Made by a program: the position numbers and the translations under genes. From Octopus vulgaris (lineage: Eukaryota): a DNA stretch of 64,000 nt. This document shows positions 1 to 64,000 of the stretch, one piece after another (the stretch's first letter is position 1; the number at the start of each line of letters is the position of its first letter). The stretch covers positions 51,770,001-51,834,000 of the forward strand of contig OX597829.1 of NCBI GenBank assembly GCA_951406725.2, read 5' to 3'. The notes beneath the pieces are model-generated. The model had not been told where the DNA came from. It saw only the letters and a program-made list of their open reading frames with translations, and did not search any database.

Positions 1-3000
1 GGTATTTTTTTACATGATTAATTGAAAATAATGAGAATAAATAAGCATTACATTTGACAAGAGTAATATCTGAATGCAGAAGAGTTAAACAGAAAGCTTG
101 TATCTTATAAGCACGGGAAACCTAAAATGGTTAAAGAATCAATAATTGCAGTATTTCTTTTCATGAGGTCTTGATTTAGAGTTTTATCCATGTTATGTCT
201 AAATACATAGCACTGACACTAAAAAAAGTTTGGCAACTTATCCAAATGTGTGCGATATATGTTACGCAGTGAGTTTTGCCCCCCTCCCCCTCCAATTTCT
301 TCATTTATCATTTTTTCCCCCCGTAACTCTAACCCTAAAACCTTAACACCTTAAAGCTAAAACTAGTATAAATGCACGAATGATGTCATAAATAACAGTG
401 ACAAATGAAAAATACACTGCCGATAGTTGTTGTTGACAAACAATGGCATTTATTCAGCTGAATACACGTCATTGATTGGCTGAAATTACTGAAATATGAC
501 AACTTTAACACGAAATAACTTTGAAAATATAAACTTTTCTTAAAAACGCTAAGAGTAAAAGATGTTTTATATGACACATTCTACCAGTGTTCAAAGTTTG
601 AAAGTGTTTAGTTACAAAAAATTAATTTCTTGATCTGCCGTTCCAGTAATGCATTTGTGTTCTTGTGAACAGGATCATTTTTAAGAGATAAATTTCTAAT
701 ATGTTTTTGTAGATTTAAATTGACCGTCCTGGAACACCCAGACCAATTGATTGGCCCAAGTGATACAAGCTGAAAGGACTTTGAGGCTGATAGATTGGCC
801 CGATGGAACAAATGTTGCGAATGGTTGGTTTTGAGGTGAAATAGCTGATCAGAAATCGTCTTTCAGTAGATGTATCTAAATAGAAAAAAAAAGTTTTGGT
901 GTTTTTGGCTACACATACCAAAACACTGTGTCTCAAAAGGGTTGATTAAAGTTTCTTTTTGATTAAATTTAATAAAAAAAAAAAAAATTATAAATAACTT
1001 TCCATGGAAGGAAGAAAAACAAACAACAGTTCTTTGTTATATATTTTTCAGTTTTTCTTCATTAAACTTCAAGTTAGTATACAAGGCTGACATGCTGATG
1101 ATAAAATCATCTTCAAAATAAAATAATTATAACTACATCGGGAGAATGTAAGGATGTTAGACATTTGTCCACATATACCAAGTACAATACATTAGATGTC
1201 ACAGGAAAAGAATTTAGCTACTGTATCCTGTCTCGAGTAAACAATGGTTATAAAAGGTAAAAAAAATTGCTTTAGATTCAGCAGCGATATTGTTGTTTAA
1301 AATTCAGCAAAATATGAAATTTTAAGAAAACAAATGCAAACAAAACTAATATTTTAAAATTACTTCATTTCTCCATCTCAAATATTGCAGTTTTTCACTT
1401 AATAAGAAATTAATTTCAATTTCATTTTGCCAACTACATGAACAGTAGAAAGTGTTTTAAAATAAGTAGGATTTTTATCCATTTTATTAAGTAATCTTCA
1501 TGACAGGTTTAAAAAATTTATTTATGAACAAATAATAATCCTTTCTATTATAGGCAACAAGGCCTGAAATTTGAGGGGAGACTGTTAGTCAATTATATCA
1601 ACCCCAGTGTTTCACTGGTACTCAATTTATTGACCCCAAAAGGATGAAAGGCAAAGTTGACCTCTGTGGCATTTGAAGTCAGAATGTAGCAACAGGCGAA
1701 ATACCGCTAAGCATTTTGTCCAGCATGCAATGATTCTGCCAGCTGGCCACCTTAATAATAATAATAATAATAATAAAATTAACAAATAGAAGGAAATGTA
1801 ATTTCAAACATGAAATAATAAATTTTTAAAATTATATGGTGGTTGAAGGAGAAACTTAATTTTTTAAAGAATTATATTTTACATACCTACAACATGAAGG
1901 ATTTAATTAAAAAAAAGGGAGATGCTGCAGGTGTTTCCAAGAGAGAAAAGAGATGTTAACTGAGATTCCTAAAATATCCTGATATATGAAACTTAAATAA
2001 TAAAATTGTCAATTGTTAACTCCAGAAAATGTGTGTGTGTATATATATATTCTTTTACTTGTTTGTCACTTGACAGCAGAATGGTGGAGCAATGCACTGA
2101 AGGGTTTTAGTTGAACAAATCAACCCCAGGACTTAGCTTTCAAGCTCGTACTTATTCTATGGGTCACTTTTGCTGAGCTGTTATGGGGACATGAACATAC
2201 TGACACTGGTTGTCAAGCAGTGATATGGGGACAAACACAGACACAAATAGCTATATATATATATGATATATGACAGGCTTCTTTCAATTGCCTTCTACCA
2301 AATCCACTTGCCCAAATTGCCACACAGTGGGACTGAACCCAGAACCATGAAGTTGGGAAGCTAGCTTCTTACCACACACACACACATATATATTTGTTAG
2401 TAGAAATATATATGTGAGAAAAGGTTGAGTTCTATTTCATCCTTTACTTTGGAGGGTTCCAAGGGTCAATTTCTAATAAAGATCTTTCACATTTCATTGG
2501 TAGCTTACAGTTGTAAGAATTTTGTTATGAGAATTTATAGAACACATATCCAAAAGAAACTCAACATGGCGAAGAAAAGATGTTAAAAATTAGAAATTCC
2601 TAAAATATCCTGATATATAGAATTTCTCTTCTGCATCTTTAACAGTTTGTCGAGTTTCTATAGGATACTTGTTCTATAAATTCTCATGACACACACACAT
2701 ATATATATCACTTATACACATAGATATATAAACATACACACACACATACAATATACATATCTGGCCTGGGTATGATTTTAAACGGCATCTGATAGCAGGG
2801 GGTCCTATTTCAGAAGTTCCAGAGTTTTGAAGAGTGTGAAATCACTTCTTAGCCATTACTGGTCTCAGGTTTACTCTGACCTGGAGTAGAAACACATGTC
2901 AGGGTCCTGGCTATGGGTCAATTAGCACTTTATGGAGGAAACTACAAGCACAAACCTCAATGTCTTGTGAGTACTTTGGGAAAGGAAATGACTAGTGGGA

Positions 3001-3645
3001 GTCAACCTTGAGAAGCAAATCAAGGAGTGGAGTCTTCAGGTAGTCGAGTGCTCTCTTTGACTCCCTTCTGGCGACTCCAGAGTAGGTGGAGCTCTCCAGT
3101 CCTGTAAAGTAATTCACCTTGAAGGCCACTCCAATATAAAAACCTACAGCTTGCTTGTCACAGCAGGGGTCTCGGCCTGCTGATCCATTGTGGTCAGATC
3201 TCCAAGTCTAGAGTTGGGGGTCAGATTGCAAGGACTGACTCACACTTTAATACTAGTGCAAAGCAGAAAAAAAAAAACCTTGTAGGGTCAAGAAGTGGTT
3301 TACGTAGCCATTTGGGTGCATGCTGCTCTTCCTCATGAAAGCTGAACACAGAGAAACTGCCATTATCATCATCATTATCTACTTTAATATCCATTTTCCA
3401 TGCTGGTACCACATAAAAGTGCCCATGCAGTGTCACATAAAAGCATGTGTGCAGTGCTATGTAACAAGCACCCAGCATACTCCATAAAGTGGTTACTGTT
3501 AGGAAGGGCATCCAGCTGTAGAAACCGTACTGGATCAGGCTGGAGCCGAGTGCAACTCCCCAGCTTTGGTCAAACTGTCCAACACATGCCAGCATAGACA
3601 ACGGATGTTAAATGATGATGACATATATATTTCACACATACACAT

Positions 3646-3676
<31 letters not shown>

Positions 3677-3693
3677 TTACATATATATATATA

Positions 3694-4192
3694 CCATATT
3701 TGATGGCCTATAAGATGCGCCTTTTTTTAACCCAAGAATGGCTTAAAAAATTCCCCTTCGTCCAATGCACTCAATATAGGCTCAAAACTCGTGACTGTTG
3801 GCCGAAATTATACATCAGAGGTCGTGTAGATGTAGCCTAGCCTAACTCTCTAGGACATTGTAATAACCTATTTTTTCAAAAAAACATTTGTTTATTATTA
3901 TTATTATTATTATTTATCATCATCACAATTACTATTGCTAATATGATTATTACATATGATGCTATTATCGCCTATGGTATGTATGTTCACAAAATGTGTG
4001 CTGCCATCTGTTGAACAATCGCCTACAGTATGTTTATATCGAATGTGGATTCAATAAATTGCTTATAATAAAGTTAAAAAGGTAAGTGGAGGAATTAAAA
4101 TATTATTTTAGTGGTAATTTATTTTACAAAAGTATAGCCTAGGCTAGGGTGTGTCCTATGTGCTTGAGTGTCTTGTAGGCCATCAAATACAG
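3694..4192. mobile_element. Non-autonomous Tc1/mariner-superfamily (pogo/Tc2-like) element
   Basis: TIRs ccatatttgatggcctataaga / tcttgtaggccatcaaatacag, flanked by TA. Confidence 0.8.
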
Positions 4193-4576
4193 TACATTTA
4201 CATACATATATATAAATAAATTTACACACACACACATATATATATATAAATTAACACACACATACATATATATCCATTTTTTTTTCTCTCTTCATTTCTG
4301 TAGAAGAGTTTGGGCTTGAAACATCAAAGAACCTCCATTTTTCCTGAGCACTAAACTAATATACTTTGTTCTTCCTTCACCTGTGTCCATCTTCTGCATT
4401 TTGTTTCTTCTTTTTTTGATCTGTTGTGAACTACAAACACACACACACACATGGTGCCTTGTTTTCATTTATTTTGTAGCACAAAATCCAAAGCCCTCAG
4501 TAAACTCCCATGTTAGAAATGAGTAGAATCTAGCATGTTTGTCACATGTAAGGCAAACAAGACTACACAATACCAA

Positions 4577-4611
<35 letters not shown>

Positions 4612-6419
4612 TAAATAAAACATATGCATATATATATATATATACATATATGTACGTACCTACCTCTACATGTATATATACACGCATATATGAGTACAGG
4701 ACACCAAAAAAACGTTGAACACAATGAGAAACGAAAACATAGACACAAACCCAAGGAACTGGACATTTTTCTTAAACAACAAAAAAAATAGAGTACAGGA
4801 CAAATAACACAAGGAAAAAAACCTCTTCTTCAGTCGCCATGGTTTCATCTACTCTACGTTTCGAAGGTGAAGGCGAGACGTATCTTCGATAGAAACTTTC
4901 CTTCCTGCGAAAAGCAAATCAAATAAAATTTGAGATCTTTTTGCAGAGGGGTAACACACACACACACATAATTTCTCTCACATACACAAATAAGTAGTAA
5001 TGAACTGAAAGCATGAAGAATCAACACTGCATGAGAGGTTAAATAGAAGAGTGCCACCAATGTGACACTGACGGATTTCATGTTAATTGTATTCACAATT
5101 ATTCACCCATTGTTTGAATGATAACAGCAACTCTACCATCTTGTTAGGAGAGAGCACACTCTTGCCTATTAGGATCACAGAGTTGCCACTATCATTCAAA
5201 CAGTGAGTCAAAAAGTGTAAATGCATTAACATGAAACTATTGGTGTCATATCAACAGCACTCAACTATATGTACATACACAGATACACATTTTATGGCAA
5301 TCGTCCACTTTAATACTATGCTTTACTTTAGATTTATACGGAAGGAAATGAGTATATTTAGAATTGTCACAACTGAATTCCATTCATTCAACAAAAATTC
5401 TTGAGGAACATTTTAAATTTAACAGAATTAATATTATTTTCACTGACCAACTTGTTTTTTTTTTGTCTTTTTTCTTCTTTCTGCTTACTAGTTTTTATTG
5501 AAATAAGAAAATTCAAATAAATAATTAACGATGAATTTCAAACTAAAATTCTATTTCAGTAATTAAATGAAATTGAAAGTATTTCTTGTGCTTCATAAAC
5601 ACCATATAAATGCACTGATCTGGATTCAAAGAGCTTATTTGAATATGATCATGTTGTCACAAAAGAGTCTCCATATGTATTTTTGTATGTATGCACACAC
5701 ACACACACTTGCAGAAATACCTATTTCTTTATTACCCACAAGGGGCTAAACACAGAGGGGACAAACAAGGACAGACATAGGTATTAAGTCGATTACATTG
5801 ACCCCAGTGCATAACTGGTACTTAATTTATCGACCCCAAAAGGGTGAAAGGCAAAGTCGACCTCGGCGGAATTTGAACTCACAACGTAACGCAGACGAAA
5901 TACCGCTAAGCATTTCACCCGGCGTGCTAACGTTTCTGCCAGCTCATCACTAATATCAACTTTTCCATGCATGCATGGATTGGGCGAAGTTTACTGAGGC
6001 AGATTTTCTGTGGTTGGATGCTCTTCCTGTCACCAACCAGGGTAATTATTTCCTCCATGACGAGAGAGTGAATATTGGAAACGAATGACACTGCTTGTAA
6101 TACAAGGGCAATCATTTCACAATCATCACATGATATAAAGACAAAAGAAACACAAATATATACGCATTCACACATACATACACACAAACTCACACATATA
6201 CGATGGGTCTTTTCAATTTCTATCAAATCCACTCAGCAAGGCTTTGGTCAACTTAAAGCTAGAGTAGAAGACATTTGTCCAAGGTATCATGCAGTAAGAT
6301 TGAACCTGAAACCATGTGGTTGGGAAGCAATCTTCTCAACCACAAAGCCACTCATGCCTATTGTGTATGTATGTATATATGTATGTATATATATGTATGT
6401 ATGTATATATGTATGTATA

Positions 6420-7290
6420 TGACGGAAATAAATAGACACCCCATAAAACATCGTTTACTGTTTATTCTAACTTGTAAAGGTTTATATTTCTTATTAATTG
6501 ATATTTCTATGTTTCAGGTTCTATATGTGACTGTTTAATCATGCCACGTATAAAAGAAGCCTTGGAACTGTCTGAATTTCAAAGATGCTATATTGTGGGT
6601 CATTCTGAAGGTGGACATAGCATAAAATTGCAGAAAACCTTGGGATCCCGCTTTCTACAAATAATAAAGTGATTGTACAATTCACCAGAGAGAGGAAGGA
6701 GTCCACATCACCTCACCCAGATCAACCAGAGCCTTCTGTCAGGACCCTTCGCTTTGTTAAGAGAAGTGTGGAGGATAATCCTCATTGCGAGACCTCTGAC
6801 ACAGTAGAACAAGTTGATGTCAGTCCCGGAACAGCTGTCAAGTATCTTCACAGAGTAGCAAGAAGAAAGCCACTTCTTTGACCAGCTAACATCAAGCAGA
6901 GAAAAGATTGGGCCAGTGCGATGGTGGAGAGGCCACTAGCATTTTGGGACATTGTCATATTCTCTGATGAATCCAGATTTGCTGTATTTCCTCATAGTGA
7001 CCAAGTGGGGGGGGGGGGTCTGGAGACTCTGTGATCAACAATTTGATGCAAAAAGATTGCAGCCAACAATGAAACACAGCAGCTATTCTGCGATGGTCTG
7101 GAGGGCAATTTGGAGCAATGGTTGATCAGAGCTGGTGGAATGTGAGGGAAACAAACTGGGATAAATATGTGTCCATATTGCAGAAAGACTCCTTCCAGTC
7201 TTCTTCAGTAATGAAATCATTAAAGAATGTTGGTATTTCAGCAACAACAATTGGAAAATACCACATGGTGAACAGGAAATCAGTTGCATG
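6420..7290 (+). mobile_element. Tc1-family transposase remnant (frameshifted)
   Basis: Fragments [34 protein letters not shown] and FQQ. Confidence 0.85.
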
Positions 7291-7329
7291 GTTGGAAGAG
7301 AAGTAGGCAGGGGTGGTGTAACAATATAC

Positions 7330-7760
7330 CTATGGTTATAAGTATGCACAGATACATGCACACATGTGGATATTTGTACATGTGTATATATGATACATAT
7401 AAGATTGTATGGATATGCATATGCATGTGTGAGTGTATGCCCATGCATGTCTGTATGTGGTTGTACTTATGCATGTGCATAGTACACATGCAAAAGAGTG
7501 CATGCATACCCGTGTATGCCTGCATATGCATACTGGTGTGTACATGCATATACATGTATACTGGTGTATACATCTGTATCCATGTGTGTATGTATGTACG
7601 TATAGATGAACATACATACATATGCATACACACACACAGGGTGTACTTGCATATCCACTTGCACGTGTACATATGTACATGTATGTATGCATGCATGCAT
7701 ACTTGTGTGGGTGGGCATGTACAAGGGGGTGTGGATATGCAGGTGGACACGCATGAGCAA
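7330..7760. repeat. Degenerate alternating purine-pyrimidine (TG/TA/CA) tract
   Basis: Directly visible. It is the source of spurious C/M/H/Y-rich ORFs. Confidence 0.9.
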
Positions 7761-8149
7761 GCATAGGGGATTGGTGGCACTGCTCATGGAGGTTGGTTGG
7801 TGATGGTGCAGCTGGTCCTAAGGTGGTATACCCAAGTTGTTGGCAGCCAGTGGCATGAAATTCACCAGTAGGGCATAGCTCTGGTGACGGCAATAGGACA
7901 GATCATACTTCTTGTTGATGGATACTACAGGTTGGTAGATGTGCAGTTTTTCGTGGAGGCAGAACTGGTAAATAGGGGTGTCAGGTAAATACGGTAGTGC
8001 CTTGTCAACAACAATCCACTTGATACTGGGTGCTTCATCTCAGAGGTCACAGTCTCCAGAGAAAGCAAGACAGGTAAGTAGAATTCTCTCTTTCCCTGGA
8101 TCTGAATGAGTGCCTGTGCTGGGAGTATCTCCCCTTGAAGTCATTGGCT

Positions 8150-8850
8150 GTCATACCTATATAGTACTTAATCAGATGGTGTAAGAGTGGCTCTGTATAC
8201 TATGGCCCTTAAGAGGCAGGATCCTTCTAGAGGGCAGGTGATGGAGTTTCGGCAGTTGCAGGTTGGGATTGGGGTTGTGTGGGTGCATATTTTCGTCTGT
8301 TGATGTGTACGATATCTAAGCAGGAGTAGCTCACCATGATATTACGGGGCTTGAAGAGCTTGTAATATTTATGGCCTCTGGGGAAATGTTTCTTAATTAA
8401 CAACAGGAAGTCTCTAGCTATGTTAGTAGACACTTCTAGGTTGAATGGGGGTGGGGTTTAAACTAGATAATTTTCCTTTTCATATTTCTCTTGGGATGAG
8501 GGAGGGGGTCTGGAGATCATCCACATATGTCAGCTTCTCAGTAAACCTGTGCCTAGCTGAAGCATCATTGTAGTGGAGGTGGCCCTATTAAAGATCTCCC
8601 TGTTGGTCAAGAGTTTTGATACCCCATTTTCTAATGCCTAAAACCAAGTTTCTAGAACAGGTGGTGGTGGGTGACCTCTGGTGGATGCATAGCATTCCCC
8701 AAATAGGCTTCCTGTAGAGGTAGTACTTACCCATGTTCAGGTCTAAAGTTATGTCCAAGAAATTGACAGCAGTCAGGTTGGTGATAACCATTATGGAGAG
8801 GATAAATTCTTTGAATATTTTTTTTATCAAGTCCTTCCTGAACCTGTTCA
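8150..8850 (-). mobile_element. Penelope-like retroelement remnant (RT thumb, linker, start of GIY-YIG)
   Basis: NFLDITLDLNMGKYYLYRKP, TNIARDFLLLIKKHFP...VSYSC and CLLRAIVYRAT. Confidence 0.8.
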
Positions 8851-11356
8851 GACATATATATATGTGTGTGTGTGCGTATATGCTCATACACCCGCATGTA
8901 TGTGCTTATGTGAGTGAATAAGATTGAGTAAGTGTATGCCTACACACATCTGTGTATGTGTGATTATACGTATGTGTGTGCATAGGGATACATGCACGCA
9001 CAAGTGGGTATGCATATATACAAGCATAGGTGCATATACATATACATTATCATCATCATCATCGTTTAGCGTCCGTTTTCCATGCTAGCATGGGTTGGAC
9101 ATTATATATATATATATATATATATACCTCATTGATGGCTGCTCCTTGTAATGATGGAAGGCTTATGTAGTTCAATGGCCAAGATCAATGCTATCAAGAG
9201 TCTAGAGATTTTGAAATGGTAACTATTGGCTGCAAGATTAAAGAAGAAGACCCAAACTTAATCTGATTAACCCCACTTCAAACCTGAAATTCCTGGCAAC
9301 AGAAGAATGAGTGAAGGCGTCAACAATGGTTCATCTCAATAATGTTTGAACTGGTCAAAACGGGTAACATCAAACAGACCATTTAACAAAAACCTTCTTG
9401 AGACCAACCATTCGAGATAATCCAGCAACAGTCCACTCTCCACTCCACCTCATTCTACATGAGCCACAGAAGATGGTCCTGAAAGCATAGAGTGCAGGTC
9501 ACTCTCTTATCAAGTTGAGATCCACCATAAACAAATCCGCACCATCACCATTTATTCCTGCTAGGATTGCCTTTGGCACATTGTGTGTGTGTTGTGTTCT
9601 TGAGCAAGACACCTTACTTCACTCAGCTGTAGAAATGAACTGCCAAGCTGTATCGGCCCCTTTGCCTTTCCCCAGGATAACACTGGTGGCATGGAGAGGG
9701 GAGGCTGGTATGCATGGGCGACTGCTGGTCTTCCATAAACAACCTTGCCTGGACTTGTGCCTCAGAAGGGAACTTTCTATGTGCAATGCCATGGCCATTC
9801 ATGACCAAAGGGGTCTTTACTTAATACATATAAATATAAACCCTTCTAATACCAACAGAACCTACGGTAAATAGATTTTTCCTTATGTCAATATATTACA
9901 TGCATAGGATGACAAACTGGCAGGACTGTTACTGTGCTGGGCAAAATGCCTTGAGGCATTTTGTCCATCCTCATGCTCCGAGTTCAAATTCTGCCAAGGT
10001 CAACTTTGTCTTTCATCCTTTTCAGGAACCAATAAAATAAGTATAAGTTGAGCGGGAGTGTGTGTGTGTGTGGGGGTGGTGGTGGATGTAATCGACTTAA
10101 CCTCCTCCCCTAAAATTGCTGGCCTTGTCTCAAAATTGGAAACCAATGTATTACATCCATGCACACACATTTACCTACACACACTCACACAAACACGTTA
10201 CAGTCATTAATGTGCAAAGGCTTAAGTGGTACAAAAAGTTGCTTTTGTTGGGGGTTTTTCCCCCCTTCCTCCTCTCTCTGCCATTGTGCATCTCATATAT
10301 TTTCATTTGACCTCCAAACTGAAGCACATAGGTACAACTTACTATCAAAAAGAAAAAAAGAAACATTACTTTTTTTAACATCCTGTCTAGGTTGACTTAA
10401 CCTAACAGAAGAATGCAAGCATTTTTACTTGACCAGAATAGAAGGGAAGGTAAATGGTGTCTATCTGTCCACCTGAATAATTCACAATCACCCATCCTTT
10501 GCTTTACACATACACACATCAGTGTCAGTCTGGACACTGCTATACGTTTTCAAAATACAAATTTACTTGTGAGTGGGATTTTTTTCCTCAATCATAAGAA
10601 CCATTGTTTTTTTTTAACTATACCAATTCTAATGTGTTCCCAAAGAGAATTGTAAGTCTCAAAGACATATAGAGTAAAATGCTTTTACCCAAGGCCAGAT
10701 GAAAACCCTTCACCCCAATGTATTTTTATCCTGCTCAGACAAGGAAAAAAAACACATGTACAACCAAACACACAACTATTATTCATAACATTCATCACAA
10801 AATAATGCTCAAAGTTTTCAAGAATATTTTCAATATAAGTTTAGAAAAAGAAACTGCAATTAAATCTTATAAAAAAAAACAATGATTGTCAAATACTTAC
10901 AAAAAAAAAAAAAATTTCCCTCAAGAAAAGATAGTATACTTTTTTGCTAATCAAAACCACATGTGCATGAATGTGTGAAGATAAATTTAAGAGGAAGTTG
11001 ATGATTATTATGTATACATACATACACACACACATGTATATACATACATACATATATATATATATATTTACATGAAGTTAAATATATATACGGTGATCAA
11101 TGTTTTTGCATCCATAAAGTGCTTACCTTTACAGTAGATTCGTTAAGACTCTAATGGCCGCAGTTATATATGCCGATGGTCATTAGAGCCTGATGCATTG
11201 TCTATAAAACGCTTTATAGGTGCAAAACCATTGGTCACTCTATGACTGGACATATATTCAACTTCATGTAACTATGTTACTGCTCTAATTTTTAGAGTGT
11301 GCTTTTCTCTTTCTGGTATATTATGAACTGAGAATATATATATATGTATGTATATG

Positions 11357-11392
<36 letters not shown>

Positions 11393-11532
11393 CACACACA
11401 CAAACAAGGTGTGGGGATGTGTATGCATTTGTGTCAATGATAACAAGTTGTGTTTGCACACACGTGTCATGAGCTGCCTTATATTTTTAAATTTAAAAAA
11501 AAAAAAATTTTGTTTGTTGTTTTTTGTTAGTT

Positions 11533-11742
11533 TCAAAGTTTCCATGGTAACGTCCTGATTTGTTGTAGACCGGTGTTCTCTTCCTCGGTGGAAGAGCTCT
11601 TTGCAGACACCGTAGCTGCGGCAGCTTGAGTCGTTCCAGCAGCAGATGCATCGGACGCAGCAACCTTTTCAGCAAGTTCAGCAAATTTGCTCACGTAGTC
11701 CATACTGTTTTCATTCATAATCATCTGTAATGTGGTATCCAA
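11533..11742 (-). CDS. CRAMP1: CRAMP1 last coding exon ([24 protein letters not shown]...stop)
   Basis: ttacag| acceptor, conserved C-terminal MNENSxDY motif, TGA at 11535-11533. Confidence 0.93.
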   Translation of the reverse strand: MDTTLQMIMNENSMDYVSKFAELAEKVAASDASAAGTTQAAAATVSAKSSSTEEENTGLQQIRTLPWKL

Positions 11743-14700
11743 CTGTAAAATATCAAACATAACATACAAAAATAAATAAATGAGAGAGAATACGAAATGG
11801 AAATCCAATCAGGTGGGAAGTATAAAATTTTTAGCTCATAATCCTACATCCCTTTAGCTGAGTCGCAGTGGGGGTGCCTTGTCTTGTGAGTTATGTGGTG
11901 ATCTACACAAATAACAGAAGTCAATAAACCCCATTCACGAACATACAATCATCAACGTAATTATATAACCACTAACTGAAAACTTAAACTTATAAAACAT
12001 TAGCCCATAACTCACTGACATTCAACAATACTCTAGCCAAAATTACTGAATCTGAAATAGCAGCCTCCACACTTTGTGAAATGGCTGGCATTCAGAAAAG
12101 CACCCAGTACACTCTGTAAAGTGGTTGGCCTAAGGAAAAGAACCCACGGCATGGTCCTCTGGCTCATCCATTCCTGCTGAACCACTCAACGCATGGAAAA
12201 CAGATGTTAAATGATGATGAGGGGGAAGATTTTAAGAACTCTACATCCACAACTAATGAATAGTTTGGGAGATAAAGCGGCTGCTACTGTTTTAACTTAT
12301 ATCACTATAATTTTCACAATTAAGAAATATATCCACTTCCTGGTTGATGAAACACTTCACCTCCAATATACAAAGCTGCTGAAATACTTATTAATTACAC
12401 ATTTAGAGCAGTGAATTTCCCCTATATAACCCTTTTGTTAACATATTTCTCCTGAAATATGCTAGCAAAATACATCACTATTAAGCTGGTGTTTGGAATG
12501 TAAATAAACACAAAATTTTGATGGCAATTCTAAGCCGACTACAGTCTGGGCCCTCATTTCATTTGGTCCATCATTACTAAAGCAAAAACTTTTTGTTTTC
12601 CTCACCAATCTTTGGTTGACAAACTAATAAAATTCACTATCGAAAATATCTCAGCAAAAGTCTTTTTTTTTAAAATTAATTTTTTATGGCTACGTGGTTA
12701 AGAAGTTCCACTTCCCAAATATGTAGTTAGAGGTTCAGTCCCACTGTGTGGTATCAAAGCTTTGTGAGTGAATTACATGGAAACTTAAAAAAAGCTGCTG
12801 TGCATATGTGTGTGTGTGTCTGGGCTCCCCTTCTCATAACACTGCGGGATGACTGCAAAAGAGGGCCACAGTCACAGAAGTAGTGGTGTTCATTCCCAAT
12901 TTTCTTTGGAAACAGTTGACCATGAGGAAATATTACCTTCATTGGAAGCAGGTGCAAAAGGCTCTTGATTGTAGAAAATTTGCTCCAACAAGTGCTGTTT
13001 GGCTCATGGAAGCATGGAAAAATGGACATTAAAAGCAGCAGCACTGGCAGCAGTCACGATAAAGTTAATCAGTAATTCAGATATTCAGTTTCAATACTCA
13101 AGTTGCTCAATCCCCCACTGACTCGGATAAGCTCATCCTTCTATCAATGTTGAGTTGAGGCAAGAAGTGAAACGACCAAGTTCACAAAATATTAGATTAC
13201 CAGCTTAAAAATCAGTTTGAAATTCAACACAAGTATTTTGTGGCTGTCTTGCTGTCAGAAATAAGTGGTACACCTGAAAACATTTGTTAAATGCGCAGAC
13301 TCCCTCAAATGCTTGGGGGTGGGGGAATTATTACAAGTTGTAGTTAGCTTTTGTTATCTAGGAGACCAAGTTAGCAGTGGTGGAGGAAGTTCTGAAAGTG
13401 TATTTGCTAGAATAAGAACAGGCTGGGCAAAATTCAGAGAGTTTCTATCTTTGTTGGTAACTCAGGGCCTCTCCCTCAGAGTGAATGACATTGTATGATG
13501 CCTGTGTATGTGAAGCTATGTTACACGGCAGTGAAACATGGACTTCAACTACAGAGGACTTGTGAAGGATTGAAAGAAATGAACCTAACATGCTCTGTTG
13601 GATGGGTAATATCAGTGCACACACACACACACAACAGAGTGTAAATGATTTAAGAGGAAAACTGGGTACAAGAGGCATCAGATGTTGTGGGCAAGAGAGA
13701 AAACTGTACTGGTTTGGTCATGTGATGCATGTGGATGAGGACAGCTGTGTGAAGAAGTACTGAGTTCCAATTGTGGAGGGTACCTGTGGAAGGGGTAGAA
13801 CTAGGAAAACATAGGACAAAGTTGTGAAAAAAGATCTTCAGATGCTAGGCCTCATTGTGGGACTACTGGGAGATGTGGTGATCTGCTGTATTTGATAAGA
13901 TATGTCAAGCTAAGTAAAATCGCTATCTTCCACACATACAGGCTTGTCCTTTGAGGTGCCAGTGCCACATAAAAAGCACACTTTGTTAAGTGGTTGGCAT
14001 CAGGAAGAGCATCCAGTCATAGAAACCATGTCACATCAGAAAATTGGTGTTTGAACAGTTCCATGTCAAACCATCCAACCCTTGCCAGCATGGAAAGCAG
14101 ACGTTAAAACTAGTAGATTCTCATCTTATTTTCCAAACACCTTTAATTAGAAGCTAATGATTGTTGTTGCTTAGCCCCAGGTCAATCCTGATCAAACATG
14201 TTCCAGTTCAGCTACATTATGCAATATGTCGTTCAAAATTTTAAATCTAGCTGGGTATGATTTGAGGAAGATTTGGCTGTTATTCCTCATGTGTCAAACA
14301 ACTGCTTAGAGGCTCTCTTCAATAAGCCAATTTGCAATTCTCCAAGGCATGAGAAGTCCAACCAAATTTTCCAATTTCATCGTCAAGCAGAATCGCATGC
14401 TTAATACATACTAGTGTGGCCCATTCATTAAATGAAAAAAAATTTCTCTATTGTCATTAATAAAGGGATTAATTCCCTGAAACTTTTTTCCTATTTCTCT
14501 TCACAAAAATAAAAATTAATTAGAAAAAAAAAAAAAAAAAAGATTCAAAGCAACATTCTTCTTAATGTTTATTTGCAAGAACGAAGAAGCATATCTCTAA
14601 TGTAAATATATTTTAATTGGATCTATGCATCTTTCTACTGCTTTCTTCTGCAATTCTGTCTCTTGTGTTTTCGTAATAGGAGAGGAAAAAAAAAATAGAG

Positions 14701-17683
14701 AAATAGATAAAAATACTTACATCCATTCTAGATGTTGAAGAATCTCGAGACCAATCATTGAACAAACTATTAAGCGTTAGGTTGCTGTTGCTGTTACTGG
14801 TGGTGCTTACAATATTATTTGGCAAAGTTTCAGAAGTAGAAACCTTCTTAATCGGTGAGTCATTCAGAAGGCTGCCAAGAGAGAGATCACTCATCTGTAA
14901 AGAGATAAAATGAAAACCACATTAAGGAAGGTTTTACTACAAATGTGAGACAAATTTTCTAGCATAATAAAAGTCTAGTCCGGCTTTTACATTTCATGTC
15001 CTGATACATTTCCTGCTGTGGCTGTGTAGTCCTATCCTGGACAAACACTCCCTGTGGCAGGTAGATAAAAGTATTTAAGATAGAATTGGTAAAACTGAAG
15101 AGAGCAACAGATTTATTAATGCAGGGTTTGTTTATGTTAAATGTAACCGACCAAGCTTCTTCTCAATTTTGTGAAAGAAAAAAAATCCAAGTAAATTGCA
15201 GGTGGACATGGCATTTGATTGATAATTTAATTAGTACAATATTTCTTATAATATTCCATGTTAGAACCTTGAAAGAAATATCAGACAATACTTCGAATTG
15301 CATTTCACAAAATGGCAACATGCTTTGCATAAAACTATTACACATTTTTGAAAAAAAAAAAAGAGTTATGCTTTCTTTCAATATATTAAATAAAACAATG
15401 AAAATAACTTTAATCCTTTGCCTGTCCAAAGCATTTTTAATAAGTTTTTCCTTAAATGACTAAAGTTGTTTTCAGGCTTTTAGTTAGCCCTTGTTTCATA
15501 TGTTCTAATAAAAGCCTTCTTTCCTAAGTCCCAAGTAACTCTGGTGGTTGAAAAAAAAATTAGGAATGTGTATCATGATGCAGGGATTCAACAGGACAGA
15601 CAATGGGTTAAATCATTCATTATTAAATTCCCCATTTTTTTTTTATTAGTTTCACACCAGGTTAGCAACACAAAGAAAAATATGAGAAAATGGCAAAAAA
15701 AAAAAAGAAGTAAAGTCAAGACAAGAAATTAATAAATAAATTAAAATAGTTACACACACTTTTTCATACCATGGGACATAAGTGTTCCCTTTCAAAACAA
15801 ATTAAAATTCTATAGAAATCAAATTATCATCACCTCAGAGTTGATTAAATAATATGGGTCATAATGACCTATATTTAAAAAAAAATTAGTTGGTTATAAG
15901 CCATTTTCCCCCTTTTATTTGTTGGGTCTTAAGAAAGAGTGCCAACGGCCTTTGCAGGCCCTCTTAGACTTGTGAGACTGATGTCATTAACCTTCTTCTG
16001 AAACCCTTGTAAGTAAACACCAGTGGGAAAGACATGAAGAGAAGGAGATTTCTACAACACCAATATTTTGGGAAGGAAAGACTGAGCATAGTGATGGGTG
16101 ATTAATTCACACACTTTTGCAAGAGTAATTTCACCCATTATTAGTTTGAAAACTACTTGCTGATGAAATCTCTAAATTCTAACAGGGATAAAAAAAAAAA
16201 AAAAACCCATGCCAGTTTAATGCTGAAGACCAAAGTAGTGATTTTTTGTTCTGTCTTTTAAAGCTGTGCAGAAACGGTGACTGGTAATCAACTCAGGAAA
16301 AAAGTTACAATTAATTTATGGGATCCAGACAAAAAACCACCTCAGACCACGCCTCTGACAAAACCCCTGTGACTTTTTTCCCCGTAACTGGATTCGTAGA
16401 AACACATCTAATGTATAATAGCCTTTTTTTGAAAGACAGTAGGGTGTGGTTTGAGGCAGATTTTGCTGCCATTTCTAGTACATTCACTGACTATGTAGGG
16501 GCTTACAAAGCTAAATATTTTCAAGCATAGGTGCTGGCATGACTCTAAGGTAAGAAGCTTGCTTCTCAACCACATGGTCCTGAGTTCAGCCTCAGGCTAA
16601 CCAAAGCTTTGTGAGTGAATTTGGTAGATTGAAACTGAAAGAAGCTTGACGTATGTGTGTGTGTGTGTGCGTGTTTGCCCCACACCACTGCTTGATAACC
16701 AGTGTTGGCATGTTTACATCTGTAACTTAGCGATTTGGCAAAAAAGACCAATAGAATAGGTATTAGGTTTTAAAAAAGAAAAATCATGGGGATCAATTCA
16801 TTTGACTCAAAACCATTCAAATGATTGAAACAAGTAAAAGGGATCATTTAAAAATTTCCTAGTTAAATTGTGAAATGTTTTTCTTTAAATTCACACTTCA
16901 AACTGTAGTTAGGCATGGCTACATATCTAAGAAGTTCACATCCCAACCAAATGGTTTCAGGTTCAGCCTCACTGCATGGCAACTTCATCAAATGTCTTTT
17001 ATAACGCAAGGAGGACAACCAAAGACTAGAATGGATACAAATAAGTTTATGCTAAGGAAAAGAGAGGCAAAGTATGATAGAAAAGGACAGAGCAGGATAG
17101 GTTTCTTACAGAAGAGGGGATGTTTATACATATATATATATATAATGACAAGTGACAGAGACTTTGGAGATATGCTGTACTTAAGAAGACCTGGCAAGCC
17201 AAGTGAGACCATAATCTGTGGCCTATGCCAGTGGTGTATAACCAGCCCACTTATGAGTACCCTTCATTCATTGGAAATAACCTTTGCTCGCGAAGACCTA
17301 CTGAGGCAAGTGAAATCAAAATCGCTGACGTGGCTGATGACAGTACCACCTGATTGGCACCCACCCATGCCAGTGGAATGTTAAAGCACCATTCGAGCGT
17401 GATCATTGCCAGGACCGTTAGATGGGCCCTGTGCGGATGGCATGTTAAAAACACCATTTAAGCATGGTCGTTGCCAGTACCGCCTAACTGGCCCTCGTGC
17501 CGGTGGCATGTAAAAGCACCCACTACACTCTCAGAGTGGTTGGCGTTAGGAAGGGCATCCAGCTGAAAAAACATTGCCAGATCAGATTGAAGCTTGGTGC
17601 AGCCTTCTGGCTCACAAGTCCTCAGACAAACTGTCCAACCCATGCCAGCATGGAAAGTGGATGTTAAATGGCAATAATGATTA

Positions 17684-17715
<32 letters not shown>

Positions 17716-19730
17716 ACACGCAGGTGTGTTTACATTCCTGTAATTTAGTGGTTTGGCAAAAGAGTCCGGTAGAATAAGTACCAGGCTTAGTCCTGGGGGG
17801 GGTCAATTTGTTTGATTAAAGGTGGTGCTCCAGCATGGCCATAGTCCAATGACAGAAAAAAGGTGAAAGAATAAATATATAACGTATATAAGTTTAGCAC
17901 AAATAACACCACTTAAAACAAAACCGAGGTCGTGTCAAGATGGTAACTGATAATATGATAGCCACATTATCAGCTGATATTTCGGTGCTATCATTAACAG
18001 AAGAGTAATTTCCTAAATGTGATGGAACAATATGAAAAGCTTTGATGGGACTGGCTAGTCCACATTACTCCATAAGGAGCATAGGGTCAGTTTCCCAGTT
18101 TCTCTGGTGTATACATATTCCTCCCTGGATGGAATGCGTGTCTGTGCAGGATCGCTAATTTTTATCAGCTGAGTGGGCTGGAGCAACATGAAATGAAGTG
18201 TCTTGCTAAGGAACACAATGCCTTGCCCTGTCCAGGAATTGAAACCTCAATCTTGTCATCATGAGTTCAACACCCTAAACCACTAAGCAATGTGCCTCTA
18301 CTCAATGGGATTGCTTAACCAGAAATAGTACCCAAATCACACACTACTATATTAGAAGTATCTTAAAAAAGAAGACAAGAGCACATTACATAATGTAATC
18401 TTAGCTACACTTACATATTGATTAGAACTGGAATCCCTTTGGATATAAGTTTTGCTTAATCAAGATTGAACTGAGTGAAATAATAAATTCTTTTACTGTT
18501 ATTTTTAAATGGTACTCATTTAAGATCCTTAATCCAATACATTTCTTTTTTATTTTAAATATCTTTTGTAACTGTAAAAGAAAAATCAAGTTTTGAAATA
18601 ATTTATGATCAAATAAACAATTCTGAATTTGAATATGTATCAATGAAATAAAATTTGAAAAAGAATAATTTCAAACCCTCATCATCAATATAATAAAATG
18701 TCTTACTTCTCCAAGTATCCAGTTATTATCTGAGTTGAACTTAAAGGGACTGTAATAAGGACTAGTCTGGCTCCTAAACTCTGTACTCAAAGGAGGTGTA
18801 GTCAAACCACTGTCACTAGTTGGTGCTTTTCCCTCAGAACCTTCTAGCATGGCTGTAAAATAAGTTACAATCAATGTCATTATACAATTTTCTTATCAAA
18901 AAACAAAGAATTATTTGGCAATATCAGTTACATCATGACAAAATTCTGAACAGCAGAAGGTCTTCAGAGAAGAAACCCCACTCAAGCAAATGTCTCAGAC
19001 CTCAAAGTCTTCTAAAGGGTCTGAGCCACATCCAGGTTATGACTCCTGGGTGTTCTGCTGATACTTTAAACCACGTGGACATCAGAAACTTGTACATTTA
19101 AACCACATTTAAGACAAATGTCTACAAAAGGTTTAAGACTTTTTGGTGTAGCTGTGTGGTTAAGAAGTTCACTCTGCAGTCAGATGGTTTTAGGTTCGAT
19201 CCCACTAACCACCACATTCAAAATGTCTCTACTTCTATAACCCTAGGCCTACCAATGTCTTGTGAATGATCTTGGTAGGTGGAAACTGTATTATATATAT
19301 AATTTTTAATAACAGCTTGACTCAACTCCATATGGCTTAAAGATTTGTGGGTATGGTGGACATGTTCATCTGACCAGTTGACAGGAGATATCTTCTGATA
19401 TCTGATGAGATGGATGCATACTACACACCCACAGAAATCATTGATATATATATTATATATATATATATATATGGAGACATCAGTTTATTCAAGGATATTC
19501 AAATCCAGATAATAAAATTCCAGTCCTACAGCTGTTTCCATATCCAATTAGTTCAATTATAGAAATTAAATTAATTTAACTTAAATTTTCTTATTGAAAC
19601 TGGTTAATTGGGTATTCCATCAGGGAAGAATTTCCCCAAAAGGGAGTTACATTTCAACATGTTGATTGATGTACACACAGATGTATGAGTTGTAAAAAAA
19701 AAAACAGTATCAACAAAAAAACCCCGATAT

Positions 19731-19773
<43 letters not shown>

Positions 19774-22323
19774 CACATATAAATGTTTGATATATTTGTG
19801 GTCATTTATATGTAATACATAATGGCTTTTATTGGTGGTGGTGTAGTAGTTAGGTGAAATAGATGTTATAGGGCGAGAGAGAGAGAGACAAAGTCAACTT
19901 GTGTAGAATTTGAACTCAGAATAAAATATTGACGCTCTTATAATTCTGACCACAATAGTGTCAATGCCAACATTAAGAACAATAATACTTACACATAGAA
20001 ACGTCAGATAAAGAAATATCAAACAGTGTAGAAATATTCGGAGGAGAAGAACCTAATTTGGTCCCAGATGAAGAAGTGGTTGCAGAGGTATCTGTTGTAG
20101 TTGAACTGGTGTTCATCAGTGAAATCTGTACAGAGAAACACAAAAGAAACTCAGAACATAATTTCATAACTTCTGTGTTTTTAATCAAAGGGGATCAGAT
20201 TGAGTCTGGTGCAGCCTCCTGGCTTGCCAGTCCTCATGGAAAGCGGCTTTAGAAGAAGTGACAAGGAAGAGGAGGACTCATTATGGCACATGCTTTAAGA
20301 TGTTTCCATACTTTGGGATAAATTCCAGTAGAAGTACAAAAAGTGAAGAACTCAATGAGAATAGCAGCTAGCTCTAAGATACATTACCTGAGACTAACCT
20401 TACAGACATCTTCAACTCCAGCAAATAGTGTTGCTAAAGTGAACAGAAAAGTGGGATTCTTCCAGTTTTTTTGTTTGTTTATTCTTTTTGTAGGTAGAAA
20501 AGAAAGAATTTAGGAGTTTTGTTGGTGTGTGAAGCTGAAGACAAAACAACTCCATCAAGAGTGTTACTTTATTATTTCTTTTATTTTCAGTAGGAAAGAG
20601 CAATGCTCTGGGTTTTTTGCAGGTTCTCTAAGACCAGAAAGATCAATGGCTTTAAAAAAATGGCTCTTGGAGTGGGTTGGGGTAAAAGGGGAAAACAATG
20701 GCTCATTATTGTCACTAACTCCTACAAAAACTTTTGTGATGCCCATTCTCAGCAAGGCCCTTATTATGAATTGATTATGTACCAGGAGGTTATTGCTCTT
20801 GTCTAATCTCAGGTCACTTTTGAATGATTAGACTCTTCTGACCAAAATGTTCTAAGTATTACCCTCAAGTCTTATTTTTAGACACTGTATCAAAATTTAT
20901 TTAAACTGTGTCCTTTTCTTTTTTAAAATGGTGAGGGTGTAATTTGAGTGAACACGCTAGCAAGTGAGGTACCTGTATTGCACCATTAAAAGCCCCCGAG
21001 AAACATTTTCTGTCTAGAGTCCCTAACAAACTATGGAACTATGCAAGTGTGGTGTCGGTGGAGAGGACGACAGATAAGGGAGGGCGGAAGTAGGGCTTGC
21101 AGGGACCCGGTGCAAGACGGGAGGGCGCATGTGTGGCGGAAGCGGTCAAGCAGCACGCACGTGTCGCGATCAACGAAGGGGCAGTTGGAGCTGAGACGAA
21201 GAAGCGACTGGACGTGACGAGTTCCGAAGAGACCTGAATCAATGCCGAGGTAAGACCTGTTTGTATTTCCCCTCCTTCTCCTTCTGTTGTCCTCTTCATC
21301 CATCACACTACAGCAAGGAAGGTGCAACAAGAAGCAGCTCTTGAAGCAACAATGCTCTTTTCAAATTCTGAGTGTAGTCCATGTTTTTGGAATGGAATTA
21401 AACCTCTTAAAAATATCAAAATTTATTTTCCTTTCAAACAATTTATTTAGTACTTTATATTTTCCTTTTTATTTCAGTCACTCCTTTACTATCCATGATT
21501 AATCTCCGAAAGAGAGAGAGAGAGAGAATAGACTGAAATTAGCTGACTTCATAATACTCATTGTCATCAACATAACCCAGAATAAATATACAAAGCATCG
21601 ATTTGATTCTCATACAAACACTGACATGGTTGCATGATTAAAACTCTTCTACAACAGCCTCGGTTTAACAAAAGCCCTGTGATTGAAACTTAATAGATTG
21701 AAACCATCTAAGGGAACTGTTTTTGCTTTTAGAGGGTAGACTTTCTCTTGTCCATTTTAACACCACCATTCACTGTTATAAGGGCTACATATAAATTCCA
21801 ATTTTTTCTGATATTGATGGGGGACACCGAAAGTAGTCACAATCACTAAATGTCAATTCAAAAGGTAGCCTGACATTGAAATGTAATGAGACAAAAATAA
21901 ATGCCTCACTGTTCAAAATATTATTAAAATTTTTTAAATATGTTACCGTGACCTATTTAATGTGCATTAACAGGAACAAAAGAAATATTCGGTTTGGACC
22001 AATATTGAACTAAACTCGGGTAAAGAGGACCTATTTTGTGGCCATCTTGTGAAAATGGCTATTAGTGAATTATATGTTCAATCATAGATTTTCCTGTCTA
22101 AACCATTACAAACAGAAAAGTTTAATCCATTGACTACAAAACCATCCAACAAGTACATATTTATTTGTTCAGGTTCATCCCATACCAGCATCATCATCAT
22201 CGTTTAACGTCCGCTTTCCATGCTAGCATGGGTTGGACGGTTCAACTGGGGTCTGGCAAGCCCGAAGGCTGCACCAGGCCAGTCAGATCTGGCAGTGTTT
22301 CTACAGCTGGATGCCCTTCCCAG

Positions 22324-22366
<43 letters not shown>

Positions 22367-25300
22367 GGAGTAAACACATAAATGTGAAACAAGGTGGAAA
22401 AAAGAGTACTCAAATACCAGTGGTAGAGTAATATGCTTTATTTAAAGCAGCAGAAAATTCAACAAAACCTGTTACTCGGAGTTTCACGTTGCCGTTCGTC
22501 GGATTCTAGCAAAAACTGTCCGACGAATGGCAACGTGAAACTCAGAGTAACAGGTTTTGTTGAATTTTCTGCTGCTTTAAATAAAGTATATTCCTCAGGC
22601 ATCTCTATCAGAAACAACCATCATTACACTTTCTAGCTGGATTCCCAACTGAGACCATGGGGTATTATCCAACCGTCTCATTCTTGATCTACTCTTATGC
22701 CCCCAATGTGCCCAATTTTCATGTTTGCACTATTTTTTTTTCAAAAGAAAGGATAACTTACCAAAGAGGGTGCCTCTAAGCGATCACTCAGACTACTAAA
22801 ATGAACAGACAAACCTCCCTCAAACAACACACTATGCTTTAAAGAAGGATTCATTGGACAATGTAGTTCTACATATACAAAAAATGGGGGAAAAATTACA
22901 TGATGGTCAAAAATCTTCACAATCAGAGCCTATATGAGGAACAAAAACAATAGAAACAAAATTAAATTAATGAACGGAATATGTGGTTATAACATTCTGA
23001 AGAAGAATAAAAGATTATGTCATAAACTGTTACCATTTCTTGAGGAGTGGCTAAAATTTGAGATGGAACTTCTACTGAAGTAGGAACACCAACTGGTAAC
23101 TTCACTGATAAAGAATTGGTATTAACTGCTAATGTTGAAGAATTTGACAAATCAGTAGTTATTGCTGGAAGAAGAAAAAAAAAGAAATCTTTAAAAAATT
23201 GTAAAAAAAAACCCAACAAAACAGAATGGAATTGAGATTATGAATCTTTTATCTCTTACTTATTTCAGTCACAGGATTGTGGCCATGCTGGTGCACCAAC
23301 TTGAAAGGTTTCAGTTGAACAAATCAATCCCTGTACTTAAATTATATTTAAAACCTGGTACTTATTCTATTGGTCACATTTGCTGAACTGTTAAGTTACT
23401 GGACACACACACACACACACACACAAAACAGGTGTCTTTCAGTTTCCATCTACCAAATAATTAACAAAGTTTTGGTTGGTCTAGGGCTACAGTAGAAGGC
23501 ACTTGCAGAAGGTGCCACACCATGTGGCTAGGAAGCAAACTTACCACATGGTCACAGTCAATTTTCTTATTAATGACAGTTTGAGAAGTGAATATCCAAA
23601 CTGACAGTCATACCAACAAAGAAACTTTTACATGGTCAAGCAACTTGTCTGGTATGTTGTGATTATAGTTCCATTAAATCAGTACCAAAGTGAGGAAGAG
23701 GGCAAAGGTCAAACAGTAACAAAAAAGGACACATTGGCAAATGTAGACCTTCCCAAATACATTGATTGGGAGATCCAAAGCTGGAACCCTTTTGATCACA
23801 AGTCTACACAATTAGGGCAGCCCTCAGGTTAAACAATAACAATAAAAATAATAATAAATAATTACATCATTCTGAACTTTTAAGCATAATTTTTCCATTT
23901 TATTATTATTTTTAAAAAACATTTAAAACAGAAAATTTCTAAATATTGTTGGATCTCAAATTTGGTGTTACTGTGTGGTTAAAAACCTAGCTTTACTACC
24001 AGATGTATTTCTTTACTACCCACAAGGGGCTAAACATAGAGGGGACAAACAAGGACAGACAAAGGGATTGAGTCGATTATATCGACCCCAGTGCGAAACT
24101 GGTACTTTATTTATTGACCTTGAAAGGATGAAAGGCAAAGTTGACCTCGACGGAATTTGAACTCAGAATGTAACGACAGACGAAATACCGCTAAGCACTT
24201 TGCCTGGCGCGCTAACGTGTCTGCCAGCTCGCCGCCTTTGATGATTTTGGTTTTAGTCCCACTGCCTGGCATCCTGTATTACAGTACTGGATTGACCAAA
24301 ACCGTAAGAGTGAAATTTAACAAATAAAAACTGCATGGTAACCTATCAAGGGTACCATTCCTATCATTGGATTATAGGATTAATCATTGTCTTGCTTAAC
24401 ACCATCACTTGGCCACTGAAGTATTTTAGTAAAGTCCACACTGTTGCAAGCATGTCTCCAGAAGACGACTTCTTTACATCCCCTCACCAACTGTGAAGAA
24501 GCTGAAAACAATCTACAGGTGTTGCCAGTTCACATCTGAGTAAGTTCAAATATCATTTAGTAATTTAGCCATGTGTGTATGTGTTTTATAAGCTCACTTA
24601 ATGAATATTTGATTTTGATAAAATATTAAGAAACAGTGAAGAGATGAAACCATTTCCAGAACCTTTAAACAATGAGCACTTGGAATAGCTTGCTTCACCC
24701 TATCTTTCTGGAGAACAGACACAAGCTGAGTTGATGACAGAGATAAAATGCAAAACAATTGATCAGTATTGAACAGTGTTACTTATATTAAAAGATACTC
24801 CTTAATTAAAAAAAAACAGAGTCAAAGAAAAGGTATTGGATTGTTAGATAAATCCTTTTGTTTCTTTTCAATGTTGTTTGAAAAATAGTTTTTATTATAA
24901 TGCTTTATGTATCTTTTTGTAGTTCTATTCTTTTACAGATTTTGTTCATCGTTTTGAAATTTGAATAAATTTTCTCTTTTCAGACATTTGATGACAGAGT
25001 AGAAAAAAAAATCAACATTTTTGACACCTGCTTCTCTTCGCTTTCAGTCAAGGTTACAAAACTGCCAAAGCTGTTTGAGGCATTTGAACTGTGTACTGAG
25101 AAGGTGCTATCACTGAAAGAACTGCACAGAAATGATTTTTACACTTCAAGAAAGAGGAATTTGACCTCACAGACCCTCTGCATTATAGTCAACTAGTTCA
25201 ATTCAATGAAGATCAATTGAACAAGCTCATCCATGAAGATCCATGCCAATCCACTAGGGAATTAGCCTAGCAGATAGGATGTTTTCCTGATACTGCTACC

Positions 25301-28300
25301 AGTCACCATTGACATGGCATGCTTCTTCAACATGACAACACTCATTTCCATGTTGCCAATTAGACCAAAAATGTGAGTGGAAATCTCAAGAATTTCTGCA
25401 CCCATTGTATTCTCCTGATATAGCACTTTCAGGTAATCACCTTTTCTGGTCACTGGCCAACAGTCTGTGTAGCATTTTGTTCAACAAAATGGAGCTGAAA
25501 ATGTGGATCAATGAATTTTTCAAGTCAAGATCTGGTGATTTCAAACATCAAAGCATTGACAAGCTAGTGGAATGCTGGCAAGAATTCATGAACGATGAAA
25601 AAGAATATATTGACTGATTTGTGGAAACAGTTGATGAAAAATAAGGATTAAAATAAATGGGGCAAAAAAAAAAAATGAACTAATTTATTTGACAACCCAA
25701 TAATAATCACTGAAAGCTAAACGAAACAGTATGAGTTAAAACATCTTAAGTAATAAAAACCATATGTTGGCAAATTTTCTGAGTCCTCAAGAACAAAGAA
25801 TTGAAGATACTGTTAAAAAAAACTGTACTGTATTTATACAAGGTTGTACTGCTGCACTATTGAAACATTAGGATGTTGTACACATGATCATAAGATTTGT
25901 GGTTTCAATTCCTGGACTGGGTGATGCATTGTGTTCTTGAGCAAGACACTTCATTTCACATTACTCCAGCCCACTCAGCTGTAAATGAGTACCACTGTGA
26001 TGGACTGGTGTTTTGCTCTGAGGGAATGTTGTGATCTTGGTCACTTATGCACCACGGAAGCCAAGTAGCTGGCATGATGAGTACGAGGACTTGAGACAGT
26101 AATGTCCAAAGGTTGATGATGGGCCTACATCTGTAAACATGACAGACATTCTACCATTGGACCAAAGCAATCCTTCAAATTTCTCTATCCACTTCAGAAA
26201 CTTTGTTCCTATCAGCAAGAATTGTATATTATTAGCATCTTAACCCATATATGCCCATAAAAAAATGAAGTCTTGAAATTTCATTTTATTTAGATTAAAC
26301 ATTATGGTAAGCTTTCACAATCTGGAAGAGAAGGACAGTATGCAGCTGTTAGCTACAGGTGTCGACTACCTGCTGAACATTTCGTATGCCCAGTCAAATG
26401 CTTCCAGGTGAGTTCATGTCCAAACAAGCAGGAGTAAGTTTTGCGTTATGAAAATGCAACCAGGGGTTTATACAAGTTAAGAATTCATGAACTTCAAAGG
26501 AACATTAAATAATTTTTTTTTTTTTAATATTGAATCTTGAAGCAGATGAGCTACACAGGGTGTTCAAGCTAAATTTGATAAATCTTATGTCTCCATTTTT
26601 TCAGGAGAGCATAAAGATTAAAGTTGTATTTGAGCAAAAGGTCAGTTGACGTGGAGGACTGGAAGCCATCTGAATACTGGAAGAGAATTACCTGTATCAT
26701 GATTTGCAGCAGAAATCAAAATGCCAATGTCATGACTACTGCTTAATGCCCTGTGGACATTGTAAAGGGTCTAAAATGTGATATGGACAGCTGCAGCAGA
26801 GACTATGAAGCCATGGCCAACAGGAAGAGACACAGTAGGTGCTGTAACTGTGTCCACATACCAGAATTCATTCAGTAACTGTACAATAGGGTGGCAGAAA
26901 CCCTGACCAAGGGAATCCAGGCTTTGGTGAAAGAGATGGGCATTAAGATTTCTAGCATGAAGCTGACCCTGAATGAGGACATTTGCTACCACTCATACAA
27001 AAAGCACAAAGGAGAAATTCTGACCACCAATGCCAAGGAGAACTGCTTGACAAAGGCAAAGAAGCTCCTGAACAAACCAAAGCATCCTGTTGAGCCAAAG
27101 ATTTTTCTGGTTCTTCTCAGACGAAAAGAACTTCTGCTGGGATCAGTTGCACAACATTCAGAACAAGGTAGCTTGCCTATAATCCATGTGAAGTTCCACA
27201 TATCATCAAAACCAAGTTCCACGAAACTGTGGTGGTCTTTGGATGAGTCTCCAGTGAGGGCGACATCATGCTGCCCCACTCTCTGAACAGAGCCTTAGAC
27301 TCAATTCAAAAAGCTATGTGAAGCTTTTGGAGACTGTGGCCAAATGTTGGCTACAGCAGATTGCTGTTGGAAGACCATAAATGTGGCAGTAGGACTTGGG
27401 TCTTTATCATACCACCGGAAAGAGTGAAATGTGGTTGTCCAAGAATCTCTATGACTTCACTAGCCCCGGTTTCTGGTCTCCTAATTCCTCTGATTGTAAA
27501 CCCAGGGATTATTATGCGTGATCCACAGTAGAGAAAGGCACTAGCCATGCTGCTTTCAACACCAAAGCTGAGCTGGTATTCAAAGATCTTCCCATGGACA
27601 CAGAGAAGAATGCATGTGTCAAGTTCCAGAGCCATCTTGAGGCTAGCTATAAATTAGTTGATATTTTTTGATTAAAAAAAACAACTTTTCTTTTTGAATG
27701 GGATTATGATGTTCTCTGTTGCCTTGATGCAAACTCAAATTTAGCCTGAACACCCTGTAGGCAATAGCATGCATGCCTTGATGTGTGCACTATAGAGTTC
27801 TGCTGAATCAACAGCAAAAGAATGTGCAAAACATAGAAAATACATTATATTATACCAAAACAATAAGACAAACTCATTGTTTGACTAATTCCAGGTAAGT
27901 GCTGATCAATGGAATTTGCTCAAGGTGTGTATGAATGACTATATTATCCAATATGTCACTTTCTTTCTTTTTTAACAATGGTATGGAATGATTTGAAGGA
28001 AATTAGATTTAACTGCTATTTCTAATTCACTGAAAGCTACTTCATAAGAACATTGGTTCTCAACCTATTTTAATATCTGGGCCAGATCCAAAACCTGGAT
28101 TTTCTTAGGGGCTTTGCACCCAAAAAAGTAAAATGCAAGCCAGTTAAAGAAATAATTATATTTATAGAAGGAAAACCAGGGTCTATTAGAAGGAGGCTTG
28201 AGGGCTGCATATGGGAGCTGCAGTTCAGAATCATTGTCTTAGAAGTTTCTATATGTAAAAATGTAATGGAGAACAAATTGTTGTAAAGGAATTAAGTACT

Positions 28301-31300
28301 AAAGATTTCCATTATTGAATGTGAAGTTCCTCTAATGAATCCATTTCATCTTAAGGAAAGACAAAAACATCACAACTATTGTAAAATGTTAAAGCATTTC
28401 CAGGGACAAACCACTTTAGATCCTCTCAGATTTGAAACATAAGGAATAAATAAGATTGAGTTCAGTTAATGCTCAAGTGTTGTAGCAGAATGCCAAGTAG
28501 AAGGAAGGAAATTCCAGAAGAAAGATGCAGTTCTGGGGAGGAAGGACTATGTAAATACTTAGTAGAGAGTTTGTGAGTTAAGAAATAATGAGTGATGGTA
28601 GTGGTAGTGGGGATAATATCGAGAAGATCTGTACTCCACAGCAGAAATGTTAAGACCGGTCCCGTTGGTGGTGAAAAGCACTCATGGCAGTGCCATGTAA
28701 AAGTGCCCATGTAGCACCACATAAAAATGCCCATGTGACACCATATAAAAGCACCTGTGCAGTGCCACATAAAAGCATCCAAAACACTTTAAAGTGGTTG
28801 GTGTTAGGAAGGGCATCCAGCCATAGAAACTATGCCAAATCAGACTGGAATCTGGTGCAGCCTCTCCACTCCCCCAGCTTGCCAGCTCTGGTCAAACTGT
28901 CCAACCCATGCTAGCATGGGATGTTAAATGACGATGATGAGTCAACCACGTTCCATTTACAAATAGCTATACTAGAAGACACTTGTCTAATGTGCCATGC
29001 AGTGGGACTGAACCCGGAACCATGTGGCTGGGAAGCAAGTTTCTTACCACACAGCCACTCCTGTGCCCATTCTGCATTTTTTTTTAGATGGTTAAAATAT
29101 AATTTTTAGAGTAGTCAGGAAATAATATTTTAGGGTGGTTAAGATTTTTTTCTTATTTTTGGTAGAAATAGTTTGCTTAATATGGTCTGTGAGGTGTTCT
29201 ACGAGAACTACTAAGATACCAGTTTCAACCTTATTAGGTCTCTTTAGGCTTTCATGAAGTAGCATGTGACTACAAATAATGTTTTACATCTTGTTAAAAA
29301 CAATTCAAAAGTATTCTTCTTCAGCAAAACTGGATACTTTAGAAGCAAGTGAATATACTTTCTATACCGATGTATTTAGTCATCATACCATAAAGCATTC
29401 GACATAACTTTTATCTTTACGACAAGAACATCTACTCCAATGTCCCCTACTCTCTTAAAGGATCTTTAAATTGCAAGGTATTTGGGGACCCTGCCAGTGA
29501 CAGTGCCATGTAAAATGCATCCAGTCCACATTGTAAAGTGGTTGGCATTTGGAAGGGCATCCAGCTATAAAAACCATGCCAAATCTGATCTTGCCTGTGC
29601 TGGTGCCATGTAAAAAGCACTCAGTCCACTCTGTGGAGTGGTTGATGTTAGGAAGGGCATCCAGCCATAAAACCCCTGCCAAAACAGATAGAGAGTCTGG
29701 TGCAGTCTTTGGCCTGGCCAACTCCTGTCAAAACATCTAATCCATGCCAGCATGGAAGGCAGGTGCTAAACAGTGATGATAATATAAAAAGAGATGAAGC
29801 AAAGTTAAAATATAACTAGAATCTGTCATATTTTAGAAACGGGTAGTATTATTTTATAGCAAGATTGGTAGAATTGTTAGCACACTGAACAAAATGGTTA
29901 GCAGCATTTCAACCAGTTTTACATTCTGACTTTAAATTCTGCAAGAGGTTAACTTTGCCTTTCATCGTTTTGGATTGATAAAATAAGTACCAGTTAAGCA
30001 CTGGGGTCAATGTAATCAAAGAGCCTTCTTCATGCAAAATTTCAGGCCTTATGCCCATTGTAGAATGATTTAAATTTATAGCAAGATATAATTCTTTCTT
30101 GAGTAATGTTTTGTCTTTCCTTAGTTTGGTCTGAAGGAAGGGACTATCTTCACAGCCTTCATGAGTCCTACAAGAGCGGTAAGAGAGGGAAAATACGCAG
30201 GGGAAAAATATTCCAGAGGTTTGACACTTTGGGGCATAAGGGGCAGGTGAAGTGATTAGTGCTGATTTCAGACATTGTGACAAGAGGAAGAGAAGTAAGT
30301 CAAATGGTCCTGAGTGGAGGTAGTTCAAGACCAGCAAGTTTGAGGAACAGAGGCCACAATAGCAGTGTCAGCAGAGGATACAGAGTGAAGAAGGAGACTG
30401 GATGTCTGAAGCTGGAGAGCAATGGTGAGTGACTTAATGCCAACCAACCTTAGGTCTCATAGTTCTTTCATTTTTTAAATAGGTTTTAAAATAAAACAAG
30501 TATTTCATTATTGAAGAGTGCAAAGAAATTTTTGACATGACATCATGGCAAATATTTTCCATGTGAGAAATAATTTCTTTCTTTTGCGCAAAGAAAAAAA
30601 ATTCCTCAATGTGGCACCATTGATTTTCCACAACTTTTTGATAATGCTTCTAATTCAGCTTCAGATTGCCAACTTTGTAACTGTTTGACTTGCACTGTTT
30701 TCAACAATAACATCATTATCATTTTCCACCATCTTCTCTCTCTCTCGCCTTTTCCAACTGGTGGATAGCCGTGCATCACCTCTACTGCAAAACACCTATT
30801 TCCTGACCCTCTATTCATATTCTAATGTCATATCGCATGGAACTAAGCCACCTACCTCAATACGACTCCTACCTAAGTTGAGGGATTCATCTTGTAAAGA
30901 TATTTGGTGACCTCACAGCTGCTGGTGCCATGCAAAAAGCACCCAGTACACTTTATGAAGTGGTTGGTGTTAAGGAAGGGCATCCAGCCATAGAAACCAT
31001 TCCAAAGCAGACAGCAGAGCTATGCACCGTCTTCTAACTTACCAGCTACTGTCAAACTGTTCAACCTATACCAGCATTAGAAGGAGGATATTAAATGATG
31101 ATGATCACCATCAGCAGCAGTAGCAACATCACCATAATATCTACATCTGTTTTTCCATGCTTGCATGGGTTGAACAGATCCTTTTCAACACAGCACCTCA
31201 GCATTTGTCGTATTCTTCAGTAAGATTCAACATCCTGAGATCAGCTTTTATCACCTCCATCCATGCCCTCTTCTTCCTACTCACTTTTCTCCTGCTTTCA

Positions 31301-34300
31301 TACCCTGGCATTAATCTTTTATCTTTCACTTGTTTCAGTCATTAGACTGGAGCCATGCTGGGGCACCACCCTTGAAGAATTTTTAGTCAAATGAATCAAC
31401 ACCTGCATTTCCTTTTAAACTTGGTACTTATTCTATTGATCTCTAATGCCAAACTGCTAAGTTATGGAGATATAAACACATCAACACCAGTTGTCAAACA
31501 GACACACACACATATATATATAAATATATATACACACACACACGACAGGCTCCTTTCAGTTTCCGTCTATAAAGTCCATTCACAAGGCTGCAGTTAACCT
31601 GAGGTTACAGTAGAAGATACTTGACCAAGGTGTCATGCAATGGGACTGAACCTGGAACCATGTGGTTGGGAAGCAAATTTCTTACCACACAGCTACACCT
31701 GTGCCTAGCCCTTTACTCTGCCTGTTGTTATTCACCGTGAACATCATGTGCCCATTCCAATGCAATCTTTGGTCTTGCACACATCACACACTCCTCTTAT
31801 ACCTAATTTTTCTCTCAGCTCAATCTTTATCACATTGTTCATGCATGCTAATATCACACCCACACCCACACTAAACTCTGAGAAGTTAGACCATAGTACA
31901 ATTGGTTGAAATATTACATTCATGTGGCTAGACTACTTACACTGAATGTTCTTTTAGTTGTACAAACAGAAAAGAAAATTACAAGTGGAATTTTCGTTCA
32001 GGTGTAAATATGCAATAAGCATCCAATATCAGAAAACTGATCATATTTTATAAATATTTTGTTGGTTACAAGTCAAGGTAGCCCCTTTGCAGTTACTTGA
32101 CACGTTATTAGCTTCAGCAGCCATATCTCCCTCAAATCTCATTCTACTGTGTATAAAAGCAGGGAAAGAAATAGAGGATAATATTCTAGGGACCTCTAAA
32201 AGAGCAATTTGGTTAAAGTTAGAATTTCTTTGATCAAAGGTTTCACGGTTCACTTGGAGCTAAAAAACAACAACTGAGTGGTTATGCTATGAATTATGAA
32301 CGTAATATATCATCAGAGATGCTAAGAAATGATACTGGCAAGTTTTAATTATAAAAAGAAGTGGTGACAATTAAGTTGATTGGAATATCTGCAGAGGTAT
32401 TTTCACAAGGAAGTAAATTGTTTCTGATATGACAAGCATTTCAGCCATAAGTATTCCATTTCCCCTTTTCAGGTCTATAAAACTATATTCATCATCATCA
32501 TCATCATCATTTAGCGTCCGTTTTCCATGCTAGCATGGGTTGGACGGTTCAACTGGGGTCTGTGAAGCCGGAAGTGTTTCTACGGCTGGATGCCCTTCCT
32601 AACGCCAACCACTCCGTGAGTGTTCTGTATTTTATTTTTGTTTTGCTTTCTTTATTTAGAACAACTTGATGTGATTTGAAGGGGATTTGGCTGCTGCTTC
32701 TAGCAAGTCAAGCAAAGACAGAGTAACTCAAAACAATCAGTGACAGAAATAGATGGGGGGAAAAAGAGAATGAGTAAGAGTGACAAGGATAAAAAAAAAA
32801 AGGGAGAAATAAACAGTAGGAGTGAAAAGGATGAAAAGAAAAGAGAGAATCAAACGGATAAGTAAAATATCTGTTAGGAACAATATAGTAAGAAACTCAC
32901 AGCAGTGGGTCTTCAAAGAAACCCACCTGTAGCAAGTATTTTGACCCTTAACTTCTCATACTTTAAGGCAGCTGGGTTGTATCCAGGTCATAACTACTGG
33001 GTGCCCCTCTACTGACACTTTTAAGCCACTTGGATATCGGAGACGTGTGCATTTAAACTGCTTGAAGATTTCATCTAGGTGTCGATGAAGTCACCAAGCG
33101 GCAGAAAATACAGGCTCAAGTGTGAGTGTATGGAATTGTATAAGTGAAACAAAGTTTAAGAAAGAAAACCAAATTATTGTTCTTACCTGTGTTGAATGAA
33201 TTGGTTACAACAGCAGTTGCTGTAGATATAGAAGCTGAAGAAGTGTTAGATGCAGTTAGTCCAACTGAAGTTTGTACTGTTCCTTGCACTATCACAGGAC
33301 TGTTTTGGTTGTGTACAGAAAGAGTACTTACAATTGGCTGTGTTAATACCTGAGTAGTGTAAGTATTAGACAAAGAAGAAACATCCCTAGTAGGAATCAC
33401 AGTACTAGTCCGATTATTTACAGGAAGGAATGAGGCATCGACTGTAACAGGCGTTGCACTCGGCAACAACGTCAGTGTCATCATATGTGGGTTTTCCTTT
33501 GGAAGAAGAGTCCGTTGAAAGAATACAGGCTTTTGTGCACTATGAAGCAATTTTCTACGATACCTTGTTGGTCTGTATTTATTCTACAAATCAAATAGAA
33601 ATAAACTTTAGTAGATATTACAGGAAATATTTAGCAAATATTAAGAACAGCTGAATGTGTTTAGGAACCTAAACATCTTGATATATCAAAAGACTTTTAT
33701 CTCGTTATCATCATTTAACATCCACTTTTCTGAGCATGCATGGCTGAAAGTTCATTTGAGGCAGATTATCTACAGTCTGATGTCCATCCTGTTGTCAACA
33801 CTCACCTGTTTCCGAGCAAGGTAATAATTTCTCTATGGCCAGACATGTTCTTGCAGAATACTGGAAATATGGGAAATGAATGACACTGCTGGTATGACTG
33901 GGGACTGAACCCGGAACCATATGTTTGGGAAGCAAACTTCTTACCACACAGCCACACCCCTGCCTGTAGTTTATAATTTGATATCCAACATCTCAAATGT
34001 AGGCCACAGACATAATCAATTAGAGTGACACAAGTAACTGATCCAGAGAGAAATAAATAAGATTTGAACCTGGATCATAAATGTATACAGCTAAATTTTA
34101 TCATTCTACCAATCTACAACTATTTTGTAGATTATAATATTAAAACGTAACTCTCCGAACTGGTATTTCCATCAGTCTTGTTTATTGCCTTCTATACTCA
34201 CCTCTACCCCCATCTCTAACCATGCATTACAGCCCCCTCATAGTACACCCACTTCATCTGATCAACTGTTCATATCCTCTCTTAGGATCACCTTGTACCT

Positions 34301-37300
34301 TGAGAGTTTGCTCTGATGTTCCATCACTACCTTCCTTTTATCTAATTCAGCCATGTATCTCTGTAACAAGATACCTGTGTTTGTCTCTCTATCATACCAG
34401 ACTTTCAACAAACTCGTATATGGCTACCTAAACTTCTCAAATACTTCCCCTATTTGGTGGAGGTTGGGGCCTCTTTCTTTCCCTGTCTTATAAGTTATTT
34501 GCTAACCTCACTTGTGCCAGTAAATGAGAAAAAAAGCACCCAGTACACACTGTAAAGTGGCTGGCATTAAGAAGGGCATTTGTAGGAACCAAACTTGGCT
34601 GTAGGAACATATCTGGTATTAGGAAAGACATCTGTAAGACCCATACCTGGCTGTAGGAACCATACCTGGCTGTAGGAACCATACCTGGCTGTAGGAACCA
34701 TACCTGGCTGTAGGAACCATACCTGGCTGTAGGAACCATACCTGGCTGTAGGAACCATACCTGGCTGTAGGAACCATACCTGGCTGTAAGAACCATACCA
34801 AGCCGTAGAAACCATACCAGGCTGTAGAAACCATACCTGGCTGTAGGAACCATACCTGGCTGTAGGAACCATACCTGGCTGTAGGAACCATACCAAAATA
34901 GAATCTGGAGCTTAGTGCAGCCTTGTGGCTTGCTGGATCCTATCATATTGTCCAACCCATGCCAGCATAGAAAAAGGATGTTAAATGGTAATGATAATGA
35001 ACTAATTTGAAATGTTAAAAGTACAGTCATAACAGAATCAAGCGAACTTACTATGTATTCATTTGTAACAAAAGTTTGTGGCAGTGGCCCTTTTCCTGGT
35101 ATCACAGGTACTCGAAAAACTCCATCAACACGTTCAGAATCATCCTACCAAAATAATTGTAAATATGTTTTTATAATATATACAACAATCAGATCGTGTG
35201 AGAGCAAAAACTTGTGAAAAGTTTACAAAAGGATTTCACATATTAAAAAAAAAAAAGAATATTTGAATTTAAATTATTAATTAACCACAAGTAAAAGGTT
35301 AATCAAATTAAAATATGTTTAATCAATACTTATTTTATCAACATCAGAGGCATGACACCTAAAATTTGACATTAAAATGGTTTGAATTCCAATACACGTA
35401 GATCAATCAATTAAATATTGTGTACTATCTGCCACTAGTAATTTACTGTCTCTATAAGATTCTGCTTTTGAAAATAGCCATCTCCTGGAACTTACAGTCT
35501 TCCACTTCTAATGTAGAGTAGATATTTACAACAAGAAATATTCTCGAGCAAGTTGTTGAAATACAGAATTTCATTTATTTTTTTTTTTACTTGTGTCTGT
35601 TAGAAGTGGCTGCCCTGGCCTGTGCAGGCATTTCCAAAACCAATGAGATTGATGCCATTAACATTCCTCTTGGAATTTTTAAAATCAATACCTGCAGGAA
35701 AGATATGATTAGGCAGGTGTGTCGATATTCTGAAAAGGGAAGTCTGGGCATAGAGTTTAGTACACCATTATAGAATTAGTAGAAAAAGGAGACAGAGAGA
35801 GAGGGGTTATAGTGTGCCTGTGGGCTGGAGGCTAGAGTGGTTCAATAAGTACTTTATGCCAGTTAATCAGGTAGCTATTTTGTTGATGCAGTCTACATTG
35901 ATTGTGTGAACAGCTGCAACACCATTCCAGATGTGAGAGCAACACTCCATTGTATGCCTCACCTAAGCTTTGTAGCGTGTTAATTGTTGGGGTCACTGAA
36001 GTACCTCCTGGTCTTCAAGTGAAAGGACTTGGTATAAATGAAGAATTGTAATTAGCATGTTAACCACTACATTTACCAATAGTGGTTCATCACAAACTTC
36101 ACTCAATCGCCATATGTATTTTCATAATTTGAGAAAACATTTTATTCTAAATCTTTGACATGGTTTTGAGGAGATTTAAATAACGAGTGTTAAATATTAA
36201 AGTTTAATTAAGAAATATTGTAAAAATGCAAAAAAAATTACATTTCCTTGTAATTAAATAGTATACTGTATGACTGGAAATATGTGGCACTAACAGACTA
36301 TGGCAGTTAAAGTATTAAGACAGTGAACAATAATATTCTATTCAAGATTTTCTTATTCATAACATTAACCTCTGAAATTAAGGTTGAATTCATTATGTTT
36401 ACAGCTAAATAAATTTATAGATACACAAATACATACGTTTTTCTCTTCTGTTTTTTGTTCTTTTTTGTCATGTGAACGTTTAACAGCATTTTCAGAATTT
36501 CCACAAGATTCCTTATAAATTGCACCATTTTTGGTATTATTTTGAAGACAAGTGTTCCTATTGATGTTTTTGTTCACAAACTTTGAATTAGTTTTTGCAT
36601 CCGAAGGATTCAATAGTTTGCCACAAGCTTCGCAAACTTCGCAGCCAGCACTGTTAGCCTAAAAAGTGAGAAACATACTTGAAAAATGTTAACCCAAAAT
36701 AACCTAAGAAATACAGAACTCTTGAGAAATGCAATAATTGTTTCTAATTTAGGCACAAGGTCAACAATTTTGAGGTAAGGTAGTTAGTTGATGCCACGGA
36801 TTGGAATCTTATCCCAGAGGGATAAAAGGTAAAGTCGACCATGGCAGGATTTCAACACAGAGTGTAAAGGGTCAGAAAAAAATACTGCAAGGTGCTTTTT
36901 CCGATGTTCTAACAATTCTGCCAATGTATTACTCTCAAGAAATATGATAAAATAAAAAAAATTCTACCTTTCCACTTTTTGGTTTTTCATTTGACTTTGG
37001 TGCTTTAACTTTAACATAGTCCGTAAATTCCATTGTTGCCAAATGTACAAGTCTTCGCAGCCTATTGATGATAGAGTAAGATTCATATAATTTATCTTTA
37101 GAATCGGGAGATGTCTTTGACCAATCATATTCAAGTCTTATGGGTTCATCTTTGCCAAAAATTAAAAAAAGCTGAGCAACTGTCAAGTTCTCGGCTTCCT
37201 TCATTGTCCATCCCTTTTTAGATTGTTCAAGAAGCTTTACTTTTATTTTTTCTAAATCTTCAGAAGTACGAATGTCTGTTGTATTAGGAGCTACAGATGA

Positions 37301-40300
37301 ACTGTTTGATGTGACTGTTGTGGTGTGTGATGTGTTGCAAGATGTTACTGCAGATTTATTTTCATCATTTTTTTCAGACACTTGTGGAGACATTTCTAGT
37401 GTTTTGTTTTCCGCAGAATTCAACACAGGTTGACTAGAATTTTCAGAAACATTACTGCTGCTGTGTGACATCATAGTATCGGGAAACATTGCATTGTCAG
37501 AACTCACATCAGCAAAATCTGTTGTTCCTGAAACTGTTACTGGACCATCAGATTCTTTTATGAAAGAACCTGAAAGAATTCCATCATCTTTGGCATTTTC
37601 AGAGGATAATTTTGGTGACTGTACAAAAGCAGCATCGCAGGAATTTTCATTATTTGTAGATACTGTTGGCATTATCCTGGCTTTATGTGCTGCAAAATAA
37701 ATAAATAAAATTAATAAAATAAAGTAAACAATTTTTAAAAATATAAATCTTAGAAAAATAATAAATAGTTCCTAAACCAATATAATTCTCCAACTCTTAA
37801 TTATGCTACCTGTTTCAGTCACTGAACTGCAACCTTAGCAAAGCACTGCCTCAGCCTTTAGGAGTCTTAGTTGATTACCAACAATTGTAATTTTGATACT
37901 ATGACACCTCATGCAGTTAAGAATTTCACTTTATGATTGTGTGATTCCATGTTGGAAACCACTTCATGTTACTTTGGTCAAGTGTCTAATATTGTAGCTG
38001 TGAGTCTTGAGCTTTTCTGGTGAAAAAAGGAATTGTTTAATACATGAAGGGACAAAGAGGCATAAGAGACACACACACAGATATATACATATCTATATAT
38101 ATATATACAGAAGGCTTCTTTCAGTTTCTGTTCCCCAAATCCATTCACAAGGCTTTGGTCAACTTGAGGCAACAGTAGAAGACACTTGCCCAAGGTGCCA
38201 TGCAGTCAGACTGAACCCAGAACCATGTGGTTGGGATGCAAGCTTCTTACCACATAGCAATGCCTGCACCTATAACACCCACAGCATTTAATGTCCAAAT
38301 TCCATACTGGCATGGGACACTGTGACAGGATCAAAAGAGCCAAAGGACTGCACCATGCCCCAGTATAAACGTTGGCATGGTTTCTATGGCCAGATGCCTT
38401 TCCTAATGTCAACCACTTTACAGCATGTTTTTATCATGCTACGAGCACTAGAGGTTGCCACAGAGCTTGCGAGGCTACAAACCCCAGAGGACTAACTATG
38501 CTAGGAGATGAAGAGTAAAGAGAGATGAAGTATGAGAGAAAAAGGCTGGAGCAAAACAGGTTCCTTGCTGTAGAGGAGTCATCTGACTACTCATATACAA
38601 ATGCAATATACTTATCAACATTTAACGTCCTTTTTCCTTGCTGGCATGGGTTGGATGGTTTGACAGGGAATGGTAAAGCCACACCAGGTTACATAGTCTG
38701 TTTCAGCTTAGTTTCAGCAGCTGGATACCCTTCTTAATGCCAACCACTTTACAGAATGTACTGGGTGCGTTTTACATGGCACCAGCACAAATTATTAGTT
38801 GTTGTTTAGATCAAGGTTAGCGCAGATTGTGCTAACATATGATTAAAGGAATACAGCTGTGACCATCCCATCTTGGAATATCTTGGACAAAATTACTCAA
38901 TGTGACCTTCCTGTTTTGAAAATGAAGCAGTGTTGAGGGAGATTTGGTTGCTATTTCTAGCAAGCTAAACACTCATGTTGAGACTAATGTGTTGGCTAAT
39001 TAATTTACAAGTTTAACTATTTAACATGTAACTTACTTTCGTGATTCCAAATAAAAACAGAGCAAATCTTTGGAGCCAATGAGCAAACCCCTATAAGATG
39101 ACTCAACTTGCTAGAAAACACAACCAAATCTCCGTCAAATACACCTTACTGTGTTAAAAAAGAAGGAATGGCATATTTGATAATATACAGTATGTCTGAA
39201 TGAGTCAATATATTCAGGGCTATAGTTCCACCTAAACCAGTGCTGACCTGACAACAGCAATAGTAATTCAAGTGTGACACACAAAGAGCTTCAATGAAAT
39301 TAATTTAAAAAGTAAGAAGTACCTTTTATATTTGTATAATAGTTACTGAGCTTCAGATCAGGCTTTGGTGCTGTTTCTATTGCTTGAAGAGAAACTGGAT
39401 AGCATTTACTGGACCTATGAGGGTATAATACAAGCTGCTTCTGACTTTCATCAAATGAGTTCAAACTCTCTTTCTAGTAAGGAGTGAAGGAAATGTTTCA
39501 CTAAATATAAAACACTGCAAAGTATTTGAGGTCCCATGAGTGAAAGAGAAAAATCTAAAGAAAGGATTTTATTTCTTTACAAATACCGTAAAAACCCATG
39601 TAATAGATGCATTTTTTTTTTTGCAGGGGTGCGTAAATTACATGAGTAGATAATTTCCAGAATTTGTTTTGAAATTTTTTTTGTTGAAAAAAGATGTACA
39701 AAACGTAATCTTTTGTACCAGAAGTTGACTTGCTTAATGCCCTAAGTTTTTACAGAAAAAAAATAATGGCTTAAATACACATAATGAAGTTGACTTTTAT
39801 TCATGCTGGACAGTATAATGCTTAGTTTTTCTGTATAAATTTACTAAAACCACTAAATGCTTAACTAGTTTTTGAAGTCTGATGTTCATGCTGGTAAACA
39901 CGGTGTGGACAATATTTTACATAGCTTGGAGTTTCTACCTATTGCAATGGAACATATTTAATTTCTCCTTCGCAGTAAACAATTCATAAATTCTGCCCAT
40001 ACTGCCCATAAGATCTTTAAATGATTCATAAGTTCTGCCCATTACTGATAATAATAGTAATAACAAATTTTTAAGTTTGCTTGACATTTTATAAGGGATT
40101 AAAATTTCAATACTCTGTATCAAAGGTTCTAAAAGAATTCTGTTTACATAATCAGCTTGAACAGTCAGTTGAGTAAAGTGTCATCGAAGCTGATGTGCGT
40201 ATTTATTGGCTTTGTTTTTGTCAGTAATTCTTTTCCTATGATCATGATTTGAGAAGACATACAGCAGTATGCTAAAGATCGGACATAATCTCATGTGGGC

Positions 40301-41247
40301 AACAAAATGTAAAATAAAGTTTATTATAAACAACACAAACACTTTGTAATTTAATAGCTTTCAATGTGATACCTGAAATTATTTTTATCTAATGAAAATT
40401 TAATAAAACTATTCATAAGTAAGTGAAAGTATGCTAAATACAACTAAATTGAAAACCTTTTCCCCCTGGCTATATTGGCAATTCTGAAAACTTTTAGGTG
40501 TGAATTTTATATGAGTAGAAGCTTTTTGTTAACAAATTTTATCCTGAAAATTACCTGCATAAATTACACAGGTGTGCAAATTACATGGGTTTTTACAGTA
40601 ATTACAAATGCAACAAAAACAAGCAGGGTAATTTAAATAGGGGGGAAAAAAAGGATACAAGTTTGAGTCGTGGTGGTTTCCATTTCTTTTGTAAAAATGA
40701 CATTACAGTTGATAAATGCTGATCAGATTTTAAAGTCATCCGTAAACGTGGATTTTGAGCCATTTCTTGAACATGGAACCATGCAGAGTTGTTTTTTGGA
40801 TTTAGTTCAAGAGTAACTCTTTCAGGTACACGGCACGTGGAATCTTCATCTTCAACTGGATCTAGGTAAAACAAACATTCATTAACAAAAGCAAAAAGGA
40901 AAAGGGGGATAAATTTTTAAGCTTGAATAAAACTATCAATTTATCCAAAATAAAAATAGATATTGGCAAAATATTTCAAAGGAAATATTTTAAGCAACCA
41001 GAATTGCTGAGTAGCAAAGTTAAGTAATTAAAATTTAAAAATAAATGTAATTATCTCTAAAGGGGAAATCTTCTTGACCCTAATTAGAAAATACTTTCCT
41101 CCCAAAAACCTTCAACAAAAATACTATTATCTTACTCAACTACTCGAAACTTGAAAAAGATTATTGTTTCTTCAGATATTTGCTGACTAATGAAACTAGA
41201 AAAAGCTCTTTCACTAATAACATTGTGTGTGTGTTTGTGTGCGTGCA

Positions 41248-41281
<34 letters not shown>

Positions 41282-44200
41282 CATATTAAGGTTGGATTTT
41301 ATGTTGAATTATAACTTTAGTTAGTTAGAATTGTCTTTAAAAAAAAATTTATTTTAAATTTGAATTCAGTTTCCTTGGTGTAATGAGCAGTTGCAAACAT
41401 AACATCCAAAAATGCCAATGAATGAAGAGATGTAACTAAAAAGTTACTATGTATAACATGCATCTCAATATATAGGCCTAAATTGTCTTAAAAATCTTTA
41501 AAATACTATATATAACATACAGTGGTGTTTAAACACAAGAGTAAATAATCTACTATCATTCAACAGCATCACCACTTTTTGCTGATTACATTAATGGAAT
41601 TTGCTGAGCCAGATTTTCTATGGCTGGATGCTCTTCCTGTTGCCAACTCTCATCTATTTCCAAGTAAGGTAAAATTTCCTTAAGGCCAGACATGTTTTCA
41701 CAGATGACTGGAAATGAATGACACTGCTTGTCTGACAGTGACACTCATTTACAACTACCAAAGTTGTATCATTACGCAGGGCATGCAGCATACTCAACAG
41801 TGTCAAGTGGTTGTTGTCAGGAAAGGCATCCAGTTGTAGAAACCATGTCAAAGCAGACACTGGAGCATGATGCAATCCCTGGGCCAATCAGATCCTGTGA
41901 AACTGTCCAACTCATGCCATGAATGTTAAACAATGATGGTGATGATGGTACAGGGTGTCCCAAAGAATATGTATACATACTTTAGTAGCTGATGACTCAC
42001 TTTTAATTAAATTTCTTTTTAAATTTAACTCGTTAGAAATAATGAAGGAAGCCAGATTAACAAAGAAAAATCTATCATTATGTACTACTGGATATCTGAA
42101 AATGCAGTCAATGTGCAAAGCCAGTTAAGGAGGGGGGTTTTAAACAGATCTACCTCCGTAACTTACTCTCACTTGATTTAGAGATAAGCTTGAAGCAGGT
42201 AGAAGTCCAGAACATCCTCAAGAAATGATCTGGAAGACTACACACGGCATGCATCAGGGAGGCTCACAAAGCAAGAAAAGTTACAAGAAGTGTATTGCTA
42301 GAATTCAAGAAAACCTGTTTGGCAAGCAAGTTGTGAGATAGGAATTTTAAAATCTTCAAGCCATGTCATTGGAAAAGTTACATTCCAAGAATAATCCATG
42401 AACTCAAGGAAGATGGTTCAAAACCAAAGAGTTGAGTTTAGTGAATGGTATTTGGCAAGATACACATTTTCCAATCAGGAGTGTTTGGAGTGGTGAGGTT
42501 ACATTTAAATTAAATGGTTCAATTAACCATCACAATTGTAGATACTAGGGACTTGATGATCGGCACATTCAGAGGAACATCATGTTAACTTACCAGGAGT
42601 TACAATATAGTGTGGTTTGTCATTAAAGGGGCCTATTTTAAGGTTTTGCCAAACAGGTGCATTGAAAGAAGAGTTTCGGTAGAAGCCTTTCTGCATCCAC
42701 CAGACTTCACACAAATGGCCTTTGTATAAATTTTTTGGGACACAAAACCTCTTTCAGTTTCTGACTACTAAATCTGTACACAAAGATTTTGGTTGGCATG
42801 TGACTTTGGCGGAGGACACTTGGCCAAGGTGCCATGCAGTGAGAATGAACCAGAAACAATGTGGTTGGGAAGCAAACTTCACTATTACACAGCTATGCCT
42901 GCCACCTTAATATTTCATTTCATGCAATTATTACATAACGAAGCTTTATTGCATTGGGGAAAAACTTTGCAGCCCACTGCTTTACATTATAAGCAGCTCT
43001 AATTTTAAGCTTGATTTTTGTGAAAAAAAAAAAGTGTATTAAATGTAGAGTTTCACAGTATTTAGTTATATGAGTTCTAAGCTAGCATGTATATAAATTT
43101 TTACTATTTTTATTTACCTTCAACATTGTTGATTTTCTTTAATGCATTACAATATGGTGTTCGAATTCTGAAGCTTTTCCTTCGAATTTTTATCAATGTA
43201 GATCTAAAATTAGAATGAATAACAAAATATAACATAAACATTGTATATTTAAGTACATTGCTTTGAAGTATATTTTATGATCATAATTTACCTTCCTTTT
43301 ATTGTTTGTGTTTAGCCCTAAGTCAGTTCTGATATATGATCAGGGACATAACATCTCTGACGATCCTGTCATTTTATAAATTGGCACTGACTACACTGAC
43401 CAATCTTTAAAATCTTTAGCATTTAAACCAGCCATACTGGCCAACATATTGAGATAAATTCAAACTGACCAGATCTAGTCTCTAATACTTACCTTACAAT
43501 ATTATTCTAAAAATAACCAATTAAACCAATTACATCGCTGAAATCGTAAAGCTACATGGTAATGCACAACTAATTAAAATCAATGTGAATAAATAAGCAT
43601 TATATTCGACAGAGAAATCTGAATGCTAAAAGGTTAAACCGTACAGTGTGATTTGAAGGAAATTTGACTTATTTTAAGTTGCTTGAACAATTACACAGCG
43701 GCTTCCCTATTAACATGTTTGTATAAGACGGCAAAGTCAAAGATGGTGCCAGGAGTAATTAATGGGTTAAAAAGGTACTGACTCAACTGACTGAAAATAT
43801 AATGATTTTAAAGTTTTCAATTTCAAAATAATCAAATGAGATTTAAGGATTTCTCTGAAGGAGGATTTAGTACAAGAAACTGTTTCTAACAAAAACATGC
43901 TAGTAATTTTAGATTTGGATTTTCTTAATATTTAATCCTTATTTCATAGAAGCTGATTCTTTAATAAATTTTGTGGGGATAAGTTTTTTAATCTTTTACA
44001 ACATAATTTTTATTTCATTTAACCCTTTAGCATTTAAACTGGCCATATCCAGCCCAAATATTCTACATGTTTTACATTAAAACCAGCCAGATCTGGCCTT
44101 TCACACCTACCTTACAATGTCATTCTAAGAATAAAGAAGCACATCATCGAAATCTTGAAGCTATGAGATAATGCATGGTTAATTCAAAACAATGTGAATA

Positions 44201-47200
44201 CATAAGACAGAGTAATCTGAATGCTAATGGATCAATGTAATCATTTATGTTATATTCACTTCAATTTATATTTAAACAATGTTTTAATTACTAAAATAAA
44301 GAACTATGTGTCTAACTTATGTATTTAATTCTTTTGAAACAGTCATTTGTTAAGTTGCTTCAGGTGTTCTATGTTTTAATTTTACAACCAATTAATGCAG
44401 GAAACGTAGAACAGAAAAAGAAAAGGTTTTTTCTAAAATATGTTATTAAATATAAAAAATATATCTAACACTTTCATGACAATATTCTTTTTGAAATGCC
44501 TTGTTCATGGGTTTTAATTTTTTTTCTTAAATAATCAAGAATTTTGTTGCAGTTTAGGAAATTATCATTATCATTTGGAGCATATTTTCAAAGATCTTAA
44601 AAACTATGAATGGAAGGTTTTAATCTAAATATGAACACTTTAAAACAAGAGGGGTCAGAACCAAGGTCTCAAAGAACTAAATGAAAGTATACTGTCTTTA
44701 TGAATGAATACAAAAAATATAAAATATTGCAGAAGTGAAGATAGGAAATTATGACAACAATGTAGAAATATATACAACTTCATGAGTCATATGAGATTTT
44801 AATAAGCACTTCTAGCACTACATCTGGTACAAAATAAGGTGTAGTGTGCAAAGCAGAATCGTATATTACTCAAAAAATGTATGATATCAGTAATCAGAAT
44901 CAACGGATATTATCCAATCATCGCATTCTTCGTCTACCTCTAGATCTCCTGCCAGTTGGCTCAGCTTCAAGAATCTGTCTTGCACTACTTTCCTGCAGCA
45001 TTCTAATCATATGTCCATAATACCTGAGCTGTGACCTCTTAATGCAGAAAAGTAGCAGCTCACCCTGGAAAGGCTCCTTGATCTCTGAGCTAAGCACCCT
45101 GACAAGTAATATTACCCCAGAGATCCTATGGTTGAACCCCGTTTTGATGCCTGTATTTGCAAACTGAACTCTTTCAGTGATTACCCCAAAACTGATCATC
45201 ATTGGTGAGAAGAGACACAAAAACCAAAGACAGCAAGTTTGGCATTTACACATAATCTCTCCTCTTCTGAGGACTGAATGCTGGAGCTGGGGCTTTACTG
45301 TACCAGCACCTGCAATTCCAGCTTTCAGTCCAAAGCACGGCTTGAAAACAAGTCTCCACTATTGCATATGCAGTACACCGAGGCATGAAAAGTTGCAGCA
45401 GAGACAGTAAAAACATCCAAAGCTAAGTCATGGTAGGACTCTGGATTTAAAGTGGACTCTGACTTAAGACTGGCCAATAAAAGATTCTGGCAAAAACCCT
45501 TTCCCAACTTTGTAAGAAGAAACCCTCATCTATAACTGTGATTAAAAAACTCAGCTGGGGTTTTTCTCTCTACCAGAGAAGAGCATTCTGAGGAAGGAGA
45601 GAGAATACTTTGTTGATCTCTTAAATCCAGTCATAATATAATCTTCTGGTGGGCATGACGTGCATCTAGAGGCAAAGACTAACCTCACAGAGGCTGAAGT
45701 CAGAGAGGCAGTTAAAGCCAATTTAATTACAAAGGAAAATGACATCTTACCCTTCTTGAATGAATTCATTTAATTTGTGTAGATTTTTATCAGCTCTCAC
45801 TGTAAATAAAAACAGAGAACTATAATAATCAAATATGAAATATTACCAACCTTTACAGTAGATATTCTAATTTAAATCTAATTTTTTAATATATTTTCAT
45901 TGTTATTCTTCAAATTATGGCGAGTGAATTAGTGGAGTCTTTAGAGCATTGGACAGAATGCCTTGCAGTATTTATTCTAACCCTCTGTGCTCCAAGTTCA
46001 AATCCTGTTGAGGTCATCCTTGTCTTTCATCATCTTTGAATTGTGCTTTGGTATGTAACAAGTGTGTTTCTAAATTCTTTTGTTGACAGGTGAAGCATTA
46101 CCCAACTTACCAGACATTTTAATGCACTTAATGATTATATTAAGTACATTATCCCACCTACCACAGACATAGCTAATGGTTGAAGACAATTGAGAGGTGT
46201 AGCAATAAGGCTGAAGCTTCATAAATGCAATGTCACAGTTAGAAACTGCATGGAAGCACATTGAAAGAACAGCTTTTGCTTTGGGAGGTAGATTCAATGT
46301 GTGACTCGGTTTAATCCCACCACCTGAGCTCTTGAGCACCTTTAGCAGAGTCTATTCTGTGTCACAAGCTTTTGAGCCAAGTTCCCAATTAAGGATAATT
46401 TCTCCCATCTGTTTTGGAGCACACCTTCCCACCTAAAAAAAAAAAAGTGATGAGTGCTGTCCACCTTCTCCTTGACTAAATCATGAAAAAAATATTTTAA
46501 AAAGTATACTTACTTCCTCCAAGCCTTTTTCGCATTTCGCCATAATGTATTAAACCATAAACTTCAAGAGCATGTTTTTTGATACCTGAAGAATAATATT
46601 TAAAAATTCCATTTAATTAGTTTTAAAAAATTGATTTTTTTTTCTTTTTGGGAGAAATTAATCTATGGGTTTACATGAAACACATTTAATACATTTTAAA
46701 CTAAATGAAGATGAGCACAACACTCTACAGATGCAAGCATGAAAGATGGATGTTAAAAGATGAAGATTCTGATGTGAATGCAAACATAAAAGATATATGA
46801 AACAGAATGAATGCCCTTTCTAACACTAACTTCTTTACACTGAGTGTTTTTTACATAGCACCAGCACTTTATACATTGCACTGATACAGGTGCTTTTTAT
46901 GTGGCATCGGCACTTCTTGTGTGGCACCAGCATGTGTGCTTTCTATGTGGCACCGGCGCTTGTTATGTGGCACCCGTATGGATGCTTTTTAAAAATGATA
47001 TAAGATGAAAGAAAAAATAAAAGTAATACAAATGACATAGTATTTGAGGGTGTTTTTTACTAGTTTAAATCAAAGAAATAACTCACCGTCTTTCATTTCA
47101 ATATATTTAGAAATTTTATTCCAAGTTCTATAATAAAAATGGCGGACTTGCTCTTTGTTTTTAATCATCATAGCTAGAGCACCTTTTTTCTTGTATTTTT

Positions 47201-50200
47201 GAGCAAAATTATTCTGTATAGCATCAAAGTCTCTGCCACACTGAAATCAAAATGATTATTTTTATTAGAAACAAAAAACAACTTAATAGAAAAAGAAATG
47301 AAAAAAAAAATATTGTATTTCATTAATATTTAGCAGAAGCACAGAGTGAGTCTAGAACCAAGAGTTTTGAGTGATGGCACTTACCAAAGTTTGATAAGTG
47401 CCAACACCTGAAACTGTTGGTCCATGAATCACTCTGTGTATTTTGTTTTATCTATTGTCAGTGGAACGTATTGTGTTACTCATGGTAAAAGATTGAGATT
47501 TTATTTAAATAAAAACAGATGACAAAATTAGTTTGGGGATGGATATTTAAAAAAAAAAACAATCAACAATTTGGAAAAATTCTCTGCAATAGAATCATGT
47601 GTGAATGTGATTAAAAGATTTAAATTGAAACATTCAAATGCAGTGATACAATACTACATTATCCCTATTTTGGTGGTGAATAGTGGGGTATATTCTCATA
47701 TTTCTTTCTACAATAGGCACAAAGCATGAAATTCTGGGAAAGCAAGGGGATGGGGGGGGGGGGGGCAGTGCTTGACTGGAATGTATTTTATCAATACAAA
47801 GAGGTTCATAGAATATGTGCCACTCTACCCTCCAGCAGAATTCTAAACTCAATGCTAAGATGGAAGAAATGCTACAAAGCATTTTGTCCCGCATGCTAAC
47901 AATCTAGCCAAACTGTCCAACCCCTGCCAGCATAGAAAAACAGATGTTAAGTGATGATGATGATGATTTTTCATTTGGCATGGATTGGATAGATCTCAAC
48001 AGTATCTTGTCACTCATTTCCAAAGATTTACATTATCTGGCACAAAAACAGCAACAGATGAAGCTAGTGATTTTTGTTGTTGGTTTGTTATCCTCATCAT
48101 CACCCTCATCATTTAACATCTGCCTTCCATGCTGGCATGTGTTGAACAGTTTGACAAGAGCTGGAAAACCAGAGGACTGCGTCAAATTCTACTGTCTGCT
48201 TTTGAATGGTTTCTACAGTTGGAATGCCCTTCCTAACACTTTACAGAATGTGTACTGTGTGCTTTTCTATGTGGCACCAGCACCAGTGAGGTCACCCAGT
48301 AACACTAGCAAGACAAAATCTCCCCCTCAACTAAGTAGTTATGTACCTGGTGAGGAGAGGTTTAGAGTATGAATAAAGGGATAGAAATAGGTGTCCTACT
48401 GTAGAGGAGATACATGACCAACTTGGTTCTGAAAAAAAAAAGGGAGGAGATGAGAGAGAGAAGAGGTAAAAATGTGTTGGGACAAATTTACAAGGATGGG
48501 TCAAGTGTATTAGTTTAGATTTCTTACATAAATGCAAACAAAAAAAGTTACCTCATTTAAAGCTTGGAAAAATGTACTCTTTTCATCGACTGTCCATAAT
48601 TCCCATTGCCTTTTCTTAGCTTCTGGTGTAGCAGTTTTAACTTCTTTAGCTGAAATTTAACATGCAATATGTTGAATAAATACTATCTCATAAATTAAAA
48701 AAAAAACATTAGAAAACATTTTAACATATATAAATAAAAATGTAGCATTAAAATTTGCCTCCAACCCCTAGAATTAGCTTCACTGCATCAAAATTCAATG
48801 GAAGCACATACAACAGGTAGTTTGCTTCTTAGAAGTATAGTCATGGAAAAGATGAAAAAGTTAAGCAGATTGTAAGAAAGCTCTGTCAGAGGTATGGTAC
48901 CCCTCATTTACATCTTAACCCTTCACAACATTCAGATTATTCTGTCAAATGTAATGTTCATTTATTCACAATGTTCTGAATTAATCATGCATTGTCTCAA
49001 AGCTTTGAGATTTCAATGGTGTGATGATTGTTTAGCTTTAGAATGACATTGTAGGGTAGGTGTGAGGAGTCAGATCTGGCCAGTTTTTATCATTAAACAA
49101 GGAGAATATTTTGGCTAGATATGACCAGAGCAAGAGGCTGGATCTGGCTACCCTGAACATAAAACAAGGTAGAATATTTGGGCAAGATATTCTGGGTTAA
49201 AAACTTAAGGGCCCACAGATAAAGTATGAAAAAATTATAAAATACATTTAGTATGTAAAACAAATAAGGAAGGTAACAACTTGTAAAATAATGCCAATAA
49301 GATGCCTTTGGTGAAGGTAGGTGGCTAACTGGTTATGGTTTTCAGCTCAAGATTGTAAGATCAGGTGTTTGATACTTGGCAGTGCATTATGTCCTTGAGC
49401 AAGAAGCTTTATTATATATTACACCTGTCCACTCAGCTGGCTGACAAAAATGAGTTGTACCTGTAATTCAAAGGGCCAGCCTTGTAACATTCTGTGTCAC
49501 TCAATTTCCCTGAGAACTAGGTTATAAGTATACTCAGCCACTTACATTTTAGTTTCATGAGCAAGCTGTTCCATTGATCAAATTAACTGGAACCCTCATC
49601 ACCGTAACTGACGGAGTGCCAGATTTTCTAAAGATGCTTTTATCCAACTCATGCAGACGTGAAAAAGTAGACATAAAACAAACAAACAAACAACTAGCAC
49701 TACAAAAGTTCACTTTCCAAGATAATGAGTCTTTTATCAGATGCAAATACAAACAACATACATATGTCACTTTAGTGGCACAGGGATAAAGAGATCAAAC
49801 AAATTGTGGAAAAATATTTTATGAACCAAAACACATTTAATCAAAGATATGTCCTAAATACTGGTCATATATATATATTCACGATGCCCATTCATGTTGC
49901 AGCTTGCTATCTGATTCAAGTAAGAATACTTTGTAGTCACAGACATTTTCACAATGGCCATTCATGTTATGACTTGTTCTTGTTTTGCAGCAAAGAAGAA
50001 GCAAATCTTTACATAAAAAGATTCTTGTGCTTAAATGTTGAAGAGATGTCAGGTAAAAAAGGAGAGATACTAGTTCAATCTGATTTTTGATAACTGGCAG
50101 TGAAATTCAATTAAAACTTTCACTCATTGATTCTAATATTAATTTAGCACCATTTGTATATATTTCTGAGACTTATTAATTAACGAAGTAGTTAATGAAA

Positions 50201-51344
50201 TTGGTGATAGATTGATATGCAAAATTAACTATCATGAAGATGAAAAGTATGCACGTTGAGGAAGTGGTGAGTCATTAAAAGTATCAGCTGGTGTAAACAA
50301 CAAGAGCAGCTGACAGTTTTGTTATATATGAAAGGGCAATCCCTCCTGGATGGAAAAGTGTTGTACGCTAACCCTAGAAAATACCCATGACAAAGAAAGA
50401 ATAAGCAGACACTGATAGAAGCAATAAATAGTAACTTTCTAAAACTTTGTATCTAAAAAAAAAATTGTTCTGGAGATTTCAGAAAGTTGGGTATCACAGT
50501 GAAGTTAATACATGATCAAGAGAAGTGGTGCTATGTGTCATTCTGTGGAGAATGTCTAAATCAGTGCTGGCATGGAAAATAAAATGGATATTTTTCTCAC
50601 GGAATATAGATAGTAGTGCAATCTGAGAATTATAGAATTAAAAATAAGCAACCCTTTTTTTTCTCTTTTTACTAATCTTTTTATGACTATATTTCTAATG
50701 AAATACACTGATTATTAATTTTGAAAATAATTTGGAAGCTTTAATAAAATTAAAATAACTCTTGCTTATTTAACAATCTGGTGTTTGTAAAATAACTTAA
50801 AGGGTTCTTTCATAAAATTAAGATGGAAGGGTTTATTGTAAATCATCATCATTTAATATCCATTTTCCATGGAAAATGCTAGCATCAGTTCAAACATAAA
50901 ATATCAATATACAAACAGGAAATTCTATGTGATAGAATTAGAGACTGTCTTGAATGAGTTGGTATGAGACAGGTTCAGATGTCAATCACTAAAAGGTGCT
51001 GCTAGACAGTCCAAAAGATTCACAGGTAAATTTGTAATAAATATTAACTTTCTCAGTTGTTTTGAACATAACAACAACAACAACCACCATACATCAAAAA
51101 CTATTACTTTCCAAATCAATCATCATCATCACCACCACCACCACCATTATTTTAACATCCACTTTTCCATGCTTACATGGGTTGGATGAAATTTATTGAG
51201 GCAGATTTTCTACAGCTGCATGCGCTTCCTGTCACCAACCCTCATCAGTTCCCACAAAATACTGGAAATGAATGGCACTGCTTTTATGACAGTGACATAA
51301 CTATTGTGTCAAGACAAGAAGACTAACATAAATGCACACACTCA

Positions 51345-51377
<33 letters not shown>

Positions 51378-54300
51378 GGCGCAGAAGTGGCTGTGTGGTA
51401 AGTAGCTTGTTTACCAACCACATGGTTCCGGGTTCAGTCCCACTGCGTGGCACCTTGGGCAAGTGTCTTCTGCTATAGCCCCGGGCCGACCAAAGCCTTG
51501 TGAGTGGATTTGGTAGACAGAAACTGAAAGAAGCCCGTCGTATATATGTATATATATATGCGTGTATGTGTTTGCTTGACAACCGATGCTGGTGTGTTTA
51601 CATCCCCGTCACTTAGCGGTTCGGCAAAAAAAGACCGATAGAATAAGTACTGGGCTTACAAAAGAATAAGTCCTGGGGTCGAGTTGCTCGACTAATGGCG
51701 GTGCTCCAGCATGGCCGCAGTCAAATGACTGAAACAAGTAAAAGAGTAAAAAGAAAGAGTATATATATATATATATATATATATACATACACATTTATAT
51801 TTGGGGTTTCTTTTGGTTCCTGTCTACCAAAGCTACTCACAAGGTTTAGGACAGCCTGGAGCTATAATTGAAGACACTTGGCCAAGGTACCATGCAGTGG
51901 GATTGAGTTGCAACCATGAGGATGGGAAACAAATTTCTTATCACAAAGCCACAACAGGACTTGTAGAGGGGAATCTGGTGTTTATGTTGTATATGCATGT
52001 CACAATACATTTGCAATAACAAAGTATATTTCTTTCTTGTTTTTCGTTTTTTTTTTTATTTACTATAATGAACTCTGAAAAAGTCTTTGATTGGAATTGT
52101 CAGACTTAAAAACATGAAAAGATAATGAAAAAAAAAAAAACTTATATAAAGATAAGTTAAATCGGTGCTTTACTTTAGCACCGAAGTCACTTGAATTTTG
52201 GCTGAACCAAATATATCAGGTGGTGATTGTTATTAAAACAGTTCAGAATTTATCTTTACTTTTTTATAAATAAATAATTGTACAATGCCAAGGGAGGAAG
52301 TTAGTCAGTACCATTAACAACAGTACTCGACTAGTACCTTATTTCATTAACCATGGTGGCATGACAGGCAAAGTCAATCTCAGCTAGACTTCAGAGTGTA
52401 AAGAGATGGAAGAAATACCACAAGGTATTTTGTCTGATGCTCTGGTGATTCTAGCCATGCACCACCCTACTTTTCATAAATAGTTCTTACTAATTTTACA
52501 AATTCTGAGGGGAGAAGTCGATTACATTGATCCACCAGTACTCAATTGGTGCTTATTTTATCGACCTCGGCAGAATTTGAACTCAGAACATAAAACCAGA
52601 AGAAATGCTGCTAAGTATTTTGTTTGACACTGTAATGATTCTGCTAACAAATTAATTCAACCAAAATAAAAGACACTAAGCATTCTTTAACACCTGTTGC
52701 TGCTGTTGTTATTATAATAGAAGTTTACTACCCGGCTGAGGTAGAGAATACGTAACAAAAACCCTAACCCCAAACACCGGGTGTACGTATTTGCTTTCGC
52801 CTACTACCCAACATCAGTACTGATCGAACAGACCTATAATCAAAGGTATCCCAACTATGATCACCTAGTCTTAGTGTAATAACAAGCACAGCATTATCCA
52901 ACGTGTTAATTAAAAAAAAAAAAATTATGAAGACATTGATAGATATTTGGCTGCTATTTCTAGCAGATTGAGCGACCGCTAAGTAAGAATAATCAAAAAG
53001 ATCCATGAGAGTCTCTACACGGTCATTTGAGTTGGCAGAAATAGCAGCCAAATATCCACCCAAATCATACTCTACCGCTTAAAGATAAAAAAAAAAAAAT
53101 AAAGGACCCCCTAAATAATGTAGTTTTATACATTACTACAGGAGAATAATTACGGGGAAAAAAAACAAAACAACAGCTGATCACAGCTGGAATGTCTTGG
53201 ATCATAAATCTGTTCGGACAGAGTTAATCTGTTTGAACAATAAGAGCGAGCGCTGAATAATACATTTTTATGTTTTAAGAGGGTGTCTCCACGTTTTGTA
53301 TCGAGTGGATTGACCAAGAAAAATAACTAAAATCTCAATAACATATACACACGTGTATTATTATCGAGTTTTCAGTTGTAAAAAACAAATAATTATTAAA
53401 CATCGAAAATAAAACTATATTTCTCAGAAGACTTGGGACGGATTTTTTTGAATTATTGAATCTATCAGTTTCTACATAAACATAGATGTTGGTTAAAAGA
53501 ACCGGATACCGGTTTCGGCGAGTTTTCCGGATTGTTCGGCCAACTATAAACCGAACAACATGCTCGTTGAATTTAATACGTAAACTGGCTGAATATCCCA
53601 CAGACACGTGTTCGCTTGGCGTAATAATCAACAAGCAGATTTATAGTAATATACAGTTTGTATGGCAGAGGCTGTACACAGGTACACTTTATATCCGACG
53701 GGCTTTTTTTACCACCGGCTTGTTTGTGTCTGTGCAAATTCGCTCACGTTAAATACTTGGGTCGACCCGAAGCCTATACAGTAACTAACTAACAATTGAT
53801 CTAGACTACTAAGCAGTGGGATCGAAACCTGAACTGAGTGGTTCCGACGAAAACTTCTTAACCATTCAGCCATGCTGCATCCACATATATATTTAATTAT
53901 ATACATACATGCACACACACATATATAATATATATATATTATACACACACATACACGTGTTGTATGTGTCTGTATAACGCAAATATACCTTTATACATAC
54001 TTCGCATAGTTAGATTGGAAGACTAATCAGACAAATAATAGGCGCACAGCAACATCCATCAACTTGGAAATACTTACCAACTTTCTTGGCTGGAGACCCA
54101 GGAGGCCTCTGTTCTCTTTTCGGTCTTTTGATTCCCCTCGTTCTGGTGAAGGTAAATGCAATGATGCCGTTGTTGCTTGCAGTAGAAGTGCTGCTGGTCG
54201 AAGAAGAAGTGGTGGACGTGGTGGTCGTGGTGCAATTATGGCCTGCTCCGCCGCCGCTGCCGCCGCCGCCAGCCGCCGAGGCCAGGCTCTCGCCAGCGGA

Positions 54301-55202
54301 CCCGCCTGTTCCATCGTCTGCGATCTGTGTCTGATGATGATGTTGGTCCGATTTGGAAAGTTTCGTCGGACGTTTGTCACTCGCGGACACGCTACCGACA
54401 TTGGTGTTCAGGGCTGTTGCGGTGTTGTTAGATCCAGGTGTTGTGTGGTGGTGATAACCTTCATTGCAATTTGTCGCCCCTTTAACCGTTCCTTTTTCGC
54501 CGTCAATTGAAACCCTGTTGTTATTTTTTTTTTTGGTTTGTTTTAATAGAAGAATAAATAAAAAATAAATTGAAAAGTTTACGACTGTGTTAATTGTTGG
54601 GTAAATTGTCTAAAGCGAAACAAATACTCGCAGAGACACATGCATCGAAACTACAAAGATTCTTATTCAAAATGGCTGCCCGCAATTTCTTTCAATGCAT
54701 TTCGCTTTTACATTTTATTTATCATCAGAAATAAATCAAAATCAACTTAAATCACTCTTACACAAAACTAAGGACTTCAGGTTTACACATTCGCCAAAAA
54801 GAAACACGGAAGAAGTTAATCTCGGAGAGAAAACCATTAACGAAATGACATAAACAAATGAATTGTAGCCATTCCAACGCATTTTCCACACACACGGAAA
54901 TATTCGATATTGACGAAATATTTCAAATAAAAGCAACCAGTTAGTTTCAATAATCTATTACTAGGATGACTGGGAGTAAAAGAGAAGAAAACTCGACTCG
55001 ATTTGAACAGCGGAAATAAGTGAAAACTTAATGTTTTTGTGAGAACAATTACGGGTTTGAAGTAAAAAATGGCGGTTGTACAACAATTTTATTTCCTTGC
55101 GGTTAAACTTGGACTGCATAGAGATATACTTTACCGAGATGAAGCCTGGTCTTGTCCCAAACATTCTCCTTGATGACTTTTACTTCGGGTTCCAATACCC
55201 AT
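11533..55202 (-). CDS. CRAMP1: Protein cramped-like (CRAMP1 ortholog), spliced gene, 18 coding exons, about 1181 aa
   Basis: Manual exon chaining with GT-AG boundaries and matching phases gives one open frame. The translation contains recognisable CRAMP1/cramped blocks: [31 protein letters not shown]...[17 protein letters not shown] (SANT), [69 protein letters not shown] and [16 protein letters not shown]. Confidence 0.95.
13282..14110 (+). mobile_element. RTE-clade LINE 3' fragment with SINE-shared tail
   Basis: SFCYLGD...[30 protein letters not shown] motifs, with stops and frameshifts. Confidence 0.85.
14721..14894 (-). CDS. CRAMP1: CRAMP1 exon 17 ([14 protein letters not shown]...SRDSSTSR)
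   Basis: ttacag| acceptor, GAT|GTAAGT donor, phase 0/0. Confidence 0.9.
17140..17685 (+). mobile_element. SINE or LINE-tail repeat with an RTE-like 3' end and internal duplications
   Basis: The tail aaaagcacc...ggaagggcatccagc...aacccatgccagcatggaa recurs many times in the window and terminates the RTE fragment at about 14100. Confidence 0.7.
18707..18852 (-). CDS. CRAMP1: CRAMP1 exon 16
   Basis: ttacag| acceptor, GAA|GTAAGA donor, phase 1/0. Confidence 0.88.
19524..19627 (-). ncRNA. Degenerate hammerhead-like motif with long stem II
   Basis: tcc-CTGATGG...imperfect AT-rich hairpin...GAAACAGCTGTA-gga, with palindromic stem III ACAGCTGT. A9 is not canonical. Confidence 0.4.
19993..20125 (-). 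CDS. CRAMP1: CRAMP1 exon 15 ([13 protein letters not shown])
   Basis: tacag| acceptor, T|GTAAGT donor, motif resembling the CRAMP1 SPPxxSxLLDISL block. Confidence 0.9.
21048..21312. mobile_element. Solo LTR of an LTR retrotransposon (265 bp)
   Basis: TGTGGTGT...ACACTACA termini, exact 5-bp TSD GCAAG at 21043-47 and 21313-17, GC/CpG-rich compared with the flanks. Confidence 0.88.
22430..22592. repeat. Near-perfect inverted repeat (74-bp arms), probably a Penelope-like element terminus
   Basis: Arms 22430-22503 and 22519-22592 are reverse complements with about 3 mismatches. It lies just downstream of a (TA)n tract. Confidence 0.85.
22516..22553 (+). ncRNA. Minimal type I hammerhead-like motif, U4C core variant
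   Basis: CTGT-CCGACGA-ATG(GCAA)CGT-GAA-ACTC(A)GAGT-A-ACAG. All three stems are in register, with a GUA cleavage triplet. Confidence 0.65.
23034..23164 (-). CDS. CRAMP1: CRAMP1 exon 14
   Basis: Polypyrimidine tract and ttccag| acceptor, ATG|GTAACA donor, phases 1 and 0 bridge exons 13 and 15. Confidence 0.8.
24006..24236 (-). mobile_element. Second SINE family (other copies at about 1535-1750, 5722-5945 and 60550-60732)
   Basis: Shared sequence ggcgagctggcaga...gagttcaaattccg...gtcgactttgcctttca. The 60550-60732 copy has TSD CATCTTCC. Confidence 0.8.
24834..25702 (+). mobile_element. mariner element remnant, internally deleted
   Basis: Degenerate TIRs tattggattgttagataa / ttatttgacaacccaata. 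Fragments LQHDN, YSPDIA...HLFWSL and LVECWQ. Confidence 0.85.
26556..27757 (+). mobile_element. Tc1/mariner-superfamily (maT/DD37D-like) element, decayed
   Basis: TIRs cagggtgttcaagctaaatttga / tcaaatttagcctgaacaccctg. Fragments FFSDEKNF and [13 protein letters not shown]. Confidence 0.85.
33187..33583 (-). CDS. CRAMP1: CRAMP1 exon 13 (RYRRKLL...[11 protein letters not shown]-rich)
   Basis: ORF 33116..33550, ttgtag| acceptor, G|GTAAGA donor. Confidence 0.9.
34641..34893. repeat. 19-bp minisatellite (CATACCTGGCTGTAGGAAC) x about 13
   Basis: Directly visible period-19 repeat embedded in a SINE tail. Confidence 0.95.
35052..35144 (-). CDS. CRAMP1: CRAMP1 exon 12 ([20 protein letters not shown]...)
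   Basis: ttggtag| acceptor, |GTAAGT donor, 93 nt, phase 0/0. Confidence 0.85.
36437..36658 (-). CDS. CRAMP1: CRAMP1 exon 11 ([16 protein letters not shown]...)
   Basis: tttttag| acceptor, |GTATGT donor, 222 nt, phase 0/0. Confidence 0.85.
36968..37689 (-). CDS. CRAMP1: CRAMP1 exon 10 (S/T-rich region plus conserved GWT...LEYDW block)
   Basis: ORF 36935..37672, ttgcag| acceptor, AAG|GTAGAA donor. Confidence 0.95.
39323..39473 (-). CDS. CRAMP1: CRAMP1 exon 9 ([22 protein letters not shown]...)
   Basis: Acceptor preceded by a U12-like branch site, open frame, G|GTACTT donor in phase 1 fitting exon 10. Confidence 0.85.
39474..40658 (-). other. U12-type (minor spliceosome) GT-AG intron, CRAMP1 intron 8
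   Basis: 5' splice site GTATCCTTT. Branch-like TTTCCTTCAC with the A at -12 from the 3' splice site. Confidence 0.88.
39586..40598. mobile_element. pogo/Tc2-like DNA transposon remnant inside the U12 intron
   Basis: TIRs ccgtaaaaacccatgtaat / attacatgggtttttacag, flanked by TA. Confidence 0.85.
40659..40861 (-). CDS. CRAMP1: CRAMP1 exon 8 ([27 protein letters not shown]...KKW)
   Basis: Within ORF 40602..40874. cctag| acceptor, U12-type donor |GTATCCTTT. Confidence 0.95.
41948..42740 (+). mobile_element. Tc1/mariner-superfamily (maT-like) remnant
   Basis: Terminus tacagggtgtccc and the fragment [20 protein letters not shown]. Confidence 0.7.
43118..43203 (-). CDS. CRAMP1: CRAMP1 exon 7 ([28 protein letters not shown])
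   Basis: ttttag| acceptor, G|GTAAAT donor, conserved RIxTPxCxALKK motif. Confidence 0.93.
44019..44234. mobile_element. piggyBac-like MITE (other copies at about 1-88, 43407-43637 and 48915-49200)
   Basis: TTAA|CCCTTTAGCA start here, a TGCTAAAAGG|TTAA end in the 43407-43637 copy, and shared internal sequence among copies. Confidence 0.75.
44915..45600 (-). mobile_element. RTE-clade LINE remnant
   Basis: [15 protein letters not shown]...PTGRRSRGR, a typical RTE C-terminus. The 5' boundary is approximate. Confidence 0.75.
45751..45799 (-). CDS. CRAMP1: CRAMP1 exon 6 ([16 protein letters not shown])
   Basis: ttacag| acceptor, GG|GTAAGA donor, phases 1 and 2 fit the neighbours. Confidence 0.9.
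46514..46585 (-). CDS. CRAMP1: CRAMP1 exon 5 ([23 protein letters not shown])
   Basis: cttcag| acceptor, A|GTAAGT donor, conserved motif. Confidence 0.95.
47087..47240 (-). CDS. CRAMP1: CRAMP1 exon 4 ([15 protein letters not shown]...[18 protein letters not shown])
   Basis: tttcag| acceptor, G|GTGAGT donor, strong family motif. Confidence 0.97.
48552..48649 (-). CDS. CRAMP1: CRAMP1 exon 3 (SANT start, [21 protein letters not shown])
   Basis: tttcag| acceptor, GAG|GTAAC donor, conserved SANT residues. Confidence 0.95.
51378..51760 (+). mobile_element. tRNA-derived SINE, near full length (many more decayed copies in the window)
   Basis: A-box/B-box-like head (tggctgtgtggtaag...ggttcagtccc), central (TA)n, body shared with the copy at 62196-62568. 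Confidence 0.85.
54078..54514 (-). CDS. CRAMP1: CRAMP1 coding exon 2 (low-complexity G/T/S-rich, basic KRPKR putative NLS)
   Basis: Acceptor caacag|G (weak), open frame including ORF 54010..54390, donor G|GTAAGT in phase 1 matching exon 3. Confidence 0.8.
54668..54680 (+). promoter_or_regulatory. YY1/Pho-like motif CAAAATGGCTGCC (second site AAAATGGCGG at 55066-55075)
   Basis: Matches the YY1 consensus and lies in the CpG-retaining 5' region (predicted intron 1). Motif match only. Confidence 0.4.
55135..55202 (-). CDS. CRAMP1: CRAMP1 coding exon 1 ([23 protein letters not shown])
   Basis: ATG in gaaATGg context. The phase-2 donor CG|GTAAAG matches the phase of the exon 2 acceptor. It is the only nearby ATG I found that joins the main frame. 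There is no homology support. Confidence 0.65.
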
Positions 55203-56591
55203 TTCGATAGAACCTGCTTGAAATCCAGCTTTTAATCCGACTTGTTGTTAAGATGCCAGACTTCGAAGTCAGCAGAGTCCTGTCCGTCACTTTGGTACAA
55301 AATACAAATTATCTTCTCTCGGTCGTCGGTGACTGAGAGAGAGAGAGAAGGAGAAGCAAAATAAATGAAAATAAACAGTTTTAAAAAAATAATCAAGAAT
55401 AATGGTAACCAGAACGAGAGACAAAAACTTTGCCTGGAATTTTCCTCTTTTGGTAATTAATTGGAAAAAAGCCTCTGTCAACGTTGTTTTCATAGCGAAT
55501 CATCTGCACAGCTCCGCATCATCATCATCATCACTATTACTATCATCATCATCATTACTATTATCATCATCATCATCATTACTATCATCATCATCATCAA
55601 TTAGCACTTCTTACTGCTAGTAAAGACAGCTTCTTCTTCTTCTTTTTGCCATAATAGTGATGATGAAGAAGAAGAAGAATGCACCGCACACAAATTAGAC
55701 TGAAACGCGTTGAGTGATAATAGTTTTGATAGAAATTCACTCAGACACTGCCTCTACACTCGCTGCCATTCGCATTTTTACTCTTTTCTTTCAAGTTTGC
55801 TTTCAGCCTTTTTTCTTCTTCTTTCCTTTTCTCTTTTTTCCATTAAGTTATTATCCTCTTGCTGCTGCTGTTGCCCAGGATCGCTACTGCTAGTTTTTAA
55901 AATTTTTATTATTTATTATTTAAACATTGAGAGGGTGTGTGAGTAGATAAGATCGATATCCAATCATCAAGTCGGCCGGATTTGAACTCGGAATCGTGAG
56001 AGACGCATCAAAGTTTGGATACCTCAGCAGTTTTGTAATTCCGGCTCTCTACCATCTAGGCCAGTTATCTTGGCATATATCTCTGAGAAAACAATTAAAA
56101 CCATCATCCAGTCACTTAATCACTTACTACCACCGTTTTTTCCGAACCGACGAGGAGGCTTCTACGCGGTCATCCTGGCCGTTAGAAATGGTAGCCAAAT
56201 CTCCCTCAAATCACACCAAACAGCTTCAAAACAGGATGATACACTGGACAGCAACCACCGCAGCGCATATTGTAGATAGTTACGACTAACTTTATCGTAT
56301 ATCTATCTATTTATAACGATTTCTCAGTCGTGGATGATGAGGGCCAAAGCAAAACTGCTAAATGCTTAGTGACGGGGCTTTAACTTCTTTTATTAGGATT
56401 TGACTCGCCGAGAAAAATAACAACACGCGAAATGCTTGTCACATTTTATACTTAGAATGACACTTTAAAACTAAACATCCATTCACGGTCAATTGCGCAC
56501 GCTAGCTCTTTCTCTCTCTCTCTCACTCACTCACTCTCTCTCTCTCTCGCTCATTTTCTCCCTCGCTTCTTTTCACTCGCTCATTCTTTCT

Positions 56592-56629
<38 letters not shown>

Positions 56630-57493
56630 TTGATATATATACACACCTATAGAAAATTGGGCTCTTTCGTTTTGAGTCTCAGGAATGTCAATGATCTATC
56701 AGCTGAGAGAGAGAGAGAGAGAGAGAAAGTATGTGTGTGTGAGGGAGAGAGAGAGAAAGTATGTGTGTATGAAGGAGAGAGAGTGACAGCTACATTTTTT
56801 TATCGAAAGATCGTCAAAATTGCTTAGCTGACAACTAAGTCCTGCTCCGTCTTAAAAAACCTGTCGAGCCTACAATCTTAGGATCATATTAAAGATTTCA
56901 GGATCTAAGCATTCAAAACTACTAATTACGACAATAATTCCCCTGCTTAATTAGATTCTTCACCAGGTGAGAAAAATACTTACACACACACACCCACTAG
57001 GAAAATATCTTTCATAAAACTAAACGTGATGTTCGTGCCTTTCCCAAAGACATTATTCTTATAAGCGATATTAAAGCGGGGAGCTGGTAGAACTGTTATC
57101 GTGCCGGGAAAAAAATGAATAAGCAACATTTATTTCAGCATTGCATTCTGAGTTCGAATTACGCCGATGTCAGCTGTGCTTTTTCTCCCTTGGGGATGGA
57201 TAAAATAAGTACCAGTTGAGCATTAGAGTTAATGTGATCGACTAGACCCTTCGACTAAAATTTCAGGTCTTGGGCCTATAGCGGAAAGGATTATCATAAG
57301 CGATAAAAATAATAAAAATATGAATGCTTATCGCTACATTATGCCGCTTATCTCGACACTGAAATAAATGTTTGCTGTAACAGATAGATGAGGTTTAGCC
57401 CCATGTGAACAGGCTGATAAAAAGTAAACTTATGATCAAAAAGCTATGGAGACATCACCATAATATTTTCCCTTCTTTCTTTTATATGTCTAG

Positions 57494-57924
57494 GGCGATC
57501 TTTCGTCTCTAGTAGACCTTTCCGTCGATTTCCGTAAAAAAAAATTTTTTTTTTTACATATGGGCTTGCGGGAACTTTTGAAGTAATATACATACATATA
57601 TACACATACACCGAGTAAAAAATTTCAGTTATCTCTTTCTTTCACACATTACTCTGTCTGTCTTTCACACACACTAACAGAAGCACTTCACTTACACAAC
57701 ATACTGTCTGTCTCCCACACCCCATCAAACACACACACACACACATGTACATCAATGCTTCACATGCACGGTAACTTCAAAAGAACTTCCCTCGTCATAC
57801 AATCGCTTTCTCTTAGTCTCTTTCGCTCTCATTACTTCAAAAGTTCCCGCAAGCCCATATGTAAAAAAAAAAAAAATTTTTTACGGAAATCGACGGAAAG
57901 GTCTACTAGAGACGAAAGATTGCC
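57494..57924. mobile_element. MITE with about 94-bp TIRs and 9-bp TSD (Mutator- or Merlin-like)
   Basis: GGCGATC...GATTGCC termini, near-perfect TIRs, TSD TATGTCTAG at 57485-93 and 57925-33. Confidence 0.9.
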
Positions 57925-58317
57925 TATGTCTAGAATTATTATATTATTCAGTGTTTTCATACCTTTCTAAGTTGGGAGGGTGAGATTTGTGGAAAATTTT
58001 AGTTGTTATTTTTATTATCGTCGTGGTTCAATTAATGCTGATTGATTTCACCCGAAGAAGAAGTTTAATTAATATTTTTAACTGATTAAATAAAACAGTT
58101 CGTGTTTCATTGATTCCGCAGGTTTGAACTTAGAAATGCGAGTTCATTGAGATTTGCCGGGTTAGGGGGGGGGACGTAAAATTATGATTCATTTTTGTTT
58201 GAATAAGCATGCAGGCTTTCTAAAATTAGAAGGCAAATGTTTTGCCGTGAATATTTATAACAACGCGCGCAGATTTGAGTCACACGTCCGTTAAGCACTT
58301 TGCTTTTCAAGTTAGAC

Positions 58318-58975
58318 GACATACATACATACACACACGCACACACACACATACATACACACACATACATACACACACACACACGCACACACACATACAT
58401 ACACACACACATACATATAACATATATATATATATACACGCATACACACATACATATAACACATACACACATTCATACATACACATACATATATACTTAC
58501 ATACAAATAACATACACACACGCACACATACATACATAGAACATATACACACATTCATACATACACACATATAACATATACATATATACACGCACACACA
58601 CATACATACACACATACATATATATACTTACATACATATAACATACACACACGCACACATACATATAACATACACACACGCACACATACATATAACATAC
58701 ACAAACACATACATACACACACACACACACACACATACATAGAACATATACACACATTCATACATACACAGACGCACACACATACATACATACATACATA
58801 CATAGAACATATACACACATTCATACATACACAGACGCACACACATACATACATAAATACATACATACATAGAACATATACACACATTCATACATACACA
58901 GACGCACACACATACATACATAAATACATACATACATGCATGCATACGTGTGTGTGTGTGTGAGTATGTATGTCA
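58318..58975. repeat. Compound (CA/TA/CATA)n microsatellite with higher-order duplications
   Basis: Directly visible. It is the source of the spurious CVCV/THTH ORFs. Confidence 0.95.
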
Positions 58976-59568
58976 CTGTTTTTTTGGTGGGAGTGTATTT
59001 GGATCCTTGAAAACTGCCGTTGAAAAGGAAAAGATCCGTGTATTTTTTTAAATATGATTTGCAATTTTTAATCTAAGAGAATCATTCTTCAAATATTGTG
59101 ACTATCAACAATTCTTTCCTGAAACTTTTTAATACACGCGCGCACATATATACACAATGTCTTTACGTATATGGTATGTGTGTATCTAAGCGTAGGTGTG
59201 GCTGAAGTGTAAGAAGTTTGCTTCTCAACCATAAGGTTCTGAGCTCAGTCCCGCTGCGTGCCACCCACCACATGTTTCTTTTACTGTGGCTTTGGGGTTA
59301 ACAAATCCTTATGGGTGGATTTGGTAGACAGAAACTGAAAGAAACCTGTCGCGCGCGTGTGTGTGTGTGTGCGTGCGATCTAAGAGCCAAGAAGAAATGC
59401 ACTCGTATATCTGTGAATAGAATGGGTATATTATCCGAAGTGTACAATATCCATTTCGGCCGATCTAACCAATCAGTTTCGCGCTAGGTATTCTACGGAG
59501 TGTATGGTAACAATCCCATTATGTAACTCAATAGGGGTAGCCGGTATGGAATGAAATATGGCAACTGA

Positions 59569-59589
<21 letters not shown>

Positions 59590-59601
<12 letters not shown>

Positions 59602-60181
59602 ATTTTTTTTTTTTCATGCTGATGCACCGCCGTTTTGTGCTACACTTTTATTACGAAGAACCTCCTCTAATATGTGGCACTTGGTGAAGGATGGAGTTTG
59701 ACATAGCTACTCTCATTTGCACCTCTTGCCGTGAGGTAGGTTCACCTGGGACTCTCGACAGGACGATGTCCAGCTTTGATTTAAAAACCACTACATCTAC
59801 TTTGTGAAAGTTCCTCAGACTCTTTGGGAGAATATTAAAAAGCTGTGGGCCCTTGAAACCCAGGCTGTTGCAGAAGCTGGTCCTGAAGCATGATGGCATT
59901 GCTGGGATCTTTGGCACTAGCTGTGTCGTCCCGTTCTAGCATTGGTGTAGCTTACAATGCCAACATTTGGCACAATTCCTCCCAGGATCTTCCAGACATA
60001 TATTACTGCATACCTCTCCCGTCTTCTCTCCAGGGAGTAGAGTCTTGGCTGTTTCAACCTTTCCCAGTAGCTGAGCTGTTGCAAAGAGACGATCTTCTTT
60101 GTGAATCTTCTCTGGATTGCTTCAAGGTCCGCTTTTAATTTCACATTGGTGGGTGACCATAGCTGTGAACAGTAATCCAGT

Positions 60182-60185
<4 letters not shown>
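59590..60185 (-). mobile_element. CR1/L2-group LINE 3' fragment
   Basis: LDYCSQLWSP...LEAIQRRFTK...YWERLK..LYSLERRRER and FNILP...FKSKLD, followed by an A-rich tail. Confidence 0.88.
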
Positions 60186-60217
<32 letters not shown>

Positions 60218-60272
60218 AGATGTACTTGCATAGCAAGTGACTTGATCTGAGATCGTGTGCTGAAACAAAAAT

Positions 60273-60751
60273 AATTGCAGTGTGGAAAATGTTTGTAAGT
60301 CATTTAAGAACATACAAAAACCATTAGTTTCACTATAACATTTACATACATTTAATTTGTGTGAAAATATTTTCGTCGCTTTGAAACCGCGATCTGTTCA
60401 CTAACAAAACTGAGAGGCAGCAGGAAGTTTGTCAGTGAACATGTCGCGGTTTCAAAGCGATGGAAAATATTTTGACACAAATTAAATTTAGATGTTGAAG
60501 TTAAATTAACGGTTTTTGTGTGTTCTTAAATGGTTTACAAACATCTTCCTATTTCTTTATTACCCACAAGGGGCTAAACATAGAGGGGACAAACAAGGAC
60601 AGACATATGTATTAAGTCGATTACATCGACCCCAGTGCGTAACTGGTACTTAATTTATCGACCCCGAAAGGATGAAAGGTAAAGTCGACCTCGGCGGAAT
60701 TTGAACTCACAACGTAACGGCAGACGAAATAGCATCTTCCACGCTACAGTT
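60273..60751. repeat. Imperfect palindrome (about 135-bp arms) interrupted by a SINE
   Basis: The left arm from 60273 mirrors 60426-60549 plus 60741-60751. Confidence 0.8.
60430..60477 (+). ncRNA. Minimal type I hammerhead-like motif, G3-C8 core variant
   Basis: TGTCA-GTGAACA-TGTCGC(ggtttcaaa)GCGATG-GAA-AATATT-T-TGACA. Stems I and II pair and stem III is a 6-nt palindrome. Confidence 0.6.
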
Positions 60752-60772
60752 GTATGTACGTGTGTGTGTGTG

Positions 60773-61552
60773 GGGGGGGGCAGACTAAATTCGACACTTT
60801 TCATAAAAGGAAACGAAAACAATATTTAAGTATTTTAAAAGTTTAAAATATATCAACTAGTTGATGACCGGAAAAACTAGTTTATTCACAGTAGCCGCTC
60901 TCGGCTTCCACTATGGCCTCAAGACGGCTCCGGAACCTGGTACGTGCGTTCCTCATTGTGTCCCAGGAAAGATCTTCGAACACCAGCTCGGCCTTAGTAT
61001 TGCAGGCAGAGTGGCTGGTGTCTTTCTCAAGTTTGCTCCATAGGATTACAATTGTAGGAATTAACGGGTCAGAAATTAGGGCTGGTGGAATCGTCGAAAT
61101 TCCCTGAAAATCACTTCTGATTCTTTCCAGAAGTAATGCAAGAAGCTGAACCCAGCTGCCAAAATTATGGCCTTCAAGCAGCAACTTTCACCAGTTAGGG
61201 ATTGACCAGTCTCCAGTAGCATCACATGGTAATCTGAAATTAGCTGAAGGCCCTTTCAAAGTTGTGAGGATGAATTCGGGCGTGCGGACACAGAATGCCT
61301 GCTGTGTCCCTTTCTGCTGGTCAAAGTTTCATAGTCTCCGTTGTAGCTGTCCTTGTCACAGCCATCATAATGTCGGTATCATCATGGTACTGGTAACACT
61401 TTTCCAATATTCAGATAGCTTTCAATCCCCCAGGTCGATTAACTTTTCTCAATTACAACTGCAATCTTTGATGCCATTGATTGTCCCTCAGACATCAAGT
61501 TGTTTCTGAAGAAGGAGACATAAAAATCATCAAGTTTAGCTAGAACACCCCT
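60773..61552 (-). mobile_element. maT-like transposon remnant related to the 26556-27757 element
   Basis: C-terminal fragment RNARTRFRSRLEAIVEAESGY and degenerate TIRs. Confidence 0.75.
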
Positions 61553-61751
61553 AAGTGTGTGTGTGTGTGTATGCGTATGATTGTGTGTGACTATCCATGT
61601 TTTCTTTTGTCCTGCACCACTCTCTGACGACCGGTGTTGGTTTTTTTACGTCCCCGTAAGTTAGCTGTTTGACAAAAAGAGACCACTAACATGAGTGCCA
61701 GACTTTAAAAAATATAAGTACAGGGGTCGATTTCTTCGACTAAAATTCCTC

Positions 61752-62606
61752 GGTGCTCCTTTGGCGTGTGATCTACAAGGGAGATTACTTTTTTTAGTTT
61801 GCTTTTCAATTTCTAAAAACCCGTAAGATGTTGGCTAAAGATTTTTACAATGTGATCAGCGAGGAAACGAAGCAGTTGCATTTTTACAAGAAACCAGAAC
61901 TAAATTCACATTATTTCTTAAGAAAAAGAAAGGTGCCACTTTGGCGTGTGATCTATAATTTAAAGCGAGATTAATTTAGGTTACTTTTTAGTTTACTTTG
62001 TGTTAGTGCTACTTTCCGTGAGGTCTACGTGAGCAAATTTACTTTAATGGATGATCTACGCGCGTATTTAATTATTATATGTTTTTCCCCTATCATTAAA
62101 ACAGTAAGAATTTGAAAAAAAAACAGTAAAAATTTTAAAGAAATACATTTACAATGCTAAATATGAACAAAATTATTTAAAAAGTAACCTATGTAGGCAC
62201 AGGAGTGGCTGCGTGGTAAGTAACTTGCTTACCAACCACATGGTTCCGGGTTCAATCTAGTATAGGCTCGGGCCGACCAAAGCCTTGTGAGTGGATTTGG
62301 TAGACGGAAACTGAAAGAAGCCCGTCGTATATATGTATATATATATATGTATGTAGATGTGTATATGTTTGTGTGTCCGTGTTTGTCCCCCCCACTGTCC
62401 CTTGACAACCGATGCTGGTGTGTTTACGTCCCAGTAACTTAGCGGTTCGGCGAAAGAAGCCGATAGAATAAGTACTAGGCTTACAAAGAATAAGCCCTGG
62501 GGTCGATTTGCTCGACTAAAGGCGGTGCTCTAGCATGGCCACAGTCAAATGACTGAAACAAGTAAAAAGGTAATCTCCCCTGTAGATCACACACCAAAGT
62601 AGCACC
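61752..62606. mobile_element. Merlin-like non-autonomous element with a nested SINE
   Basis: GG termini, about 37-bp TIRs, internal repeats of the terminal unit (about 61932 and 62005), 8-bp TSD aattcctc/aatccctc. Confidence 0.8.
62196..62568 (+). mobile_element. tRNA-derived SINE, same family as 51378-51760
   Basis: High visible identity to the 51378 copy. Confidence 0.85.
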
Positions 62607-63212
62607 AATCCCTCAAACACACAATAAAAACTTGTACAACATTTTTCACATAACTACGATCAGAAGCTAAACGAAATTCGAGTAGATGTGTGATTTTTTG
62701 ATACAATAAACACACACGTATGTACGCCCATTTGTCCGTACATATATATATCAGACTAGTTCAAATATGTTTGCGACATGCTTAAATTCCTAAAGCTAAT
62801 TTCATTGTAGTTTATCACGGAGTAAAAATTATCGTTTATGGCAAATAATGTAAATATATCATTATCAGCTTGATGTTACCCTCTATTGCCACCCCCACCA
62901 GATGCATTTCTGACTTCTTAAACTGTCCTTAGTTGAGAATACCAAAGAAAGGAAACCCTGAGATGACAGTAAGTCTTAGCTTTATAATAAATCAGTCAAT
63001 ACTAGTGAATGGTTTTCGCTCGTTGACCGCCCTCTCTCAAGAAATATATAAGTAGTAGCGCAAAGCATTTGATGCAAAATAAACTTTAGGTTGGTTCAAA
63101 TATGTTTGTGACATATTTTAACTTCCGAAAGCAACTTCAAAAAAAAAAACTCACTTATTGTAAAGTTGTAAACACACCGTTAGCAGCTCATGATGCCGTG
63201 TTGGTTCAATAG

Positions 63213-63650
63213 ATGCATTGGATCTTTTCCTTTTTAACGGCACTTTGTAACATAATTTCTAGGTAACTAAAAAGTTTTAAACTTCGTATACTGGTAGAAT
63301 GTGTTTATAAAACATCATTTTCTCTTGGCTTTATTGAGAAAATTCTATAGTTTGTAAGATATTTCGTCTGAAATTACTTGCATTTCGGCAATTTTAACCA
63401 ATCACTGGAGTTTATTTAGGTAAATAACATTCTGTGCATTATGAATATGTCCCTCCTTTAAGAAACAGATTGGGTTTATTTACATTTGTGAAGAAAAAAG
63501 ATACCCTTCCCAACCCCTAACCCTAACTCTAACCCTAAATCTAAAATAGATTGAAATGCAATAGATCGATACTAGGGTTATAATTATGGGTGACAATTTC
63601 ATACGACACCGCTACGGAAAATGGGATTTTTTTCTAGCGATCCGATGCAT
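63213..63650. mobile_element. Small DNA-transposon-like element with an internal (CCCTAA)n-like tract
   Basis: Short inverted termini atgcattggatc / gatccgatgcat and internal ccctaaccctaactctaaccctaa. Confidence 0.5.
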
Positions 63651-64000
63651 TTCTCTTAATGCATTTCGTTAAGCTGTCATCATACGCATAAAAGTAAAGT
63701 TGTGTGTCTGTCTCCTACGATTTAGATTCCTAATTACTCCCACATTTTGCGGTGCAGTTTAACCAAAACCGGGTATCTTATAGTCGTGATTCATATCGAG
63801 CCCTTCTGGGTATTAGCGCGCGTCTACGATGAGTCTACGGTTTAAAAAAAAATTTACCATAATTTTTTCCCATTTTAATGCATTTTTTGGCTATTATATA
63901 AGGGAAGTAACTCTCTAAAAATGTCTACGATGAGTCAACGATTTAAAAAAATTTACCATAATTTTTTTCCATTTTTAATGCATTTTTTTGCTATTTTTTG

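What the first reader, a model, noticed from the sequence alone, without database searches (positions are those of the whole stretch)
22430..22592. Young 74-bp palindrome in CRAMP1 intron 14 carrying a U4C minimal hammerhead
Seen: 22516-22553 (+) gives stem I CTGT/ACAG, core CCGACGA, stem II ATG/CGT closed by a GCAA (GNRA) tetraloop, GAA, stem III ACTC-N-GAGT and a GUA triplet. The inverted arm has the same CCGACGA core and a fully Watson-Crick stem II (ACG/CGT) but has lost most of the 5' strand of stem I. The complete copy is antisense to CRAMP1 and the copy in the pre-mRNA is the disabled one. Inference: this is the inverted, partly truncated terminal repeat of a Penelope-like or non-autonomous ribozyme retroelement with a non-canonical U4C core. 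It would also form a long dsRNA in the pre-mRNA.
Basis: partly seen in the sequence, partly recalled or inferred. Interest (0 to 1): 0.72.

Follow-up and report, generated by a model that had tools for sequence, protein, structure and literature searches.

The report
Octopus Penelope remnant with U4C hammerhead
This mirror-image stretch in an octopus gene's intron is one short, two-armed copy among thousands left by a Penelope-type jumping gene; its branch of the family spread with an altered core in a predicted self-cutting RNA, which here is likely locked inside a hairpin and would not cut.

Summary
In detail: a 73-nt, 3-mismatch palindrome in cramped (CRAMP1) intron 14 with a type I hammerhead register and CCGACGA core. 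It is a head-to-head pair of 5'-truncated ends (pLTRs) of a Hydra-clade Penelope-like element inserted in (TA)n. The parent is a 3.35-3.5 kb element with a ~710-aa RT/endonuclease ORF, and its hammerhead shares stems I and III with a published Hydra hammerhead. C4 is not decay: it marks whole subfamilies (2,480 exact C4 arms versus 3,700 U4), including ORF-bearing copies. All 9 unbroken ORFs seen carry canonical CUGAUGA, while an older sister subfamily is 93% C4, which suggests a reversion (order not proven). Two other octopus hammerhead repeats are also majority C4. The 'disabled arm in the pre-mRNA' is family-typical (the tail-bearing arm is the more truncated in 17 of 20 asymmetric pairs), and both arms are predicted to be locked in the hairpin in either strand. 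RNA contigs from three studies show A>G at the cleavage nucleotide family-wide. Cleavage is untested. The scan has noted similar octopus Penelope palindromes with variant cores on other DNA.

The parts
22326..22364 (.). (TA)n target tract, left side of the insertion
   Evidence: all 30 best family copies have TA-rich tracts on their flanks
22365..22503 (-). Tail-bearing arm: 5'-truncated pLTR copy, positions 3214-3352 of the parent unit; sense in the cramped pre-mRNA
22365..22430 (-). 66-nt 'tail' found on one arm only (between the two fixed 3' ends, unit 3286 and 3352)
   Evidence: 118 and 111 of 253 arms end at these two sites
22469..22502 (-). Minus-strand hammerhead lacking the 5' strand of stem I (core 22502-22496, A17 at 22473)
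22503..22509 (.). Head-to-head junction: 1-nt microhomology at 22503, then parent sequence ending in the self-complementary CTAG (22506-22509), the family's 5' truncation hotspot
22503..22591 (+). Tail-less arm: pLTR copy, unit 3198-3286, ending at the internal ATAT microhomology and joined to TATAT
22507..22562 (+). Complete type I hammerhead register with extended stem I, CCGACGA (U4C) core 22520-22526, 3-bp stem II with GCAA loop, palindromic stem III, predicted cut after A17 at 22549
   Evidence: stems I/III match Hydra-2_aMil in PMC8557442 File S2
23034..23167 (-). cramped (CRAMP1) coding exon 14, upstream of the insertion in the pre-mRNA
   Evidence: tblastn; spliced contigs of three RNA-guess runs cover only this stretch
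19994..20125 (-). cramped coding exon 15 (approximate bounds), downstream of the insertion

Best explanation
The palindrome is a single, very short insertion of a Hydra-clade Penelope-like retrotransposon into a (TA)n tract, made of two 5'-truncated copies of the element's end joined head to head, and it comes from a subfamily whose copies share a U4C change in a hammerhead core that is predicted to be sequestered, and so likely inactive, at this locus. Shown: parent element, two fixed 3' ends, arm co-variation, subfamily-wide C4. Inferred mechanism: both strands of the TA target prime reverse transcription of the same source RNA at two sites 66 nt apart; both cDNAs stop early, most often at a self-complementary CTAG at the base of stem I; their 3' ends anneal or snap back and are filled in, giving a palindrome. 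Because the junction is 5'-to-5', the antisense arm is transcribed first in either direction and pairs with the whole ribozyme. Inferred history: C4 was the master state through several amplification waves, so full-speed self-cleavage was not needed for mobility (tolerated slow or protein-assisted ribozyme), and the youngest wave likely regained U4 by CpG transition.
For: Family: 2,195 candidates, 40 scored at 92-100%. Parent: hammerheads repeat at 3.35-kb spacing around a 727-residue open frame with RWK, DKT, YRDD, CxCx5C, CxxC and CxH motifs, the Hydra diagnostics in PMC8557442 section 11; 1,014 homologues. 31 of 33 unbiased palindromes have one arm ending at 3352 and the other at 3286, as expected from two adjacent RT start sites and both-strand priming (PMC11167929, parts 1-2 read). 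Arms agree at position 4 in 49 of 49 pairs and at 11.1 in 44 of 50 versus 17 shuffled. C4 is linked to other diagnostic sites: 68/68, 38/40 and 10/11 in three subgroups, 0/88 in the fourth. Seven C4 copies carry ORF pieces 87-93% identical to the U4 protein and form one group (UFBoot 89). GGAA-loop subfamily: 1,437 arms, 93 of first 100 listed C4; divergent sister copies 18 C, 2 T, 1 G of 21 arms. Core pairing probability 1.0 in both strands. The cut site is not a truncation hotspot: 28 junctions genome-wide within 12 nt of it.
Against: No cleavage assay. The order C4 then U4 is not proven: the tree rooted on 45-57% outgroups put the root among the youngest U4 copies and nested C4 as derived (weak support), and pLTR divergence from own consensus is the same, 1.3-1.7%, in all subgroups (samples biased to exact matches). 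No unbroken C4 ORF was found among 7 ORF-bearing C4 copies, so mobilisation of C4 RNAs in trans by U4 elements is not excluded. Pfam gives no hit for the parent protein and only 2 of 36 homologues touch GIY-YIG weakly; no PDB match. The unit is longer (3.35-3.5 kb vs '<3 kb') and the tail longer (66 vs 30-40 nt) than published. The isolated plus arm gives the monomer hammerhead fold only 0.16% of the ensemble.
Confidence: 0.85

Rival explanations
1. C4 is a working, tuned ribozyme variant: in tandem element RNA two hammerheads form a dimer through the palindromic stem III and cleave with help from the element's protein, and U4C was kept or re-acquired because slower cleavage suits the element.
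For: Stems I and III and all other core positions are kept across C4 subfamilies; stem III strands form a -7.4 kcal/mol intermolecular duplex; two unrelated hammerhead repeats in the same genome are majority C4 (75 and 58 of first 100 listed); a viroid U4C variant keeps enough activity in vivo (PMC3088659 Discussion passage); a PLE hammerhead cleaves only with its protein (PMC11167929).
Against: All 9 unbroken ORFs seen carry U4; U4C 'considerably decreases activity in vitro'; hammerhead mutants did not affect insertion in vitro; T/C flips at a CpG are a cheap mutation, so recurrence needs no selection.
Confidence: 0.3
2. The 227-bp palindrome is a non-autonomous element (MITE-like or retrozyme) that is copied as a unit.
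For: Many copies have nearly the same length and a CTAG centre.
Against: Junctions differ from copy to copy, arms run from 50 bp to kilobases into the coding element, U4 and C4 subfamilies both make such palindromes with co-varying arms, and no tandem short-monomer arrays were seen in the fetched loci; head-to-head hammerheads cannot release a monomer.
Confidence: 0.07
3. The insertion was kept or shaped by the host as a regulatory hairpin or safety-disabled ribozyme in cramped pre-mRNA.
For: The sense arm lacks stem I; a 73-bp hairpin lies about 440 nt downstream of exon 14; one RNA-guess contig bridges the right end into unique flank at depth 2.7.
Against: The tail-bearing arm is the more truncated one in 17 of 20 asymmetric pairs genome-wide (p = 0.003) and has a complete hammerhead in only 21 of 33 pairs versus 33 of 33 for the other arm; the copy is young and one of thousands; exon 14 is spliced in all three runs.
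Confidence: 0.06
4. CCGACGA is post-insertion decay or chance, with no ribozyme ancestry.
For: Rfam gives no hammerhead hit; stem II is only 2-3 bp.
Against: Both arms share C4; C4 is fixed in subfamilies; the U4 sister has the canonical core and the same stems as the published Hydra-2_aMil motif.
Confidence: 0.02

Closest known systems
Hydra-clade Penelope-like elements (Craig et al. 2021, PMC8557442; section 11, passages, supplement part 2 and rows seen)
   Same: Single ORF with RWK, DKT, CxCx5C, CxxC/CxH; (TA)n targets; partial tandems; inverted 5'-truncated copy; one-sided tail; type I hammerhead with 1-nt-loop palindromic stem III. Hydra-2_aMil has ctgt/acag and actc-n-gagt-a, as here.
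   Different: A different family from Hydra-1_Obim (other hammerhead, visibly different protein); longer unit (3.35-3.5 kb) and tail (66 nt); stem II cut to 2-3 bp; U4C core in several subfamilies, whereas 25 of 25 Hydra families in File S2 have CUGA (found with a descriptor that fixes U4).
Minimal hammerheads of metazoan PLEs (Cervera and de la Pena 2014, PMC4209133; parts 1-2 of 4 and supplement 2 part 2 read)
   Same: In pLTRs, mostly solo or in opposite-strand pairs 100-700 bp apart, palindromic helix III, predicted dimer activity, low in vitro activity.
   Different: Their reported core variant is U3-A8; every row seen has U4. Stem II here is shorter and stem I longer.
Poseidon element of Anolis in vitro (Frangieh et al. 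2024, PMC11167929; parts 1-2 of 4 read)
   Same: Two adjacent RT start sites delimit the tail, both target strands are cut and extended, AT-rich targets, hammerhead dispensable for insertion in vitro.
   Different: Different PLE clade; canonical core; no palindromic insertions analysed.
U4C viroid hammerhead (Ambros and Flores 1998; not held, seen only as cited in PMC3088659)
   Same: Same core change, reported to lower activity in vitro but to suffice in vivo.
   Different: A rare variant of a tertiary-stabilised viroid ribozyme, not the majority state of genomic repeat subfamilies.
Non-LTR retrozymes (PMC7229834 passages; bioRxiv 10.64898/2026.07.22.740005 part 1 of 5)
   Same: Type I hammerhead, PLE ancestry.
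   Different: Those are head-to-tail non-coding tandem monomers; this is a head-to-head truncation product of a coding element.

Membership tests
Hydra-clade PLE | Single ORF with RT and C-terminal endonuclease | tested here: met
   727-residue open frame with YRDD and C-terminal VVY..YTG region; Pfam itself gives no hit, 2 of 36 homologues weakly GIY-YIG
Hydra-clade PLE | RWK and DKT motifs; CxCx5C linker; CxxC and CxH; no CCHH cysteines in the GIY-YIG core | tested here: met
   against PMC8557442 section 11
Hydra-clade PLE | N-terminal GxKF/Y not conserved | tested here: inconclusive
   a GNKY string occurs at residue 67; its equivalence to the motif was not checked
Hydra-clade PLE | Insertion into (TA)n | tested here: met
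Hydra-clade PLE | Length generally <3 kb | tested here: not met
   3.35-3.5 kb units; a stated tendency, not a strict criterion
Hydra-clade PLE | Phylogenetic placement with named Hydra proteins | not tested
   Named Hydra proteins were compared by eye only
PLE insertion anatomy | pLTR partial tandems, inverted 5'-truncated copy, one-sided tail | tested here: met
Type I hammerhead ribozyme | Three-stem register with NUH site | tested here: met
   same stems I/III as Hydra-2_aMil
Type I hammerhead ribozyme | CUGANGA core | tested here: not met
   CCGACGA in this copy and its subfamily; met in the U4 subfamily
Type I hammerhead ribozyme | Rfam hammerhead model match | tested here: not met
   no hit at E<=10 for this copy or the U4 parent
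Type I hammerhead ribozyme | Site-specific self-cleavage | not testable with these tools
   only contigs were available
Non-LTR retrozyme | Head-to-tail tandem non-coding monomers, each with a hammerhead | tested here: not met
   tandems seen are 3.35-3.5 kb coding units; short forms are head-to-head
Non-LTR retrozyme | Abundant circular RNA | not testable with these tools
   no raw reads; no back-joint in the contig tables shown

The most novel reading that the evidence does not exclude
Octopus Penelope-like elements have repeatedly run on U4C hammerheads as their master sequence, in at least three unrelated families and well over ten thousand copies that U4-fixed searches miss. The core toggles between C4 and U4 as a tuning switch, and the host's ADAR edits the scissile nucleotide A17 to inosine, damping transposon ribozymes through the hairpins that the elements' own head-to-head insertions create.
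Probability: 0.2. Interest if true: 0.72.

Novelty: new variant of a known kind. Interest (0 to 1): 0.42.

Why it matters
The locus itself is ordinary. The family is a natural experiment on an open question, whether PLE hammerheads need to cut: sister subfamilies with about 90% identical proteins differ at U4 versus C4 and both spread to thousands of copies, so matched constructs can test activity directly. Published descriptors fix U4, so C4 families are systematically undercounted. If the RNA-specific A>G at A17 is ADAR editing, it would be a natural case of editing at a ribozyme's cut site; inosine there slowed an engineered hammerhead about 30-fold (PMC3923133 passage).

Tried and rejected
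GIY-YIG (PF01541) search of the genome found a different, 781-aa PLE family with no link to this pLTR. Myb-family search did not reach the host gene. Rfam: only miRNA-type hairpin noise. PDB sequence search with a 36-member profile: 0 hits. Dating subfamilies by pLTR divergence gave no separation. Rooting by distant proteins was unreliable. Hammerhead-cut 5' ends as templates: no pile-up at the cut site; two arms that BLAST starts at 3245 are explained in at least one case (L075) by likeness of the two stem I strands. CTAG as a 3' splice site: no intron joint in the contig tables shown, and junctions keep the upstream TTCTAG. No RNA holder is on record among listed runs. The second read-laying on a U4 copy showed no A17 row, but 19 rows were hidden, so it neither confirms nor denies editing. 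Repeat families B and C could not be tied to a PLE ORF in 22 loci. Orientation bias in introns was not testable without annotation. Lunse et al. 2017 and Ambros and Flores 1998 are not held, so whether Lunse already lists U4C PLE variants is unknown; file 1 of the Cervera supplement could not be searched and the bioRxiv supplement is closed. Searches for prior print: 'octopus + hammerhead ribozyme + Penelope', 'hammerhead + retrotransposon + U4C', 'hammerhead/U4C/CCGA' returned no listing that points to U4C cores in octopus PLEs.

Full report
Observation. The palindrome is real: arms 22426-22503 and 22519-22596, 95% complementary; 73 nt with three mismatches, one a C>T at a CpG in stem II, one in loop III, one at the TA junction; folding z = -21.8. 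The minus arm has lost the 5' strand of stem I. The host is an Octopus cramped-like gene on the minus strand, and the element lies between coding exons 14 and 15. Contigs of three runs cover exon 14 only, as spliced RNA would.

What it is. The element runs 22365-22591 and begins at a (TA)n tract. A genome search gave 2,195 candidates; the 30 best copies have the same anatomy: TA tract, 66-nt one-sided tail, palindrome with a variable centre, TA tract (these were picked by likeness). Exact-pattern counts gave 2,480 arms with CCGAYGA and 3,700 with CTGAYGA. Fetching U4 pairs about 3.35 kb apart showed the parent: partial tandems of a 3.35-3.5 kb unit with a 727-residue open frame, about 710 aa from the first Met. 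It has RWK, DKT, YRDD, CxCx5C, CxxC and CxH, the diagnostics of Hydra-clade PLEs (PMC8557442 section 11), and 1,014 homologues in the protein collection. The published Hydra-2_aMil hammerhead has the same stem I and stem III letters and cut triplet (File S2). The published octopus family Hydra-1_Obim is a different family. Rfam misses both this copy and the canonical parent.

How the palindrome forms. Of 253 arms collected from the loci then held, 118 end at unit position 3352 and 111 at 3286. In 31 of 33 palindromes not chosen for likeness to the window, one arm has each end. Arms of one insertion agree at subfamily sites: position 4 in 49 of 49 pairs, 11.1 in 44 of 50 against 17 in shuffles, so both come from one source. 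5' ends cluster at a self-complementary CTAG at the base of the extended stem I, and the tail-bearing arm is the shorter in 17 of 20 asymmetric pairs (p = 0.003; 13 pairs equal). This fits priming from both target strands at two adjacent RT start sites, as shown in vitro for an Anolis PLE (PMC11167929), followed by annealing or snap-back of the two cDNA ends (inference). In the window the junction has a 1-nt microhomology and keeps three parent bases before CTAG. The 'disabled' arm is thus the usual one, and which strand of cramped it faces is a coin toss. Because the join is 5'-to-5', the antisense arm comes first in either transcript; core nucleotides are paired with probability 1.0 in both strands. 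This copy is therefore predicted not to cut.

The U4C core. C4 travels with other diagnostic letters: 68 of 68, 38 of 40 and 10 of 11 arms in three subgroups, 0 of 88 in the fourth (the window belongs to the 38-of-40 group). Seven C4 copies extend into an ORF 87-93% identical to the U4 protein, none unbroken; all nine unbroken frames seen (L131, L132, L181, L189, L193, L194, L203, L204, L205) have CUGAUGA. In a tree of 36 copies the seven C4 copies form one group (UFBoot 89) with the longest terminal branches (mean 0.036 against 0.005 for eight of the youngest U4 copies). A GGAA-loop subfamily has 1,437 arms, 93 of the first 100 listed C4 (overlaps), and divergent sister copies (77-91% identical) have C in 18 of 21 arms. 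The simplest reading is that C4 was the master state of the older waves and the youngest wave regained U4 by a CpG transition. Against this, the tree's distant outgroups rooted it among young U4 copies (weak support), and pLTR divergence is equal among subgroups. Outside this lineage, 25 of 25 Hydra families in File S2 and every row seen in the Cervera supplement have U4, but those searches fixed U4 in the descriptor. U4C is known from one viroid variant, slow in vitro and sufficient in vivo (passage in PMC3088659; original not held).

Beyond this family. Two other repeats met in the fetched loci have hammerhead registers with mixed cores: family B, 12,892 exact matches, 75 of first 100 C4, and family C, 232 matches, 58 of first 100 C4. 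Neither was tied to an ORF; their PLE origin is inferred from the min-HHR pattern, TA flanks (B) and inverted pairs (C).

RNA. No listed run is on record as RNA. In contigs of three RNA-guess runs from three studies, A>G appears at 22549 (A17) in 13, 11 and 13% of depth and at 22550 in 11, 5 and 8%, against 0.02% in a large run that I take to be DNA from its size and repeat depth. The signal is family-wide, not locus-specific, the control is not the same animal, and contig depth is a poor measure. The second laying, on a U4 copy, hid 19 rows and showed none at this site. A-to-I editing is the likeliest cause (inference); inosine at 17 slowed an engineered hammerhead about 30-fold (PMC3923133 passage), and G17 impairs minimal hammerheads (PMC3884650 abstract).

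Verdict. The locus is an ordinary truncated PLE insertion of a described clade with described anatomy. What is new, as far as searches 29, 58 and 90 reach and without sight of Lunse et al. 2017, is a U4C core as the master state of subfamilies with thousands of copies beside a canonical sister, and a hint of editing at the cut site. Earlier scan notes report similar octopus palindromes with other core variants; they are not independent support. Novelty: new variant of a known kind; interest 0.42.

Noticed in passing
window 22549-22550 (family-wide): A>G at the cleavage nucleotide A17 and at 1.1 in three RNA-guess runs (5-13%) versus 0.02% in a presumed DNA run; no other A>G site in the palindrome reached 5%.
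   Followed up: partly
L209-L220, L047 (family B): About 200-bp repeat in (TA)n with a classic min-HHR register; 12,892 exact matches; 75 of first 100 listed C4, 25 U4, far more than C>T at its other CpGs (4 and 6 of 100), so U4 is probably a subfamily there too.
   Followed up: partly
L238-L247, L133, L138 (family C): Third hammerhead repeat, 232 matches, 58 of first 100 C4, with inverted pairs about 200 bp apart.
   Followed up: partly
window 22506-22509; unit 3199-3203: 5' truncation hotspot at CTAG, exactly at the base of the extended stem I; may be a transcription start, an RT pause or a snap-back site. Looks like a 3' splice site but no joint was seen.
   Followed up: partly
L121-L124: A young PLE family with many intact 781-aa RT/GIY-YIG frames and tandem CCAAT/TGACGTC-rich repeats downstream; no hammerhead found by my pattern within the 9-kb stretches.
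   Followed up: no
parent element, e.g. L194 1070-1092: The youngest, ORF-intact subfamily has a canonical core but the weakest stem II (2 bp plus GCAA with an A.A at 10.1/11.1), while C4 subfamilies have A-U or A.G there.
   Followed up: no
window 22205-22325 and 22592-22650: The insertion is flanked by pieces of other repeats: the left one also occurs beside L014, and contigs run on from the right one into unrelated sequence.
   Followed up: no
L131-L140: Long insertions of the same family are also two-armed, with kilobase arms in opposite orientation and nested tandems, a large source of predicted dsRNA.
   Followed up: partly
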